The notes beneath the pieces were generated by a model, which worked only from the letters and a program-made list of their open reading frames with translations, ran no database searches and had not been told where the DNA came from. Both the position numbers and the translations under genes were made by a program. 64,000 nucleotides of DNA from Allopontixanthobacter sp. (GTDB lineage: Bacteria > Pseudomonadota > Alphaproteobacteria > Sphingomonadales > Sphingomonadaceae), in NCBI RefSeq assembly GCF_034376665.1, contig NZ_JAXMJI010000067.1:53048-117047 (forward strand), written 5' to 3'. Position 1 is the first letter of the stretch. Each line of letters opens with the position of its first letter. This document shows positions 1 through 64,000 of the stretch, piece after piece.

Positions 1-2
1 AT

Positions 3-1486
3 ACCTGGCGTGACCGCGTGCCTGCCGTAATCATGACCGGCCGGCAGTCGAGCGATTTTCGCGGGCAGGATGGCTTTCTGGAAGCGGTCAATCTGCACGA
101 ACTGCCGCGCGATTATACGCAGTGGATCTGGGATGTTATGGACCCGGCCACGATCCCCGAAGTAATGCGCCGCGCGTTCCTGTTGGCCGAGGCACCGCCG
201 GGCGGGCCAGCTTTTGTCACCGTGTCCAAGGATTTCCTCGAACAGCCATTGCCGCCTACTCAAATCACGCCCCGGTCGCGGTCCAGGATCGATTATGACG
301 TGGTCCCGCCCGATGACCATGTCGCGCGGATTGCCGATGCGCTTTCCACTGCGCAATTTCCCGCATTGTTTGTCGGTAACGAGGCAATACGCTGGGATGC
401 CAGCGCCGAAATTTCCGCGATTGCCGAACATATTGGCGCCGCGGTGATGACCGCGCCAAAGGTGCCGCTGATCTTTCCGACAACGCATCCGGCCTATCTT
501 GGCGAACTGGGTGACGATCCGGCAATTGCTGCGCGCATCGACTGCTTCTGGAGCCTGGGCGGGCACATGTTCAAGCATGGCGCCAAGGCAAAGTCACCGC
601 CGATACCGCCCGGTGCCGTCACCATCCACACCGGCCTCAACGAAGGCGAGGTCGGGCGCAATTACCCGGTGGATATCGCCGCCGTTGCCGGAATGCGCGC
701 GACCGCCAGCGCCGTCATGGCGGAATTGCTTCGCCGCGGAAAGCCAAGCGGCGCGATGAACGCCCGGCGGGATGCCATTGCCAATGCGTCGGCTAAGCGG
801 CGTCAGGATCTGGACGCAATCGCCGACCGCGAAGCCGGCAACGAGCCAATTGCCACGAGCCGCCTGATGCGCGAATTGAACGCGGTCATGGCGGATGATG
901 CCAGCGTGGTTTCCGAAGTGGTCAGTTCGGACCAGTATCTGCGCTATTACCTCGATATCGATCATCGCCGGCCGATGGCCCAACGCAGGCGCAATTTCGA
1001 TACCACCGGCGGCGTCCTTGGCTGGGGCGTTGCTGCGGCAATCGGCGTAAAAATCGGCAATCCGCAGCGCGAAACCTGGTGCCTGACCGGCGATGGCGCG
1101 CTCAATTTCGGGGCGCAGGCGCTATGGACCGCTGCCCGATACGAAGTGCCCATCGGTATCGTGGTGTTCAACAACGGCCAATATCAGTCGAACCGGCGCT
1201 TCCTCCACTGGTATGGCCGCCGCGCCGCGGAAACCGGACAGTATCCCGGGGTGAACCTGGGACATCCCGATATCGACCATGTCGCACTGGCTAAGGCGTA
1301 CGGAGTCGAGGGCGAAACTATCGATGATCCCGCCGGGCTCGCTGCAGCGCTGAAACGGGCGGCGCGCGCAATCCGCGAAGAAAAGCGGCCCTATTTGCTC
1401 GATGTCCGGATCGAAAAACGGTACGGCGGGGCGCAATCGGACTGGTTCGATTTCTTTTCAGTGGCCAAGGGGATGGGGCGCACTTC

Positions 1487-1490
<4 letters not shown>
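3..1490 (+). CDS. Thiamine-pyrophosphate-dependent enzyme (acetolactate synthase / benzoylformate decarboxylase-like), 5' end cut by window edge
   Basis: The frame of ORF 18..1490 stays open back to nt 3. TPP-binding motif GDGALNFGAQALWTAARYEVPIGIVVFNNGQY. The stop overlaps the next start (ATGA at 1487-1490). Confidence 0.8.
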
Positions 1491-4744
<3,254 letters not shown>

Positions 4745-4745
<1 letters not shown>

Positions 4746-5419
4746 CAGACGTATTTCAACCCTTCGGCGGCGAGCCGTTCGCGCATCCCGTACATATCCA
4801 GTCCGAGAATTCCGGCAGCGAGCTTGTCGCGCTTTGCCGCTTCGTTGGCTTCGCGGGCCTGCGCAGCTGCAAGCACGTCTTCCGCCTTTTCACGCGGGAC
4901 CACGCACACACCGTCGTCATCAGCCACGATCACATCGCCCGGCTGAATGGCCGCGCCAGCACAGACCACCGGTACATTCACGCTGCCCAATGTGTTCTTC
5001 ACCGTGCCTTGTGCGAACACTGCCTTCGACCATACCGGGAACTGCATCGCCGTGAGATCGCGCACGTCGCGCACACCGGCATCGATCACCAAACCGCGGC
5101 AACCGTGCGCGATAGCGCTGGTGGCGAGCAGGTCGCCGAAATAGCCATCCTCGCACGGGGAAGTCGGCGCGAGCACGAGAATGTCTCCCTGCCTCAGTTG
5201 TTCGATCGCGGCGTGCACCATCCAGTTGTCGCCCGGTGGGGCGCTGATGGTCACCGCGCTGCCGGCAATGCGGGCCCCCGGATAGATCGGACGCATGGTA
5301 CTCGCGAGCAGGCCGGTGCGCCCCTGCGCCTCGTGCACGGTGGCGACCCCGCATCGGGCCAGCCCGTCGATGATCGACAAGTCAGCTCGCGCGATGTTCT
5401 GAACGACGATGCCGGACAT
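4745..5419 (-). CDS. ligK: 4-carboxy-4-hydroxy-2-oxoadipate aldolase / oxaloacetate decarboxylase (RraA-like)
   Basis: The start was moved to ATG 5419 ([34 protein letters not shown]), which has AGGAG 8 nt upstream. About 224 aa, as expected for LigK. Confidence 0.88.
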
Positions 5420-5452
5420 CGAAATTGCTCCTTCAAACTTGGTCGCAGACAT

Positions 5453-5467
5453 GGCCCGATGCGGGCC
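5453..5467. promoter_or_regulatory. Inverted repeat GGCCCG-ATG-CGGGCC in the 102-bp ligK/ligR divergent intergenic region (possible regulator site)
   Basis: A perfect 6-3-6 inverted repeat read directly from the sequence. Function is not established. Confidence 0.2.
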
Positions 5468-5521
5468 GTCACGCAATTCGGAACTGTCACCTGCCCATAA
5501 GTTTGTGCTAAGTCACGCGAC

Positions 5522-6664
5522 ATGGATGTGTTTGCACTCAACCTTCGTCACTTGCGCGCAATCGTCGAGATCAGTCGCTGTGGGAGCATTTCGGGTGCAG
5601 CGACAGCCGTAAATCTGACCCAGCCAGCCATAACACAGGCTTTGGCCAAGCTGGAAAGCGGGATCGGCCAGCCGCTGTTTGTGCGGCGCGCAGACGGCAT
5701 GTCGCCAACCCCGGCGGCCGAACTGCTGGTATCGCGCGCAGAAGCGGCACTGAACCATATTGCCAGCAGCAGAGTGACGATGGCGCAGCTGCGCGCCCTG
5801 GTCGCCCTGGCCGATGCGGGCAGCTATGCCGGTGCCAGCGCCGCCACGGCCCTGTCGCAACCATCGCTGCACCGCGCCGTGGGTGACCTCTCGCTGGCCT
5901 TGCGGCGGGAACTGGTCACGCGCCGGGGCAAAGGCATTGCGCTGACAGACGCCGGACGGAATCTGGCCCGGCGCTTCCGGTTGGCGCTTGCCGAACTGAC
6001 GGCGGCGATCAGCGAGCTCCATGCCCTGCAAGGGCGTGAGACAGGGCGCTTAGCCATCGGCGCGATGCCGCTATCCCGGGCGCGGCTGTTGCCCGCAGCG
6101 GTCAGCGCATTTCACCGCCTCTATCCCGATGTGCATATCAGCATCGTCGAAGGGGCATTCCACGAGCTGGTCGAACCGCTGCGCGATGGCGCGCTTGACC
6201 TCATTATCGGGGCCGTGCGGGATCCCGCGCCTGGTCCCGACCTCGACCAAACGGTGCTGTTCGAAGACCGGCCAGTGGTGCTCGCCCGCCATGGTCACCC
6301 GATGCAGGGCAGCGACGTGCGCAGGCTCGCTCAATATCCCTGGATTGTGCCCTCACCCGGCACCCCGCTGCGCGGGCAATGGGAACGCATATTCTGCGAA
6401 GCGGGCATTGCTGCGCCGCGCGTGCCCATCGAATGCGGATCGGTAATAACCATCCGGCAGATACTTATGGACAGCGACTTCCTGACGCTGCTCTCGCCCG
6501 ATCAGGTCGCGGTCGAGCTTGAGGCAGGATGGCTGCGCCGGATATGCGATGCACCGCCAGGGCTGGTGCGCAGGATCGGCCTGACGACGCGTGCGAATTG
6601 GCGTCCGACTGCGCGCCAGGCAAGCTTCATGGAACTTCTCGATATCCATGCGGGTGGATCATGA
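5522..6664 (+). CDS. ligR: LysR-family transcriptional regulator with two tandem N-terminal wHTH modules
   Basis: 380 aa. The first HTH is LRHLRAIVEISRCGSISGAATAVNLTQPAITQALAKLE. The second is LRALVALADAGSYAGASAATALSQPSLHRAVGDLS. A LysR substrate-binding domain follows. Divergent from ligK. Confidence 0.8.
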   Translation: MDVFALNLRHLRAIVEISRCGSISGAATAVNLTQPAITQALAKLESGIGQPLFVRRADGMSPTPAAELLVSRAEAALNHIASSRVTMAQLRALVALADAGSYAGASAATALSQPSLHRAVGDLSLALRRELVTRRGKGIALTDAGRNLARRFRLALAELTAAISELHALQGRETGRLAIGAMPLSRARLLPAAVSAFHRLYPDVHISIVEGAFHELVEPLRDGALDLIIGAVRDPAPGPDLDQTVLFEDRPVVLARHGHPMQGSDVRRLAQYPWIVPSPGTPLRGQWERIFCEAGIAAPRVPIECGSVITIRQILMDSDFLTLLSPDQVAVELEAGWLRRICDAPPGLVRRIGLTTRANWRPTARQASFMELLDIHAGGS

Positions 6665-6730
6665 ATTAGGATCAGCTTATAGCATGATCGGGCTTCCGAT
6701 TGGCCGCCCCGCCGCCGGAGGATTAGCCCT

Positions 6731-7519
6731 TTGGCCATGATGCGAACATGGTCGATGATCGGATTCGGGGAAGCCGGCGCAACTTTTGCCGGTGCCATGT
6801 ACTGCGCCGGTCGCGCCTTTGACCGGAAGACGGACGATCCTGCGGCTCGCGAGGCCATGCTCGAAACCATTACAAAGGCCGGGGTTGAACCCTGCTCCGA
6901 TGCCAAAGATGCGCTGGCAGGCGCGCAGGTGGTGCTCAGCCTGGTCACCGCATCAAGCGCGCTGCAGGCGGCAATCGATGATGCGCCCTTCCTGGCGCCC
7001 GGCGCGCTGTGGATCGACATGAATTCGGTTGCCCCTGAAACCAAGTGCCGCGCTGCCAACGTGATCGAGGCTGCTGGCGGGCGGTACGTTGACGCCGCCA
7101 TCATGGCGCCGGTTCAGCCCGCCGCGCTGTCGGTTCCGGTGCTGCTATCCGGCACAGATGCAGCCGATGCCGAAACGGCGCTGGCTGATTTCGGGTTTTC
7201 CAGTCTCCGAATTGTCGGCGGCGAAGTGGGCCGGGCATCGACCATCAAGATGCTGCGTTCTGTCATGGTCAAGGGTATCGAGGCGCTGACCGCTGAAATG
7301 GTGCTGGCCGCCCGGCATGCCGGGGTCGCCGACGAAGTGCTGGCTTCGCTGGGGGAAGATTGGGCCTGCAAGGCCGAATATAATCTCGAACGGATGACCA
7401 TGCACGGCCAGCGCCGGGCCGACGAAATGGAGGAAGTCGCAAAGACACTCGAATCACTGGGCGTCGAACCGCTGATGACCCACGGCACAATCATTCGCCA
7501 GAGGGAGTTGGCCCGGTGA
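6731..7519 (+). CDS. NAD(P)-dependent oxidoreductase (6-phosphogluconate dehydrogenase-like N-domain plus DUF1932-like C-domain)
   Basis: Rossmann motif MIGFGEAG near the N-terminus. TTG start with GGAGGA 8 nt upstream; the alternative is ATG 6737. GTGA overlap with ligJ. Confidence 0.7.
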   Translation: MAMMRTWSMIGFGEAGATFAGAMYCAGRAFDRKTDDPAAREAMLETITKAGVEPCSDAKDALAGAQVVLSLVTASSALQAAIDDAPFLAPGALWIDMNSVAPETKCRAANVIEAAGGRYVDAAIMAPVQPAALSVPVLLSGTDAADAETALADFGFSSLRIVGGEVGRASTIKMLRSVMVKGIEALTAEMVLAARHAGVADEVLASLGEDWACKAEYNLERMTMHGQRRADEMEEVAKTLESLGVEPLMTHGTIIRQRELAR

Positions 7520-8541
7520 CGCTGATCATCGACTGCCACGGCCATTACACGACCGCGCCTGAAGCGCATAATCTATGGCGTGAGGCGCAGAAAGCGGCCT
7601 TCCGGGACGGGCGCGAAGCCCCGCCCTATCCGGCAATTTCCGATGACGAAATTCGCCGCACGATCGAGGAAAATCAGCTCCGCCTGGTCCGCGAACGCGG
7701 CGCCGATCTGACGATTTTCTCGCCGCGCGCCTCGGCCATGGCGCATCATGTCGGCGATCAGGCGGTGAGCACCGCATGGGCGCAGCATTGCAACAACCTC
7801 ATCCACCGCGTCACGCAGTTGTTTCCCGAAACCTTCACCGGCGTCTGTATGCTGCCGCAATCGCCCGAGGCCGACCTGTCCGCGTCGGTTGCCGAACTTG
7901 AGCGCTGCGTGACGCAGCTTGGCTTTATCGGCTGCAATCTCAACCCCGATCCGGGCGGCGGGCACTTCACGCTGCCGCCACTGACCGATCGTTACTGGTA
8001 CCCGATCTATGAAAAGATGGTCGAGCTGGACGTGCCGGCAATGATCCACGTTTCCGGCAGCTGCAACCCCGGCCTGCATGCCACCGGCGCATTCTATATC
8101 GCAGCCGATACCATTGCCTTCATGCAGCTGATCGAGGGCGATCTGTTCGCCGATTTTCCGTCGCTGCGCTTCATCATCCCGCACGGCGGAGGCGCGGTTC
8201 CCTACCACTGGGGGCGTTATCGCGGGCTGGCCGATATGCTGAAGAAGCCCGATCTGGCGGGGCATGTCATGAACAATGTATTCTTCGACACCTGCGTCTA
8301 TCACCAGCCCGGCGTGGATTTGCTGGCCGATGTGATCGAGACGAAGAACATCCTGTTCGGCAGCGAAATGGTGGGCGCGGTACGCGGCATCGACCCGCAG
8401 ACCGGGCATTATTTCGACGACACCAAACGCTATGTCGATGCGCTCGACATTACCGCCGAGCAGCGCCACGCAATCTACGAAGGCAACGCCAGACGCGTGT
8501 TTCCCCGGCTTGACGCACAGCTGAAGGGGCGCGGGTTATGA
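7516..8541 (+). CDS. ligJ: 4-oxalomesaconate hydratase
   Basis: 341 aa. IIDCHGHYT, FIGCNLNPDPGGGHF and RFIIPHGGGAVPYHWGR are near-colinear with SYK-6 LigJ as remembered. Confidence 0.92.
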   Translation: MTLIIDCHGHYTTAPEAHNLWREAQKAAFRDGREAPPYPAISDDEIRRTIEENQLRLVRERGADLTIFSPRASAMAHHVGDQAVSTAWAQHCNNLIHRVTQLFPETFTGVCMLPQSPEADLSASVAELERCVTQLGFIGCNLNPDPGGGHFTLPPLTDRYWYPIYEKMVELDVPAMIHVSGSCNPGLHATGAFYIAADTIAFMQLIEGDLFADFPSLRFIIPHGGGAVPYHWGRYRGLADMLKKPDLAGHVMNNVFFDTCVYHQPGVDLLADVIETKNILFGSEMVGAVRGIDPQTGHYFDDTKRYVDALDITAEQRHAIYEGNARRVFPRLDAQLKGRGL

Positions 8542-9586
8542 GCACTTGGCTGGCCAATGCCTGGTATGTCGCGGCATGGGACCGTGAAGTGGATAGCCAG
8601 CCCCTCGCCCGCACGATCTGCGGCGTGCCGATGATGTTCTATCGCAAACTGGACCGGGGCGTCGTGGCCATGCGCGATGCCTGCCCGCACCGCCTGTTGC
8701 CGCTTTCCATGGGGCTGCGCGAGGGGGATTCGATCCGGTGCCGCTATCATGGGCTCAAGCTGGGTCAGGACGGAATTGCCGAGGAAATGCCGGTCAGTTC
8801 CGATCCGGTAAATCGGAACGTCTGCGCGGAAACCTTTATCGTGCACGAACGGCACCGCTTCGTCTGGGTGTGGGTCGGTGAAAAAGCGAAAGCGGATCCG
8901 GCGCTGATCCCCGATCTTTGGCCCTGTTCTGCGGCGGGCTGGCGGTTTGATGGCGGCTATTTCGAAATCGCGTCGGATTACCGGCTGGCGATCGACAATC
9001 TGATGGACCTGACCCACGAAACCTATGTCCACACCGGTTCGATCGGCCAGCCCGAAATCATGCACGCTCCGATCGAGACCCATGTGGAAGGCGACCAGGT
9101 TTTCGTCAGGCGCTGGATGCCCGGGGTCGACGCACCGCCATTCTGGGCGGGAGCGTTGCGCCAGCAAGGCCAGGTCGATCGCTGGCAGATCTGCCAGTTC
9201 ATGCTGCCTTGCGCGGTGATCATCGATGTGGGCGTAGCGCCAGTGGGTGCCGGCGCGACGGTCGAACGGCACGATCAGGGGGTCCGCGGCTTCGTGATCG
9301 ACGTGATGACCCCGCAAAGTGAGACCAGCCATCACTACTTCTGGGGCATGGCGCGCAATTTCGACATCGATGACGAAGGCTTCACGGCCCGTTTTCGCCA
9401 GCAGCAGGGCGGTGTGTTCCTGCAGGACAAGGAAGTTCTGGAGGCCCAGCAGCGCTCCATCGAAGCGAACCCCCAGATGAAACTTGCCGCTTACAAAATC
9501 GACGAAGGGGGCACGCGTGCCCGCCAGATAATCGCCCGCGCCATCAAGGCGCAGGATAAGCAGTCGGAAACAGCGGAGGTGGCGAA

Positions 9587-9590
<4 letters not shown>
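8538..9590 (+). CDS. Rieske [2Fe-2S] non-heme-iron oxygenase, VanA-like (aromatic O-demethylase oxygenase component)
   Basis: Rieske motif CPHR-x16-CRYHG. Mononuclear iron motif DNLMDLTHETYVH. 350 aa. ATGA overlaps on both sides. Confidence 0.85.
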
Positions 9591-11769
<2,179 letters not shown>

Positions 11770-11773
<4 letters not shown>

Positions 11774-12942
11774 ACATGCGCAAGGACGTTGTCATTATCG
11801 GGGCAGGCCCCGCGGGATTGCTGCTGGGGCATTTGCTGCGCGCGGCCGGTATATCCTGCATCGTCATCGAGCGTGTATCGGGCGAGTATGTGCTCAGCCG
11901 CATTCGCGCCGGTGTATTGGAAACTGTCTGCACTGATCTGATGGCGCAGCTCGGCCTGGATGCGCGAATGAAGGCGGAGGGGCTGCCGCACGATGGCTTC
12001 AACCTCGCCGATAGCGACCGGTTGATCCGCATCGATATTGCCGGGCTGACCGGCGGACATGTGATGGTTTACGGCCAGACCGAAATCACCCGTGACCTGA
12101 TGGATGCGGCACCCGAGCGCGGGCTCGAGATCGTCTATGAGGCCGAGGACGTCACGCTGCATGGCATCGATAGCGACGAACCTTCGGTCAGCTATGTCAA
12201 GGACGGGAAGGCCCACCAAGTCTCGGCCAAATTCATTTGCGGCTGTGACGGGTTCCATGGCCCTTCGCGGCAGGCCATCCCCGCCAGCGTCGCTCGCCCT
12301 CATGAACTCGTTTATCCGTTCGGCTGGCTCGGCATCCTTGCCGATGTTCCCCCGTGCAACGACGAGCTGATCTACGCCAGCCATGAACGCGGCTTTGCGC
12401 TTGCCTCAATGCGTTCGCGCACGCGCAGCCGCTATTACATCGACGTGCCACTCGACCAGAAGATCGAGGACTGGCCCGATGACCGGCTATGGGACGAACT
12501 GGCGATCAGGCTCGGCCCCAAGGGTGCAGACATCACTCGCGGCCCGGCGCTCGAAAAATCGATCGCGCCGCTGCGCTCCTTCGTGTTCGAGCCGATGCAG
12601 CATGGCCGATTGTTCCTGGCCGGCGACGCCGCGCATATCGTTCCGCCAACGGGTGCCAAAGGGCTCAACCTCGCCACTTCCGACGTCGCCTATCTCTCGC
12701 GCGCATTGATCGATCATTTCACGCGCGGCGATGAAACAGGCCTGGTCGGCTACAGCGACAAGGCATCCGCGCGGGTGTGGAAGTCCGAGCGTTTCAGCTG
12801 GTATCTGACAAAATTGATGCACCGCTTCCCGCAGGATGGTGAGTTCGAGAGGCGCATGCAGCTGTCCGAACTCGATTACATCGCCAGCAGCACCGCCATG
12901 CAAACCGCAATTGCCGAAAATTACGTCGGCCTGCCGCTCTGA
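11770..12942 (+). CDS. pobA: 4-hydroxybenzoate 3-monooxygenase
   Basis: 390 aa. FAD motif VVIIGAGPAGLLLGHLL and C-terminal LAGDAAHIVPPTGAKGLN. ATGA overlap with ligC. Confidence 0.9.
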
Positions 12943-13116
12943 TAGGCTCCACGGGCCTCAATCGCCAGTCTAATCCCCATTGCAGGAGCAAGTCTTCGAT
13001 GTGAGTAACGCCTCGAAGTTATTCCGGACGGCTCATTTTTGCGCTTTCCACGACAATCCTGCCCATTGCGGACATCGCCGATGCCTATGACGCCGTAATT
13101 CGGTTTTGTGTGCCTT

Positions 13117-14727
13117 TCAGCCCCCGGTCCGGAATCGGCCCCAGCGCCCGCGATCGGCCAGCACTTCGGCGGCGCAATTGTGCCCCGGTGCGCCGGTCAC
13201 GCCGCCGCCCGGATGCGTGCCCGCCCCGCACATGTAGAGCCCCTTCACCGGCCCGCGATAGGCGCCGTGGCCCAGCACCGGGCGCGCCGACCACAGCTGA
13301 TCGAGGCTCATGTGACCGTGCATGATGTCACCGCCGACGAGGCCGAACTTGTCGTAAAGACCCTTAGGGCTGAGCACCTGCCGCCCAAGGATCGAGGCGC
13401 GGAAACCGGGCGCATGGAGCTCGACCGTGTCGATGATGGTGTCCGCCGCAGCGTCTTCTTCCGCGTCCCAGCACCGACCATCAGGAAGCTCGGGCGCGAA
13501 CTGCTGACAGAACAGGCTGGCGACATGCTGCCCCGGCGGGGCGAGGCTGTCATCGACCGTCGAGGGAATCAGCATCTCGACAATCGGCGACTTCGACCAG
13601 CCGAACTGTTTGGCATCGAGGAAGGCGCGGTCCATGTAATCGAGCGTGGGCGCGAGAATGATGCCCGAACGGTGGTGCTCGCCAGGTTCGGGCAGGCAGG
13701 TGAAGCGCGGCAGTTCGGAAAGCGCGACATTCATGCGGAAAGTCCCTCCGCCTGCCTTGAAGCCGCGCATCCGGCGGCGGAAATCCTCCGGCTGCGCGCT
13801 TTCGGGCACCATTTTGCCGTAGAGCAGCTTGGGTCCGACATTGGCGATCACTCGGCTAGCAGCAATCTCCTCGCCGCTTTCGAGCCTGACGCCGACCGCC
13901 TTGTCGCCATCGATCAAGACCTCTGCCACCGGCGCATCAAGGCTGATTTCGACGCCCGCATCATGGCACACCCCGGCCATGATCTGGGTAATCGTGCCCA
14001 TGCCGCCCACGCAGTGACCCCATGCGCCCTTCTTGCCGTTCACCTCGCCGAAGACGTGGTGCAGCAGCACATAGGCGCTGCCCGGCGTATCGGGCGAGGC
14101 GTAGTTGCCCACCACCGCATCGAAACCGAAAGCAGCCTTGACCGCCTCGCTTTCGAACCAGCTGTCGAGGAAGCTGCGCGCCGATTTGGTGAAAAGGTCG
14201 AGCACGTCGCGCTTGGCCTCGAGCCCCAGCCGCGACAGGCCCCAGCCCTGCGAAGCCCCGGCCATGAGCGTGCGCAGCCCTTCACCCACGTTGGGAGGCG
14301 ATTTGAGCGCGAGGCTGCGCAGCACTTCGGCCACGCCTTCCAATGCGTCGTAATATTGGGGGAGCACTGCGGCATCGTGCGCTGAGAACTTGCGGAATTC
14401 CTCCTGCGTGCGTTCGAGACCGCCGCCCAGCTTCAAATAACCGCCATCCTCCTGCGGCAGGAAATTCGAGATCGGCCGTTCGATCACGCGGTAACCGTGA
14501 TCGGCCAGCTTCATGTCGGCGATCACCTTGGGCTGGAGCAGGCTGACGGTATAGCTCGCCACCGAATTGCGAAAGCCCGGATGAAACTCTTCGGTCACTG
14601 CCGCGCCGCCCACCACATCCCGGCGTTCGAGAATGCGCACCTTGAGGCCCGCACGCGCGAGATAGAAGGCACAGACGAGGCCGTTGTGGCCGCCGCCGAT
14701 GATTACGGCATCGTATTGGCTGCTCAT
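13117..14727 (-). CDS. NAD(P)/FAD-dependent oxidoreductase, phytoene-desaturase (CrtI)-like family
   Basis: Dinucleotide motif YDAVIIGGGHNGLVCAFYLARAG. Start set at ATG 14727 (MSSQYD), which forms an ATGA overlap with the upstream Rieske gene stop. Confidence 0.8.
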   Translation of the reverse strand: MSSQYDAVIIGGGHNGLVCAFYLARAGLKVRILERRDVVGGAAVTEEFHPGFRNSVASYTVSLLQPKVIADMKLADHGYRVIERPISNFLPQEDGGYLKLGGGLERTQEEFRKFSAHDAAVLPQYYDALEGVAEVLRSLALKSPPNVGEGLRTLMAGASQGWGLSRLGLEAKRDVLDLFTKSARSFLDSWFESEAVKAAFGFDAVVGNYASPDTPGSAYVLLHHVFGEVNGKKGAWGHCVGGMGTITQIMAGVCHDAGVEISLDAPVAEVLIDGDKAVGVRLESGEEIAASRVIANVGPKLLYGKMVPESAQPEDFRRRMRGFKAGGGTFRMNVALSELPRFTCLPEPGEHHRSGIILAPTLDYMDRAFLDAKQFGWSKSPIVEMLIPSTVDDSLAPPGQHVASLFCQQFAPELPDGRCWDAEEDAAADTIIDTVELHAPGFRASILGRQVLSPKGLYDKFGLVGGDIMHGHMSLDQLWSARPVLGHGAYRGPVKGLYMCGAGTHPGGGVTGAPGHNCAAEVLADRGRWGRFRTGG

Positions 14728-15890
14728 GTGCGGCTCCATCCGTGGGCTGGTTGTTGCTCGAGCCGCGCTTCGGGGATCAATTCGCGGATGCGGGCGCAGA
14801 AATGGCGCAGGCAGACCTCTTTCTCGCTCAGTGGTCCCATGCTGAAACTGCGCGATTCCATACCCTGCTGCACACGGTTGATCAGCGCTGTGTCCTCGGC
14901 ATTGACCTGCCGGTTGATCCGCCAGTTGAGATAGCGCGCCGCGCGCATTTCCCGGCGGTCATCCGGGAGGACGTAGGAAATCTCGCGGATCAGGCTGGTC
15001 GTGGGGCTGACGGGCAGCCACTGCATGAAATCGACCTGATCGGGAAAGATGTCGAAGGCGACGTTGGGCCACAGCTTGAAATAGAGCCAATGGCGCTGCC
15101 GTTCAGGCGGCAGGTGCTCCGCCGGGGGCAGCAGGCGTTGATACATGCGTTCGGACCAGTTGGTACTGTCGCGGTCGATCATGTCGCCCCACATCCGGTC
15201 GACATGGCGCTGCGCCTCGATGCCATAGCTCTTGCCGAACAGCCGCGTGAGACCGGGGTGGGCGACCGGAATGTGCAGCCCGTCGGAATAATTGTCGCCC
15301 ACGTTCTTCCAGTTTACCTCGCGCGGGCGCAGCGTGACGCGGCCGAGCGCCTTGAGTTCGCCGAAGCGATAGGGCGCGACCATAGCCTCGTAAGGCGCCA
15401 TCATTTCGGCCACCGAAGGCCCGCCATCGTTTTCGAGTCGGACGAACACAAAGCCGCGCCAGACCTCCATCTCGACCGGCGCGAGGCCTGCCTTGGCGCG
15501 ATCGAGTGTGGGGTAGCTGGCGCTGTCGGGTACGCCCGAGAGCCGCCCGTCAAGCTCGTAGGTCCAGGCGTGATAGGGGCAGACCAGCTTCTTCGCGCAG
15601 CCTTGCGATCCGTCGACAATCCGCGATCCGCGATGGCGGCAGACATTGGTGAAAGCGCGAAGCTGGCTATCGTTGCCGCGCACCGCAATCACGCTTTCAC
15701 CGCAGTAATCGAGCGTGTGCCAATCGCCAGCCGCGGGAACATCGCTCTCGTGGCAGACAACCTGCCAGCTCGGCCGAAAAACCCGATCGAGTTCCAATGC
15801 GAAGAACTCCGGATCGCGATAGGTCCATGCCGGCAGGCTCCAGCCTGCAAGCGCGTCCTGCTGCGATGCTTCGCTGACCTGTGTTGCCAT
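14724..15890 (-). CDS. Rieske [2Fe-2S] aromatic-ring-hydroxylating-type oxygenase alpha subunit
   Basis: Start at MATQVSE (ATG 15890, AAGGAAGG upstream). Rieske motif CRHRG-x18-CPYHAW. Iron motif DGLHIPVAH. 388 aa. Confidence 0.85.
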   Translation of the reverse strand: MATQVSEASQQDALAGWSLPAWTYRDPEFFALELDRVFRPSWQVVCHESDVPAAGDWHTLDYCGESVIAVRGNDSQLRAFTNVCRHRGSRIVDGSQGCAKKLVCPYHAWTYELDGRLSGVPDSASYPTLDRAKAGLAPVEMEVWRGFVFVRLENDGGPSVAEMMAPYEAMVAPYRFGELKALGRVTLRPREVNWKNVGDNYSDGLHIPVAHPGLTRLFGKSYGIEAQRHVDRMWGDMIDRDSTNWSERMYQRLLPPAEHLPPERQRHWLYFKLWPNVAFDIFPDQVDFMQWLPVSPTTSLIREISYVLPDDRREMRAARYLNWRINRQVNAEDTALINRVQQGMESRSFSMGPLSEKEVCLRHFCARIRELIPEARLEQQPAHGWSRT

Positions 15891-15904
15891 GAGCCCTTCC
15901 TTGC

Positions 15905-15918
15905 TATACGATCGTATA
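15905..15918. promoter_or_regulatory. Perfect 14-bp palindrome TATACGATCGTATA, candidate TetR operator
   Basis: Centred in the 33-bp gap between the divergent Rieske (15890) and TetR (15924) start codons. Confidence 0.5.
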
Positions 15919-15923
15919 ACAAG

Positions 15924-16526
15924 ATGCAGACGAACCATCAACCCGCATTTACGCGCGCCGATCCCGATGAACGGCGACAGAGCCTGATCGAGGCGACCGC
16001 GCGCGTGCTGGCATCGAAAGGCGCGGCGGGCGTGTCGGTGCGGGCGATATGTGCCGAAGCCGGGGTTTCGCCTGGCTTGCTGCGGCATTACTTTGCCGGT
16101 GTGTCCGAAGCGATCGCCGAAACCTATCGGATGACCGGGCGCAATATAGAAGCGGCGCTGGCAGCGGCGGTGGTGAGCGCCGGGCCTGATCCGCGTGCGC
16201 GCCTGCTCGCCTATATTACCGCCAGCTTTCGCCCGCCCATTGCCGATCAGCAGCTGCTCGCTTCCTATATCGCCTTGTGGAGCCTTTCGCGCAGCGATCC
16301 GCAGGTGGCAAAGGTTCGGACCGAGGTCTATCGCGATTTTCGCGCCGGACTGGAAATACTGATCGCCGAGCACAGGCCAGACCTGGAGGATGCGCGCTTG
16401 CCCGCGATTGCGCTGACCGCGCTGATCGACGGGCTGTGGCTCGAACTATCGCTGGGCGATGCGCCGTTTACGCCTGAAGAGGCGGAAGCGCTGGCGGAGC
16501 GCTGGCTCGACACCGTAACTGGCTGA
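15924..16526 (+). CDS. TetR/AcrR-family transcriptional regulator
   Basis: 200 aa from ATG 15924. HTH region RRQSLIEATARVLASKGAAGVSVRAICAEAGVSPGLLRHYF. The upstream part of the 594-aa ORF is antisense to the Rieske gene. Confidence 0.85.
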   Translation: MQTNHQPAFTRADPDERRQSLIEATARVLASKGAAGVSVRAICAEAGVSPGLLRHYFAGVSEAIAETYRMTGRNIEAALAAAVVSAGPDPRARLLAYITASFRPPIADQQLLASYIALWSLSRSDPQVAKVRTEVYRDFRAGLEILIAEHRPDLEDARLPAIALTALIDGLWLELSLGDAPFTPEEAEALAERWLDTVTG

Positions 16527-16535
16527 ACTTGTGAT

Positions 16536-17837
16536 CTATCCGGCAGCTGGCACCCGGCTGCGGCGGGTCCACAGATACAGCGGCACCCCGGCACCGGCGA
16601 GCACCAGGCTCCATCCGGTCGCCTCCACCCCCGCACCCCACAGCGTCCACAGCGCATAGGCGGCCCCGATCAGCGCGAAGCCCCGTACTACCTTCATCCG
16701 CCATGCCGCCAGCGCGCACAGGAGATACAGCCACAGCGTCGCGCTGGTCGAAAGCAGCAGCAGGAATTCATAGATCCCCTGCATCGAACGGCTGGCGGTG
16801 AAGACAAGAAAGAACGTCGCCACCGCGCTCGACAGCAGCAATGCGCGCACCGGCGCGCCGCGCGCATCGGTGGCCGCAAACCATGCTGGCAGGATGCCGC
16901 GTTCAGCCATGCTGCGCGGCAATTCGCCCTGCATCAGTACCCAGCCATTGACCGCACCGACGCAGCTGATGATCGCAAAGACGCTCACCACCTGCCCGGT
17001 GCCGCTGTTCCAATAAGTTTCGACAAATGTCGCGAGAGGCGCGGGCGAAGCGGAGGCAACCGCTTCGGGGAGCATCAGCGCCACGGCCGAGCAGACCAGC
17101 AGATAGATGAGCCCGGTCAGCGCCGTGCCCCATAGCGTCGCCCGCGGGACGTTAACCGTGGGGTTTTCGACCTGCCCGGCCGCCACGCTGGCGCATTCAA
17201 AGCCGAGCAGCGCGAACAGGGTCAGCGCCGCCGCGCTGCTCAATTGGCCGGAGTTGACCTCGCTTGGCTCGAAAGGCCGGATCTCGCCGCTTCCATCGCC
17301 CAGCACCAGCGCCGCCAGCACGATCACGCCCAGTAGCGGCAACAGCTTGAGCGCCAGGGTGAGCATCTGGAAATTGCCCGCCGTGCGCACGCCCCGCAAG
17401 TTGACCAGCGTCATGGTCCAGACCAAGACCATTGCGCAGAGTGCCGGCAGGAAGGCGGTTGCGCCGATTGCTGGCAGCAAGGACGAAAGATAGCTTACTC
17501 CTGCCATAGAGATCGAGGCCACAGCACTCCAGATCGACACAAGATAAAGCCAGGCAACCAGAAATGCCGGCAACTCGCCGAAAGCCTCGGTCACGAAACC
17601 TGTGGGATCGCGCGCCGCGGGAAGGGCGCGGGTCAGCGCGGCGAACACCCAGGCCAGCACCAGTGTGCCGGCAATAGTGATGATCCAGCCGAGCACCGCA
17701 TTCCACCCGTAAGGGGCAAGGCTGGCAGGCAGCAGGAACACGCCCGAACCGATCATATTGCCCATGATCAGGGCGATGGCAGCAAAAAGGCCGAGCTTGC
17801 GGCCCGGCCTTTCTGTGTGGTTGGACATTTGCGTCAC
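16536..17837 (-). CDS. APC-superfamily amino acid/polyamine permease
   Basis: 433 aa with about 12 TM segments. N-terminal GLFAAIALIMGNMIGSGVFLLPASLA is typical of APC permeases. Confidence 0.85.
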   Translation of the reverse strand: MTQMSNHTERPGRKLGLFAAIALIMGNMIGSGVFLLPASLAPYGWNAVLGWIITIAGTLVLAWVFAALTRALPAARDPTGFVTEAFGELPAFLVAWLYLVSIWSAVASISMAGVSYLSSLLPAIGATAFLPALCAMVLVWTMTLVNLRGVRTAGNFQMLTLALKLLPLLGVIVLAALVLGDGSGEIRPFEPSEVNSGQLSSAAALTLFALLGFECASVAAGQVENPTVNVPRATLWGTALTGLIYLLVCSAVALMLPEAVASASPAPLATFVETYWNSGTGQVVSVFAIISCVGAVNGWVLMQGELPRSMAERGILPAWFAATDARGAPVRALLLSSAVATFFLVFTASRSMQGIYEFLLLLSTSATLWLYLLCALAAWRMKVVRGFALIGAAYALWTLWGAGVEATGWSLVLAGAGVPLYLWTRRSRVPAAG

Positions 17838-17841
17838 GAAC

Positions 17842-20232
17842 TCAGAAGTCGAATCCGGCCTTGATGCCCACAGTTCTCGGCCTGATCGGGTAATCGTAGA
17901 ACACCCCGCCGGTGCTGCTCACCCCAAAAGGGTCGCCGCAAGTTGTTTCGAGGCACTGGACCGTACTGTCGAGAATGCCGTTGCTGTCGAACACGTTGGT
18001 TGCGAACAGTTCGAACCGCAGATTGTCGTTCTTAACGCCAAAACTCAGATCTGCCGTGGTAAAAGCTCCGAACGTGCCCTTGAGGTCATTCTCGAAGGTC
18101 CGCAGGTCGCTGCGCCGGCTGCCAATGTGCGAAACCGCGCCTTGGAAATGCCCCTCCCAATCGCCCACGGGGAATTCATAGCGGGCAATGGCATTGCCCT
18201 TGAACTTGGCGGTGATCGGAAGCCGCGATCCAGTGGGCGCGAGCAGGGCATTTGTGCGCCCGTCACCCGGATCGAACGTGCAATCGAAATCGGGGTTGGC
18301 AATGCGGCAGAAATCGCGCCGGATTGTCGCATCATTATAACTGCCGGCGAGCGTGAGGGTGAGCCCGCCCGAACGATAGGTCAGGTCGGATTCGATCCCG
18401 CGGATGCGGGCAATCCCGGCATTGCGGACTTCGGAAAGCCCGTTTTCGCCCAGGAACGACAGCTGGATGTTGGTCCAGTCTTCCTGATAGATCGCGCCGT
18501 TGAAGGTCACGTCACCAAACCGCGTCTTCCAGCCAAATTCGTAATTGTCGAGCGTGTCGGATTCGTACGGCGGCAATGTGCCGCGGCGGTTGATGCCGCC
18601 GGGGCGGAAGCCCTGCGACCAGGTGACATAGACCATCACGTCGGGATTGATCTTGTAGGTCGCATTGGCCTTGAAGATCGCATCAGTATCCGCTGTCGTT
18701 TTATCGAGGTTGGTGCAGGGCGATCCTTCGACCACGGCCGGACCGAAACAGGCGGCTTCGCCCGTTCGGCTGGAAAAATTGGCGTTGTAACCAAAGAACC
18801 CGACCAGCGAGTTCTTGTAGCGGTAGAGCCGCCCGCCGCCAGTCAGTGTCAGCTTGTCGGTAACATCAAAGCTCAGTTCGCCAAAGGCCGCATAGTCGCG
18901 GTCGGTCCGCTCTTGCTGCGTGAGCCAGATATTGCTCTCGGTGCCGGTGACGGTGAACAGGTCGGTCAGATCCTCGATGATGTAGTTCTGCTCGATGCCG
19001 TGGCGCTGGCGCTGTGCAAACACGCCGCCGATGAAGCGCACCGGAGCATCCTGCGGGCTGGAAATGCGCACTTCGGCGAAATTACGGCGATACCGGTCGG
19101 TGCCCTGAATGAACTGGTTCGGGCTGATCAGATCGTAGTTGTTGTCATAGAAATAGGCGCCATAGCCATAGAGCGCGTCGTAGAAATAGGCGTAGTCCGA
19201 ATAGTCGAATTCAACCTCGTTCTTGCGCCACAGTCTGCCCGCCGTTGCCACCAGGTCCCAGCTGCCGATCTTGCCCTCGATAGTCAGCGCCGCCTGCAGC
19301 CATTTGTCATCGCGGCGTTCCGGATTATATTGAACGGTCTGCAGCTTGCCGGTGACCGCGCTCGAGCGTTCCTGCTGGCCACTGCCGTCGGCCTTCTGCT
19401 GTTGAGCAATTATCGTCGGGCGAACGGTCCAGCTCTCGTTGAGCTCGATCCCCAGCGCAAGGCGAGCGCCATAAGTTTCGCTGTCGTTGTAATCCTCTTC
19501 GACCAATTCGGCATTGTCCTGAACGATGCCGGAAGTCGGGTAGGTTCGGCTGCCCGGGATATTGTCGATATATCCGCCTTCCTTGCGATACCAGCCGACC
19601 AGGCGCAGCGCAGCGCTGTCCGACAATTTGGCGTTGTAGAACCCTTCGGCGATGCCGCCGAATTCGCCGTGGGCGATGGTGTTCAGCTCGAAATCGGCTG
19701 CGCCATAGCTGCTCGAATAGTCGGGTTGATTGGTGACCATCTTGACCGTGCCGGCCATCGAGCTGGCGCCATAAAGTGTTCCTTGCGGGCCAGCCAATGC
19801 TTCGACCCGGGCAAGGTCGTAGGCGTGAATGTCGAGCGCGCCCTGAATGGTCGTGATCGGCATTTCATCGAGGTATATGCCTACAGTCGGCTGAGAGGTG
19901 GAGTGGTTGGCATTTTCGCCCGATGAAACACCGCGGAAGTAGACCTGCGTGACACCTTCCTTGGTCTTCTGGATGGTCACCGACGGCAGATACTTCACCA
20001 CGTCCTGCAACTGACTCACCTGCAACTGGTCGAGCGTTTCGTTGCCCAGCGCGGTGATCGCCACCGGCACGTCCTGCAGATCCTGCGAGCGTTTTTGCGC
20101 GGTGACGATGATAACATTGCTGTCGTCCGGGTCTTCTCTCTGCGCCATGGCAGGCGTGACGACGGCGAGCGAGCAGCCCGCCATCAGTGTTGCGGTCAAG
20201 GCGCGTACCCCGCCATTTTCAGGAATTCTCAC
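17842..20232 (-). CDS. TonB-dependent outer-membrane receptor
   Basis: Plug region IIVTAQKRSQDLQDVPVAITAL and a C-terminal beta-barrel ending in F. Start chosen at GTG 20232 (AAGGGGA 7 nt upstream; signal peptide ends AMAQ). ATG 20277 is the alternative. Confidence 0.88.
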   Translation of the reverse strand: MRIPENGGVRALTATLMAGCSLAVVTPAMAQREDPDDSNVIIVTAQKRSQDLQDVPVAITALGNETLDQLQVSQLQDVVKYLPSVTIQKTKEGVTQVYFRGVSSGENANHSTSQPTVGIYLDEMPITTIQGALDIHAYDLARVEALAGPQGTLYGASSMAGTVKMVTNQPDYSSSYGAADFELNTIAHGEFGGIAEGFYNAKLSDSAALRLVGWYRKEGGYIDNIPGSRTYPTSGIVQDNAELVEEDYNDSETYGARLALGIELNESWTVRPTIIAQQQKADGSGQQERSSAVTGKLQTVQYNPERRDDKWLQAALTIEGKIGSWDLVATAGRLWRKNEVEFDYSDYAYFYDALYGYGAYFYDNNYDLISPNQFIQGTDRYRRNFAEVRISSPQDAPVRFIGGVFAQRQRHGIEQNYIIEDLTDLFTVTGTESNIWLTQQERTDRDYAAFGELSFDVTDKLTLTGGGRLYRYKNSLVGFFGYNANFSSRTGEAACFGPAVVEGSPCTNLDKTTADTDAIFKANATYKINPDVMVYVTWSQGFRPGGINRRGTLPPYESDTLDNYEFGWKTRFGDVTFNGAIYQEDWTNIQLSFLGENGLSEVRNAGIARIRGIESDLTYRSGGLTLTLAGSYNDATIRRDFCRIANPDFDCTFDPGDGRTNALLAPTGSRLPITAKFKGNAIARYEFPVGDWEGHFQGAVSHIGSRRSDLRTFENDLKGTFGAFTTADLSFGVKNDNLRFELFATNVFDSNGILDSTVQCLETTCGDPFGVSSTGGVFYDYPIRPRTVGIKAGFDF

Positions 20233-20380
20233 TGAAACATCCCCTTTGAACTGTCCCCAGCGCCCTATCCGCCACAACTGGCGGCATTTGCCAAGTGAGT
20301 TGCTGTGCGTTGACCACGCAAATCGCGCGATGTGGATAAATCATTGCATATTTGCCACAATGACCTGAGTCGGTGCAGCC

Positions 20381-22231
20381 TTAGCGCGCGTAGGTCTCGA
20401 CCAGATCGCCCAATGCCTCGCGCAGCGGTCCGAGCCATTGATCGTAGGGCTGCCATTGCCCGACACCGTCGCGGTTGATCGGCCGACGCACCTGCTCGGA
20501 CGAAGCGGTGCGCACCGCCCGCGCATTGGTGTGAAAATCCATGCAGCTATCCTCGAAATCAAGGCCGAGATAGGTGAGCAGCGCACGCACTTCGGCTTCG
20601 GGATCGTCGAGCAGTCGCTCGTGAATCACGCGGTGGATGCGCCCCGGCAGGACCGCGTCATAATGGTCCATCGCCCGCACATAATCGCGGTAATAGCGCC
20701 CGATATGGTCGAGCGAATAGGAAAACCCCTGGCCCTTGGCGAAATGCTGGCGGAAATTGGAAAAGCAGCAATCGAGCGGGTGACGCCGCGCGTCGATGAT
20801 CTTGGCATTGGGCAGGATCAGGTGGATGAACCCGGCATAGCTCCAGTTGTTGGGCAGCTTGTCGATGTAGAAGGGCTTGCCGGACTTGCGCTGCACGCGC
20901 GTGCGCTGGAGAAATTCCGCCCCCAGTTCGGCGAACCGTTCGCGCGGCATGTCGGCCACGGCATCGGGCCAGTCGCGCATGTCGCCGCCGGCTTTGCGCG
21001 CCTCGCGCATCGCGATCGCAGGAATATCGGGCAGCTCCATCGTCCCTTCGACCTGCGAATGGCTGGAGAGGATCTGTTCGAGCAGCGTCGATCCGGCGCG
21101 CGGCAGGCCCAGGATGAAGACCGGATCGGGCGAGGGATCGCCCACGCCACGGTGCTCATCAAGGAATTGCGGGGTGAACCGCGCGATCATCTGGTCAACC
21201 TGCCGCGTGATCGCATCGGGATCGTATTCGAGCTCTTCGCTGCGCAGCGCGTTGCCCGCGGCAAAGTGGCAGAAGCTCGGTTCGGCTTGCTTCAAGTCGC
21301 CGTATGCCTTGCCCAGCGCAAAGTGCAGGTGCAGCCGGTCATGGTGCGAAGGCTCGCCCTCCAGCGCCGCTTCCATCGCCGCCACGTCCTCGCCCGTGAA
21401 GTGCACGGTCTTGAGATTGGCGAGGCTCCACCAGACCTCGCCCAGATCGGCCTGCACCGCCAGCGCGCGGCGATAGGCCGTCACGCCTTCTTCCTGCCGC
21501 CCAACGGTCTTGAGCATATGGCCATAGCTCATCCACAGCTTGGCATGATCGGGGAAGGTTTCGACCAGCTCGGCATAGAGCGCCAACGCCTCGTCATAAT
21601 CGCCGATCCGGCCCAGCGTTGCAGCCAGCAGATTGCGGTTGCCCGGATTGGCGGGATCGACCGCCAAGACTTCGTCGAGCACGCGCGCGGCCTCTTCATA
21701 ACGGCTTTGCTTGTAAAGCACCGTCGCCAGATTGGCGCGCGCGGCCGCGAACGCGGGGGCCAGTTCGATCGCGCGGCGCAGCAGCGCTTCGGCGTCGGGC
21801 AGGCGGCCGATCCGGGCGGCCAGTTCGGCCATCAACCGGATCGCCGCCGCATCGGTGGGCTGGGCGCTGAGCCGCTCGCGCAGCAAGGCCTCGGCCTGAC
21901 TGAGCTCGCCCTCTAGCATGGCGCCGGCGATGGCGATCATTTGCGGATCATAAGCGGTGGCGCGGATCGCAGCCATTTCGGCCTCGCCCGCTTCCTCCTC
22001 GCGCGCCAGTTTGCGTAAAGCCCGCCCCATCAGGCGCCAGGCGGGGGCATTGCGCGGTTCGCGCGCCACCGCGCCGCGCAGACGTTCCAGCGCAGCGGCT
22101 GGATCGCTCTCGATCAGCCGGGCAATCGGTACTGGCTGCCCATGCACCGCATGGCCGTGTGCGGATGAAGTTTCGACGTCCATGACCGGCTGCCTATCAT
22201 GGCCGCCGGTGCAGTCAAATTCCCTTGGCAA
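20381..22231 (-). CDS. TPR-repeat protein fused to a sulfotransferase domain
   Basis: The N-terminal half has repeated TPR-like helices. The C-terminal half has the PAPS-binding-like motif ILGLPRAGSTLLEQIL. The start is uncertain (ATG 22183 is an alternative). Confidence 0.8.
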   Translation of the reverse strand: MPREFDCTGGHDRQPVMDVETSSAHGHAVHGQPVPIARLIESDPAAALERLRGAVAREPRNAPAWRLMGRALRKLAREEEAGEAEMAAIRATAYDPQMIAIAGAMLEGELSQAEALLRERLSAQPTDAAAIRLMAELAARIGRLPDAEALLRRAIELAPAFAAARANLATVLYKQSRYEEAARVLDEVLAVDPANPGNRNLLAATLGRIGDYDEALALYAELVETFPDHAKLWMSYGHMLKTVGRQEEGVTAYRRALAVQADLGEVWWSLANLKTVHFTGEDVAAMEAALEGEPSHHDRLHLHFALGKAYGDLKQAEPSFCHFAAGNALRSEELEYDPDAITRQVDQMIARFTPQFLDEHRGVGDPSPDPVFILGLPRAGSTLLEQILSSHSQVEGTMELPDIPAIAMREARKAGGDMRDWPDAVADMPRERFAELGAEFLQRTRVQRKSGKPFYIDKLPNNWSYAGFIHLILPNAKIIDARRHPLDCCFSNFRQHFAKGQGFSYSLDHIGRYYRDYVRAMDHYDAVLPGRIHRVIHERLLDDPEAEVRALLTYLGLDFEDSCMDFHTNARAVRTASSEQVRRPINRDGVGQWQPYDQWLGPLREALGDLVETYAR

Positions 22232-22255
22232 ATATCAGATCAGCCCGCGAGCCAG

Positions 22256-22440
22256 TTAAGGGTCGATCGGGGCGGCAGGTTCGTCCGTATCGAGCGCCAT
22301 TTCGGCAAAGGCGCGGTTCTGCGACAGGAAGACCTTGCCATTGAGCTGCGCAAGAAAGTGCGGGCGCCCCAGCCGGTGATAGATCGCCTCAAGGTTTTCG
22401 AGGCCAGAAGCGTCGATCTGGTTGATTGAACCGCTTATAA
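22256..22440 (-). pseudogene. Start-less remnant of a STAS-domain (SulP-type C-terminus) gene
   Basis: My hand translation of the minus strand gives ..INQIDASGLENLEAIYHRLGRPHFLAQLNGKVFLSQNRAFAEMALDTDEPAAPIDP*. There is no start codon, and the frame runs into the tRNA gene. Confidence 0.35.
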
Positions 22441-22455
22441 ACTTTCGAGAAAAAC

Positions 22456-22529
22456 TGGATGCCCCGTGAGGATTCGAACCTCAATTGACGGAGTCAGAGT
22501 CCGTAGTCTTACCATTAGACGACGGGGCA
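22456..22529 (-). tRNA. tRNA-Gln (anticodon CUG)
   Basis: 74 nt, folded by hand. The 7-bp acceptor stem is UGCCCCG/CGGGGCA with U1:A72. The anticodon stem is ACGGA/UCCGU with loop CU-CUG-AC. The T-arm is GAGGUUCGAAUCCUC. CCA is encoded. Confidence 0.9.
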
Positions 22530-22648
22530 CCATGCGGCGATCTTGAAGCCGGCGCTGTACAGGCCGCAGATTCCTGTAAGCGGCCGTGCATCTAGTTTTG
22601 CCGGGCCGCGCCGTCAAGGCTGCTGTCGCGAGGTGATCACCTGATCTG

Positions 22649-22677
22649 CTTGCCCTTGGGCCAATCGCTCGCTAGCA
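22649..22677 (+). promoter_or_regulatory. Possible sigma-70-type promoter (TTGCCC-N17-TAGCAT) upstream of ppx
   Basis: Hexamers and 17-nt spacing read from the sequence. There is no experimental support. Confidence 0.25.
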
Positions 22678-22731
22678 TCGCCGACAGGTCCCCGCGGAAT
22701 TTCTGCGGGAGGAATAGAAAGTATACGTGCA

Positions 22732-23919
22732 ATGGCGGATCACTCTCCGCCGGACAGTCATAATACGGCTGGCAGAAACGAGGGCGACAGGTCCGGTAAG
22801 GTAGCAGATTTTCGCTACAAGCGCCCCTCGCAGCCGCAACACAAAGCCAGGTCCGGCAGCGCTGGCAATTCAGCCGACGAACTGTGCGCGCCCGTCGCCC
22901 GGCGTCAGGCCTATGCCGCGCTGGATCTGGGCACCAACAACTGCCGCCTGCTGATCGCCCGCCCGTCGGGAGAAAACTTCACCGTGATCGACGCCGTCAG
23001 CCGGGTAGTCCGGCTGGGCGAAGGTCTGGCCAAATCGGGCGAATTGAGCGATGCGGCGATGGACCGCGCGCTGGGCGCATTGCAGGTCTGCGCGGACAAA
23101 CTGCGCCGGCGCAACGTCCATCTCGCGCGCTCGGTTGCGACCGAGGCCTGCCGCCGGGCTTCCAACGGAATGAAATTCATCGAGCGCGTACGCGATGAAA
23201 CGGGTATCGTGCTGGACATTATCACCGCAGAGGAAGAAGCCCGCCTCGCCGTGCTGGGGTGCCACATCCTGCTGGAAGGCGGCGAGGGCCCTGCGGTCAT
23301 TTTCGACATCGGGGGCGGCTCGACCGAATTGATCCTGATCGAACCGGGCGGCCCCGTGCCCCGGATCCTCGACTGGCAAAGCGTACCTTGGGGCGTAGTT
23401 TCGCTGACCGATACGGTGGGTGAAGCCGCTGGCTCAGCGGCGAGCGACCGGATAGCGCGTTACGATGAAATGCGGCGGCTGGTGGCGGCGAGTTTTGCCG
23501 AATTTGCCCAGCGGATTGCCCCGCTGGCCGGTCCGAACGGCAGCATCCGCCTGCTGGGCACTAGCGGAACGGTGACCACCCTTGCCAGCCTGCATCTGGA
23601 ACTGCCGCAGTACGACCGGCGCGCGGTCGACGGGCTGATCGTTCCGGCGGCCTCTATGCGGGATATCAGCACACGTCTGTCCCGCATCACGCCCGACGAG
23701 CTGCGCAACCTGCCGTGCATCGGCAGCGACCGCGCGGATCTGGTCGTGGCGGGCTGCGCAATCCTCGAATCGATTCTCGACATCTGGCCGGCGAAGCAAT
23801 TGGGCGTGGCCGACCGCGGCATCCGCGAGGGCATTCTGCGCAGCCTGATGGCCGCCGATGTCGAGGGCGAGAAGAGCCGCACCGCCGTGCTCAATTCCCG
23901 CACGGGCGGCGGCGCGTGA
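22732..23919 (+). CDS. Ppx/GppA-family phosphatase (exopolyphosphatase-like)
   Basis: ASKHA-fold phosphate-1 motif AALDLGTNNCRLLIA, then FDIGGGSTEL. The N-terminal roughly 55 aa extension makes the start uncertain. Confidence 0.85.
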   Translation: MADHSPPDSHNTAGRNEGDRSGKVADFRYKRPSQPQHKARSGSAGNSADELCAPVARRQAYAALDLGTNNCRLLIARPSGENFTVIDAVSRVVRLGEGLAKSGELSDAAMDRALGALQVCADKLRRRNVHLARSVATEACRRASNGMKFIERVRDETGIVLDIITAEEEARLAVLGCHILLEGGEGPAVIFDIGGGSTELILIEPGGPVPRILDWQSVPWGVVSLTDTVGEAAGSAASDRIARYDEMRRLVAASFAEFAQRIAPLAGPNGSIRLLGTSGTVTTLASLHLELPQYDRRAVDGLIVPAASMRDISTRLSRITPDELRNLPCIGSDRADLVVAGCAILESILDIWPAKQLGVADRGIREGILRSLMAADVEGEKSRTAVLNSRTGGGA

Positions 23920-24581
23920 GCCGGTCCGGCCGCGATCCGTCCAAACGGGTGAAGACCGCGAAAGGCCGCACCGCGTCCAGTGTCCGGTGGCTGGAACGCC
24001 AGCTGAACGATCCCTATGTCAAACAGGCCAAGGCGGACGGATACCGCAGCCGGGCCGCGTACAAGCTGATCGAACTGGACGAGAAATTCTCGCTGCTGCG
24101 CGGCGCGAAGCGGGTCATCGATCTGGGCATCGCGCCCGGCGGTTGGAGCCAGGTCGTGCGCAAGGTCAGCCCCAAGGCCGCGATCGTCGGTATCGATCTG
24201 CTGCCCACCGAGCCGCTCGAAGGGGTGACGATTTTCGAGATGGATTTCATGGCGCAGGACGCCCCGGCCGCGCTGGAACAGGCGCTGGACGGACCGCCCG
24301 ACCTGGTCCTGTCCGACATGGCGGCCAACACCGTCGGCCACAAGCAGACCGATCACTTGCGAACCATGGGACTGGTCGAAGCCGGGGCGTGGTTTGCGGT
24401 CGAAAACCTCGCGCCCGGCGGCGCGTTCGTGGCCAAGGTGCTGGCAGGGGGAACCGATACGGAGCTGCTCACCTTGCTCAAGCGGCACTTCACCACCGTC
24501 AAGCACGCCAAGCCGCCTGCCAGCCGCAAGGGATCGTCCGAATGGTATGTCGTGGCGCAGGGGTTCAAGGGCCAGCAGTAA
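23916..24581 (+). CDS. rlmE: 23S rRNA (uridine-2'-O)-methyltransferase RlmE/FtsJ
   Basis: GTG 23916 overlaps the ppx stop (GTGA). Sequence WLERQLNDPYVKQAKADGYRSRAAYKLIELDEKF and SAM motif VIDLGIAPGGWSQV. 221 aa. Confidence 0.9.
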   Translation: MSRSGRDPSKRVKTAKGRTASSVRWLERQLNDPYVKQAKADGYRSRAAYKLIELDEKFSLLRGAKRVIDLGIAPGGWSQVVRKVSPKAAIVGIDLLPTEPLEGVTIFEMDFMAQDAPAALEQALDGPPDLVLSDMAANTVGHKQTDHLRTMGLVEAGAWFAVENLAPGGAFVAKVLAGGTDTELLTLLKRHFTTVKHAKPPASRKGSSEWYVVAQGFKGQQ

Positions 24582-24650
24582 GGACCCAACGAAAAAGGGC
24601 CCCGCAATCGCAGGGCCCCTATTTCGAATGGAAAACGGTTTCAGCCGGCG

Positions 24651-25298
24651 TCAGGTAACCGGTACCGGCGCTGCAACGGCCCCGGCTTCTTCAGCGCCGA
24701 GGGGTTCTGTAGCAGGAACCGCGCCATCCAGCGGCGCATCTTCAGCGGCAGCTTCGGCGGCCGGTGCTTCGGGTGTCGGCAATTCCGGACCACCGCCATT
24801 TTCACGCATATAGAGAATGACATTGGCGCGGTCTTCCGGGCTGCTCAGACCGGCGAAGCTCATCTTCGTACCTTCGGCAAAGCCGCGCGGGCTCTTGAGC
24901 CAGGCGTCGAGCGCGGCATAATCCCAGTTGCCGCCATGGCTCTTGAGTGCATCGCTATAGGCGAAACCCGGGGCGTGCTGGCCGATGGGAGTGCCCACCA
25001 CGCCATACAAATTGGGCCCGATGCCCGCGGCACCGCCTTGTTCGACAGTATGGCACGCGGTGCATTTGGCGAACACTTTTGCCCCGGCTGCCGCATCGCC
25101 GGCAGCCAGCAAGGTGGCCAGCGAGGGCCCTGCCTCTTCGCCGCCTTCTTCCGCAGCGCCCTGGATAAAGTAGCCGCCTTCTTCCGGAGCTTCCGCCCGG
25201 TCGGCATGATACAAGCGCGCACCGACCGCGCTCAGTCCCAGGGCAATGATCCCGGCGAAAAGTACCCATCCGGCGGTAGTGTTCAAGCGATCGTCCAT
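24651..25298 (-). CDS. Membrane-anchored c-type cytochrome
   Basis: N-terminal TM helix, heme-binding motif CTACH, and an Ala/Pro/Glu-rich C-terminal tail. Confidence 0.85.
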   Translation of the reverse strand: MDDRLNTTAGWVLFAGIIALGLSAVGARLYHADRAEAPEEGGYFIQGAAEEGGEEAGPSLATLLAAGDAAAGAKVFAKCTACHTVEQGGAAGIGPNLYGVVGTPIGQHAPGFAYSDALKSHGGNWDYAALDAWLKSPRGFAEGTKMSFAGLSSPEDRANVILYMRENGGGPELPTPEAPAAEAAAEDAPLDGAVPATEPLGAEEAGAVAAPVPVT

Positions 25299-25500
25299 GC
25301 GTCAAAAATCCGACATCTTTGCTGGTGAAGAGATTGGCGGTCGCTTTAAGGGCAGGCGGGCGATACTGCAAGCGCGCCGATTGCGACCGGGCCATTGCAA
25401 TAGAGAGCGTATTCTTCGGCGGCCTTGAATGTGCCGGCGCCCCCCGCATTGCCTTTTGTACATTGCAGTGCGCGATTTGCACGGTTAGGCGCTGCGGACG

Positions 25501-26409
25501 ATGCAAAGTTTTCCCTCTCCCGCGCTCGCCATGGTCGAAAAGATGCAGGCCGCCGCTGCCGCCGCACCGCTGCAGGCCGCGGCGTTTCAGGGGTCGCCGG
25601 GCGCCAATTCGCACCGCGCCGCGGGTGAGGCGATGCCGGAAAGCCTGCCGCTGCCGTGTTTCAGTTTCGAAGATGCGCTGGACGCGGTGAAAGACGGCCG
25701 CGCCGCCAGCGCGATCATCCCGATCGAAAACAGCCAGAACGGCCGGGTCGCCGATATCCATTTCCTGCTGCCGGAAAGCGGTCTGGCGATCGTGGGTGAA
25801 CATTTCATGCCGATTTCGCACGCGCTGATGGCGCTGCCCCATGCCGACGGATCGCTCGGACCTTTCGAGGCCGCCTACAGCCATCCGCAGGCGCTCGGCC
25901 AGTCGCGCCATTTCCTGCGGGAACGCGGAATCGTGCCGCTGAGCCATGCCGACACTGCAGGGGCCGCCGCCTATGTGGCGGAACGCGGCGATCCTGCGAT
26001 TGCCGCGATCGCTCCGGTTCTTGCGGCGGATCTCTACGGCCTCACCATCGCCGAGAGCCGGGTCGAAGACGCGCATGACAACATGACCCGATTCGTCATT
26101 CTGGCCCGCGAGCCGCTCGATCCGGCATCGCTGTCGGGCGAAACCGCGATGACGACCTTCGTGTTCGAGGTGAAGAACATTCCCGCCGCCCTGTACAAGG
26201 CGATGGGCGGGTTCGCGACCAACGGTGTCAACATGACCAAGCTGGAAAGCTACCAGAAGGGCGCGAGCTTTGCCGCAACCACCTTCTATGCCGACATCAT
26301 CGGCGCGCCGGGCGATCCAGCCGTGGACCGGGCGCTGGAAGAACTGGCGTTTCACTGCAAGGAAATGCGCGTGCTCGGCAGCTACCGCCAGGCCCGCCCG
26401 CGAGGATAG
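25501..26409 (+). CDS. pheA: Prephenate dehydratase
   Basis: AFQGSPGANSHRAA, IPIENSQNGRV and a C-terminal ACT-like region with TRFVILAR. The start is uncertain (25501, 25531 or 25543). Confidence 0.85.
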   Translation: MQSFPSPALAMVEKMQAAAAAAPLQAAAFQGSPGANSHRAAGEAMPESLPLPCFSFEDALDAVKDGRAASAIIPIENSQNGRVADIHFLLPESGLAIVGEHFMPISHALMALPHADGSLGPFEAAYSHPQALGQSRHFLRERGIVPLSHADTAGAAAYVAERGDPAIAAIAPVLAADLYGLTIAESRVEDAHDNMTRFVILAREPLDPASLSGETAMTTFVFEVKNIPAALYKAMGGFATNGVNMTKLESYQKGASFAATTFYADIIGAPGDPAVDRALEELAFHCKEMRVLGSYRQARPRG

Positions 26410-26456
26410 TTTCCGGCGCGGCTCGAGCCAAAGACGGGATTAATCAATCCCATGGC

Positions 26457-27191
26457 TTGCTCCCCGCACCGCGCTCTGCCACCACCACCGCCGTGACTGT
26501 GAACACGGGGCAAATCGACGCGGGCGGCAATTCGGATGCCGGACAGGGCTGGCAGGCCGTCCGGTCCGACACGTCGATTCAATACGCGCCGGTCGAGCCG
26601 CCCGAGACGCCCGAGACGCCGCGCTGGCTGCAGGACATCGGCCGCTGGCTGGAGGAAATGTTCGCGCCGCTGGGCCGGATGCTCGGCGATGCCTGGCCGG
26701 TCCTGAAATGGGTGCTCCTGGCGCTGGCCATCGCGGCGCTGCTGTATCTGCTGTACCAGCTGATCGCGCCGCTGATCGAGCGCCGGGAGGACAGCGGAGC
26801 AGAGGAGGAGGATGCGTGGGTGCCGCGCCGCGAAGACGCGCTGGCCCTGCTGGAGGATGCGGACCGGCTGGCAGCGGAGGGCCGGTTCGACGAAGCCACG
26901 CATCTGCTGCTGCAGCGCAGTGTCGGGCACATCGCCGCTGCCCGGCCGAACTGGATCGAACCGTCCTCCACCGCGCGGGAGATCGCCGCGCTGCCGGCCC
27001 TGCCCGATGCCGCGCGCGGAGCCTTTTCCGCGATATCTACTCGCGTCGAACGCAGCCTGTTCGCCTTGCGCAAGCTCGACGCGCTGGACTGGCAAGCCGC
27101 GCGCGAAGCCTATAGCGAGTTCGCACTCGCCAATCTGTCCGCCCGTGCGCTGGCGCGTAACGGCGGCGGGACAGCGGTCCACGCGGAATGA
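26457..27191 (+). CDS. DUF4129-like membrane protein (first gene of the MoxR/DUF58 operon)
   Basis: Central TM helix followed by LLEDADRLAAEGRFDEATHLLLQRS. ATGA overlap with the next gene. The start is uncertain. Confidence 0.65.
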   Translation: MLPAPRSATTTAVTVNTGQIDAGGNSDAGQGWQAVRSDTSIQYAPVEPPETPETPRWLQDIGRWLEEMFAPLGRMLGDAWPVLKWVLLALAIAALLYLLYQLIAPLIERREDSGAEEEDAWVPRREDALALLEDADRLAAEGRFDEATHLLLQRSVGHIAAARPNWIEPSSTAREIAALPALPDAARGAFSAISTRVERSLFALRKLDALDWQAAREAYSEFALANLSARALARNGGGTAVHAE

Positions 27192-28470
27192 GTGCCCTGC
27201 CAGCCAGTCCGTTCAACCCCAAGGTGATGCTCGCGCTGGTGCTGTTCGGCGCGCTCGCCTTCTTCGCCACGCTGTATTTCATCGGCACAGGACAGACCGG
27301 GGGTGGTAACGACGGCGGCGGTCATGCGGTGGGCCGGGGCCTCAACGGCTTTGCCGCGCTTGCCGAATTGCTGGAGGATGACGGTTACGAAATCACTCTG
27401 TCACGCAGCCCCGGTGCGCTGACCGGAGAATCGCTGCTGATCCTCACCCCGCCCGCCTTCATGGAGGCCGGGGATCTGGCCGACGTGATCGAGGATCGAC
27501 GCCTCGCCGGACCCACGTTGGTAATTCTGCCGAAATGGAACGTCGCGGAAATTCCCGATGAATGGGATGTCGAAAAAGACACCGGCTGGGTGCTGCTGAG
27601 CGGCGCGAGCGAGCCCTATTGGCTGGAGGAGCTGCAAGGCGATCTCGCGATGGAAGGCACCGTCAAGCAATTGCCGCAAAGCGGCATGCAATGGCGCGGG
27701 CTGGGAATGAACGGAAATCTGCCGGATGCGCAAAGCCTGTCGATATCCGGCGAGCGGATCAGGCCGCTGATACGTGATTCCCTTGGCAAAACGCTGGCCG
27801 GATATCTCGATGACGGCGGCTACTACCCCGATATGGCCGACGCCGCCGGGATTGCGCCAACGGAAAGCGACGACGAGGCTATCCTCGAAAAATGGGGTGT
27901 CGTGTTCGTGGCTGAACCGGACCTGCTCAACAATTACGGCATGGCCGATGCCCGCCGGGCGGAACTGGCCCGCGAAATCGTTGCCCTGACCATGGAATAT
28001 GGCGAGCTGCCGATCACCTTCGATCTGACGCAGAGCGGACTCGGCGGCACTCAGAACCTGCTGACGCTGGCGATGAAGCCGCCGTTTCTCGCGGCGACCC
28101 TGTGCCTGTTGATCGCGATGCTGGTGGTCGGATGGCGCGCCTTCCGCCGGTTCGGCCCGCCCGCCAGCGAAGGGCGCGCGATCGCCTTTGGAAAACGCCA
28201 ACTGGTCGCCAACAGCGCCGGTCTGATCCAGCGCACGCGGCGGATGCATCTGCTGACGGCCCCCTATGCCGAGATGATGCGTATCCGGATTGCCGCCGCG
28301 CTCGGCCTGCACCGGGCGGACGATAGCCAGATAGATGCCGCGCTGCACCGCCGCCTGCCCGATGAACCTCCTGTCGGCCACACTCTCGGCCACTTGCGCA
28401 AGGCCCGCACCCCGCATGACGTTCTGCGCGCGGCCAATGCGCTCCGGTCCCTCGAAAGGAAGCTTTCCCG

Positions 28471-28474
<4 letters not shown>
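27188..28474 (+). CDS. DUF4350-like protein
   Basis: N-terminal TM helix, then [21 protein letters not shown]. Position immediately upstream of moxR. ATGA overlaps on both sides. Confidence 0.7.
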
Positions 28475-29433
<959 letters not shown>

Positions 29434-29443
29434 GCCTCGCTGC

Positions 29444-30772
29444 ATGGCGCTGTCGATCCTCCCCACTGCCCGCGCCGCCTGGCTGACGGCCCTGGCCGCG
29501 CCGCTCGCGATCGTGATCGCGGCCGCCGCGCCGAGCGCATGGGTCCTCGCCCCGGCAGCGGGTGCGGCCCTGCTGGTGCTGGTGCTGCTGGACGGGCTGG
29601 TGGCCGGGCGGATGACCGACTGGAAGCTCGATGTTCCGGCAGACGCCGAAGTCGGCGAACCGCTGACCATCCGGGTGCTCGCGGAATTCGCCGGACGCGC
29701 CAGCAATTCGTCGCCGGAGGTGGCGCTGGAATTCGATCCCCGGCTCGGCCCGGCAGGCACCGCGACCCTGCCGCTCGATTTCGAAGCGGAAACAGCCAGC
29801 TGGCAGGGGAGCGCAATCCTGTCGCCCAATCGCCGCGGTACCGCCCGGATCGGCAAGCTGTGGTTTCGCTGGGCCGGACCGCTGGGCTTGGGCGCGCGGC
29901 AGGTACAGCGTGATGTGGACGAACAAATCCGCATCTGGCCCGATCTTGCCCCCGTCCGTTCGCCCGAATTGCAAAATTATTTGCGCGATGCCCAGTTCGG
30001 GCTGATTGCCCGGCGGATACGCGGCGAAGGCACCCAGTTCGAAGCGCTCAGCGAATACGAACCCGGCATGGACCGCCGCCGGATCGACTGGAAGGCCAGC
30101 GCGCGCCACACCCGGCTGTACGCGCGAGAGAACGAAAGCGAGCGCAACAACCAGATCGTGTTCGCTTTCGACTGCGGCCAGGCGATGTGCGAACCGGTCG
30201 ACGGCCTTCCTCGGATCGACCGTGCGGTAACTGCAGCGCTGACTGCGTCCTATGTCGCGCTGAAAGGCGGCGACCGGGTGGCGCTGTTCGGCTTTGCCCG
30301 GCGGCCCGAAGTGTTCACCCCGTTCGTGGCGGACAGCCGTGCCTTCGCCCGATTGCAGAGCGCAGCGGCTGGCCTCGATTATCACGCCGAAGAACCCAAT
30401 TTCACCCTCGCCCTCGCCACTTTGACGGAGCGGCTGAAGCGCCGGTCTCTGGTGATCCTGTTTTCCGATTTCACCGACCCCACGGCGGCGGAAATGATGA
30501 TCGAAAGCGTCGGTCGGCTGGTCAAAAAGCATCTTGTCCTGTTCGTGACGATCGAGGATTCCGAAATCGCCGCACTTACCGCCGCCGAGCCCGCCACCCT
30601 GAACGATCTGGCGATGGCCGTAAGCGCCGACACGCTGGCGCGTCAGCGGGCGCTGGTGCTGCAGCGGCTGCGGCAGATGGGCGTGGACATCATCGAAGCC
30701 CCATGGGACCGGATCGGTTATCGCCTGATCGACCGCTATCTAAACATCAAGCGATCGGGAGCCATCGGATGA
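29444..30772 (+). CDS. DUF58 (vWA-like) protein
   Basis: GEGTQFEALSEYEPGMDRRRIDWKASAR is the DUF58 hallmark. Two N-terminal TM helices. Confidence 0.88.
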   Translation: MALSILPTARAAWLTALAAPLAIVIAAAAPSAWVLAPAAGAALLVLVLLDGLVAGRMTDWKLDVPADAEVGEPLTIRVLAEFAGRASNSSPEVALEFDPRLGPAGTATLPLDFEAETASWQGSAILSPNRRGTARIGKLWFRWAGPLGLGARQVQRDVDEQIRIWPDLAPVRSPELQNYLRDAQFGLIARRIRGEGTQFEALSEYEPGMDRRRIDWKASARHTRLYARENESERNNQIVFAFDCGQAMCEPVDGLPRIDRAVTAALTASYVALKGGDRVALFGFARRPEVFTPFVADSRAFARLQSAAAGLDYHAEEPNFTLALATLTERLKRRSLVILFSDFTDPTAAEMMIESVGRLVKKHLVLFVTIEDSEIAALTAAEPATLNDLAMAVSADTLARQRALVLQRLRQMGVDIIEAPWDRIGYRLIDRYLNIKRSGAIG

Positions 30773-31833
30773 AAGCGCCCGCTATCCGCAGCTGGTTCGG
30801 GAAGAAAACGGTCGATGCGCCGCCTGCGATCGAAGCTGCAGCGCTGCGTTCCGACCGCTTCCGGCTGGAGCGCGAGGGCGACTGGACCCGGCTCGAAAGC
30901 ATCCTCAAGCGAATGGAAAGCGGGCGGCTGCGCGGATTGCCGGACGAGGATGTGCTGGCCCTGCCGGTGCTTTACCGCACCGCCGCATCCAGCCTCGCGG
31001 TGGCGCGCGAGACATCGCTCGACAAGGCGACGCTGGCCTATCTGGAATCGCTGGTCCAGCGCGCCTGGTTCCAGGTTTATGGTCCCCGCCAAGGCTTCTT
31101 CGGCTGGCTTCGCGGTTTCCTTGGCGGCGGCCTGAGCCGGTCGGTCCGGGAAATCTGGCTCGACATCTGCATCGCGCTGGCAGCGATGATCGCGGGCACC
31201 CTCACCGGCTATCTGCTCGTGTCGCGTGATCAGGAATGGTATTACCGGCTGGTCCCGAGCCAGTTCATGGATAGCCGCGTTCCCGGTGCCAGCCGTGAAG
31301 CGTTGGTGGAGACACTGGCGATCGAGGATAGCGCGGCGGGCCTGAGCACTTTTGCGGCATCGCTGTTCAGCAACAATGCGGGGGTCTGCATCCTCGCCTT
31401 CGCCCTCGGGTTCGCCTTCGGTGTACCCTCGCTGATGCTGCTGGTGCACAACATGGCCGTGCTCGGGGCGATGTGGTGGCTCTATTCCGAGGCGGGCCTG
31501 AGCTATGAGTTCGGCGCGTGGCTGAGCGTGCACGGCACGACCGAGTTCTCGGCGATCCTGCTGGCGGGCGCAGCAGGGATCCACATCGGTCGTTCGATGG
31601 CGTTTCCGGGCGCGCGCTCAATCATGACCGCAGCGGCGCAGAGCGGTCGGCGCGCTGCGCAGGTCATGACCGGCGTGGTGCTGATGCTGATCCTGGCCGC
31701 CGTGCTGGAGGCATTCCCGCGCCAATTGCTCGGCACCGACGAACGGCTGGCGATTGGCATGACGATGCTGGCGCTGTGGCTGGGGTATTTCTTCGCGTTC
31801 CGCCGCAAGCCCGTCACGGACCAAGCGGCATGA
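30769..31833 (+). CDS. Stage II sporulation protein M-like (DUF95) integral membrane protein
   Basis: Start at ATG 30769 (ATGA overlap with DUF58). Multi-TM protein with NNAGVCILAFALGFAFG and HGTTEFSAILLAGAAG. Confidence 0.75.
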   Translation: MKAPAIRSWFGKKTVDAPPAIEAAALRSDRFRLEREGDWTRLESILKRMESGRLRGLPDEDVLALPVLYRTAASSLAVARETSLDKATLAYLESLVQRAWFQVYGPRQGFFGWLRGFLGGGLSRSVREIWLDICIALAAMIAGTLTGYLLVSRDQEWYYRLVPSQFMDSRVPGASREALVETLAIEDSAAGLSTFAASLFSNNAGVCILAFALGFAFGVPSLMLLVHNMAVLGAMWWLYSEAGLSYEFGAWLSVHGTTEFSAILLAGAAGIHIGRSMAFPGARSIMTAAAQSGRRAAQVMTGVVLMLILAAVLEAFPRQLLGTDERLAIGMTMLALWLGYFFAFRRKPVTDQAA

Positions 31834-32750
31834 ACCGAGCCCTATCCACCCCGTATGAAGCCGCGAGTGAAAAACGCCGCCGGATCGTGGTGACGCCGGA
31901 AGGGATCGCCCTGCCTTTCATCGTCGGCGCGCGGTCGGCGCGGGCGGGTGCGCTGATCATCGATTATCTGATTATCATCGTGACCGTGATCGTGGTCAGC
32001 CTGCTGCTCGCCTGGACGTTCAGCGGCCTGATCAATCAAATGGACGAGGCCCAGAACCGTGGCGGCGCGGCGGAGTTCATTTTCATCGCCTACATCATTT
32101 TCCTGTTCCTCGCCCGTTACGGCTATTTCCTCAGCTTCGAGATGGGGCCGCGCGGGGCCACCCCGGGCAAGCGGCTGGTCGGCCTCAGAGTCGCCGCGCG
32201 CGATGGCGGGCGGCTGACTGCGGAGGCGGTGATTGCCCGCAATCTGCTGCGCGACATCGAGATTTTCCTGCCGCTGGTGTTTGTCCTGACTGCCCCTAGC
32301 GGCGAGGGCGGTCCGGCGGGGATTGCCGCGATGGTGTGGTTCCTGGTGTTCATGCTGTTCGCGGTGTTCAACCGCGATGCGATGCGGGCGGGCGACCTGG
32401 TGGCGGGAACCTGGGTGGTCGAAGCGCCGCGCCGGGCCCTCGCCGCAGCCCTGTCCACCGAAGGCGCCGCCCGAATGGGGTCAAGCGCGATCACCGGCGC
32501 CGAGTACAAATTCGGCGACGAGGAACTGGCGGTTTACGGCGAATATGAATTGCAGACGCTGGAAAGGGTGCTGCGCGAAGGCAAACCCGAGGCCATTCAG
32601 GCGGTGGCCGAAACTATCTGCCGCAAGATCGGCTGGAATCCCGGCGCTGGCGACGAGCGCGCGTTCCTCGAAGCGTTCTACGCCCAATTGCGCGCCCGGC
32701 TGGAAGGGGGCATGCGCTTCGGCAGGCGGAAAGCGGACAAGTTTTCCTGA
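31830..32750 (+). CDS. RDD-family membrane protein
   Basis: Start at ATG 31830 (ATGA overlap). RAGALIIDYLI, GATPGKRLVGLRV and the RDG/RD pattern are typical of RDD domains. Confidence 0.8.
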   Translation: MNRALSTPYEAASEKRRRIVVTPEGIALPFIVGARSARAGALIIDYLIIIVTVIVVSLLLAWTFSGLINQMDEAQNRGGAAEFIFIAYIIFLFLARYGYFLSFEMGPRGATPGKRLVGLRVAARDGGRLTAEAVIARNLLRDIEIFLPLVFVLTAPSGEGGPAGIAAMVWFLVFMLFAVFNRDAMRAGDLVAGTWVVEAPRRALAAALSTEGAARMGSSAITGAEYKFGDEELAVYGEYELQTLERVLREGKPEAIQAVAETICRKIGWNPGAGDERAFLEAFYAQLRARLEGGMRFGRRKADKFS

Positions 32751-32803
32751 TCGGTAATTTTTCTGATCGAGGGATGGCGATGGTCGGCGCCGGGCCGCGC
32801 AGA

Positions 32804-33805
32804 TCAATCCCTGAAAATGGCGACTTCGTTCAGTCCGTTGCTGTCCGCCCGGCCGCGGTACATTCCGGCCGTGTTGAACGAAAACACCGCTTCGCCCTCG
32901 GGGGTGACGAGGATCACGCCGCCATCGCCGCCCAGTTCCTTGACCTCGGCCATGACTGCGTCGGCAGCGCTTTGCGCGGCCTCCCCGGCGATCCGCATCC
33001 GGGCACAGATTTCATGCGCCACGCCCACGCGGATGAAATACTCGCCTGCCCCGGTGGCGGAAACGGCGCACACCCGGTCATCGGCATAGGTGCCCGCGCC
33101 AATTATCGGCGCATCCCCGATCCGGCCCCAGCGTTTGCCGGTCAACCCGCCAGTAGAGGTGCCAGCGGCGAGATGCCCCTGGCTGTCCAGCGCCACCGCG
33201 CCGACGGTCCCGAACTTGTGATCGACGTCCATGGCAGAAAGTTGCTCCGCCTTCAGCCGCTCCAGCGCCTCCCGCCGGGCCTCGGTCGCGAACCATTCGG
33301 GCGGCATTGTCTCCAGACCCTTGTCGCCGGCGAATTCCTCCGCTCCCGCTCCGCTCAGAAATACGTGCCGCCCATCTTGCCGGACCGCGTCGGCCAGCAC
33401 GATCGGGTTCCGCACGCTGGTAACACCGGTAACCGCACCGGCGGACCTGTCGCGCCCGTCCATAATGGCGGCATCCAGTTCGTTGGCACCTTCCCAGGTA
33501 AACACCGCGCCTCGCCCGGCGTTGAATTTGGGATCGTCCTCCAAAATGACGATCGCGGCGCGCACCGCTTCCAACGCGCTGCCACCGCCATCAAGCACCG
33601 CGCTGCCGGCATCGAGCGCGGCCTGGAGTGCAGCTTTGTAGTCCGCCTGCTGCTGCTCCGTCATCCGGTCCGGGTCCATCGTTCCCGCCCCGCCGTGAAT
33701 CGCAAAGGTCCAGCCCGGCGATGTGCCGGTGCTTTCCTGCGCCAGAGCTGACGCGGGGATGATCATGGCGGCGATCAGGGCGAAGCGGGTCAGGGTGCGG
33801 TTCAT
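32804..33805 (-). CDS. Isoaspartyl peptidase / L-asparaginase (Ntn hydrolase), secreted
   Basis: Signal peptide MNRTLTRFALIAAMIIPASALA. The autoprocessing site context is HKFGTVGAVALD, followed by TSTGG. Confidence 0.85.
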   Translation of the reverse strand: MNRTLTRFALIAAMIIPASALAQESTGTSPGWTFAIHGGAGTMDPDRMTEQQQADYKAALQAALDAGSAVLDGGGSALEAVRAAIVILEDDPKFNAGRGAVFTWEGANELDAAIMDGRDRSAGAVTGVTSVRNPIVLADAVRQDGRHVFLSGAGAEEFAGDKGLETMPPEWFATEARREALERLKAEQLSAMDVDHKFGTVGAVALDSQGHLAAGTSTGGLTGKRWGRIGDAPIIGAGTYADDRVCAVSATGAGEYFIRVGVAHEICARMRIAGEAAQSAADAVMAEVKELGGDGGVILVTPEGEAVFSFNTAGMYRGRADSNGLNEVAIFRD

Positions 33806-33909
33806 GCCGCTGTAGCTAACACACAATTTCGCCGCGCAAAGCCCCAATCGTCCTGGCGCAGCGATGGGCCTTCAATCGCAGGGATAATGGCTGTAGAGCG
33901 CGCGGGACC

Positions 33910-34425
33910 ATGATTCTGCGCCCCGCCTCGCCCGACGACGTTGCCGCGCTGGCGGCACTTGGCCGGACCAGTTTCTGCGCCGCGTTCGAAGATCTGTACC
34001 AGCCCGACGATCTGGCGGTATTCCTCGAGCAAGCCTATTCCGAACCCGCCGTGGAGGCTGAAATTGCCGCACCGGAATATATCCACCGGCTGGCGGAGGA
34101 TGCGGGCGGGCTCATCGGATATTGCAAGCTCCGCTATCCCAGCGCGTATGCCGGGTATTCCGATGCGAAAAACCCGATCGCGCTCGGCCAATTGTACACT
34201 GCCCCGGGCAGGACCGGATCAGGGATTGGCGCGGCGCTGATGGATTGGGCGCTTGCCGAAGCCCGCGAGCGCGGCTGCGACGCGATTCAACTGTCCGTCT
34301 ACAGCGAAAACTTTGGCGGCCAGCGGTTCTACCACCGCTACGGATTTTCCAAGATCGCCGACATCGGATTCTGGGTCGGGAAGCAGCGCGACGCGGAGTT
34401 TCTCTATGAGCTGCGGCTGGATTGA
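33910..34425 (+). CDS. GNAT-family N-acetyltransferase
   Basis: 171 aa. Acetyl-CoA motif RTGSGIGAALMDWAL. Confidence 0.8.
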   Translation: MILRPASPDDVAALAALGRTSFCAAFEDLYQPDDLAVFLEQAYSEPAVEAEIAAPEYIHRLAEDAGGLIGYCKLRYPSAYAGYSDAKNPIALGQLYTAPGRTGSGIGAALMDWALAEARERGCDAIQLSVYSENFGGQRFYHRYGFSKIADIGFWVGKQRDAEFLYELRLD

Positions 34426-34444
34426 AGCGGATTACCGAAGCGTT

Positions 34445-34470
34445 GTAACCTTTGGAAAAAACCTCCCGAA
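34445..34470 (+). promoter_or_regulatory. GTAACC-N16-CGAA, candidate ECF (Caulobacter sigma-F-type) promoter
   Basis: Exact match to the sigma-F promoter motif as I recall it. Lies about 90 nt upstream of the DUF2282 start codon. Confidence 0.4.
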
Positions 34471-34559
34471 CACCCAAGCAGTCCCGGTGGGAACGCCGGA
34501 ACTGCACCGGCCGGACCGAGCGGTCGGTGCCCCTGAACCTCAACCGCTGGAGAAAGACC

Positions 34560-34844
34560 ATGAACACGAAATCCATCAGCCGCTTTGCCGGTATCGCCCT
34601 GGCCGCCGGGATTGCCGCCGGCATGGCGACAACCCCGGTAGCTGCGCAGAAAGCAGACAAGGAAAAATGCTACGGCGTCGCCAAGGCAGGCAAGAACGAT
34701 TGCGCCGCAGGACCGGGCACGAGCTGCGCCGGAACCTCGACCACCGATTATCAGGGCAACGCCTGGAAGCTGGTCGACAAGGGAACCTGCACCAAGATCG
34801 AAACGCCCAAGGGCAAGGGTTCGCTGAAGCCGATCAAACGCTGA
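34560..34844 (+). CDS. DUF2282 periplasmic Cys-containing peptide precursor (BufA1/bufferin-like)
   Basis: ATG 34560 with GGAG 9 nt upstream. Signal peptide ends VAAQ. Core [30 protein letters not shown] has 4 Cys. 94 aa. Confidence 0.8.
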
Positions 34845-34923
34845 TCCCGTGATTGCGGGCCGGGGAACGCGTGGGTGCAAACGCGTTGCTACCATAATCA
34901 TGCACCCGGCCTGCAACCCGGCC

Positions 34924-35934
34924 CTATAACCACTTCCACTTCCAGAACAGAAACAGCTGCACCGCGAAAACGCCGAGGCACAGCCCGACCACGATCCAGA
35001 ACGCGTGGTCGCTCGCGACCCCCGGCATACCCCCGACATTGATCCCGAGCAGGCCGGTGACGAAGCTCAGCGGCAGGAAAACCGCCGCGACAATTGTCAG
35101 CAGGTAGTTCGTCCGGTTCGACCGCGCGAGTGCCCGGGCGCGCAATTCGTCCTGCATCACCATCGCGCTTTCCTTGCTGATGTTGATATCGTCGAGATAG
35201 CGCCGCAGGCGTTCGATCGTTTCGGTAATTTCGCGCCGGTCATGCTCCTCGAACCATTCGGGCGCATCGCGGGCAATCGATTCGAGCGCTTCGTGCTGCG
35301 GGCCCATGTGGCGCTGCAGCCCAAGGCAATTGCGGCGGATAATGGCGATTTCTTCCAGCACCCGCTCCGCAGTGTCGCCGCCGTCGGCTTCTTCCAGCGC
35401 ATCGATGTGGTCGTTCATGTCGACGATCGACCGGTTCATCCGCATGATCATATGTTCGATGAGCGATGTAACCAACGCACCCGCATCACCGGGTCCGGTC
35501 CCCCCATCGATCAGTGCCAGCGTATCGCGGGGCGTCTGCAGCGGGTTACGGCGCAGGCTGATCACCCGCTTGCCATCCGACCACAGCTGCATGGACACCA
35601 TGTCCTCCGGCTGGGCACCGGGATTGGAGTTGATCCCCCGCAAGGTCGCAACCAGCGTGTCCCCTTCGCGAAAGGCGCGCGGCCGGGTGTCGTGACTGAC
35701 CAGCAGTTCCGCGGTCGTGCGGGGAATGGCGAGTTCGCTCTGCAGCAATTCGCTAACCCCCGGGCGGGTGCGATCGAGATGCACCCACAGGACCTCGCCC
35801 GGTGCCCCCGGCTTCCAATCGAGCGCCTCGGTCCAGTCGATCGGCCGTCCCCCGCCCTTCCCGTCCAGCACCCTGCCGAACAGCAAGGGGGTGGGACCAT
35901 CTCCGTCGTCAGTCAGGAATACACTTTCAGGCAT
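34924..35934 (-). CDS. zntB: CorA-superfamily divalent metal transporter, ZntB-like
   Basis: 336 aa. Two C-terminal TM helices flank [11 protein letters not shown], a variant of the GxN motif. Confidence 0.8.
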
Positions 35935-35969
35935 GGGGCCTTGTCGCGGATTACCGTCTCCCAGACAAT

Positions 35970-36022
35970 GCCGATTTGTGCTGGGCCGATTTGTGCTGGG
36001 CCGATTTGGGCTGGGCCGATTT
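35970..36022. repeat. 15-bp tandem repeat, about 3.5 copies (GCCGATTTGTGCTGG x2, GCCGATTTGGGCTGG, GCCGATTT)
   Basis: Read directly from the zntB/ispG divergent intergenic region. Confidence 0.9.
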
Positions 36023-36108
36023 CCACCGGTCGTTTGCCGGGTTCGGAGCGAAAGGCGGGCCGCGAACTTGGTCTTTCACCTGAAACCCGTTCACTCTATA
36101 AGGCGCAC

Positions 36109-37245
36109 ATGTCATCCATCAGACCATGGCGCGATATCGAACGCCGCAAGAGCCGCCAGATCATGGTGGGCAATACCCCCGTTGGCGGCGATGCGCCGAT
36201 CACGGTGCAGACCATGACCAACACGCTGACCTCCGACGCGGCGGCCACCATCGAGCAGATTCGCCGCTGCGAAGATGCCGGGGCTGACATCGTCCGGGTG
36301 TCCTGTCCCGACGTCGAAAGCACCGCTGCGCTGGGCCGGATCGTCAAGGCGGCGCGGATTCCGATCGTGGCGGATATCCATTTCCATTACAAACGCGCTC
36401 TGGAGGCTGCCGATGCCGGCGCCGCCTGCCTGCGGATCAATCCGGGCAATATCGGTTCGAGCGAGCGGGTGGCCGAAGTGGTCCGCGCAGCCAAGGCCAA
36501 TGGCTGCGCCATCCGCATCGGGGTCAACGCCGGCAGCCTGGAGAAGGACCTGCTCGAAAAATACGGCGAGCCCTGCCCCGAAGCACTGGTGGAAAGCGCG
36601 CTCGACCATATCAAACTGCTGCAGGATCACGATTTCCACGAATACAAGGTCGCCGTGAAAGCCAGCGACGTGTTTCTGGCAGTCGCGGCCTATCAGCAGC
36701 TGGCCGACGCGGTCGATTGCCCGCTGCATCTGGGCATTACCGAGGCCGGCGGACTGATCGGCGGGACGGTCAAATCCTCCATCGGCATGGGCAATCTGCT
36801 GTGGGCCGGGATCGGCGACACGATCCGGGTCTCGCTGTCCGCCGAACCGGAGGAAGAAGTCCGCGTCGGCTTCGAAATGCTGAAGGCGCTGGGCCTCAGG
36901 ACCCGCGGTGTGCGGGTGGTTTCCTGCCCGTCCTGCGCGCGGCAGGGGTTCGACGTGATCCGCACGGTGCAGGCGCTCGAAGAACGGCTGCAGCATATCA
37001 AGACGCCGCTTTCGCTGTCGGTACTCGGTTGCGTGGTCAACGGCCCGGGCGAAGCGCGCGAAACCGACATCGGCATCACCGGCGGCGGAAACGGCAAGCA
37101 CATGGTTTATCTGTCGGGGGTAACCGACCATCATGTGCAGTCCAGTCTGATGCTCGATCACATCGTCGAACTGGTCGAGGCCAAGGCAGCGGAAATCGAA
37201 GCCGGGATGACCGACGCCGGCAATCTGACCGAGGCCGCCGAGTAA
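36109..37245 (+). CDS. ispG: 4-hydroxy-3-methylbut-2-en-1-yl diphosphate synthase
   Basis: Start at ATG 36109 ([21 protein letters not shown]). Segments [19 protein letters not shown] and SCPSCARQ. 378 aa. Confidence 0.93.
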
Positions 37246-37290
37246 TCCGGCACAAAACAACCCCCGAAAACCATAATACCAAGAGGGAAT

Positions 37291-38745
37291 ATGCGGATGC
37301 CCGGGCCTGAGACCGATTACCTGATCATCGGCGCGGGCGCGGTGGGGTTGGCCTTTGCCGACACCTTGCTGGACGAAGATCCCAATTGCCATATCACCAT
37401 CGTGGACAAGCACGCCAGGCCGGGGGGCCACTGGAACGATGCCTATTCCTTCGTCGCGCTGCATCAACCCTCTGCGTTCTACGGCGTCAATTCGATGGAA
37501 TTCGGTGACGACACGGTGGACGACCACGGACCGAACAAAGGCCTGTTTCCGCTGGCCAGCGGAGCCGAGGTTTCCGCCTATTTCGTGCGGCTGATGAGCC
37601 GCCACCTGCTGCCCAGCGGCCGGGTCAGCTATCATCCGTTGTCGGAATATATCGATTGCGAAGGCGGCATAGCCCGCTTCCGGTCGATCCTGTCGGGCAA
37701 GGAAAGCACCGTCAAAATCCGCCGCAAGCTGGTGGACGCGACATTCTACAAGACCTCCGTACCGGCCACGCACACGCGCAAGTTCGAAGTGGCGGACGGC
37801 ACACCGCTGGCCATTCCCGGACAGCTGCCCGATTTGTGGATGCGCGGGGACGATCTGCCCGGCCATTATATCATTCTGGGCGCAGGCAAGACGGCGATGG
37901 ACGCCGGGGTGTGGCTGCTGGAGGCAGGCGTCGATCCGGACCGGATCACCTGGGTGCGCCCGCGCGATTCGTGGCTGATCAACCGCACCTATACCCAGCC
38001 CGGCCCCGATTTCTTCCAAGCGATGGTCGAAAACCAGATCGCTCAGCTCAACGCCGCGGCGGAGGCGGCCACCGGCGACGAAATGTTCGAAATACTTGGC
38101 CGGGACGGGTACATGCTGCGGCTCGACCCGGAGGTGAAACCGGCGATGTTCCATTTCGCGACCATTTCCGAAGGCGAAGTCGATCTGCTGCGCCGGATCA
38201 CGCGCGTGGTCCGTCATGGCCGGGTTACGGGGATCGCGGCGGGCAGAATGGTCTTCGCCAGCGCCGAAATATCCGTGCCCGAAGACGCATTGTTCATCGA
38301 CTGCACCGCCACTGCGGTCGATTTCCACGCATATAACTCCCATGTCCCGCTGTTCGGCGGCGAGCGGATCACGCTGCAGGCGCTCCACGTTCCGCTGGTC
38401 ACGCTGAGCGCTGCCGTGGCCGCTTTCCTCGAAGCGAATTTCGACAGTGACGAGGCCAGGAACGCGCTGGCCCGCCCCGGCCCGCTCACCGATACGCCGA
38501 ACACCTATGCGCTGGCCATGCTGACCACGATGATGAACCGCGGGGCCTGGGCGCAAAACCCTGCGGTGAGCAGCTGGCTGGCGAAAGCGCGGCTCGATCC
38601 GTCGGGACCTACAATTGCCGGTCTGGCGAGGGACGGCAGTCCGAAGTTGGCGGCGCTGGCGCCGTTCCAGGCAGCTATTGCCAAGGGGATCCCGGCCCTC
38701 CAGCGGCTGGCGGTCGCGGCACGCGCAGAGCACAACGCCGCATGA
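37291..38745 (+). CDS. FAD/NAD(P)-binding oxidoreductase (flavin monooxygenase-like), function unknown
   Basis: N-terminal DYLIIGAGAVGLAF, followed by ARPGGHW. A second dinucleotide motif is ILGAGKTAMDAGVWL. Confidence 0.7.
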   Translation: MRMPGPETDYLIIGAGAVGLAFADTLLDEDPNCHITIVDKHARPGGHWNDAYSFVALHQPSAFYGVNSMEFGDDTVDDHGPNKGLFPLASGAEVSAYFVRLMSRHLLPSGRVSYHPLSEYIDCEGGIARFRSILSGKESTVKIRRKLVDATFYKTSVPATHTRKFEVADGTPLAIPGQLPDLWMRGDDLPGHYIILGAGKTAMDAGVWLLEAGVDPDRITWVRPRDSWLINRTYTQPGPDFFQAMVENQIAQLNAAAEAATGDEMFEILGRDGYMLRLDPEVKPAMFHFATISEGEVDLLRRITRVVRHGRVTGIAAGRMVFASAEISVPEDALFIDCTATAVDFHAYNSHVPLFGGERITLQALHVPLVTLSAAVAAFLEANFDSDEARNALARPGPLTDTPNTYALAMLTTMMNRGAWAQNPAVSSWLAKARLDPSGPTIAGLARDGSPKLAALAPFQAAIAKGIPALQRLAVAARAEHNAA

Positions 38746-38868
38746 GCAGGCTCGGGTCGTGCATTTTGCTGGCATCGCTGTAAATTCGATATTCGACGAA
38801 TTGGTAAATCTTGCCGGGCAGAATCCGTATTCACCATCCTGATAGATTTGGTAAGGTAAGCAGGTGTT

Positions 38869-39591
38869 ATGAAACGGCGTGAACTTCTTGCAGGCAGTGT
38901 GGCCGCCGGGCTTTCGCTCGGTGCGGGCTTCGGCGGTGTGCCGCGCGTGTTTGCCCAAGCCTCGCCGCTCGGGCTGCGCGACCGGAAGTTGATGGAGATC
39001 GCCCGGCAGCAGCAGGCAAAAGCCGGAAGCATGCTGTGGCGGACCGATTTCGTCGGGATCGCCGATTATGGCCTGCGATCGTCCGAACCGCGGTTCCACT
39101 TCGTCAATCTGGAAGCCGGACGGGTCGATTCCTACCTGGTCAGCCACGGGGACGGATCGGATCCGGAACATGATGGCTGGCTGAACTGGTTTTCCAACGA
39201 GGACGGGTCGCATTGCAGCAGCAAAGGCACCTATATGACCTACGGCTGGTACACGGGCCGCTACGGCACCTCGATCCGGCTGGAAGGGATCGAACCGACC
39301 AATTCCAACGCGCTCAACCGCGCGATCGTGATGCACCGCGCAAGCTATGCGGAGCCGGAATTCCTCGACAAATGGGGCCGACTGGGCAGATCCAACGGCT
39401 GTTTCGCGATGGGCGATGCCCAGTTCAAGCTGGCACTGCTCCACCTGGGCGGTGGGCGGGTGCTCTATGCCGACAGCCTCGGTCTGCGCGAAGATGGCAG
39501 TATAATTCCCGAAGATCAGCGGCGCGAAATCGAAGTCTTGACGCCCGAAAGGCCAACCGGGATTCAACAGCTCAATCCCGGTGTCTATTAA
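38869..39591 (+). CDS. L,D-transpeptidase catalytic-domain-like protein with Tat signal
   Basis: Twin-arginine signal MKRRELLAGSVAAGLSLGAG. Catalytic context MHRASY..GRSNGCFAM. Confidence 0.75.
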   Translation: MKRRELLAGSVAAGLSLGAGFGGVPRVFAQASPLGLRDRKLMEIARQQQAKAGSMLWRTDFVGIADYGLRSSEPRFHFVNLEAGRVDSYLVSHGDGSDPEHDGWLNWFSNEDGSHCSSKGTYMTYGWYTGRYGTSIRLEGIEPTNSNALNRAIVMHRASYAEPEFLDKWGRLGRSNGCFAMGDAQFKLALLHLGGGRVLYADSLGLREDGSIIPEDQRREIEVLTPERPTGIQQLNPGVY

Positions 39592-39637
39592 GCCCCTGAT
39601 CTGATGAAAATCGTCCGATAAACTTTCCCGGTCGGGC

Positions 39638-41050
39638 TCACGTAATTCGCAGATCGTCCTCGATCACGATCACCTGCTCACCCGTCACCCGGGACCGGTT
39701 CGGCTTGCGGGGCGCCTCGAAGCTGGCCAGCACCGGCGCATCCCGGTCGTAGATGTCGGCGAATGTCGACAGCTTCCCGTCGATGTCCTGCGCCATCGTG
39801 AAATAGGTGATGTAGACCGGCATCTGCTTCTGGAATGCCACCTTGGTGTATTCCCCGCCCTTGATCAGATCGACCCCTTCCTGCGCGGTCAGCCCGCCCT
39901 GGAGAATGGCCAGCGTGATCGCCAGTTCGGTGGCGCGTTCGGTCCGGATGCACCCGTGGCTTAGCGCCCGGTTGGCGGTTTCGAACAATTGACGCGCGGG
40001 AGTATCGTGCAGGAAAATCGCATGTCGGTTGGGCATATCGAGCTTCATCAGGCCCAGCGAATTGCCCGGCCCCGGCTGCTGCACCACGTTAACCCAGCCA
40101 TTCTCGCCCTTGGTGGCCTTGTAGCCGTTGTTGCGCGCCCACGCCGGGTTGGCCAGTACGCGGGCGCCCAGACCTTCGCCCTTCACGATCGACTGCGGGA
40201 CGGTCCAGGTCGGGTTGAAAATCACCCCTTCGACGCTTTCGGCCAACTGCGGAGTAGCGGTGCGGCCGGGCTTGCCCACCACGGTCTTGTAGGTTCGCAT
40301 GATCTTGTCGTTGACCGTCAGCCGCAGCTGGAATTCCGGCACGTTGGTCATCAGATACTGGCTGCCCAGATCGCGCGCCAGCCAGCGCCACCGATCCATG
40401 TTGGCGCGAATCATCAGGCGGCGTTTCTTGTTCGCAGCCGGTGTTTTCGCCAGTTCTTCCTTCAGCCGCGCATAGTCGGGATGCTCCGGATTGATCCGGG
40501 CCAGCGTGCCGGCGAGGTCGCCGCTCGCCAACGCGTCGCCCATCAGTTTCGCGGTCGGATACCGGTCCGCGTCGGGATCGAACACGAACCACTGCTTGCG
40601 CGCATCCATCGGGGTGCGTCCGTCACGCAGGTCCTCGACCAGGAAAGCAAAGCTCTGGCTCGCAATCTCGTCCAACCTCTCACCCGGCCCCCCGGCGATT
40701 GCAGCGCGCAAGGCGATCGGATTGTAGTCGAGGGGATCCAGCCCTTCGGAACCGATCCGCTCGATCATGGTCAACAGCGTGCGGGCGTGTTTTACGGGCC
40801 AGGGCTGGGTGATCGAGGGTACTTCCTGAACCACTTCGTCCGAGAACGCTTCGGCCACCGATTGCGGTTTCGCCAGTGGGCCGGAAACCACCGCGTCCGT
40901 TCCCGCCTCGACCGGTTTACTCGGGATCGTTCTTTCGGGCGGCAGAAGATCTCTCGGCGCGGATTGCTGGGCGAGCCCCGGGCCCGGGACCGCCCCGAAA
41001 CCAGCCAAGGCTGCAGCCGCAAGCAACGAAAAACGCACGGAGATGTTCAT
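39638..41050 (-). CDS. L,D-transpeptidase (YcbB-like, with N-terminal PG-binding-type region)
   Basis: Start at MNISVRFSLLAAAALAG (ATG 41050). YkuD catalytic motif IFLHDTP..ALSHGCIR. Confidence 0.85.
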   Translation of the reverse strand: MNISVRFSLLAAAALAGFGAVPGPGLAQQSAPRDLLPPERTIPSKPVEAGTDAVVSGPLAKPQSVAEAFSDEVVQEVPSITQPWPVKHARTLLTMIERIGSEGLDPLDYNPIALRAAIAGGPGERLDEIASQSFAFLVEDLRDGRTPMDARKQWFVFDPDADRYPTAKLMGDALASGDLAGTLARINPEHPDYARLKEELAKTPAANKKRRLMIRANMDRWRWLARDLGSQYLMTNVPEFQLRLTVNDKIMRTYKTVVGKPGRTATPQLAESVEGVIFNPTWTVPQSIVKGEGLGARVLANPAWARNNGYKATKGENGWVNVVQQPGPGNSLGLMKLDMPNRHAIFLHDTPARQLFETANRALSHGCIRTERATELAITLAILQGGLTAQEGVDLIKGGEYTKVAFQKQMPVYITYFTMAQDIDGKLSTFADIYDRDAPVLASFEAPRKPNRSRVTGEQVIVIEDDLRIT

Positions 41051-41206
41051 ATTTACCCTTGGCCCCACTGACGGAAAATGCATTCTACTGGACGGTCGAA
41101 TCGTAAATAACCCGACTTCGGCCCCTGCATCAACCATCCCGCCTGTATCTGTGGTGAATCGCGCTAAGCTGGTGACGGATCGAGCGGTAGCAGATAAGGG
41201 CGCGCT

Positions 41207-42103
41207 GTGCTGCAATTTCGTGCCTTTCTGCCATTTCTTGCGGCGCTGGCCGGGGTTGGCTTTCTGTCCCTGATGGACGCGTTCATGAAAAGCGCGTCTC
41301 TGGCTGCCGGGGCGTACAGCGCTGCCGTGCTGCGTTCCGCCATCGCGGCGGCCATCATTTTACCGATCTGGCTGGGAACCGGAGGCCGCTGGCCCCAGCG
41401 CAGCGTATTGCGCCTCCACCTGATCCGCGGAACTGTGTCGGGGTTCATGGCGCTCAGTTTTTTCTATGCGCTGACCAAGCTGCCGATCGCAGAAGCGATC
41501 GCGATCAGCTTTGTTGCCCCGCTGATCGCGCTGTACCTCGCCGCCATCCTGCTGGGTGAGCAGATCCGGCGCGAGGCGATCGTCGCGTCGGTGCTGGGGC
41601 TGGCGGGAACCGGCGTGATCATCGGCGCCCGATTGGGCAGCGCCGAGTACGATACCGAAACGCTCAAAGGCCTTGGCGCTATCCTGTTTTCGGCCCTGCT
41701 GTACGCTTATAATTTCATCGTCATCCGCAAGCAGGCTCAGGTTTCCAGCCCGTTGGAGGCGACGACCTTCCACAGCGGCGTGGCCTGCGCCGTGCTGGCG
41801 GTATTCGCGCCGTGGTTCCTCATCCTGCCCGCGGCGGGCCCGATGGGGGACATTGCGGTGGCATCGGTCCTGACCCTGCTCGGCTCCCTACTGATCACTT
41901 TCGCCTATGCCCGTGCGGAAGCGCAGGCGCTGGTGCCGATGGAATACAGCGGCTTTCTGTGGGCGGCGCTGTTCGGTTGGCTGTTCTTCCGCGAGCCGGT
42001 CACCGCGGCCACCATCGCCGGAACCCTGCTGATCGTCGCTGGCTGCTGGATCGTAGCCCGTCCGCGGCCGGCAATGCCGCAAACCGAACAAACCGCGATC
42101 TAG
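41207..42103 (+). CDS. DMT-superfamily (EamA) transporter
   Basis: 298 aa with about 10 TM segments in two EamA-like halves. Confidence 0.85.
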   Translation: MLQFRAFLPFLAALAGVGFLSLMDAFMKSASLAAGAYSAAVLRSAIAAAIILPIWLGTGGRWPQRSVLRLHLIRGTVSGFMALSFFYALTKLPIAEAIAISFVAPLIALYLAAILLGEQIRREAIVASVLGLAGTGVIIGARLGSAEYDTETLKGLGAILFSALLYAYNFIVIRKQAQVSSPLEATTFHSGVACAVLAVFAPWFLILPAAGPMGDIAVASVLTLLGSLLITFAYARAEAQALVPMEYSGFLWAALFGWLFFREPVTAATIAGTLLIVAGCWIVARPRPAMPQTEQTAI

Positions 42104-42286
42104 CCCTTCGATTGCCTGAAAGCGGGTTGATGGAGCCGTTTTCTTGGCATTTTGCAGGGGTAGCACCCTTGACCAACCGCGCCTGAACGCGCAGTTGCGA
42201 GGCAAATATCCCCTCGCCGGCCGATAGGCGGAAACGCGCCTGTTGGCAGGCGGGCGAGCATCCAGATAGAAAGGACCCAGCGCACC

Positions 42287-44959
42287 ATGACCCAGGTCGG
42301 AACAGACACAATCGGCGCCCGCAGCACGATGACAGTCGGCGGCAAGCAAATCGCCTATTATTCGCTCGCCAAGGCGGCGGAATCGATCGGCGACATTTCC
42401 CGCCTGCCGACCTCGCTCAAGGTCCTGCTGGAAAATCTCCTGCGGTTCGAGGACGGGGGCTTCACCGTATCCCGGGAGCATATCCAGGCAATCGCCGACT
42501 GGCAGAACAATCCTTCCACGGGCGAGGAAATCCAGTACCGCCCCGGCCGCGTGCTGCTGCAGGATTTCACCGGCGTTCCCTGCGTGGTCGATCTGGCCGC
42601 CATGCGCGATGCAATTGCGAAGCTGGGCGGCGACACGCAGAAAATCAACCCGCAGGTGCCGGTGCATCTGGTGATCGACCATTCGGTGATGGTGGACGAG
42701 TTTGGCCATCCCAAGGCATTCGAACACAATGTCGAAATGGAATATCAGCGCAATGCGGAACGCTATGACTTCCTCAAATGGGGTTCGAAAAGCCTGAGCA
42801 ATTTCAAGGCGGTCCCCCCGGGTACCGGCATCTGCCATCAGGTAAACCTGGAAAATATCGCCCAATGCGTGTGGACCAGCCAGGACCCGAGCGGTGCCAC
42901 CGTGGCCTATCCCGACACCTGCGTCGGCACCGACAGCCACACCACCATGATCAACGGTCTTGGCGTGCTCGGCTGGGGTGTTGGCGGGATCGAGGCAGAA
43001 GCCGCGATGCTGGGCCAGCCGGTTTCCATGCTGGTGCCCGAAGTGGTCGGTTTCAAGCTCACTGGCGCAATGGCCGAGGGCATCACCGCCACCGATCTGG
43101 TGCTGACCTGCGTCCAGATGCTGCGCGAAGTGGGCGTGGTGGGCAGTTTCGTCGAATTCTACGGCCCCGGCGTCAGCAAGCTGAGTCTGGCAGACCGCGC
43201 GACCATCGCCAACATGGCGCCCGAATATGGCGCGACCTGCGGTTTCTTCGGCGTCGATGACAAGACAATGGAATATCTGCGCCTGACCGGTCGCAGCGAA
43301 GACCAGTTGCAACTCGTCGAAGCCTATTACCGCGCCCAGGGAATGTGGTTCGATCCGGCGCATGAACCGGTTTTCACCAAGACCCTCAGCCTCGACATGG
43401 GCAGCGTTGTTCCGTCACTTGCCGGCCCCAAGCGCCCGCAGGACAAGGTCGCGCTGCCCGAAGTGGACGATCTGTTCAACGGCGAACTGGCCTCGGTCTA
43501 CAAGAAATCCGCGGCGGAGCGCGTCGCAGTCGAAGGCAAGGATCACGACATTGGCGACGGCGATGTGGTGATCGCGGCAATCACCAGCTGCACCAACACC
43601 TCCAACCCCGATGTGCTGATCGCCGCCGGTCTGGTTGCGCGCAAGGCCAACGCGCTGGGCATGAAGCCCAAGCCCTGGGTCAAAACCAGCCTGGCACCGG
43701 GATCGCAGGTGGTCACGGATTATCTGGTCAAGGCCGGGCTGCAGGACGATCTGGACGCGATCGGTTTCGATCTGGTCGGCTATGGCTGCACCACCTGCAT
43801 CGGCAATTCCGGCCCGCTGACGCCGCCGATCAGTGCCGCGATCAACAACAACAACATCGTCGCCGCCAGCGTGCTGTCCGGCAACCGCAATTTCGAAGGC
43901 CGCATATCACCCGATGTCCGCGCCAACTTCCTCGCCAGCCCGCCGCTGGTGGTGGCCTATGCCCTGCGCGGCACCGTCACGACCGATATGGTCTCGACCC
44001 CGATCGGGCAGGACCGGGACGGGAACGATGTCTATTTGAAGGATATCTGGCCAAGCAATCTGGAAATTGCCGACCTGCGTGCCAGCTCAATCGACCGCGC
44101 CATGTTCGAAGCGCGCTACGCCGATGTCTACAAGGGTGACGAGCACTGGCAGGCGATCGATGTGACCGGTTCGGACACCTACCAGTGGCGTCCGGGCAGC
44201 ACCTATGTGGCCAACCCGCCCTATTTCGACGGCATGAGCATGACCCCCGCCACGATCATCGACATTGTCGAGGCAAAGCCGCTGGCGATACTCGGCGATT
44301 CGGTGACCACCGACCACATTTCGCCCGCTGGATCGATCAAGGAAGATAGCCCCGCGGGCGAATATCTGATGTCAAACCAGGTGGCGAAAGCAGACTTCAA
44401 TTCCTACGGCTCGCGCCGCGGCAATCACGAAGTAATGATGCGCGGCACCTTTGCCAACATCCGGATCAAGAACGAAATGGTCCCTGGTGTCGAAGGCGGC
44501 ATGACCACCTATGGCGGCGAAACCATGGCAATTTACGACGCCGCGATGAAGCACAAGGCGGACGGCACTCCGCTGGTGGTAATCGCGGGTAAGGAATATG
44601 GCACCGGGTCCAGCCGCGACTGGGCGGCGAAGGGCACCAATCTGCTCGGCGTGCGGGCGGTAATCGTCGAAAGCTACGAGCGGATCCACCGGTCCAACCT
44701 GGTCGGCATGGGGGTCCTCCCCTTGCAGTTCGCCGGCGGCGACACCCGCGAAACGCTGGGCCTGACCGGCGATGACAGCTTCACAATCCGTGGTCTGGCC
44801 GATCTGGTTCCGGGGCAGGATGTCACCGTGGATGTCACCCGCGCGAATGGCGAGACATTCCGCTTCACCGCCAAATGCCGGATCGATACCGCCAACGAGA
44901 TGGAATATTACCGAAACGGCGGCATCCTCCATTACGTGCTGCGCAATCTGGCGGCCTGA
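42287..44959 (+). CDS. acnA: Aconitate hydratase A
   Basis: 890 aa. Segments [34 protein letters not shown] and [12 protein letters not shown]. Confidence 0.95.
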
Positions 44960-44989
44960 TCGCCCGGCCTGAACGGCTTCGAAAAAAAC

Positions 44990-45015
44990 GGGCGGCATCC
45001 TCGCAGATGCCGCCC
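44990..45015. terminator. Bidirectional Rho-independent terminator
   Basis: Perfect 10-bp stem GGGCGGCATC/GATGCCGCCC with a 6-nt loop. An A7 tract lies on the left (a U-run for the minus-strand gene) and CTTCTTGT lies on the right. Confidence 0.7.
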
Positions 45016-45043
45016 GCTTCTTGTCGCACGCCGGAAGGGTAGC

Positions 45044-46279
45044 TTACGCTGCCTTCCTCCGTCTGAATTTGCGCCGCCCGAGGACTGCTGCCGCGGCGAG
45101 TCCGAACAGGATCGTCATGGGCGGGGCCGGAACCGGGGTGCCGCTGGTCGATCCGTGACCGCCCGAAGTGGTCATTCCGGAAGTGCTCGTCACATTGCCC
45201 GAGGTGGACGATGACGAGGACGAGGAAGTGGACGAGGAGGTCGAACTGCTGGTCGAGGTCGAGCTGGTGACATTGCCCGAGGTCGACGTGCTGGTGGAGA
45301 TGTTGCCCGAGGTGGACGACGAAGTCGAAGAGCTGCTGGAAACACTGCCGGAGGAACTACTCGAGACGTTCCCCGAGGAACTGCTCGAGACGTTGCCGGA
45401 AGTCGAGGAGCTGGCGTTATTGCCGGAACTGCTCGAAACGTTTCCCGAACTGGTCGAAACGTTTCCCGAACTGCTCGAAACGTTACCCGAACTGGTCGAG
45501 GTCGAGGTCGAACTGGTCACACCCCCGGTGGACGTGCTCACCCCTCCGGTCGAAGTAGAGACTCCGCCGGTCGATGTGGAAATCCCGCCAGTGGAGGTGC
45601 TGACGCCGCCGGTCGTGGTCGAACTCCCGCCGGTGGAGGTGGAGGTCGAACTCCCCCCGGTCGAAGTCGAGCTTCCGCCGGTTGACGTCGATGTTGACGT
45701 GCCGCCCGACGAATTATCGATATCGATGATGATGCCGCCGCCCGAAGAGGATGATCCGCTGGTGGAGGTTGAAGTGGTGGAGGTGATATTCACGCTACCG
45801 CCGCTCGAACCGCCGCCGCCGAAAAAGCCCCCGAAGAAGCCGCCGCCAAATCCGCCGCCAAATCCGCCGCTGCCGCCGATCACGGTCACATCACCGCCGC
45901 CGCCGCCCTGAAACGGGGGCAGCGGGGGGAGCGGTGCCGGGACCGCCGCATAAGCCATCCGGTAAGCCGGTGCACAATGTTCGCTGCCCTCGATGATTAC
46001 GCCGTCTGCGCCGCGTGGCAATACGCCGCCCGGGCCGACCGGCTCGCATTCCACCACCCGCCTGACGATGCGGCGCTTGCGCGTGACGGTCTTGGGCACG
46101 CTGCGTTCGGCAGTGCGCTGCTTCACATATTTAACCGGCTGGGCCTTGACCGACTTGCCGGATGCGATGTGCATGCTTGCTGCCGCCGGCTTTTCCGCCA
46201 CATGGACCGCGCCGCCCGCAAGCAGCGCGCCGCCGGCTGCGGTTGCGGACAATTTCGCCAGGGCCATCTTTACCGACAT
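45044..46279 (-). CDS. Secreted Ser/Thr/Gly-rich repetitive protein with a PEP-CTERM-like C-terminal anchor
   Basis: Signal-like N-terminus MSVKMALAKLSATAAGGALLAGGAVHVA. A Gly/Phe block is followed by heptad repeats GGVSTST and SGNVSSS. The tail is PVPAPPMTILFGLAAAAVLGRRKFRRRKAA. Start could be 46279 or 46267. Confidence 0.7.
   Translation of the reverse strand: MSVKMALAKLSATAAGGALLAGGAVHVAEKPAAASMHIASGKSVKAQPVKYVKQRTAERSVPKTVTRKRRIVRRVVECEPVGPGGVLPRGADGVIIEGSEHCAPAYRMAYAAVPAPLPPLPPFQGGGGGDVTVIGGSGGFGGGFGGGFFGGFFGGGGSSGGSVNITSTTSTSTSGSSSSGGGIIIDIDNSSGGTSTSTSTGGSSTSTGGSSTSTSTGGSSTTTGGVSTSTGGISTSTGGVSTSTGGVSTSTGGVTSSTSTSTSSGNVSSSSGNVSTSSGNVSSSSGNNASSSTSGNVSSSSSGNVSSSSSGSVSSSSSTSSSTSGNISTSTSTSGNVTSSTSTSSSTSSSTSSSSSSSTSGNVTSTSGMTTSGGHGSTSGTPVPAPPMTILFGLAAAAVLGRRKFRRRKAA
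45150..45910. repeat. Low-complexity coding repeats with 21-nt periodicity over about 45330-45700
   Basis: A degenerate 21-nt unit ending ..CCGCCGGT.. recurs, encoding GGxSTST. A second 21-nt family encodes SGNVSSS. Confidence 0.8.
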
Positions 46280-46511
46280 GAGCAGGCTCTCTTGTTGCTT
46301 CCGGGTAGCGCGGGTTCCGGCAGCAGCACATCCGCCAGTCCGCACTTCCCTGTCCGGGCAACAGACGTCGGCGCCCGGCAACCCGCAACCGGATTAACCA
46401 TGAATTGAGCCGCTTTGGCGAGATGGGCGGGTCCGGAGTGGCCGCGTCTGGCCGAGATGTCCCACAATGAAACCGATCAGGCAGCAATTCCTGTCCGGCC
46501 TGGCCCCCGCG

Positions 46512-47567
46512 TTAACCTTTGCCGTCGAACAATCCGGTCTGCCGATTCGGTTCTTCGCCCGGTTTGGGGGCTGGCGGCGGGGTCATGTCCAGATGCTGCC
46601 ACGCCAGATCGTTCAGGCACCGCCCCCGCGCGGTGCGGGCGATCAGGCCAAGCTGGATCAGATAGGGTTCGATCACTTCTTCCACCGTGTCGCGCGGTTC
46701 GCTGAGGCCCGCGGCGAGCGTTTCGACGCCCACCGGACCGCCCTTGTAGATCTCCGCGATCATCATCAGATAGCGCCGGTCCATCGCATCGAGGCCCAGC
46801 CGGTCGACCTCCAGCCGGGTCAGCGCCTCGTCCGCAACCTTTGCGGTTACCGACCCGTCCCCCGCCACATGGGCGAAATCGCGCACGCGGCGCATCAGCC
46901 GCCCGGCCACCCGCGGAGTGCCGCGCGCCCGGCGGGCAATCTCGCGCGCGCCGCCCGTTTCGATCTTCATTGCCAGCAGCCCGGCCCCGCGAGTCACCAC
47001 CCGTTCCAGTTCCGCCTCGGTATAGAAATTGAGCCGGACGGGAATGCCGAACCGGTCGCGCAGCGGCGTGGTCAGCAGCCCCTGCCGCGTCGTCGCGCCG
47101 ATCAGGGTGAACGGCGGCAGATCGATCCGGACCGAGCGCGCCGATGGCCCCTCGCCGATGATCAGATCGAGCGCGCGATCCTCCATCGCCGGGTAGAGGA
47201 TCTCCTCCACGACCGGATTGAGCCGGTGGATCTCGTCGATGAACAGAACGTCATGCGGCTCCAGATTGGTCAGCAGCGCGGCCAGATCGCCCGATTTGGC
47301 TATGACCGGGCCGGAAGTGGCGCGGAAACCGACGCCGAGTTCGCGCGCGACGATCTGCGCCAGAGTGGTCTTGCCCAGCCCCGGCGGGCCGAAGAACAAC
47401 ACATGGTCCATCGCCTCCCCACGCCCGCGCGCCGCCTCGATAAACACCCGCAGATTATCCCGCGCCGCCTCCTGCCCGACAAATTCGGCAAGGCTTTTGG
47501 GACGCAGGGCTGCATCCGGATCTTCCGGCTGGCGGTCAGCCGCATGAAGGGGGGTGGGGGAGGTCAT
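46512..47567 (-). CDS. ruvB: Holliday junction branch-migration helicase RuvB
   Basis: 351 aa. Walker [21 protein letters not shown] and the RuvB C-terminal winged helix. Confidence 0.95.
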
Positions 47568-48226
47568 GCGCTTAACAAATCAAAGTCCGCTAGGTTTTCA
47601 GCGTCCAAAACGGCCTCTCCGATTCCAGATGCCATCGTTATCTCAGGGTCTTCGCCGCATACTCCTGACCAACGACAAACGATCAACGACTGAATTGAGG
47701 GGAGGAGCAATGCATGTGACCGTGTTACTCGCACTAAGTCATCGACCCATGATCTGTATTTGGCCCATTCAAACGGAACTACTTGCTCCTCAAGCACCTT
47801 CTGCGCGGAGGGTACATGGAGGATGTTGGCACACTGCCCATAAACTCGATTGAGAGCCAAAAGTGGTATGGGCTTCATTGCCGGAACAAACTGCTTTGCA
47901 CCGTGCTCATCAACGCTGATGTACAACTGCAGAGGCATCGGCAACGGATGCTGATTGAATTTCTCAAGCTCCTTAAACGCGTCCTTCGGATGCCAGTGCT
48001 TGGGGTCCAATTCTGTGCCCTCCTGCAAATGTGCGAGTGTAGATCCGAGTACAATAAGTTCACAAACTTTTCGGACTTGCAAAGCAACAGAATCCAATCG
48101 CAACCAGTTCTCTCTGTGCTCCTTGTTTTCGTCGATTTGGGTCAGAAGCGAACTTGCCGCAGATAACCTGCCAATGAGTGAATGCATCACTGTGGGATAG
48201 TGAGCCTCGATTGATGCCGCATCCAT
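47564..48226 (-). CDS. Hypothetical protein (orfX), 220 aa, low-GC, no recognised domain
   Basis: ATG 48226 shares TGATG with the parE stop. The stop shares ATGA with the ruvB start. Composition is balanced and protein-like. Local G+C is about 49%. Confidence 0.6.
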
Positions 48227-48531
48227 CACCCCGCCCCTCCCTTCAGCGCCATATTGGCATCCATCGCATGGTGAACAATGCGCACAATCAGCACCGCGTT
48301 GCCCTCGACTTGATAAAATATCCGGTGCTGGCGGTGAACAAGGCAACGGATACCCTTGCCGAGCTCAGGGTTGAGCGGCGCGGACAGGGGAAAGTCACCC
48401 AGCAGGCCGAAGGCTTCGTCGAACCCATGCATGTAAGCCTCCGCAACTCCTTCGCCGAATCTGGAAGCGCTGAATTCATCGATTTCCACCAGGTCCGTTT
48501 CGGCAGCGTTGGAGAATTCGACCTCAGCCAC
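48226..48531 (-). CDS. parE: Type II toxin, ParE/RelE superfamily
   Basis: GTG 48531 overlaps the parD stop by 8 nt. 101 aa. N-terminal AETDLVEIDEF and C-terminal HRIFYQVEGNAVLIVRIVHHAMD are typical of ParE. Confidence 0.8.
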   Translation of the reverse strand: MAEVEFSNAAETDLVEIDEFSASRFGEGVAEAYMHGFDEAFGLLGDFPLSAPLNPELGKGIRCLVHRQHRIFYQVEGNAVLIVRIVHHAMDANMALKGGAG

Positions 48532-48775
48532 GCCTTGCGCGCCGTTTGGCGATGATATTGTCGATGATCGTTTCCGGCTTTTCCTTCGAAATGCCCGACG
48601 CCAGCCCCTCCGCAATCAATGCGCGGAGCCATTCGGTTTCATCGGCGGCCGATTCCTGATCGCGGCGCAGCAGATCGCGAACCAGATCGCTGGCGCTGGA
48701 ATAGCGGCCTTCGGCAACCCGGTGATCGATCCAGCTACGCAGAGCGGGCGGAATGGAGACATTAAGCTGTGACAT
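48524..48775 (-). CDS. parD: Type II antitoxin, ParD (CopG/RHH) family
   Basis: MSQLNVSIPPALRSWIDHRVAEGRYSSASDLVRDLLRRDQE matches the ParD/COG3609 N-terminus. 83 aa. Confidence 0.85.
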   Translation of the reverse strand: MSQLNVSIPPALRSWIDHRVAEGRYSSASDLVRDLLRRDQESAADETEWLRALIAEGLASGISKEKPETIIDNIIAKRRARRG

Positions 48776-48800
48776 GGAATTACCATACATATTCATAGAG

Positions 48801-48815
48801 ATTTGTCGAACAAAT
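48801..48815. promoter_or_regulatory. Inverted repeat ATTTGT-CGA-ACAAAT in the AT-rich spacer upstream of parD (candidate autoregulatory operator)
   Basis: A 6-3-6 inverted repeat read from the 48-bp ruvA/parD spacer. Confidence 0.3.
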
Positions 48816-48823
48816 ATAGGAAA

Positions 48824-49426
48824 TCACCCCGCAGCCCTCTTCAGGGCCACCCGCACCAGCGCGTTCAAATCCGCATCCTCGCCCAATTCGCCTTGCGCCT
48901 TGGCCACCGCGCTGGCGGCTACAGCCGGCTTGAAGCCGAGGTTCTGCAACGCCGAGACTGCATCCGCGCTGGCGGAGCCGGCGGGCATCACCACTGTGCC
49001 CACTGCAGCGCCGCCGCCGGGCATTCCGCCCGCCTTGTCTTTCAGTTCGTTGACGATCCGCGCTGCCAGTTTCGGCCCCACGCCGTTCGCCCGAGCCACC
49101 ATCGCTGCATCGCCATTGGCGCAGGCGGTCTGGACTTCAGCGGTTGAAAGCGCGGACAGGATCGCAAGCGCGACTTTGCTGCCCACGCCCTGCACCTGGG
49201 TCAGCAGGCGGAACCAGTCGCGTTCCGATCCTTCCGCGAAACCGAGCAGGCGCATGTCGTTTTCGCTTACCTGCAGGTCCGTATAGACGGTGCAGCTTTC
49301 GCCGATCCCGCCCAGCGCGGTCAGCGTCCGGGCGCTGCAATGCACCAGATATCCGACGCCCTGGACGTCAATCACAGCCCAGTCCGAACCGGTTTCGTCG
49401 AGCAGGCCCTTCAACTTCGCAATCAT
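48824..49426 (-). CDS. ruvA: Holliday junction DNA-binding protein RuvA
   Basis: Start at MIAKLKGLL (ATG 49426). HhH segment [15 protein letters not shown]. 200 aa. Confidence 0.92.
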
Positions 49427-49515
49427 GGTTTGTTCTTGCGCGCAAAGCTGCGCCTGGTCCACCCTTTACGGACATTTATGGACAGCGCGGCGATCATGCG
49501 ACAAGGAATGCAGCC

Positions 49516-50595
49516 ATGAGCTACAACACCTTCGGCAGAGTCCTGCGCTTTACCACCTGGGGCGAAAGCCACGGCCCGGCTATTGGCACCGTAGTGGACG
49601 GCTGCCCGCCGGGGCTCGCCCTGTCGGAAGCGGACATCCAGCCGTTCCTGGATGCGCGCCGCCCCGGGCAGTCGAAATACACTACCCAGCGCAAGGAACC
49701 GGACACCGTCCGAGTTTTGTCCGGCGTGTTCGAGGGCAAGACGACTGGCACCCCGATTTCGCTGATGATCGAGAATGTCGATCAACGGTCCAAGGATTAT
49801 TCCGAGGTCGCCAAGGCTTACCGCCCTGGCCACGCGGATTACGCCTATGACGCGAAATACGGGTTTCGCGATTACCGCGGCGGGGGCCGGTCATCCGCGC
49901 GCGAAACCGCCGCGCGCGTTGCGGCGGGCGCAGTGGCGCGGTTGGTCATTCCGGAGGTGACGATCACCGCCTATGTCGCGCAGATCGGCCATGACGAGAT
50001 TGACCGCAGCGTCATCGACTTCACCGAAATCAGCAACAACCCGTTCTTCTGTCCCGATCCCGCTGCTGCGAAGCGCTGGGAGAAACTGGTGGACGAGGCG
50101 CGGCTAGCCGGATCATCGCTCGGCGCGGTGGTGGAATGCGTCGCAACGGGTGTTCCGGCAGGCTGGGGCGCGCCGATCTATGCCAAGCTGGACGCCGATC
50201 TGGCGGCGGGCATGATGGGCATCAATGCGGTGAAAGGCGTGGAGATTGGCGACGGTTTCCTCGCCGCGACACTCACCGGCGAACAGAACGCCGATCCGAT
50301 GCGCAGCGGCGAAGCTGGTCCCGAATTCAAGGCCAATCACGCCGGCGGCATCGCGGGGGGTATCTCGACCGGTCAGCCGGTGGTGTGCCGGGTGGCCTTC
50401 AAACCGACCAGCTCCATCCTGAGCGCTGTCGACACCATAGGCCGCGACGGCGCGAATACGCAGATCCGGACCAAGGGCCGCCACGATCCCTGCGTGGGGA
50501 TTCGCGGGACCCCGGTGGTAGCCGCGATGATGGCGCTGGTGCTGGCCGATCACAAGATGCTGCACCGGGCGCAGTGCGGGGCGGACCTACGCTAA
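49516..50595 (+). CDS. aroC: Chorismate synthase
   Basis: Start at ATG 49516. [24 protein letters not shown] and [18 protein letters not shown]. 359 aa. Confidence 0.93.
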
Positions 50596-50672
50596 AGGTT
50601 GCGGGTCACTCCTGCTGGCGGCAATGATTTATCCGATCGCTGAATTACGCGGCGGCCTGAGCCGCTGACGCC

Positions 50673-51248
50673 CTACTTTCGCAGGACGATATAGATCGCA
50701 CCGTCGCCCCCATGGCGGCGGTGCGATTTTCGTATGGCGGCGATGGCGTCCGCATGTTGGCCCGCGGCCAGCCAGTCGAGGATTTTGGACCGGATCGCCC
50801 CGCGCCGATCGGCTCGGTCGGCGGCATCGACGGGTCGCGGCTTGCCCGTCACCACCAGCACCAGCCGCGCGCCCATGGCCCGCGCCTGGCCGATACCGTT
50901 TTCCAGCCGTCCATGCGCTGCATCCAGCCCATGACCATGCAGGTCGAGAGTGAAATCGGGATCGATGCTGCCCGCCTTCAGCCGCTTGTCCCAGTGCGAA
51001 TCGAGGCCGCCCGTACCGATCGGCCGCAAAGCTCGGACGGGGACCAGCTTGGCAGGCGATTGTGGCGGAGGGGGCGGCGGTATCCGCATCGTCGCTTTCT
51101 GCGCGGGGATGGTCTCGGTCGCCTCTAAGAGTGAGGCGGACTTGGGCAGCGGAGCTCCCGAACGCCGCCGCACCAGTGGCACCACAGACGCGGCGACCCG
51201 TGCCCAGGCTTCCGCTTCCTCGGCGCTGAGGCCGCGCGGCGGCTTCAT
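50673..51248 (-). CDS. Smr-domain protein
   Basis: Start at ATG 51248 (ATGA overlap with the mltA stop). Smr core LDLHGHGLDAAHGRL..LVLVVTGKP. Confidence 0.8.
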   Translation of the reverse strand: MKPPRGLSAEEAEAWARVAASVVPLVRRRSGAPLPKSASLLEATETIPAQKATMRIPPPPPPQSPAKLVPVRALRPIGTGGLDSHWDKRLKAGSIDPDFTLDLHGHGLDAAHGRLENGIGQARAMGARLVLVVTGKPRPVDAADRADRRGAIRSKILDWLAAGQHADAIAAIRKSHRRHGGDGAIYIVLRK

Positions 51249-52450
51249 TGTCCGGTGTGGCGCTTGACCGTGCCCTTCGGCAGCAGGACCAGCGCCTGCC
51301 CCCGCGCAGTCATCCCGCCCGCGATTGCCCGCGCATCCTCGCCCGCGCCCCAGAATGTGTCGAACCGGTTCGCGCCCTTGATCGCGCCGCCGGTGTCCTG
51401 CGCGATCCACATGCCGTTTGCTTCCTCGCGGTCCAGTTCGAGCCATACTGGCGCGCCCAGCGGTACGAAACGGGGATCGGCGGCAACCGAGGATTCGCGG
51501 CGCACCGGCACTTCCAGCGCCCCCAGCGGGCCGTCGCCTTCCAGCACCCGGAAGAAAATCCAGCTCTTGTTGAGCTGCATCAACTCGCGCCCTTCTGCAG
51601 GGTTTTCGCGGATATACTGCATGATGCCCTGCATGGTTCCCGGATATTGGCCCGGACCATCGCCCAGCAGCCCGCGTTCGCGCATAATCCCGCCGATCCC
51701 GATATATTCGCGGCCGTTCTGACCGGCATAGCCGATCCGCGTGACGGTGCCGTCCGGCGCGATCAACCGTCCCGAACCCTGGATCTGGAGGAAGAAGAAT
51801 TCCACCGGGTCCTGCGCCCAGCCGATCTCCAGCCCGCGCCCGGCCAACGCGCCGTTCTCGATTTCGGCGCGGTCGTAATAGGGCACGAATTTCCCGCTCT
51901 CATCGTAGCGGCCAAGCGGAGCGCGGCCCGTCCGGTTTTCCGCAGTCACGTCTTCCGGCCACCCGCGCACCAGATCCGCAGGCATGGCATAGACCGGCGT
52001 GTCGTAGCCCGGCAACCGCGTCCGGCTGCCCCTGATCTCGGGTTCGAAATAGCCAGTGGCAAAAGCTGCGCCGTCGCCCACGCGGGCTGTTTCGAAGAAC
52101 TGTTCGAAAAAGTGGGTTGCCCGGCCCGCCGGCCAGGCGGCGCTGGCTTCGCACGCACTGCGCCAATCGTCCTGCCGGGTAAGTCCGCTCGCATCCGTAC
52201 GCCCGAGCAATTTGGGGCAACTTTCCTGGAACGATGCCAACGCCGTGCCGGCATCGACGGGGCTCAAGCCCAAAGCGCCGACAGCCGGGCCGCGGCGTAT
52301 TCCGGTGGCAACTGCACTGGTCAGGGCCGCATCGGGCGCGGGCGAAACGCCGGGGCCCCTTGCTGCAGGAACGATTCCGGCGCAGCCTGCAATGAAAGTA
52401 ACCGCAGCGAGACCCGCCACCAGACCCGCCAGTCGCCGCATCATCTGCAT
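51245..52450 (-). CDS. mltA: Membrane-bound lytic murein transglycosylase A (lipoprotein)
   Basis: Lipobox FIAGC. MltA domain with YFEP and a C-terminal 3D domain DTGGAIKG. Confidence 0.85.
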   Translation of the reverse strand: MQMMRRLAGLVAGLAAVTFIAGCAGIVPAARGPGVSPAPDAALTSAVATGIRRGPAVGALGLSPVDAGTALASFQESCPKLLGRTDASGLTRQDDWRSACEASAAWPAGRATHFFEQFFETARVGDGAAFATGYFEPEIRGSRTRLPGYDTPVYAMPADLVRGWPEDVTAENRTGRAPLGRYDESGKFVPYYDRAEIENGALAGRGLEIGWAQDPVEFFFLQIQGSGRLIAPDGTVTRIGYAGQNGREYIGIGGIMRERGLLGDGPGQYPGTMQGIMQYIRENPAEGRELMQLNKSWIFFRVLEGDGPLGALEVPVRRESSVAADPRFVPLGAPVWLELDREEANGMWIAQDTGGAIKGANRFDTFWGAGEDARAIAGGMTARGQALVLLPKGTVKRHTGQ

Positions 52451-52495
52451 CCGGCTAGCACTGCGGAGCGAAATTCCCGCTCCGACCCGGCTGGA

Positions 52496-53143
52496 TCAGC
52501 CTTCGTCCGTTTCATCGAGGATCCAGTCCGGCGCGGCCGAGGTCACATCGCGGCGGAAGGTCCAGATGTCGCGCGTTTCGATCGCATCGTCCAGCGAACC
52601 GGCAATCATCGTGCCGTCCTTGTCGCGCGTCACGGCAGCGATATCAGCCACGAAGCGTACTGCGACACGGGCGGTCCGGCCGTCCAGTTCGGCGCTGTGG
52701 ATCACCGTGTCCTCGATCCGGATCAACCGATTGTCGAGCGTTTCGCCGGCTTTCTCCCGCGCGTCGATCGCGCCGGCGAAACTGGCGTAGACATCATCAT
52801 CGCACAATTCGCGAAGCGCAGCCTTGTCGCCGTTCCAGAACGCTTCCAGAACCATCGCGTAAGCCGCCTTGGCCCCTTCCAGGAAAGCGGTGATGTCGAA
52901 CCGGCGATCGGCAGCGGCGATCTCGCGTACGCCCTGCTCCACTGCCGGCAGCACGCCGATCAACTCGCGCGGGCGCGGCATTGCAGCCTGCGCCGCCTGC
53001 GGCAGAGTTGGCGGAGCTAGCTGGTCATCGAACCGGGTCGGAATCGATTCCTCCTCATGCTCCGCGCGGCGGCCGAGTACCGAATACAGCCGCATGCCGA
53101 GAAAAGCGGCGATCATGGCGAGGATGACGATTTGAATTATCAC
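52496..53143 (-). CDS. Tim44-like domain protein with N-terminal TM helix
   Basis: 215 aa. TM helix MIIQIVILAMIAAFLGM, then a Tim44-type C-terminal domain. Divergent from secB, a common alphaproteobacterial arrangement. Confidence 0.8.
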   Translation of the reverse strand: MIIQIVILAMIAAFLGMRLYSVLGRRAEHEEESIPTRFDDQLAPPTLPQAAQAAMPRPRELIGVLPAVEQGVREIAAADRRFDITAFLEGAKAAYAMVLEAFWNGDKAALRELCDDDVYASFAGAIDAREKAGETLDNRLIRIEDTVIHSAELDGRTARVAVRFVADIAAVTRDKDGTMIAGSLDDAIETRDIWTFRRDVTSAAPDWILDETDEG

Positions 53144-53446
53144 GTAGGGTTACCCGCAGTTTGGCCGGCGCAATACGCGCCCGCATTGATTAACCTGATA
53201 GTGCCTTAAATAGGGAGTGATTACAAATGAACAACGCCCGCAAGGGCGCGATCTGCCACGCGGTGCGACCGTATTGCCTCGTTTGAAGGCTCTCAGCCAC
53301 GGTGGGAGCACGGCCGCGCCGGTGCTGTCATCTGCAAAGTTGCCTGACTCGCGCTTGGGTGCTACGCGCCGCGCCGAAGCCTGCGCGGCCTGGATTCCAT
53401 CGTGCGGGCACCGTTTCATCTTGCGAAATAGAAAGCACAATTCATC

Positions 53447-53971
53447 ATGGCCGACGAAGGCGACGTAATCACCGATCTCAACATGAATCCCGCTCCGAAC
53501 GGCGAAGATACGCAGCCGGTTGCCGGGATTATCTCGCAGTACATCAAGGATCTGTCGGTCGAAAATCCGAACGCCCCGGCCAGCTATCAATGGACCGACC
53601 AGCCGCAGATCGACCTGCAGTTCAACATCGGCGCCACCCCGGTCAGCGACCAGATCCATGAAGTCGAACTGAAGGTAAATGTCACCGCCAAGGCCGAGCA
53701 GGGCAATGCCTATCTGATCGAATTGTCCTATTGCGGCCTCGTCGGGATGCGCAACCTGCCGGACGAACAGATGCACGCCTTCATGTATGCCGAAGCACCG
53801 CGAATCCTGTTCCCCTTCGCCCGCCGGATCATTGCCGACGCGACCAGAGATGCGGGATACCAGCCGCTGATGCTCGATCCGATCGACTTCAATGGCCTCT
53901 ACATCCAGCAATTGCAGCGCAAGGCGGAAGAACAGGCAGCGGGCGAGATAACGCCGGCTGGCAACGCCTGA
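53447..53971 (+). CDS. secB: Protein-export chaperone SecB
   Basis: 174 aa. Segments IISQYIKDLSVENPNAP and ILFPFARRIIADATRDAGY. Confidence 0.9.
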   Translation: MADEGDVITDLNMNPAPNGEDTQPVAGIISQYIKDLSVENPNAPASYQWTDQPQIDLQFNIGATPVSDQIHEVELKVNVTAKAEQGNAYLIELSYCGLVGMRNLPDEQMHAFMYAEAPRILFPFARRIIADATRDAGYQPLMLDPIDFNGLYIQQLQRKAEEQAAGEITPAGNA

Positions 53972-53996
53972 TTCCGCTGACCGGCGGGCTGCGGGT

Positions 53997-55568
53997 ATGA
54001 GCCTGCTCAAGAATGTCGGAACGATCGGCGGACTGACCATGGTCAGCCGCCTGTTCGGCTTCGCCCGCGACATGCTGCTGGCCCGCGTATTGGGCGCGGG
54101 CGGCGTGGGCGATGCCTGGCAATTGGCGTTCCAGCTGCCCAATATCTTCCGCCGCCTGTTTGCCGAAGGGGCGTTTGCCTCCGCCTTCGTGCCGCTGTTC
54201 AACCGGCGGATGAAGGAAGGCGACGATATTTCCCAGTCGCGCCGCTTCGCCGAAGAGGTGCTCGCTTTCCTGATCCCGGTGCTGCTGGTGTTCGGTGCGC
54301 TAGCGATTATCGTCATGCCGTGGATCGCCGGCCTGTTCGCCAACGAAGGGATCGAGGAAGACCCGGCTCTGATGGACCTCGCGGTGCTGATGGCGCGGGT
54401 GGCGTTTCCCTATCTGGCGTTCATGAGCCTGGCGACGCTGTTCGCCGCGGTGCTCAACAGCCTGTCGCGTTTTGCCGCGGCGGCGGCAGCTCCGATCCTG
54501 CTCAACATCTGCATGATTACCGCGCTGGTTTACGGCACCACGCTGGGGGACGGCGTCGAGGCGCGGCGACAAGTGGGATTCTACCTCGCGATTGCCGTCA
54601 CCGTTTCCGGGTTTCTGCAGCTGCTTTGGCTGGGATGGTGGGCCCGCAAATCGGGGTTCCGGATGGGCCTGAAGCGGCCCCGGATTACCCCGGGCGTAAA
54701 GGAACTGGGAATCCTGATCCTGCCGGCAGTGCTCGGTGCGGGGGTCTATCAGATCAGCCGGTTCATCGATCTGTTCTTCCTCGCGACCCTGCCCGACGGA
54801 GCCTATAGCTATCTCGCCTATGGCGACCGGCTGAACCAGCTCCCGCTCGGGATCATCGGGATCGCGCTTGGCACGGCGATCCTGCCGTCGCTGTCGCGGA
54901 TGATCGCGGTCGAGGACGCGGGCGGCGCGTCCCGCCTGCAGAGCAATGCTGTCGAACTGGCGATGCTGCTGACCGTGCCCGCCGCGGTCGCGCTCTATGT
55001 CACCGGCAGCGCCTTCACCCGGGCGTTCTACGTCGGCGGCGCGTTCAGCGTTGCGGACGCATTCACCACCGGCGCGGTGGTGTCGGCGCTGGTCGTCGGC
55101 CTTCCCGCCTATGTTCTGGTAAAGGTGCTGATCCCCAATTTCTTCGCGCGCAAGGATACGCGGACGCCGGTCTATACGGCGGGCGCATCGCTGCTGCTGA
55201 ATATCGCGCTCAATTTCATCCTGGTGCCGCGCTTCGGGGTCGTGGGTCTGGCCCTGGCGGGTGCACTTGCGGCCTGGAGCAACGTGATGCTGCTACTGAT
55301 CCTCCTCGCCCTGAAGGGCTATTTCACGCTTCCTGGCCGGGTGTACGGGCGGATCGCGCGCATCTTCCTCGCCGCAGCGCTGATGGGGGCTGCGCTCTAT
55401 TACATCACGCCGCTGGGCGCGGAGTATTACGCGGGCGGAGTGCTGGACCGGATTGCCGCCATCCTCGCGCTTGTGCTTGTCGGCGCGGCGGTTTACCTGA
55501 TCGCCGCGGTGGCCCTGGGCGTCGTGAACCGTTCCACTATCGAGCAATTTACCAAGCGCCCCGGGTAA
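53997..55568 (+). CDS. murJ: Lipid II flippase MurJ (MviN)
   Basis: 523 aa. N-terminus SRLFGFARDMLLARVLGAG..DAW..AFQLPNIFRRLFAEGAF. Confidence 0.92.
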   Translation: MSLLKNVGTIGGLTMVSRLFGFARDMLLARVLGAGGVGDAWQLAFQLPNIFRRLFAEGAFASAFVPLFNRRMKEGDDISQSRRFAEEVLAFLIPVLLVFGALAIIVMPWIAGLFANEGIEEDPALMDLAVLMARVAFPYLAFMSLATLFAAVLNSLSRFAAAAAAPILLNICMITALVYGTTLGDGVEARRQVGFYLAIAVTVSGFLQLLWLGWWARKSGFRMGLKRPRITPGVKELGILILPAVLGAGVYQISRFIDLFFLATLPDGAYSYLAYGDRLNQLPLGIIGIALGTAILPSLSRMIAVEDAGGASRLQSNAVELAMLLTVPAAVALYVTGSAFTRAFYVGGAFSVADAFTTGAVVSALVVGLPAYVLVKVLIPNFFARKDTRTPVYTAGASLLLNIALNFILVPRFGVVGLALAGALAAWSNVMLLLILLALKGYFTLPGRVYGRIARIFLAAALMGAALYYITPLGAEYYAGGVLDRIAAILALVLVGAAVYLIAAVALGVVNRSTIEQFTKRPG

Positions 55569-55589
55569 GCGGGCGGCAGAGAGAGCATC

Positions 55590-56633
55590 ATGCGCCCCCA
55601 AGCCAAAAGAGTCGTTTCCGGTATCCAGCCTACGGGCAATCTGCATCTGGGCAATTACCTGGGCGCGATCCGCAACTGGGTGCGGCTGCAGGATGAAGTG
55701 TTCGGCGCGGGACAGGAAGGCAGTCAGTGCCTGTTCTTTCTGGCCGACCTGCACGCCATTTCGATGCCCTACGATCCGGCGGATCTGCGGTCCGGAACCC
55801 TGGAAATGACCGCGGCGCTGGTGGCCTGCGGGATCGACCCCGACAAATCGGTGCTGTTCAACCAGGCGCAGGTGCCCGCCCATGCGGAACTGCAATGGCT
55901 GCTGAGCGGCACCGCCCGGATGGGCTGGCTGAACCGGATGACCCAGTTCAAGGACAAGTCGGGTCAGAACCGCGAAGGGGCGTCGATCGCGCTGTTCACC
56001 TATCCCGTGCTGCAGGCGGCGGACGTGCTACTGTATCAGGCGACCCATGTTCCGGTGGGCGAGGACCAGAAGCAGCATCTGGAACTGGCGCGCGACATCG
56101 CGCAGAAATTCAACAACGACTATTGCGCCGATGGCCCGCCGGTGTTCACCCAGCCCGACCCGATCGTGCCGCGCGAAGCGGCCCGGATCATGAGCCTGCG
56201 CGACGGGATGGCGAAGATGAGCAAGTCCGATCCATCGGAACGCAGCCGGATCAATCTGTCGGACGATGCCGACACGATCATGAAGGCGGTTAAGAAAGCC
56301 AAATCCGACGCCGAACCACTGCCATCGGAACAGGCGGGGCTGGCGGGCCGGCCCGAGGCGCTCAATCTGGTGACCATCTATGCCGCCATGACCGGCGAAA
56401 GCATCGACCAGGTGCTGCAAACCTTCGGCGGCGAAGGTTTCGGGCGGTTCAAACCCGCCTTGGGTGAAGTACTGGTTGAAACGCTCAGCCCGATCTCCCG
56501 GCGCTTCAACGAGCTGAAACAGGACCGCGAATCGCTGGACGCAATTCTGGCGCGCGGGGCGGCCAAGGCGCGGGAACTGGGCGGCGCTACCTTGAAAGCG
56601 GCCTATGATGCGCTGGGGCTGGTCCGCGGATAA
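55590..56633 (+). CDS. trpS: Tryptophan--tRNA ligase
   Basis: A HIGH-type motif (GIQPTGNLHLGNYLG) and a KMSKS motif are both present. 347 aa. Confidence 0.93.
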   Translation: MRPQAKRVVSGIQPTGNLHLGNYLGAIRNWVRLQDEVFGAGQEGSQCLFFLADLHAISMPYDPADLRSGTLEMTAALVACGIDPDKSVLFNQAQVPAHAELQWLLSGTARMGWLNRMTQFKDKSGQNREGASIALFTYPVLQAADVLLYQATHVPVGEDQKQHLELARDIAQKFNNDYCADGPPVFTQPDPIVPREAARIMSLRDGMAKMSKSDPSERSRINLSDDADTIMKAVKKAKSDAEPLPSEQAGLAGRPEALNLVTIYAAMTGESIDQVLQTFGGEGFGRFKPALGEVLVETLSPISRRFNELKQDRESLDAILARGAAKARELGGATLKAAYDALGLVRG

Positions 56634-56781
56634 TTCTTTCGGGTCATCGCGCTGCGATAGCTGCCTGAAATATCATTCAAAGTGCGTTCAGCCACGGCGA
56701 GGCATAAAAGCAGTAACAATCGCAAGCCGAATCTGTAACATTGGTCAGCTGGCGAGCATTTACTCGTCGAAGGGACGCAGG

Positions 56782-57483
56782 ATGACAATCAAGACACCCA
56801 ATCTGGCTGCCAGATACAGCCGCGCCGCAAAGCTGGCGGCGATTCCGCTGCTGCTGGCAGGCCTGGCCGCCTGCGCGACGCCGTTCAAGGCGGACGTTTC
56901 ACGCTTCCAGTCGCAGCTTCCGGCCCCGGCGGGACAGACATTTGCCGTGGTGGCGGATGATCCCAAGCTGGCGGGCGGCCTCGAATTCGCGCTCTATGCG
57001 GACGAGGTTGAAGAAGAAATGCGCCGGCTCGGCTACACCGAAGCAGCTCCGGAAAATGCCAGCCTGCTGGTGCGGTTCGATTACGGCGTGGACAACGGAC
57101 GCGAGCGTATTCGTTCGACCGGTGTCGGCCTCTACGATCCGTTCTACGGCCCGTGGTATGGGTATCGTCATCCATTCTATCGCAGCCGGCTCAGTTACGG
57201 GCGGCCGTGGGGCTACGGATATTACGATCCGTTCTTCGATTCCGGGCCGGATATTCGCAGCTATACCGTCTACACCAGCGGCATCGATGTAAAGATCGAC
57301 CGCGCGGCGACCGGCGAGCGGCTGTTCGAAGGGAAGGCAGAAGCCATGTCCACATCCAACCGCCTGCAGTATCTGGTGCCCAATCTGGTCGAGGCGATGT
57401 TCACCGACTTCCCCGGCAATTCGGGCGAGACCGTGCGCATTTCGATCGCTCCGGAAAAGACCACAGTGCGCCGGATCGACTGA
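56782..57483 (+). CDS. Lipoprotein, DUF4136-like
   Basis: Start at ATG 56782. Lipobox LLAGLAAC. 233 aa with a Tyr/Gly/Pro-rich central segment. Confidence 0.7.
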   Translation: MTIKTPNLAARYSRAAKLAAIPLLLAGLAACATPFKADVSRFQSQLPAPAGQTFAVVADDPKLAGGLEFALYADEVEEEMRRLGYTEAAPENASLLVRFDYGVDNGRERIRSTGVGLYDPFYGPWYGYRHPFYRSRLSYGRPWGYGYYDPFFDSGPDIRSYTVYTSGIDVKIDRAATGERLFEGKAEAMSTSNRLQYLVPNLVEAMFTDFPGNSGETVRISIAPEKTTVRRID

Positions 57484-57512
57484 CGCAATACAGGTTTTGC
57501 CAAGCAGAAATG

Positions 57513-57543
57513 GGGCGGGTCCGGCAGCGGGTCCGCCCTTTTT
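57513..57543 (+). terminator. Rho-independent terminator after the lipoprotein gene
   Basis: 10-bp stem GGGCGGGTCC/GGGTCCGCCC (two G:U pairs), loop GGCAGC, then TTTTT. Confidence 0.6.
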
Positions 57544-57547
57544 CGTG

Positions 57548-57883
57548 CTATTTTCGGCGGCGGGCCCTGACCGCGGCAATGCCCACCCCCAACGCCACCG
57601 ATCCTATCAGGAACGATCCCGGGAAGCCCGGCTCGAGCGGATAATTGCCGCCGCGGCTCCACCGGTCGACCAGATCGATGGCAAAATTGCCGAGATGGAT
57701 CGCGGCAACGAGCAGGAGAAAGGTGGAGCCCAGATTGCGCCAGTCGAGGCCCGGCCAGCCCGTCCGACGGGTCACGAAGGCCTGGATACGGGCCGCGACC
57801 CACACCATCACCAGGATCCAGATGGCCAGTGCCACCAGCGCCAGCAGCGCCCCGGCGGGGGACATGGCGCCTGCGCCCAGCAT
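57548..57883 (-). CDS. Small membrane protein (111 aa) translationally coupled to dut
   Basis: ATG 57883 shares TGATG with the dut stop. About three hydrophobic helices. The C-terminus is PLEPGFPGSFLIGSVALGVGIAAVRARRRK. Confidence 0.5.
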   Translation of the reverse strand: MLGAGAMSPAGALLALVALAIWILVMVWVAARIQAFVTRRTGWPGLDWRNLGSTFLLLVAAIHLGNFAIDLVDRWSRGGNYPLEPGFPGSFLIGSVALGVGIAAVRARRRK

Positions 57884-58329
57884 CAGATGCCGGTAGAGCC
57901 GAACCCGCCCTCGCCGCGCGCCGTATCGTCCAGACTTTCCATTTCCACCCACCGCGCCTGGGTGACCGGTGCGAGCACCAGCTGCGCCACGCGGTCCCCG
58001 CGCGCGATTGCAAAGGCTTCGGTCCCGTGATTGATCAGCAGCACTTTCAATTCGCCTCGGTAATCGGAATCGATCGTGCCGGGCGTATTGGGAACGGTAA
58101 TCCCGTGTTTGAAGGCAAGGCCGGAGCGGGGCCGGACCTGGATTTCGAAGCCCTGCGGAATGGCCATCGCAAGGCCCGTGGCCACGGCATGGCGACCCCC
58201 CGGCGGAATCGATACGTCTTCCGCCGAAACCACATCCATGCCCGCCGCGCCGCCGGTTGCGTAGCGCGGCAACGCCAGCCCTTCGCCATGCGGCAGGCGC
58301 TTCAGGCCGACACCGACGGGATCAGCCAT
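57883..58329 (-). CDS. dut: dUTP diphosphatase
   Basis: [25 protein letters not shown] and [10 protein letters not shown] motifs. Start is 58329 (MADPVG) or 58338. It overlaps the coaBC stop. Confidence 0.9.
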
Positions 58330-60010
58330 GCGCGTCATCGGACAGAGCTTGCGCAATGCGCTCGACCAACACACGGGCGACGTCCTGCTTGGGCATTTCC
58401 TCCAGCGCTTCCACGCCCTCGCCGGTGACGATATAGACCTGGTTGTTATCGCCGCCCATCACGCCGGTACCGACCGGGCCCGATACGTCGTTGGCGACGA
58501 TCCAGTCGACTCCCTTGCGCTTGCGCTTGGTCTTGGCGTTCTCGACGACATCCTCCGTTTCCGCGGCAAACCCGATCAGCAGGCGCGGTCGCTCGGTGCC
58601 GCCGGCAACCGCCGCAAGAATGTCGGTATTTTCGGTCAGGATCAGCGCGGGCGGCGCAGATCCGCGTTTCTTCATCTTCTGCTGGGCGAAATCCTTGGTC
58701 CGCCAGTCCGAAACCGCCGCCACCATCACTGCGGCATCGGCGGGCAGCAACCGCTTGACCTCGGCCGCCATTTCCTCGGCCGACTGGACGTCGAAACGTT
58801 CGACGCCCGGCGGTGTTTCGAGCGCTACCGGCCCCGCAACCAGCGTCACCCGCGCGCCGGCATTTGCAGCCGCGGCGGCGATGGCGAAGCCTTGCCGGCC
58901 GGACGACCGGTTGGCGATATAGCGGACCGGGTCGATCGGTTCATGGGTCGGTCCCGCGGTGACAAGGACATGCTTGCCGAACAGCGGTCGGTGCTGCGGA
59001 TCGGTGTCGAAATCGGGCTGACCGTAGAGCGGGTCGACCGCAACCGGCATTTCTGTGGGGGCAAGCGGTTCCGGCGAGAAGTCGGCATCGCCAGATTTCA
59101 CCATGTGGTTCATGGCCTGCGGGTCGGTCGGCGGCGCGGAGGACGCCTTGCCCTTGGTCGCCAGCACCGAACCGGCGAAACCAGGCTTGGCTATCGGGGC
59201 GGCCGGCACATTTTCGCCGGTATCTTCGGGCGTATCGGAAACCTCATCAAGGGGCTCCGGCGCGGCGGCCCATACTTCCTCGATTTCGCGGGCCGATCGT
59301 TTGGGCGTGCTTCGGGGGATCAGCGAAGCGAATAGGCCGCCCAGCCCACCGCCGCGCTTTTCGATATCGGGTTCCGGCTCCAATGCCTCGTCCGTTTCGT
59401 CGCCTTCTTCTTCGACCCAGACTTCCGCCTGGGGCGAATAGTCATGCTCCAGCCCGAGCTTTTCGGCGATCTGCGCCCAGATGGCTTCGGGTTCGGGCAT
59501 CCGGCCGGGGCCGAACTCGCCGCAGGCCATTGGGCCGACATCGGGTTCGATCACCGTGACCCCGGCCTGCCGCAGCCACGCGACATTACGCTGGGTCGCT
59601 TCGTGCTGCCACATCCGCACATTCATCGCCGGGACAGCCATGACGGGCTTGTCCGTCGCAAGGATCAGTGTGGTCGCCAGATCGTCGGCAATTCCCGTCG
59701 CCATCTTCGCCAGCAGGTCTGCCGTGGCCGGGCACACGACCACCAGATCCGCCTCCCGGCTAAGCTGGATATGGCCCATCTCGGCCTCGTTCTTCAAATC
59801 CCACAGGGTCGTGTGAACCGGATTCTCGCTCAGCGCTGCGAGCGCCATCGGGGTGACGAATTGCTGGCCGCCCTTGGTCACCACACAGGTCACATCGCCC
59901 GCCACGCCGCCCGCCCCCTTGCGGATCAGCCGGACCAGTTCGCAGGACTTATACGCCGCAATGCCGCCGCCAACCACCAGCAGGATGCGCGGGCCCTTCG
60001 CGGCGCTCAT
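58322..60010 (-). CDS. coaBC: Bifunctional phosphopantothenoylcysteine decarboxylase / phosphopantothenate-cysteine ligase with a long inter-domain insert
   Basis: Start at [21 protein letters not shown] (ATG 60010). CoaC flavoprotein domain, an acidic linker of about 155 aa, then CoaB ([24 protein letters not shown]). Confidence 0.9.
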
Positions 60011-60237
60011 GCGGGCGGTTTCGCTATTGCCGCGATCAGGCGGGCTACCGGCGACATTTCTGGTCTCCCCTGTTCCTGCACGCCGGACATCAGGCGCGGA
60101 TAGATCGGCGTCCACAAGCCCGCTTGCGTTTCAGCACCATACAACCCTGTATGAACGCCCTGCAACGTAGTGGTTAAATTTTACCTAGCGGGCAAGAGGC
60201 ATTGCAGTGTAACCCGCTATCCCAGGGGAGAAATTTC

Positions 60238-60633
60238 ATGCGCCTGATCCTTACCGCGCTGCTGTTCGTCGGCGGCTTGTTTTTCGTAGCTGTGGGGGCA
60301 GGCTTTCTGTTCGATCCCGCGACGTCCGGGGCCGATTTCAGCGTCATTCCCGATGGAATCGTGGGCCACGCCAGCCTGAGGGCCGATTTCACCGCCTTCT
60401 TTGTGGTCGGGGGCGGGTGCATGATCTGGGGCGGGTGGAAGCGCAAGGGCGATCCGCTGCTGGTGTCCGCGGCGTTGTTCGCGATCGCCTTTGTCGGCCG
60501 CGCGGTGAATGTGATCGCCATGGGTACCTATGACGGGTTCTGGCTGCCGATGCTGATCGAAGCCGCGGCAACGATCCTCTGCCTCACCGGCAGCAGGGTG
60601 CTGCCGCACTCCGCCTTTACCGAACTCGACTAA
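60238..60633 (+). CDS. Small four-TM membrane protein of unknown function
   Basis: ATG 60238 with GGGGAG 8 nt upstream. 131 aa with four hydrophobic segments. Confidence 0.6.
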   Translation: MRLILTALLFVGGLFFVAVGAGFLFDPATSGADFSVIPDGIVGHASLRADFTAFFVVGGGCMIWGGWKRKGDPLLVSAALFAIAFVGRAVNVIAMGTYDGFWLPMLIEAAATILCLTGSRVLPHSAFTELD

Positions 60634-60640
60634 GGCGGGC

Positions 60641-62209
60641 TTACCCGATTACGCCGAGTATCACGGCCGCGGCAACTGTCCCTGCGCCAATCAGTCCGGA
60701 CAGCAGGTAGCCGGGCCAGTTGCTGCCCGAATTGCCGCGCAATTTCCGCTTGGGATCGAGGATCAGCTCGATATCAGGCAGCGGCGGCAAGTCAGGCGCG
60801 CCGCCCTTCGGCGGGTATTGCTCTTCCAGCCGGCGGATCAGCGCGGGGATGCGCAGCAGGGTGTCGGTGTCTTCCTTGATCCGGTCGGCAATCGCCGATT
60901 CGGGACCAAGCTCGTCGCGAATCCATGCCCGCACGAAAGGCGCCGACACATCCCACATGTTGATCTGCGGATCGAGCTGGGTCGCGATCCCTTCGACCAT
61001 CACCATCGTTTTCTGCAGCAGCAGCAGATGCGGCTGGGTCTGCATGTCGAAATCGCGGGTAATGGCGAACAGCCCGTCAAGCATCTGGCCGACGCTCAGC
61101 TCGCTCACCGGCTTGCCGCGCATCGGTTCGCCCACCGCCCTCAGCGCGGTCGCAAATTCGCCCACAGAATGGTAACTCGGCACATATTGCGCCTCGAAAT
61201 GAATTTCCGCCACGCGGCGGTAATTGCCGGTTGTCAGCCCGTAGAGTATTTCCGCCAGCCACGCCCGCGCGCGCCGGTCGATCCGGCCCATGATCCCGAA
61301 ATCGATCGCCACGATCGTCCCGTCGGCGCGGACGAACAGATTGCCCTGGTGCATATCGGCATGGAAAAATCCGCCGCTGATCGCCTGGGTGAGGAACGCC
61401 AGCACCAGCCGCCGGGCCAGTTCGGGCAGGTCGTGACCCGCCGCGACCAGGGCTTCGCGGTTGCTGATCTTGATCCCGTCGACCCATTCGATTGTCAGGA
61501 CCTTGCCATTGGTCCGATCCCAATCGATCGCCGGAATCACGTAGCCGGGCACCGCCTTCATGCTTTCCGACAATTCGCTGGCGCTGGCCGCCTCGCGGCG
61601 CAGATCGAGTTCGCTGTTGGTCCAGCGCTGGAAATTGGCGATCGTCAGTCGCGGACGCAGCCGCAGCGCCTCCCCGCCCATCGCCTCGAGATGCGCGGCG
61701 GCCCATTCGTAGGTAGCGATATCGCGGGCAAACTTCTCGCGGATGCCGGGCCGCAGCACCTTGACCGCCACCGGCACGCCGTCTGTCGTGACGGCGCGGT
61801 GCACCTGCGCGATCGAGGCCGAACCGACCGGATCGGGATCGATGCTGGAAAACAGCGTGTCGACCGGGCGTCCGAAACTGGCTTCGATCGCCTGTTTGAT
61901 CTGCTCGAAATCCACCGGCGGCAGATCGTCCTGCAACGATAGCAGGTTCTGCGCCGCTGCCTCGCCCACCAGATCGGGCCGGGTCGCCAGCGATTGTCCC
62001 AGCTTGATCGCCGCCGGGCCGATATCGCGAAAGGCCTCGGCATAGCGGGGCTGCAGCGGCTGCGACGTGCCGAAGCGGGCAATCCGCACCAGCCGTTTGA
62101 CCGGCACCGGCGTGTTGGGATCGCGCTCGATCCCGCGCAGCGCACCGTGCTTCGCCAGCGTCCGGCCCCATTTCAGGAGCCGCCAGATATGCGTTACCGG
62201 CCTCGTCAC
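60641..62209 (-). CDS. ubiB: Ubiquinone biosynthesis regulatory kinase-like protein UbiB (ABC1 family)
   Basis: 522 aa. Segments AIKLGQSLATRPDL, ASIAQVH and HADMHQGNLFV. C-terminal TM helix. Confidence 0.92.
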   Translation of the reverse strand: MTRPVTHIWRLLKWGRTLAKHGALRGIERDPNTPVPVKRLVRIARFGTSQPLQPRYAEAFRDIGPAAIKLGQSLATRPDLVGEAAAQNLLSLQDDLPPVDFEQIKQAIEASFGRPVDTLFSSIDPDPVGSASIAQVHRAVTTDGVPVAVKVLRPGIREKFARDIATYEWAAAHLEAMGGEALRLRPRLTIANFQRWTNSELDLRREAASASELSESMKAVPGYVIPAIDWDRTNGKVLTIEWVDGIKISNREALVAAGHDLPELARRLVLAFLTQAISGGFFHADMHQGNLFVRADGTIVAIDFGIMGRIDRRARAWLAEILYGLTTGNYRRVAEIHFEAQYVPSYHSVGEFATALRAVGEPMRGKPVSELSVGQMLDGLFAITRDFDMQTQPHLLLLQKTMVMVEGIATQLDPQINMWDVSAPFVRAWIRDELGPESAIADRIKEDTDTLLRIPALIRRLEEQYPPKGGAPDLPPLPDIELILDPKRKLRGNSGSNWPGYLLSGLIGAGTVAAAVILGVIG

Positions 62210-62213
62210 GAAA

Positions 62214-62945
62214 TCAAAGTTTCCAGCCTGAATGAATGGCGACAGCGCCGCCCAGGATCGGTTCCACCTTCGTCCGGGTGAAGCCGGCGGCGCGGATCAT
62301 GCCTTCGAATTCCGGCATCCGGGGGAACCGGCGGATCGATTCGGCCAGATAGCGGTAGCTTTCCTCGTCGCCCGCGATCAGTTTGCCCAGCTTGGGCATC
62401 AGGCGGTGGGAATAGAGATCGTAAACATCCTTGAAGCCCGGCCATTGGGTGGTCGAGAATTCCAGGCAAAAGAACCGCCCGCCATGCTTCAGCACCCGGT
62501 GCGCCTCGGCCAGCGCGCGGTCGATATGGGTCACGTTGCGGATCCCGAAGGCGATCGTATAGGCGTCGAACGTGCGGGAGGAAAAGCTCAGCTCCTCGGC
62601 ATTCTGGCGCGACCAGACGAGGCCGTCGATGCCGCGTTTCATCGCGCGTTCGACTCCGACATCGAGCATTTCCTGATTGATGTCGGACACGGTCACATCC
62701 GCGCCGCGCGCCGCCATGCGGAACGCGATGTCGCCGGTGCCCCCGGCCATGTCCAGGATCGCCTCGCCCGGCTGCGGTTTGACCCGCCGCACGAAGCGGT
62801 CCTTCCATAACCGGTGCATTCCGCCCGACATGGCATCGTTCATGATGTCGTATTTGGCAGCCACATTGGAAAAGACTTCGCCCACCAGGGCGGTCTTCTC
62901 GCTCGCATCGACATCCTTGTAGCCGAAAGAAACCTGATCACTCAT
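62214..62945 (-). CDS. ubiE: Ubiquinone/menaquinone C-methyltransferase UbiE
   Basis: 243 aa. Segments YDIMNDAMSGGMHRLWK and SAM motif ILDMAGGTGD. Confidence 0.93.
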   Translation of the reverse strand: MSDQVSFGYKDVDASEKTALVGEVFSNVAAKYDIMNDAMSGGMHRLWKDRFVRRVKPQPGEAILDMAGGTGDIAFRMAARGADVTVSDINQEMLDVGVERAMKRGIDGLVWSRQNAEELSFSSRTFDAYTIAFGIRNVTHIDRALAEAHRVLKHGGRFFCLEFSTTQWPGFKDVYDLYSHRLMPKLGKLIAGDEESYRYLAESIRRFPRMPEFEGMIRAAGFTRTKVEPILGGAVAIHSGWKL

Positions 62946-63014
62946 ACGCGCCGCCTTACGGGCAATTGCCCGCGCCGGAAAGGGTGTTAGAGGGCCTCAT
63001 GCCGGAACTGCGAA

Positions 63015-63830
63015 ATGCCTGAACTTCCCGAAGTGGAAACAACCGTCCGCGGGCTCGCGCGTTTCCTCGAAGGGCAGCGGATCGTGCGGGCGGCAGTGAA
63101 CCGACCGGACATGCGCCGTGCGTTCCCGGTGGACTTGGTCCAGGCGATTACCGGAGCGCGCGTCACCGGTCTTGGCCGTCGCGCGAAATACGGGCTGATC
63201 CACACCGACCGGGCGCGGACCATTGTCTTTCATCTGGGCATGAGCGGGCGCTGGCGGATCGATCCCGACACCCCGGACAGGCACGACCATTTTATTCTTG
63301 AAACCGCCGACCACCGTTTCGCCCTGTGCGATCCGCGCCGTTTCGGATGGGTCGATCTGGTCGATACCGACGCGCTCGATACGTGGCCCGCTTTCGCCAT
63401 CATGGGGCCGGAGCCGCTAGGTGCGGATCTTACGCCGGAGCATCTCCACCGCGCGTTCAGGGGCCGCAAGCAAGCGGTCAAACTGTTGCTGCTCGACCAG
63501 CGAGTCGTGGCCGGACTTGGCAATATCTATGTCTGCGAGGCCCTGTTCCGGGCGGGCATCCGGCCCGACAGGTCTGCGGGCGCGGTGTCCCGTCCGGCGC
63601 TCGCCCGGCTGGTTCCGGCGATTCGCGAAGTGCTGCTCCAGTCGATCGAGGACGGCGGATCGTCGCTGCGCGACTATGCCCGGCCCGACGGCGAACTCGG
63701 CTATTTCGCCACCCGTTTCGAGGTCTACGGGCGCGAGGGAGAGGCCTGCAAGCGGGGCGATGGCGGGACCATCAAGCGGATCGTGCAGGGCGGCCGCAGC
63801 ACCTGGTATTGCCCGAAGTGCCAGAGGTAG
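63015..63830 (+). CDS. mutM: Formamidopyrimidine-DNA glycosylase
   Basis: N-terminus MPELPEVETTVRGL. C-terminal zinc finger with CPKCQR. 271 aa. Confidence 0.93.
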   Translation: MPELPEVETTVRGLARFLEGQRIVRAAVNRPDMRRAFPVDLVQAITGARVTGLGRRAKYGLIHTDRARTIVFHLGMSGRWRIDPDTPDRHDHFILETADHRFALCDPRRFGWVDLVDTDALDTWPAFAIMGPEPLGADLTPEHLHRAFRGRKQAVKLLLLDQRVVAGLGNIYVCEALFRAGIRPDRSAGAVSRPALARLVPAIREVLLQSIEDGGSSLRDYARPDGELGYFATRFEVYGREGEACKRGDGGTIKRIVQGGRSTWYCPKCQR

Positions 63831-64000
63831 GGAGACCTTTTTTCTCTCACGGCCAGTTGGCTGTGCCAACGTCTACGAGGGGCGGGCTAACCGCCCGGCG
63901 CGCGGTCGCGCTTGCGATCCGCTGGCCGCGGACCGTATCGCGCTGTGCCATCCACGACGCGCCCGATCCTGGTCGCGCTAGCCAAAGGCCGACCGGCCGC

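What the first reader, a model, noticed from the sequence alone, without database searches (positions are those of the whole stretch)
45044..46279. Mucin-like Ser/Thr/Gly repeat protein with a PEP-CTERM-like sorting tail and no exosortase nearby
The roughly 411-aa product has these parts in order:
- a signal-like N-terminus
- a basic segment with two Cys
- a Pro-rich stretch (VPAPLPPLPPF)
- a Gly/Phe block (GGFGGGFGGGFFGGFFGGGG)
- about 230 aa made almost only of S, T, G, V and N, organised as heptads (GGVSTST, SGNVSSS; 21-nt DNA period)
- the tail PVPAPP-MTILFGLAAAAVLG-RRKFRRRKAA

The tail has the architecture of a PEP-CTERM/exosortase signal (Pro motif, TM helix, Arg cluster), but PAP replaces PEP.

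Such S/T-rich tracts are typical O-glycosylation substrates. 21-nt repeats are prone to slippage, so length variation between strains is likely. No exosortase or glycosyltransferase is present in this window. The gene sits alone between acnA and ruvB, with a strong bidirectional terminator downstream.
Basis: partly seen in the sequence, partly recalled or inferred. Interest (0 to 1): 0.62.

Follow-up and report, generated by a model that had tools for sequence, protein, structure and literature searches.

The report
Sphingomonad mucin-like exosortase cargo protein
This is a real gene for a secreted, almost entirely disordered Ser/Thr-rich protein whose tail is a slightly altered PEP-CTERM sorting signal. 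It appears to be the one conserved cargo of the exosortase A slime-export system found elsewhere in this groundwater sphingomonad's genome.

Summary
Window 45044..46279 (minus strand) encodes a 411-aa protein with exactly the parts described. The gene stands alone between acnA and ruvB and has its own strong terminator.

The gene is real. Orthologues with the same architecture occur across Sphingomonadaceae, and synonymous changes far outnumber non-synonymous ones in the non-repeat ends.

- The genome encodes a complete XrtA-EpsI exosortase/EPS locus on another contig, plus PrsR and XrtA-system glycosyltransferases.
- The tail ([T/E/D/Q]VPAPP + TM helix + RRK) is near-invariant in 65 of 67 complete orthologues.
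- One orthologue carries a canonical VPEPG at that position.
- 25 of 30 orthologous tails reach about the PEP-CTERM model threshold. The window's own scores 15.8 bits against a cutoff of 16.
- Across 151 genomes of the family, the protein tracks XrtA: 83 have both, 2 have the protein only, 18 have XrtA only, 48 have neither. It is absent from all 31 genomes that have only a second exosortase type.

This is the only clear PEP-CTERM-type cargo in this genome. O-glycosylation and surface or EPS attachment are inferred, not shown. It is a new, unnamed member of a known kind and of moderate interest.

The parts
45044..46279 (-). Whole gene: 411 codons plus a TAA stop. It encodes the Ser/Thr/Gly-repeat PEP-CTERM-type protein.
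   Evidence: define the ORF. Orthologues are found in 16 of 41 relatives and 85 of 151 genomes of the family. Purifying selection is seen in the non-repeat ends.
46193..46279 (-). Residues 1-29, MSVKMALAKLSATAAGGALLAGGAVHVAE. A signal-peptide-like hydrophobic N-terminus that is unusually conserved.
   Evidence: 21 of the 29 positions are invariant in 8 orthologues. AF2 predicts a helix at 3-21. GRAVY is 1.01. Cleavage was not tested.
45908..46192 (-). Residues 30-124. Basic segment (pI 10.3) with Cys78 and Cys102, then a Pro-rich stretch. Predicted to be disordered.
   Evidence: Composition. The RKRRIV..EC motif and both Cys are conserved in the close (mostly erythrobacter-type) orthologues aligned. 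pLDDT is about 50-70 with no secondary structure. There is no Pfam, NCBIfam or PDB relative.
45809..45907 (-). Residues 125-157. Gly/Phe block ..VTVIGGSGGFGGGFGGGFFGGFFGGGG, the most conserved internal element of the family.
   Evidence: G and F columns are invariant in 28 sequences. Metagenome depth is inflated here, which indicates nucleotide-level conservation across co-resident relatives.
45143..45808 (-). Residues 158-379. Ser/Thr/Gly/Val/Asn tract in degenerate heptads (21-nt DNA period), including an IIIDIDNSS island.
   Evidence: Repeat arrays and composition. Length differs between species (281-934 aa total). In-frame 21-nt and 63-nt indels occur in related metagenome contigs.
45047..45142 (-). 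Residues 380-411. The sorting tail: GTPVPAPP motif, TM helix MTILFGLAAAAVLG, and basic cluster RRKFRRRKAA.
   Evidence: HMM scores. V, P, P, L, F and R columns are invariant in 30 orthologues. This is the highest hydrophobicity window in the protein.
45119..45133 (-). VPAPP motif (V383-P387), the position equivalent to the PEP of PEP-CTERM.
   Evidence: 65 of 67 complete orthologues have VP[AE]P[PG] here. L025 has VPEPG, and L060 and L068 have VPAPG.
44982..45016 (.). Bidirectional intrinsic terminator shared with acnA. It has a U7 tail on the minus-strand transcript.
   Evidence: -38.7 kcal/mol, z = -5.28, and 0 of 200 shuffles fold as well.
46280..46511 (-). 232-nt non-coding leader and promoter region between the ruvB stop and the start codon. 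It holds conserved blocks A (46458-46475, CGGTTTCATTGTGGGACA), B (46385-46401, ATGGTTAATCCGGTTGC) and C (46343-46354, GACAGGGAAGTG), plus an AAGAGAG ribosome-binding site.
   Evidence: Alignment of 17 upstream regions from several genera. No canonical sigma-54 -24/-12 element was found. No Rfam family matches.

Best explanation
The gene encodes an exported, non-globular, mucin-like protein that is a cargo of the exosortase A (XrtA) / PEP-CTERM system.

Proposed mechanism:
1. The N-terminal hydrophobic segment takes the protein through Sec.
2. The C-terminal helix, with RRKFRRRK on the cytoplasmic side, holds the protein in the inner membrane. The VPAPP motif then sits at the periplasmic face.
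3. XrtA-EpsI, encoded on contig C88, recognises and cleaves at this PEP-equivalent motif. It passes the protein on to an as yet unknown acceptor of the co-produced exopolysaccharide or outer surface.
4. The 222-residue Ser/Thr tract is most likely O-glycosylated and acts as an extended stalk or spacer whose length drifts in 21-nt units.
5. The basic segment and the Gly/Phe block at the mature N-terminus are the likely interaction or cohesion end.

Shown here:
- The gene is real and conserved.
- The tail is homologous to PEP-CTERM.
- XrtA and its EPS locus are present in the genome.
- The protein co-occurs with XrtA across genomes.
- Repeat length varies.

Inferred, not shown:
- Signal-peptide cleavage.
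- Cleavage by XrtA.
- Glycosylation.
- Final location and role in the matrix.
For: **Machinery in the genome**
- XrtA-EpsI scores 320.9 bits against TIGR03109 (cutoff 208).
- Its neighbours all match XrtA-system models. The stp1 glycosyltransferase, amidotransferase, FemAB, deacetylase, ATPase, chain-length determinant, exporter, decarboxylase and acyl-CoA ligase score above their cutoffs; the outer-membrane protein and the tyrosine kinase match below theirs.
- PrsR scores 661.7 bits (cutoff 502.6).
- An stp3 glycosyltransferase (600 bits) sits beside a Wzy_C homologue of the 'O-glycosylation ligase, exosortase A-associated' family (168.9 bits, cutoff 188.1).

**The tail**
- PEP-CTERM is the best-matching sorting-domain model. 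The window's tail scores 14.2-15.8 bits against 16. 28 of 30 orthologous tails match at E <= 1 and 25 of 30 at E <= 0.015; the best is 6.7e-8.
- The orthologue in Alteraurantiacibacter aquimixticola has a canonical KVPEPGMLLLFGAGAGAVFMRRRRR at the same position.
- The motif residues are more conserved than the helix residues.

**Phylogenetic profile (151 genomes of the family)**
- 83 genomes have both the protein and XrtA, 2 have the protein only, 18 have XrtA only and 48 have neither. Fisher p = 8e-22, not corrected for phylogeny.
- None of the 31 genomes with only the other exosortase type has the protein.
- Three genera (g46, g61, g62) each contain one genome with both and one with neither.
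- Of the two exceptions, one copy carries an in-frame TAG and a deletion in the Gly/Phe block (G064). The other is from a genome that is 76% complete.

**Gene organisation**
- It is a single-gene unit with 232 nt of upstream non-coding DNA and its own terminator. Haft et al. 2006 (PMC1569441) describe this layout for most PEP-CTERM genes.

**Composition**
- The Ser/Thr/Asn enrichment is the trend that paper reports for PEP-CTERM proteins, taken to an extreme.

**Sole cargo**
- This is the only ORF in the genome with a Pro-motif + TM + basic C-terminus.
Against: - The Glu of the near-invariant PEP is Ala here.
- The whole protein gives no hit to any Pfam or NCBIfam model.
- The isolated tail is just under both curated cutoffs: TIGR02595 15.8 against 16, and PF07589 14.2 against 20.7.
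- No canonical sigma-54 -24/-12 promoter was found upstream, although PrsR is present. The conserved TGGTTAA-N5-TTGC block has GG and GC one base too far apart.
- The gene is never near the XrtA locus in 58 loci.
- 18 XrtA-positive genomes lack the protein, so XrtA does not depend on it.
- No experimental or transcript data exist for this organism. It is a groundwater metagenome-assembled genome, and only DNA runs hold its sequence.
- The co-occurrence statistic is not phylogenetically corrected.
- The N-terminal 29 residues are far more conserved than ordinary signal peptides. They may do more than target the protein to Sec.
Confidence: 0.78

Rival explanations
1. The tail is only a C-terminal membrane anchor. 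The protein would be a type I inner-membrane protein whose Ser/Thr stalk projects the basic and Gly/Phe end into the periplasm, with no exosortase cleavage.
For: - The tail misses the curated PEP-CTERM cutoffs and lacks the Glu.
- The gene is never linked to the XrtA locus.
- One genus (g56) keeps the gene without any detectable exosortase.
Against: - The VPAPP motif is more invariant than the helix itself.
- One orthologue has a canonical VPEPG.
- 25 of 30 orthologous tails reach about the PEP-CTERM threshold.
- 83 of 85 genomes with the protein have XrtA, and none of the 31 genomes with only the other exosortase has it.
- One of the two g56 copies looks like a pseudogene.
Confidence: 0.13
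2. The tail is a genuine sorting signal, but it is read by a different, unidentified processing enzyme rather than by XrtA.
For: - The motif differs from PEP.
- Weak sub-threshold matches also occur to the PGAP-CTERM, PID-CTERM and MYXO-CTERM models.
- Named variant signals (VPLPA-, VPDSG-CTERM) have their own exosortase subtypes. This rests on the NCBIfam model names seen and on general knowledge.
Against: - The own genome has exactly one exosortase-family gene, and it is XrtA.
- The profile follows XrtA, not the second exosortase type.
- PEP-CTERM is the sorting-domain model that most orthologous tails match (25 of 30 at E <= 0.015) and gives the best E-value.
Confidence: 0.06
3. The minus-strand ORF is an artefact of a GC-rich repeat, and either the plus-strand ORF 45168..45911 or nothing is expressed.
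For: - The two frames share third codon positions, so GC3 cannot tell them apart (read directly from the sequence).
- The protein collections hold no full-length relative: the word-based search found nothing and the exhaustive search only short fragments.
Against: - The plus-strand ORF covers only the repeat and Gly/Phe part.
- The flanking N-terminal and tail codons of the minus-strand frame are conserved across genera with a large excess of synonymous changes.
- All indels between relatives are multiples of 21 nt.
- The terminator with U7 serves the minus strand.
Confidence: 0.02

Closest known systems
PEP-CTERM / exosortase A (XrtA-EpsH) protein-sorting system (Haft et al. 2006, PMC1569441; TIGR02595, TIGR03109)
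   Same: - It has an N-terminal export signal and a C-terminal Pro motif + about 14-residue helix + Arg/Lys cluster at the very end.
- It is a single-gene unit with more than 200 nt of upstream non-coding DNA.
- It is rich in Ser/Thr/Asn and has no recognisable domains.
- XrtA, EpsI, PrsR and the XrtA-type EPS genes are all in the genome.
- It co-occurs with XrtA across genomes.
   Different: - Glu of PEP is Ala (VPAPP), fixed across the family.
- The tail scores just under the curated cutoff here.
- No canonical sigma-54 promoter was detected.
- The genome has only this one clear cargo, plus a 61-aa mini-protein, whereas the paper reports a median of eight.
Flocculation-associated PEP-CTERM protein PepA (NF033554) and the cistern-family PEP-CTERM protein (NF033947)
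   Same: These were the best whole-model matches for the tail region. They are secreted, low-complexity XrtA cargos linked to exopolysaccharide and floc formation. Their function is taken from the NCBIfam family names and from the title and abstract of PMC9850573 as listed; I did not read that paper.
   Different: Only the last 30-40 residues align, at 12-17 bits against cutoffs of 60-80. The rest of the protein is unrelated, so this is not a member of either family.
Variant exosortase signals with dedicated enzymes (VPLPA-CTERM/XrtD, VPDSG-CTERM/XrtC, PGAP-CTERM, PID-CTERM)
   Same: They share a Val-Pro-initiated variant motif followed by a helix and a basic cluster.
   Different: - This genome has no XrtC or XrtD. 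Its only exosortase passes the XrtA cutoff and fails the XrtC, XrtD, XrtB, XrtV and XrtW cutoffs.
- The PGAP-CTERM and PID-CTERM models score only about 11 bits against cutoffs of 25-26.
Eukaryotic and bacterial mucin-like Ser/Thr-repeat surface glycoproteins
   Same: It has a long Ser/Thr tract (66% S+T) with a short tandem period, predicted disorder, and repeat number that varies between relatives.
   Different: Glycosylation is not shown. The resemblance is in composition only, and there is no sequence homology.

Membership tests
PEP-CTERM sorting domain (TIGR02595 / PF07589) | Score at or above the curated HMM cutoff | tested here: inconclusive
   The window's tail scores 14.2-15.8 bits against 16 (TIGR02595) and 14.2 against 20.7 (PF07589). 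The whole protein gives no hit. 25 of 30 orthologous tails match at E <= 0.015, the best at 6.7e-8.
PEP-CTERM sorting domain (TIGR02595 / PF07589) | Near-invariant Pro-Glu-Pro motif | tested here: not met
   The motif is Pro-Ala-Pro (VPAPP) here and in 62 of 65 motif-bearing orthologues. One orthologue has VPEPG and two have VPAPG.
PEP-CTERM sorting domain (TIGR02595 / PF07589) | Hydrophobic helix of about 14 residues followed by a basic cluster, at the extreme C-terminus | tested here: met
   The tail reads MTILFGLAAAAVLG then RRKFRRRKAA-stop. This is the strongest hydrophobic window of the protein.
PEP-CTERM sorting domain (TIGR02595 / PF07589) | N-terminal signal peptide | tested here: inconclusive
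   There is a hydrophobic N-terminus with two Lys before it, and AF2 predicts a helix at 3-21. No signal-peptide predictor was available, and the cleavage site (after GGA or after VHVA) is undetermined.
PEP-CTERM sorting domain (TIGR02595 / PF07589) | An exosortase (EpsH family) in the same genome, and co-occurrence with it across genomes | tested here: met
   XrtA is on contig C88. The 83/2/18/48 table over 151 genomes comes.
Proteobacterial XrtA/PrsK-PrsR-regulated PEP-CTERM genes (Haft 2006) | Single-gene operon with more than 200 nt of upstream non-coding DNA | tested here: met
   The leader is 232 nt, the gene has its own terminator, and it is convergent with acnA.
Proteobacterial XrtA/PrsK-PrsR-regulated PEP-CTERM genes (Haft 2006) | Upstream sigma-54 -24(GG)/-12(GC) motif and an enhancer motif | tested here: not met
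   No conserved GG-N10-GC element was found in 34 upstream regions. In the conserved TGGTTAA-N5-TTGC block, GG and GC are one base too far apart. PrsR itself is present.
XrtA (type 1) exosortase EPS system | XrtA with EpsI, plus the associated glycosyltransferases, amidotransferase, FemAB, deacetylase, ATPase, chain-length determinant, kinase, exporter and PrsR | tested here: met
   Most of these score above their curated cutoffs. The tyrosine kinase, the outer-membrane protein and the Wzy_C ligase homologue are below cutoff.
Mucin-like O-glycoprotein | O-linked glycans on the Ser/Thr tract | not testable with these tools
   Only the composition (66% S+T) and candidate enzymes elsewhere in the genome are available.

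The most novel reading that the evidence does not exclude
In small-genome sphingomonads that have XrtA as their only exosortase, this single-copy VPAPP protein may be the dedicated, near-sole cargo of XrtA. That would give a natural one-enzyme, one-substrate exosortase A system.

The fixed Glu-to-Ala change would then show that the Glu of PEP is not needed for XrtA recognition or catalysis.

The mature product would be a bacterial proteoglycan- or mucin-like core. A glycosylated Ser/Thr stalk would be covalently joined through its C-terminus to the XrtA-locus polysaccharide or to the glycosphingolipid outer membrane. The basic and Gly/Phe end would cross-link the matrix.
Probability: 0.3. Interest if true: 0.65.

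Novelty: new member of a known kind. Interest (0 to 1): 0.4.

Why it matters
What exosortase A does to its cargos, where it cuts and what it attaches them to remain unknown twenty years after the system was predicted. One reason is that typical XrtA organisms carry many dissimilar cargos.

This family offers a simpler test case:
- It is a single, strongly conserved, syntenic cargo.
- Orthologues occur in culturable genera (Erythrobacter, Tsuneonella, Pontixanthobacter, Novosphingobium, Sphingopyxis).
- In this genome it is the only clear PEP-CTERM-type ORF, and other genomes of its genus carry only 2-5 PEP-CTERM-type hits, except one that also has the second exosortase (13).
- It carries a natural Glu-to-Ala variant of the signal.

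Together these make a convenient genetic handle for mapping the cleavage site, the acceptor and any glycosylation.

There is also a practical point. Whole-protein HMM scans miss the tail, the protein collections searched held only short N-terminal fragments of it, and short-read contigs break inside it. It is therefore probably under-annotated.

Tried and rejected
- **Word-based protein search.** A search of 5.8 billion proteins with residues 1-125 found nothing.
- **Exhaustive representative search.** It gave only 86 short fragments of 48-301 aa and no full-length or named relative.
- **Family and structure searches.** Pfam and NCBIfam on the whole protein and on the N-terminal 157 aa gave no family. 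A PDB profile search gave only low-complexity noise.
- **AF2.** A prediction of residues 1-162 with 28 sequences gave mean pLDDT 54.6 and only the N-terminal helix, so I made no fold search.
- **Rfam.** The gene and leader gave nothing credible.
- **Sigma-54 promoter.** No conserved canonical site was found in 34 upstream regions.
- **Regulon search.** A genome-wide search for the conserved upstream blocks gave only noise.
- **Linkage to the XrtA locus.** tblastn of 14 XrtA-locus proteins against 58 family loci (±6 kb) gave no hit.
- **Other tails in this genome.** Two heuristics and a family-specific HMM found no other credible ORF of the same kind.
- **Literature.** No paper in the held library links PEP-CTERM to a sphingomonad genus.
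- **Lipoprotein idea.** I considered a lipoprotein because of the LSAC/LCAC near residue 10 in the Novosphingobium and Sphingomonas orthologues. I rejected it because the Cys is absent here and the preceding segment is too short for a lipoprotein signal.
- **XrtA tree.** I considered comparing XrtA from genomes with and without the protein. I dropped it because it would mostly mirror the species tree.
Full report
**1. The observation**

Window 45044..46279 (minus strand) is an open frame of 411 codons from ATG 46279. Every orthologue starts with the same MSVKMALAKL, so this ATG is the start rather than the upstream TTG at 46381.

- A hydrophobic N-terminus (residues 1-29, GRAVY 1.0).
- A basic segment (30-124, pI 10.3) with Cys78 and Cys102 and a Pro-rich end.
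- A Gly/Phe block (125-157; 21 Gly, 6 Phe).
- A 222-residue tract that is 94.6% Ser/Thr/Gly/Val/Asn and 66% Ser+Thr.
- The tail GTPVPAPP-MTILFGLAAAAVLG-RRKFRRRKAA.

Tandem Repeats Finder reports 21-nt arrays at 45426-45499 (92% matches), 45540-45643 and 45638-45691. Gly positions autocorrelate at lag 7. The repeats are degenerate.

The gene lies between acnA (plus strand, ends 44959) and ruvB (minus strand, 46512-47567). A hairpin at 44989-45016 folds at -38.7 kcal/mol (z = -5.3). It is followed by seven U on the minus-strand transcript.

**2. Is it a gene, and on which strand?**

The plus-strand ORF 45168..45911 shares third codon positions with the minus-strand frame, so GC3 cannot decide between them. 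Conservation does decide.
- A 125-residue N-terminal query finds open frames of 333-516 aa in 8 of 9 genomes of the same genus and 7 of 15 other genera of the family. It finds none in other families of the order.
- The translated orthologues have all the same parts in the same order.
- In the first 31 codons, the eight same-genus orthologues (L003-L009) and L010 from a neighbouring genus differ from the window by 8-14 synonymous and 0-3 non-synonymous codon changes. In the last 31 codons the counts are 8-14 and 3-8.
- These conserved ends lie outside the plus-strand ORF.
- In metagenome contigs of close relatives, the indels in the repeat tract are 21 nt, 21 nt and a net 63 nt, all in frame.

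The minus-strand gene is real.

**3. Distribution**

A pattern scan of one genome per species returned 58 loci. All but two carry a Sphingomonadaceae sensu lato name or an unclassified Alpha-/Pseudomonadota label; one MAG is labelled Marinomonas sp. Genera include Tsuneonella, Pontixanthobacter, Qipengyuania, Altererythrobacter, Erythrobacter, Porphyrobacter, Citromicrobium, Novosphingobium, Sphingopyxis, Sphingomonas, Sphingorhabdus and Allosphingosinicella.

Protein length ranges from 281 to 934 aa, and almost all of the difference is in the Ser/Thr tract.

In most of the loci from the erythrobacter-type genera and in several Novosphingobium loci, the gene sits in the same place: ruvA-ruvB-X, convergent with acnA. 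In Sphingomonas, Sphingopyxis and Allosphingosinicella it sits in a different but also conserved set of unrelated neighbours, which I read from their N-termini, without an HMM check, as a DksA-like gene upstream and serS and surE downstream. It is never within 6 kb of an XrtA-locus gene. It is single-copy per genome.

The window's organism is a groundwater metagenome-assembled genome (2.75 Mb, 62% GC).

**4. The tail**

Of 67 complete orthologues, 65 end in [T/E/D/Q]-V-P-[A/E]-P-[P/G], then a helix (M x x L F G x A A A A ...), then an Arg/Lys cluster. In a 30-sequence alignment V, P, P, L, F and the first R are invariant, and A, P, M and G are at least 90% conserved. The motif is therefore more constrained than a plain anchor requires.

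The orthologue of Alteraurantiacibacter aquimixticola has KVPEPGMLLLFGAGAGAVFMRRRRR, a textbook PEP-CTERM, at the same position. Two others have VPAPG.

HMM results:
- Against NCBIfam, the window's isolated tail matches PEP-CTERM best among the sorting-domain models, at 14.2-15.8 bits against a cutoff of 16.
- PGAP-CTERM, PID-CTERM and MYXO-CTERM all score lower.
- Pfam PF07589 gives 14.2 bits against 20.7.
- Of 30 orthologous tails, 28 match TIGR02595 at E <= 1 and 25 at E <= 0.015, the best at 6.7e-8.
- The whole protein gives no hit at all, presumably because of its low-complexity composition. That may be why it goes unnamed.

**5. The machinery**

The genome has exactly one exosortase-family gene. 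It is an XrtA-EpsI fusion of 521 aa. It scores 320.9 bits against TIGR03109 (cutoff 208) and 91 bits against EpsI. It is below cutoff for XrtB, C, D, V and W.

Around it on contig C88 is the canonical XrtA EPS locus:
- stp1 glycosyltransferase
- XrtA-system amidotransferase
- FemAB-family protein
- polysaccharide deacetylase
- ATPase
- outer-membrane protein
- tyrosine kinase
- chain-length determinant
- exporter
- PLP decarboxylase
- acyl-CoA ligase

Most of these score above their curated cutoffs; the outer-membrane protein and the tyrosine kinase are below theirs.

PrsR, the sigma-54-dependent response regulator of the system, is on contig C70 at 661.7 bits (cutoff 502.6). On contig C100, an stp3 XrtA-system glycosyltransferase (600 bits) sits beside a Wzy_C protein. 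That protein matches the 'putative O-glycosylation ligase, exosortase A system-associated' model over its full length at 168.9 bits, just under the cutoff of 188.1.

**6. Phylogenetic profile**

I scored the same 151 genomes of the family for the protein, for any exosortase and for XrtA. XrtA separates cleanly from a second, shorter exosortase type: E < 1e-76 and above cutoff for XrtA, against about 130-158 bits for the other type.

| | XrtA present | XrtA absent |
|---|---|---|
| Protein present | 83 | 2 |
| Protein absent | 18 | 48 |

- Fisher p = 8e-22, not corrected for shared ancestry.
- None of the 31 genomes that have only the second exosortase has the protein.
- Three genera (g46, g61, g62) each hold one genome with both and one with neither. 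No genus shows the protein both with and without XrtA.
- The two exceptions belong to one genus (g56). One copy has an in-frame TAG at codon 45 and has lost part of the Gly/Phe block. The other is from a genome that is 76% complete.

**7. Is it the only cargo?**

In the window's genome, a six-frame TIGR02595 search gives two hits at E <= 10: this tail, and a 61-aa signal-peptide mini-protein after hisF on contig C4 (16.8-17.2 bits). Two independent heuristics and a family-specific tail HMM find no other credible ORF with a Pro motif, helix and basic end.

Other genomes of the same genus have 2-5 PEP-CTERM-model hits at E <= 1. The exception (13 hits) also carries the second exosortase, with its hits clustered beside it. 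Genomes of two sister genera that lack this protein, one with XrtA and one with only the second exosortase, have 39-50. The median in Haft et al. 2006 is eight.

**8. Structure and regulation**

AF2 on residues 1-162 with 28 sequences gives mean pLDDT 54.6. The only secondary structure is a helix at 3-21. The mature protein is most likely non-globular throughout.

The first 29 residues are strikingly conserved: 21 are invariant among eight orthologues from four genera. That is more than a signal peptide normally is, and I cannot explain it.

The 232-nt leader has blocks conserved across genera:
- Block A, CGGTTTCATTGTGGGACA
- Block B, ATGGTTAAynnGATTGC
- Block C, GACAGGGAAGTG
- A small hairpin (CGGAnnCGCCG), whose stem appears, by eye in the alignment, to keep pairing through compensatory changes. 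I ran no structure test on it.

Block B looks like a sigma-54 site, but GG and GC are one base too far apart. No canonical -24/-12 site is conserved. The regulatory link to PrsR therefore remains open.

**9. Verdict**

The finding is a genuine, conserved PEP-CTERM-type cargo of exosortase A with a fixed Glu-to-Ala variant of the signal. It belongs to an unnamed, sphingomonad-wide protein family.

Its 'no exosortase nearby' is true only of the window.

Processing by XrtA (confidence about 0.8), O-glycosylation and the final location are inferences. The kind of system is known, and this family and its near-exclusive pairing with XrtA in small-genome sphingomonads are what is new. Interest is moderate.

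Noticed in passing
G000 contig C4, about 2060-2245 (minus strand); locus L073: A 61-aa ORF directly after hisF: MISRLLILAHMVLAAPASAADGIQISEPSNLALMGLGLAGLIIGRHTARSKRSRDDRAPKD. It is a signal peptide followed almost at once by a PEP-CTERM-like tail (TIGR02595 16.8-17.2 bits, at cutoff). It is the only other candidate XrtA cargo in this genome.
   Followed up: partly
window 57548-57883 (minus strand): A 111-aa multi-helix membrane protein after dut that ends in ..NYPLEPGFPGSFLIGSVALGVGIAAVRARRRK. The genome-wide PEP-CTERM HMM search (E <= 10) and my tail HMM did not pick it up, so support for a sorting role is weak.
   Followed up: partly
window 46280-46511: The ruvB-to-gene leader holds sequence blocks conserved across several genera (A 46458-46475, B 46385-46401, C 46343-46354). 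It also holds a short hairpin (CGGAnnCGCCG) whose stem appears, by eye, to keep pairing through compensatory changes. Block B resembles a sigma-54 site with GG and GC one base too far apart. Function unknown.
   Followed up: partly
related genomes, e.g. G007:C2:700794-701558 and G012, G015: Many Sphingomonadaceae carry a second exosortase of about 300-350 aa. It scores 130-158 bits against the XrtA model, below cutoff. It goes with many canonical PEP-CTERM hits (13-50 per genome). In G007 these cluster within about 30 kb of that exosortase.
   Followed up: no
L076 (G064:C155:16500-18700): The orthologue in a genome with no detectable exosortase has an in-frame TAG at codon 45 and lacks FFGGFFGG of the Gly/Phe block. 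This may be decay after loss of XrtA, or an error in the metagenome assembly.
   Followed up: partly
window 45736-45883: In the source metagenomes, contigs break at the Gly/Phe block, where summed contig depth rises from about 33 to 100-200. The protein collections hold only short N-terminal fragments of the family. The gene therefore seems to be poorly assembled and seldom called in full in short-read data.
   Followed up: partly
G000 contig C100, 13878-15143 and the adjacent gene; locus L078: A divergent gene pair. One is a Wzy_C protein close to the 'O-glycosylation ligase, exosortase A-associated' model (168.9 bits against 188.1). The other is an stp3 XrtA-system glycosyltransferase (600 bits). 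The pair lies apart from the main XrtA locus.
   Followed up: partly

Follow-up and report, generated by a model that had tools for sequence, protein, structure and literature searches.

The window, as the whole 64-kb stretch of DNA analysed is called here, carries on its minus strand five genes that lie head to tail in the order ruvA, parD, parE, orfX and ruvB. The outer two genes are intact: ruvA (48824-49426) encodes a protein of 200 aa with the Pfam domains RuvA_N, HHH_5 and RuvA_C, and ruvB (46512-47567) one of 351 aa with RuvB_N, AAA_lid_4 and RuvB_C. The interval of 1.26 kb between them contains only parD (48524-48775), encoding a ribbon-helix-helix antitoxin of the ParD family, parE (48226-48531), encoding a toxin of the ParE/RelE fold of 101 aa from a GTG start, and orfX (47564-48226), a gene for a protein of 220 aa. 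The junctions are tight. parD and parE overlap by 8 nt (GTGGCTGA, 48524-48531), the parE stop and the orfX start share TGATG (48224-48228), and the orfX stop and the ruvB start share ATGA (47564-47567). The coordinates and the three overlaps given in the original prediction were reproduced to the base, its ParD, ParE, RuvA and RuvB assignments were confirmed by Pfam and TIGR profile matches, and the ruvB start does overlap the stop of a foreign gene, as it had claimed. The conserved start context of ruvB, ATG-ACx, is a source of a TGA stop for any in-frame upstream ORF, and ATGA, GTGA or TTGA is found at most ruvB starts in loci where the ruvA-ruvB gap is occupied, the exceptions being L015 and L082. 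Rfam detected no RNA gene or element at E<=0.1 across 46000-50000, and the five terminator-like hairpins in the interval are no excess over the 3.2 ± 1.9 seen in shuffled sequences.

With a GC content of 0.498, orfX lies below all 1267 sliding 663-bp windows of the 64 kb (mean 0.636, sd 0.027) and is the lowest-GC stretch of the whole (z = -5.1). The parDE pair, at 0.589, falls within the lowest 4% of the sliding windows. At third codon positions (GC3) the values are 0.53 for orfX, 0.65 and 0.67 for parD and parE, and 0.78 and 0.81 for ruvA and ruvB. The hand counts of the original prediction, 118 G+C in 240 nt at 47881-48120 and 39 in 60 nt at 47401-47460, were exact, and the foreign composition that it proposed for the DNA between ruvA and ruvB is upheld by both windowed GC and GC3.

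Profile searches likewise bore out the claim that the interval holds an intact ParD/ParE pair together with an ORF that has no Pfam, NCBIfam or PADLOC family. ParD matches ParD_antitoxin (PF03693) at 4.5e-7 (30.6 bits, cut-off 21) and TIGR02606 at 3.4e-17 (62.2 bits, cut-off 46.2). ParE matches ParE_toxin (PF05016) at 5e-16 (59.5 bits, cut-off 23) over profile positions 1-88 of 89, and this domain stops at residue 91 of 101. PADLOC gave no match for either protein. The ATG at 48775 (MSQLN..., 83 aa), rather than that at 48796 (90 aa), is the most likely start of parD, since the upstream ATGs are absent from the orthologue in the related loci L086 and L087 and the TIGR02606 alignment begins only at residue 12. 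Both genes are under purifying selection, with dN/dS between 0.12 and 0.42 (parD 0.12-0.29 against L085 and L086; parE 0.21-0.42). The homologues annotated as ParE or ParD on alphaproteobacterial and Vibrio plasmids are at most 38% identical; a plasmid origin of ParE was considered and rejected because its plasmid homologues are so distant.

The 48-nt spacer between ruvA and parD (48776-48823) contains a promoter-like site, a consensus match found by promoter scan, with the -35 element TCGACA at 48809-48804, a spacer of 16 nt and the -10 element TATGGT at 48787-48782. A palindrome read from the sequence, ATTTGTTCGACAAAT (48815-48801), overlaps the -35 element. TCGACA-N16-TATGGT/TATGCT also occurs in L085 and in L086/L087, and the site and palindrome are partly conserved in L085 and L086. 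The -10 element ends 6 nt before the parD ATG, and thus the parD transcript may be leaderless. SOS control was also considered and rejected: the alphaproteobacterial LexA box, GTTCN7GTTC, is absent upstream of ruvA (49427-49600) even with one mismatch allowed.

Type II ParD-ParE systems include parDE of plasmid RK2 and the chromosomal pairs of Caulobacter crescentus; in such systems the toxin halts growth by poisoning gyrase, and the antitoxin counteracts it and binds an operator to regulate the promoter of the pair. The module described here resembles them in having the antitoxin gene directly upstream of the toxin gene with overlapping ORFs, a layout also found in L085-L087 and L006, in the ribbon-helix-helix ParD and ParE toxin domains, both full length, and possibly in the promoter-like site with a palindrome before parD. 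It is unlike them in lying inside a DNA-repair operon, 27 nt past the ruvA stop (48 nt when counted from the ATG at 48775), in having a ParE C-terminus that is chimeric with the RuvA tail, and in a parE stop that runs into the start of an unrelated gene, itself overlapping with ruvB. In Escherichia coli a toxin-antitoxin pair is co-transcribed with a DNA-damage gene in the operon dinB-yafN-yafO-yafP, which is likewise a co-oriented type II module within a damage-tolerance or repair operon. That operon, however, is controlled by LexA, its module follows the repair gene rather than separating two subunits of one machine, and the ruvA-ruvB site differs further in carrying interchangeable modules in different genomes.

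No Pfam (E<=0.1), NCBIfam or PADLOC family was found for orfX itself. It has 25 close homologues, and its family comprises 577 representative clusters at E<=1e-3. The window protein has a match at 6.8e-6, covering residues 9-100, to the phage protein family phrog_13799, which has no Pfam model. The phrog_13799 profile is also matched by 86 of 93 family members, the best at 1e-45; judged by these profile matches, the orfX family is phrog_13799. R52 and H171 are invariant throughout the family, and H66, H137, C132 and E56 are kept at 90% or more. With dN/dS of 0.15-0.28, orfX is a protein-coding gene under purifying selection. Among the 93 members, no Pfam family recurs at E<=0.01, no curated HEPN family of Pfam is matched at that threshold, and PADLOC yields just three scattered single matches. 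Scans of IMG/VR with the orfX alignment and with a homologue from a P2 phage gave no confirmed loci.

The AlphaFold2 model of orfX is confident (pLDDT 90.9, pTM 0.89). Neither single-sequence nor profile search found a match for orfX in the PDB, and the model has no significant match in a viral structure library. HepT toxins head the Foldseek searches with both of two orfX models (E = 0.04-1), and for HEPN toxins the Foldseek probability reaches 0.97-0.99 with a target-normalised TM-score of about 0.5-0.6. The up-and-down helical bundle of the predicted protein may resemble that of HEPN toxins such as HepT of MntA-HepT and Shewanella SO_3166, but the protein exceeds them by about 90 residues and contains an additional beta-sheet, the MNT partner gene of MntA-HepT is absent here, and the family has no conserved Rx4-6H motif, no arginine standing 4-6 residues before a conserved histidine. 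The resemblance of modelled orfX to HEPN proteins is weak.

The original prediction regarded ruvA and ruvB as normally adjacent. This fails for Sphingomonadales: the gap exceeds 400 bp in 11 of the 14 unbiased loci whose RuvB shares 75% identity or more with that of the window, a cut-off that serves as a proxy for the Sphingomonadales level. In the unbiased sample of Alphaproteobacteria as a whole, 26 of 75 loci have a gap of more than 400 bp, and 7 of these 26 occupied gaps contain toxin-antitoxin modules, of four kinds: ParDE without orfX (L006), MazE/AbrB-PIN (L040, L050, L082), Phd-PIN (L062, L069), and DUF5397 with a Cas2/VapD-like gene (L007). GIY-YIG, DsrE, GFA and deaminase genes are among the remaining cargo. 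All 80 unbiased loci lack orfX, even the 14 nearest to the window. The occupied gaps show that selfish or defence-type genes have landed repeatedly at the ruvA-ruvB junction.

Chromosomal hot spots for accessory and defence genes flanked by core genes are a general concept, and the ruvA-ruvB junction resembles them in that its cargo is variable, AT-shifted, horizontally exchanged and rich in toxin-antitoxin and nuclease genes. It is unlike them in lying within an operon, where the genes for two subunits of one complex meet, and in having small cargo (0.4-2.6 kb) that lacks an integrase, is typically co-oriented and overlaps ruvB by 4 nt. To our knowledge, the hot spots described so far are found at tRNA genes or in the space separating operons, and an operon-internal hot spot with stop/start overlaps is on that account unusual. 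Our literature searches turned up no account of ruvAB as a hotspot or as a carrier of toxin-antitoxin modules. The junction of two core DNA-repair subunits thus appears to act as a recurrent, integrase-free landing site, which in about one-third of the Alphaproteobacteria sampled holds toxin-antitoxin modules and AT-rich accessory genes, and the overlaps suggest that RuvB synthesis may come to rely on the translation of a foreign gene.

In at least 12 other alphaproteobacterial lineages orfX stands alone between ruvA and ruvB (L001/L002/L094, L003, L088-L090, L091, L092, L098, L099/L100, L101 and L107), and many of them keep the TGATG and ATGA overlaps of the window. The most distant members in this arrangement are those of L101, with about 28% identity, and L107, with about 23%, the latter in the order yebC-DUF559-ruvC-ruvA-orfX-ruvB-ybgC-tolQR. 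Across the loci with orfX between ruvA and ruvB, its GC3 is 0.42-0.57 versus 0.72-0.97 for ruvA and ruvB; the contrast is widest in L101 (0.48 versus 0.95 and 0.97). The original prediction had named, as the finding that would speak against it, the same three genes at native GC throughout the relatives. Instead, the three-gene form is restricted to the small clade of L085-L087, and it is low in GC in all of them.

Synonymous divergence between the window and L085 is 0.80 for ruvA and 0.72 for the 5′ end of ruvB, versus 0.145 for orfX; with L086 it is 1.16 and 1.15 for these flanks, versus 0.43 for orfX and 0.51 for parD. The dS of orfX and parD is thus 2-5 times below that of flanking ruvA and ruvB, which argues that the insert spreads horizontally, although these values are approximate, since genes of very different GC3 are compared, and L085, L086 and L087 are short metagenome contigs, so that any chimeric assembly could skew the comparison. 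Of these, L086 and L087 agree with each other although they stem from two independent runs. Comparisons from one orfX clade to another give saturated dS, although ruvA dS is only about 0.8-1.0.

A record of the order of events appears to be kept in an imperfect direct repeat of 27 nt, the longest reported in 47400-49500, whose copies are identical at 21-22 of 27 positions and lie 598 nt apart, at both ends of a 598-bp unit. The left copy (48824-48850) is the last 27 nt of ruvA (...ALKRAAG-stop), and the right copy (48226-48252) lies inside the 3′ end of parE, the last 7 codons of which (ALKGGAG-stop) repeat the ruvA tail in diverged form. When the junction was aligned with L003, L001, L091 and L092, the parE tail and orfX start of the window matched the ruvA tail and orfX start of L003, in which the ancestral junction, GCGCTGAAG...GGGGTGATGGA, is intact. 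A remnant of the ruvA 3′ tail between parE and orfX implies that orfX adjoined ruvA before parDE arrived, and on this alignment parDE is a later insertion between ruvA and orfX. The chimeric parE/ruvA-tail junction is identical in L085 and L086/L087, which suggests one origin. L093 has an independent ruvA-tail duplication of 52 nt around a DsrE-like insert. In the other occupied gaps, no duplicated ruvA tail was found immediately before ruvB; the duplication occurs only upstream of orfX, in the window clade and in L093. The interval has no integrase or recombinase, attachment-site repeats or tRNA target, the ruvA-tail copy being its sole flanking repeat. It does not have the features of an integrase-mediated genomic island, holding only its three genes and no RNA gene by Rfam.

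Taken together, these observations make it likely that the interval is an accessory islet built of two layers, at a site within the ruvAB operon where insertions have recurred. The first layer would be orfX, from a widespread and consistently AT-shifted family, lodged exactly between the stop of ruvA and the start of ruvB and passed from lineage to lineage, most likely through homologous recombination within the highly conserved genes on either side. The second would be the canonical type II ParD-ParE module, which would have entered later between ruvA and orfX, probably, to judge from the repeat footprint, by one-sided-homology (illegitimate) recombination. In this event ruvA would have stayed intact and the body of parE would have been joined in frame to the 27-nt ruvA-tail remnant of the recipient, a fusion that apparently kept the ribosome-binding stretch and the TGATG overlap used by orfX. 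Such footprints offer a concrete model for the entry of cargo without breaking the operon. From the sequence, the ruvA promoter would drive all five genes, a second, ParD-controlled promoter would lie in the ruvA-parD spacer, and ribosomes would be handed from parE to orfX to ruvB through the overlapping stop and start codons. ParDE may stabilise the islet by serving as an addiction or stress module.

The original prediction treated the tightly coupled parD, parE and orfX as a single low-GC cassette, and one might suppose that they were acquired at once as a working unit, possibly a three-component toxin-antitoxin system that includes orfX. A block with identical junctions is common to three lineages whose RuvA is only 76% identical, with dS below that of its flanks, and in L096 a ParD-like remnant (37% identical) lies just upstream of a 45%-identical orfX. 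From the shared chimeric junctions and the low synonymous divergence, the three genes appear to travel as one block now, within the clade of the window and L085-L087. A single acquisition is nevertheless very unlikely. parDE is missing beside most orfX copies, orfX often being alone in the gap, and in L006 ParDE occurs without it; GC3 is unequal within the supposed cassette (0.65-0.67 for parDE, 0.53 for orfX); the ruvA-tail remnant separates parE from orfX; the L085 parE was replaced or has diverged independently of orfX, ParE being 58% and orfX 91% identical to the window proteins; and the L096 remnant is bounded by MITE-like repeats and lacks parE. The single three-gene cassette is therefore not supported. 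That orfX is a spurious or decaying ORF, and its low-GC DNA non-coding filler or a mobile-element remnant, is hardly credible: it has no named family in Pfam, NCBIfam or PADLOC and is interrupted by an in-frame stop in one lineage, L099/L100, but full-length homologues exist in hundreds of clusters, polar residues are kept throughout the family, and in our view the 577 clusters, the confident model and the dN/dS of 0.15-0.28 refute this reading.

It has also to be considered that orfX truly belongs to the RuvAB branch-migration motor, as an accessory subunit or a regulator, and is placed in the operon for joint work. The ruvA-orfX-ruvB order and both overlaps are kept at orfX identities from 91% down to about 23%, with RuvA only about 49-57% identical, and such conservation is also what a functional link to RuvAB would produce. 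orfX adjoins ruvB directly at all ruvA-orfX-ruvB loci but L101, and extra cargo enters on its ruvA side (L093, L095, L096 and the window). A distant member, P0103, carries an N-terminal fusion with a weak match (8.6e-6) to phrog_5702, a phage 'Holliday junction resolvase', but this is a single case, and by our reading the expected nuclease catalytic residues appear to be replaced. A RuvAB subunit seems unlikely in view of the patchy distribution of orfX, with its absence from the unbiased loci, its extreme and persistent GC3 deficit, a dS discordant with that of its ruvA and ruvB flanks, the broken copy in L099/L100, and family members outside the ruv context on phages or mobile elements (L004, L105, L106 and P2-like prophages). 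Within the two-layer islet, the most likely role of orfX is that of a selfish accessory protein, such as a single-gene phage-exclusion factor, and not that of a repair factor, a role in phage exclusion being suggested by its location. A bolder reading is that phrog_13799 is a new single-gene system of phage exclusion or abortive infection whose alphaproteobacterial branch has been deliberately wired into ruvAB. If so, orfX synthesis would be coupled to the Holliday-junction motor one ribosome at a time, RuvAB activity or phage recombination intermediates could be sensed or exploited by the protein, and the junction would amount to an 'operon-internal defence slot', used across the class without an integrase, into which toxin-antitoxin modules are recruited as well. 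We regard this as quite improbable.

Whatever its role, the family is sizeable and uncharacterised: 577 clusters share conserved Arg, His, Cys and Glu residues and a confidently predicted fold with no significant PDB match. Outside the ruv context, the L004 member adjoins a primase-polymerase and a DNA methyltransferase. The homologue WP_021519103, which scores 123 bits against the orfX-family profile, lies between gpA and the portal gene gpQ in a Yersinia phage and 28 E. coli genomes. In P2-like prophages this interval is a published anti-phage hotspot, occupied in P2 itself by old and tin, and WP_021519103 is entered in the hotspot table as hypothetical cargo (Rousset et al. 2022, PMC9122126). 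The literature searched contained no experimental report on WP_021519103 and no anti-phage test of any family member; WP_021519103 provides a ready E. coli representative of a family present in the P2 defence hotspot. This location applies to the enterobacterial homologue only and not to the window copy, which lies between two co-oriented core genes and has neither an integrase nor a cos site nor phage genes in its vicinity. The family member is variable cargo in the P2 hotspot and, like orfX in the window, is strongly AT-shifted relative to its neighbours, with a GC3 in the P2-like phage of 0.33 versus 0.55.

The interval between ruvA (48824-49426) and ruvB (46512-47567), which encode all the domains of RuvA and RuvB, holds parD, parE and orfX, and all five genes lie on the minus strand. 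The start of parD, which ends at 48524, is most likely a conserved ATG at 48775, giving 83 amino acids; this is the sole correction to the original prediction. Its assignment of a ParD-type antitoxin and a ParE-type toxin is borne out by matches of parD to Pfam ParD_antitoxin (4.5e-7) and TIGR02606 (3.4e-17), and of parE (48226-48531, GTG start) to Pfam ParE_toxin across the whole profile (5e-16). The third gene, orfX (47564-48226, 220 amino acids), which had been left without a family, has no match in Pfam, NCBIfam or PADLOC. The junction strings GTGGCTGA, TGATG and ATGA are exactly as quoted, and both G+C counts made by hand were exact. The low G+C claimed for the insert also held in a windowed calculation: orfX (0.498) lies below all 1267 sliding windows of equal size in the 64-kb window (z = -5.1), and parDE (0.589) in the lowest 4%. 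GC3 is 0.53 in orfX, 0.65 and 0.67 in parD and parE, and 0.78 and 0.81 in ruvA and ruvB.

It had been assumed that ruvA and ruvB are normally adjacent. A RuvB scan of species-representative genomes yielded 80 alphaproteobacterial loci, picked regardless of gap, and the 75 that hold both genes have gaps of ≤150 bp (45 loci), 151-400 bp (4) or >400 bp (26). Where RuvB is at least 75% identical to that of the window, a proxy for Sphingomonadales-level relatedness, 11 of 14 gaps are occupied, so adjacency cannot be taken as normal for this order. The junction is an insertion hot spot. Toxin-antitoxin pairs of four kinds occupy seven gaps, all co-oriented with ruvAB: ParDE without orfX (L006; 52% and 48% identical to the window pair), MazE/AbrB-PIN (L040, L050, L082), Phd-PIN (L062, L069), and DUF5397 with a Cas2/VapD-like gene (L007). 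Further cargo includes GIY-YIG nucleases, secreted DsrE-like proteins, GFA-family proteins and several low-GC orphans. In five related, non-Sphingomonad alphaproteobacterial loci (L032, L039, L042, L051, L060) a gap of ~430-510 bp holds a cytidine/deoxycytidylate-deaminase-like gene of 141-157 aa and native GC, apparently an older cargo gene that has become fixed in the slot. ParDE itself is ordinary; what is new is an integrase-free insertion slot within the ruvAB operon, in use across a bacterial class, and no description of this site was found in the literature searched. In the occupied-gap loci examined, ruvB mostly begins (A/G/T)TG-A.., most often ATG-ACx (exceptions L015 and L082). Such a start contains TGA, ending any upstream ORF that runs in the appropriate frame, and 4-nt overlaps therefore recur. 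Small GIY-YIG nuclease genes and REP/MITE-like palindromic repeats were seen in the interval in L008 (4591-4971, minus), L044 (4406-4768, minus), L041 (4018-5004), L093 (~2540-2620) and L096 (783-880 and 1208-1305); the repeats translate as MLNLFQHP, MLKQVQHD or SLSKD...FDKLSPN.

A search of 5.8 billion proteins with orfX gave 25 relatives, including an identical one labelled Allopontixanthobacter sp. and others from Erythrobacter and Qipengyuania. The order ruvA-orfX-ruvB without parDE is found in L001/L002/L094, L003 and L088-L090, and in metagenome loci L091, L092 and L098-L100; in these loci the ruvA stop overlaps the orfX start and the ruvB start overlaps the orfX stop. Homologues only ~28% (L101, where RuvA is only 49% identical) and ~23% identical (L107, in a canonical yebC-ruvC-ruvA-orfX-ruvB-ybgC-tolQR cluster) hold the same position. 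parDE and orfX occur together only in the closest relatives, L085, L086 and L087 (orfX 87-91% identical). The idea of a single parD-parE-orfX cassette is thus not supported, since orfX occurs without parDE at many ruvA-ruvB loci. The finding is real, and its generalised form is more interesting than a strain-specific oddity. Additional cargo, where present, sits on the ruvA side of orfX: a DsrE-like gene (L093), an alpha/beta hydrolase (L095), or a ParD-like remnant flanked by two MITE-like repeat copies (L096). In L099 (2803-3372) and L100 (756-1016), two contigs that come from different samples, an in-frame stop interrupts the homologue, which looks like a decaying copy. L107 also has a DUF559 (Vsr-like endonuclease) gene between yebC and ruvC (2495-2851).

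The history of the interval is nested. In an unbiased repeat search of 47400-49500, no direct repeat was longer than a pair of 27-nt copies lying exactly 598 nt from each other, namely the 3' ends of ruvA (...ALKRAAG*) and parE (...ALKGGAG*). When aligned with parDE-free genomes, the parE tail and orfX start (GCGCTGAAGGGAGGGGCGGGGTGATGGATGC) correspond to the ruvA tail and orfX start of L003 (GCGCTGAAGAGGGCTGCGGGGTGATGGATGC) and, to judge from this alignment, were plainly once a ruvA tail and orfX start. The final ParE residues are an add-on, since the Pfam ParE domain stops at residue 91 of 101. This chimeric junction is common to the window, L085 and L086/L087 and so probably arose once. Independently, 52 nt of the ruvA tail have been duplicated in L093, where the copy lies immediately 5' of orfX, following the DsrE-like insert. 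The simplest reading of parDE entry is homology-facilitated illegitimate recombination, in which one crossover would have fallen inside ruvA and the other end would have been joined within the recipient's ruvA tail. This would have kept ruvA whole and preserved the ribosome-binding stretch and TGATG overlap 5' of orfX. Such ruvA-tail footprints, which reveal the entry route of cargo, are also new.

The insert has spread horizontally. With L085-L087 being short metagenome contigs, and dS only approximate across genes differing in GC3, dS between the window and L085 is 0.80 for ruvA, 0.72 for the ruvB 5' end, 0.145 for orfX, 0.49 for parD and 1.20 for parE; the values against L086 are 1.16, 1.15, 0.43, 0.51 and 0.67. 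Between orfX clades, synonymous sites of orfX are saturated, whereas ruvA dS is only ~0.8-1.0. Relative to its flanks, orfX is too similar within its clade and too different between clades, a pattern characteristic of alleles exchanged at a fixed locus. At 1.20, the parE dS implies that the allele was swapped or is diverging fast. ParE of L085 (1378-1683) is only 58% identical to that of the window, compared to 97% for RuvA and 91% for orfX, and DNA identity falls to 0.5-0.7 only over the parD 3' end and parE, suggesting allele replacement within the parDE module. The orfX dN/dS of 0.15-0.28 marks a working gene under purifying selection. Its AT shift is universal across loci (GC3 0.42-0.57 vs 0.72-0.97 in neighbours) and most extreme in L101, with 0.48 in the homologue (576-1271), 0.95 in ruvA and 0.97 in ruvB. 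In L101, orfX and ruvB are separated by a Peptidase_M19 gene in opposite orientation; an M19 peptidase likewise lies in the gap of L015.

Among 1.84 billion cluster representatives searched with a profile, 577 are relatives of orfX at E≤1e-3, chiefly stand-alone proteins of 200-240 aa. No Pfam family recurs among 93 diverse members, and 86 of these match the phage family phrog_13799. R52 and H171 are invariant, and Y10, R20, Q50, E56, H66, Y129, C132 and H137 are at least 90% conserved, a pattern suggestive of a catalytic or metal site. A confident AlphaFold2 model from the deep alignment (pLDDT 90.9, pTM 0.89) has five long helices and a small sheet, and Foldseek matched it significantly to no PDB or viral structure. 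Both Foldseek searches rank HEPN toxins (HepT) first, though with E-values of 0.04-1, and the Rx4-6H motif is absent from the family's conservation; orfX was therefore not filed as HEPN.

Outside the ruv operon, family members adjoin a primase-polymerase and a DNA methyltransferase (L004), lie amid small unannotated genes close to a UvrD helicase (L105), or, beside adk-secY, stand immediately 5' of a 360-aa SMC_N/AAA_15/AAA_21 ATPase with which they may form a two-gene system (L106, 95-2049). A homologue scoring 123 bits against the family profile occupies the slot between gpA (replication) and gpQ (portal) both in Yersinia phage vB_YpM_50 and within P2-like prophages carried by 28 complete E. 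coli genomes. This slot is an anti-phage hotspot of P2-like phages, holding old and tin in P2, and the homologue WP_021519103 is tabulated there as 'hypothetical' cargo (PMC9122126); no anti-phage assay of it was found in the literature searched. A large unnamed AT-shifted protein family thus connects the ruvAB slot with the P2 defence hotspot, which is new.

The ruvA promoter would transcribe all five genes. The 48-nt ruvA-parD spacer, with a promoter-like TCGACA-N16-TATGGT and a palindrome ATTTGTTCGACAAAT over the -35, both conserved in part in L085 and L086, may supply a second, ParD-controlled promoter. The overlaps would hand ribosomes on from parE to orfX to ruvB, and ParDE would stabilise the islet. 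The product of orfX is most likely an accessory protein, of the phage-exclusion type or otherwise selfish, exclusion being suggested by location because a homologue is hypothetical cargo in the P2 hotspot. The main rival is that orfX encodes a true RuvAB partner. Its position is deeply conserved, and in one distant relative, P0103 (L105, 4001-5248; 415 aa), the orfX domain (residues 216-393) follows a fused N-terminal region with a match to phrog_824 and a weak one to phrog_5702 'Holliday junction resolvase' (8.6e-6). We read this region as resembling a VRR-NUC-type domain with its catalytic residues replaced. Against this reading stand the patchy distribution of orfX (0 of the 80 unbiased loci), its foreign composition, its relatives on phages and mobile elements and the stop-broken copy in L099/L100.

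Allowing one mismatch, the alphaproteobacterial LexA-box pattern GTTCN7GTTC occurs 60 times in the window, compared to 38.9 ± 6.5 in shuffles, with perfect copies at 23994-24008 and 52838-52852 and none upstream of ruvA. Immediately 3' of ruvB, a 445-aa Ser/Thr/Gly-rich low-complexity ORF (45044-46381, minus), without a match in a Pfam search, contains three 21-nt tandem units (45436-45492) and ends in a hydrophobic stretch and RRKFRRRK that together resemble a PEP-CTERM tail. L088 lacks this ORF and has aconitase directly after ruvB; in L101 a PEP_exosort_dom gene lies 3' of ruvB.
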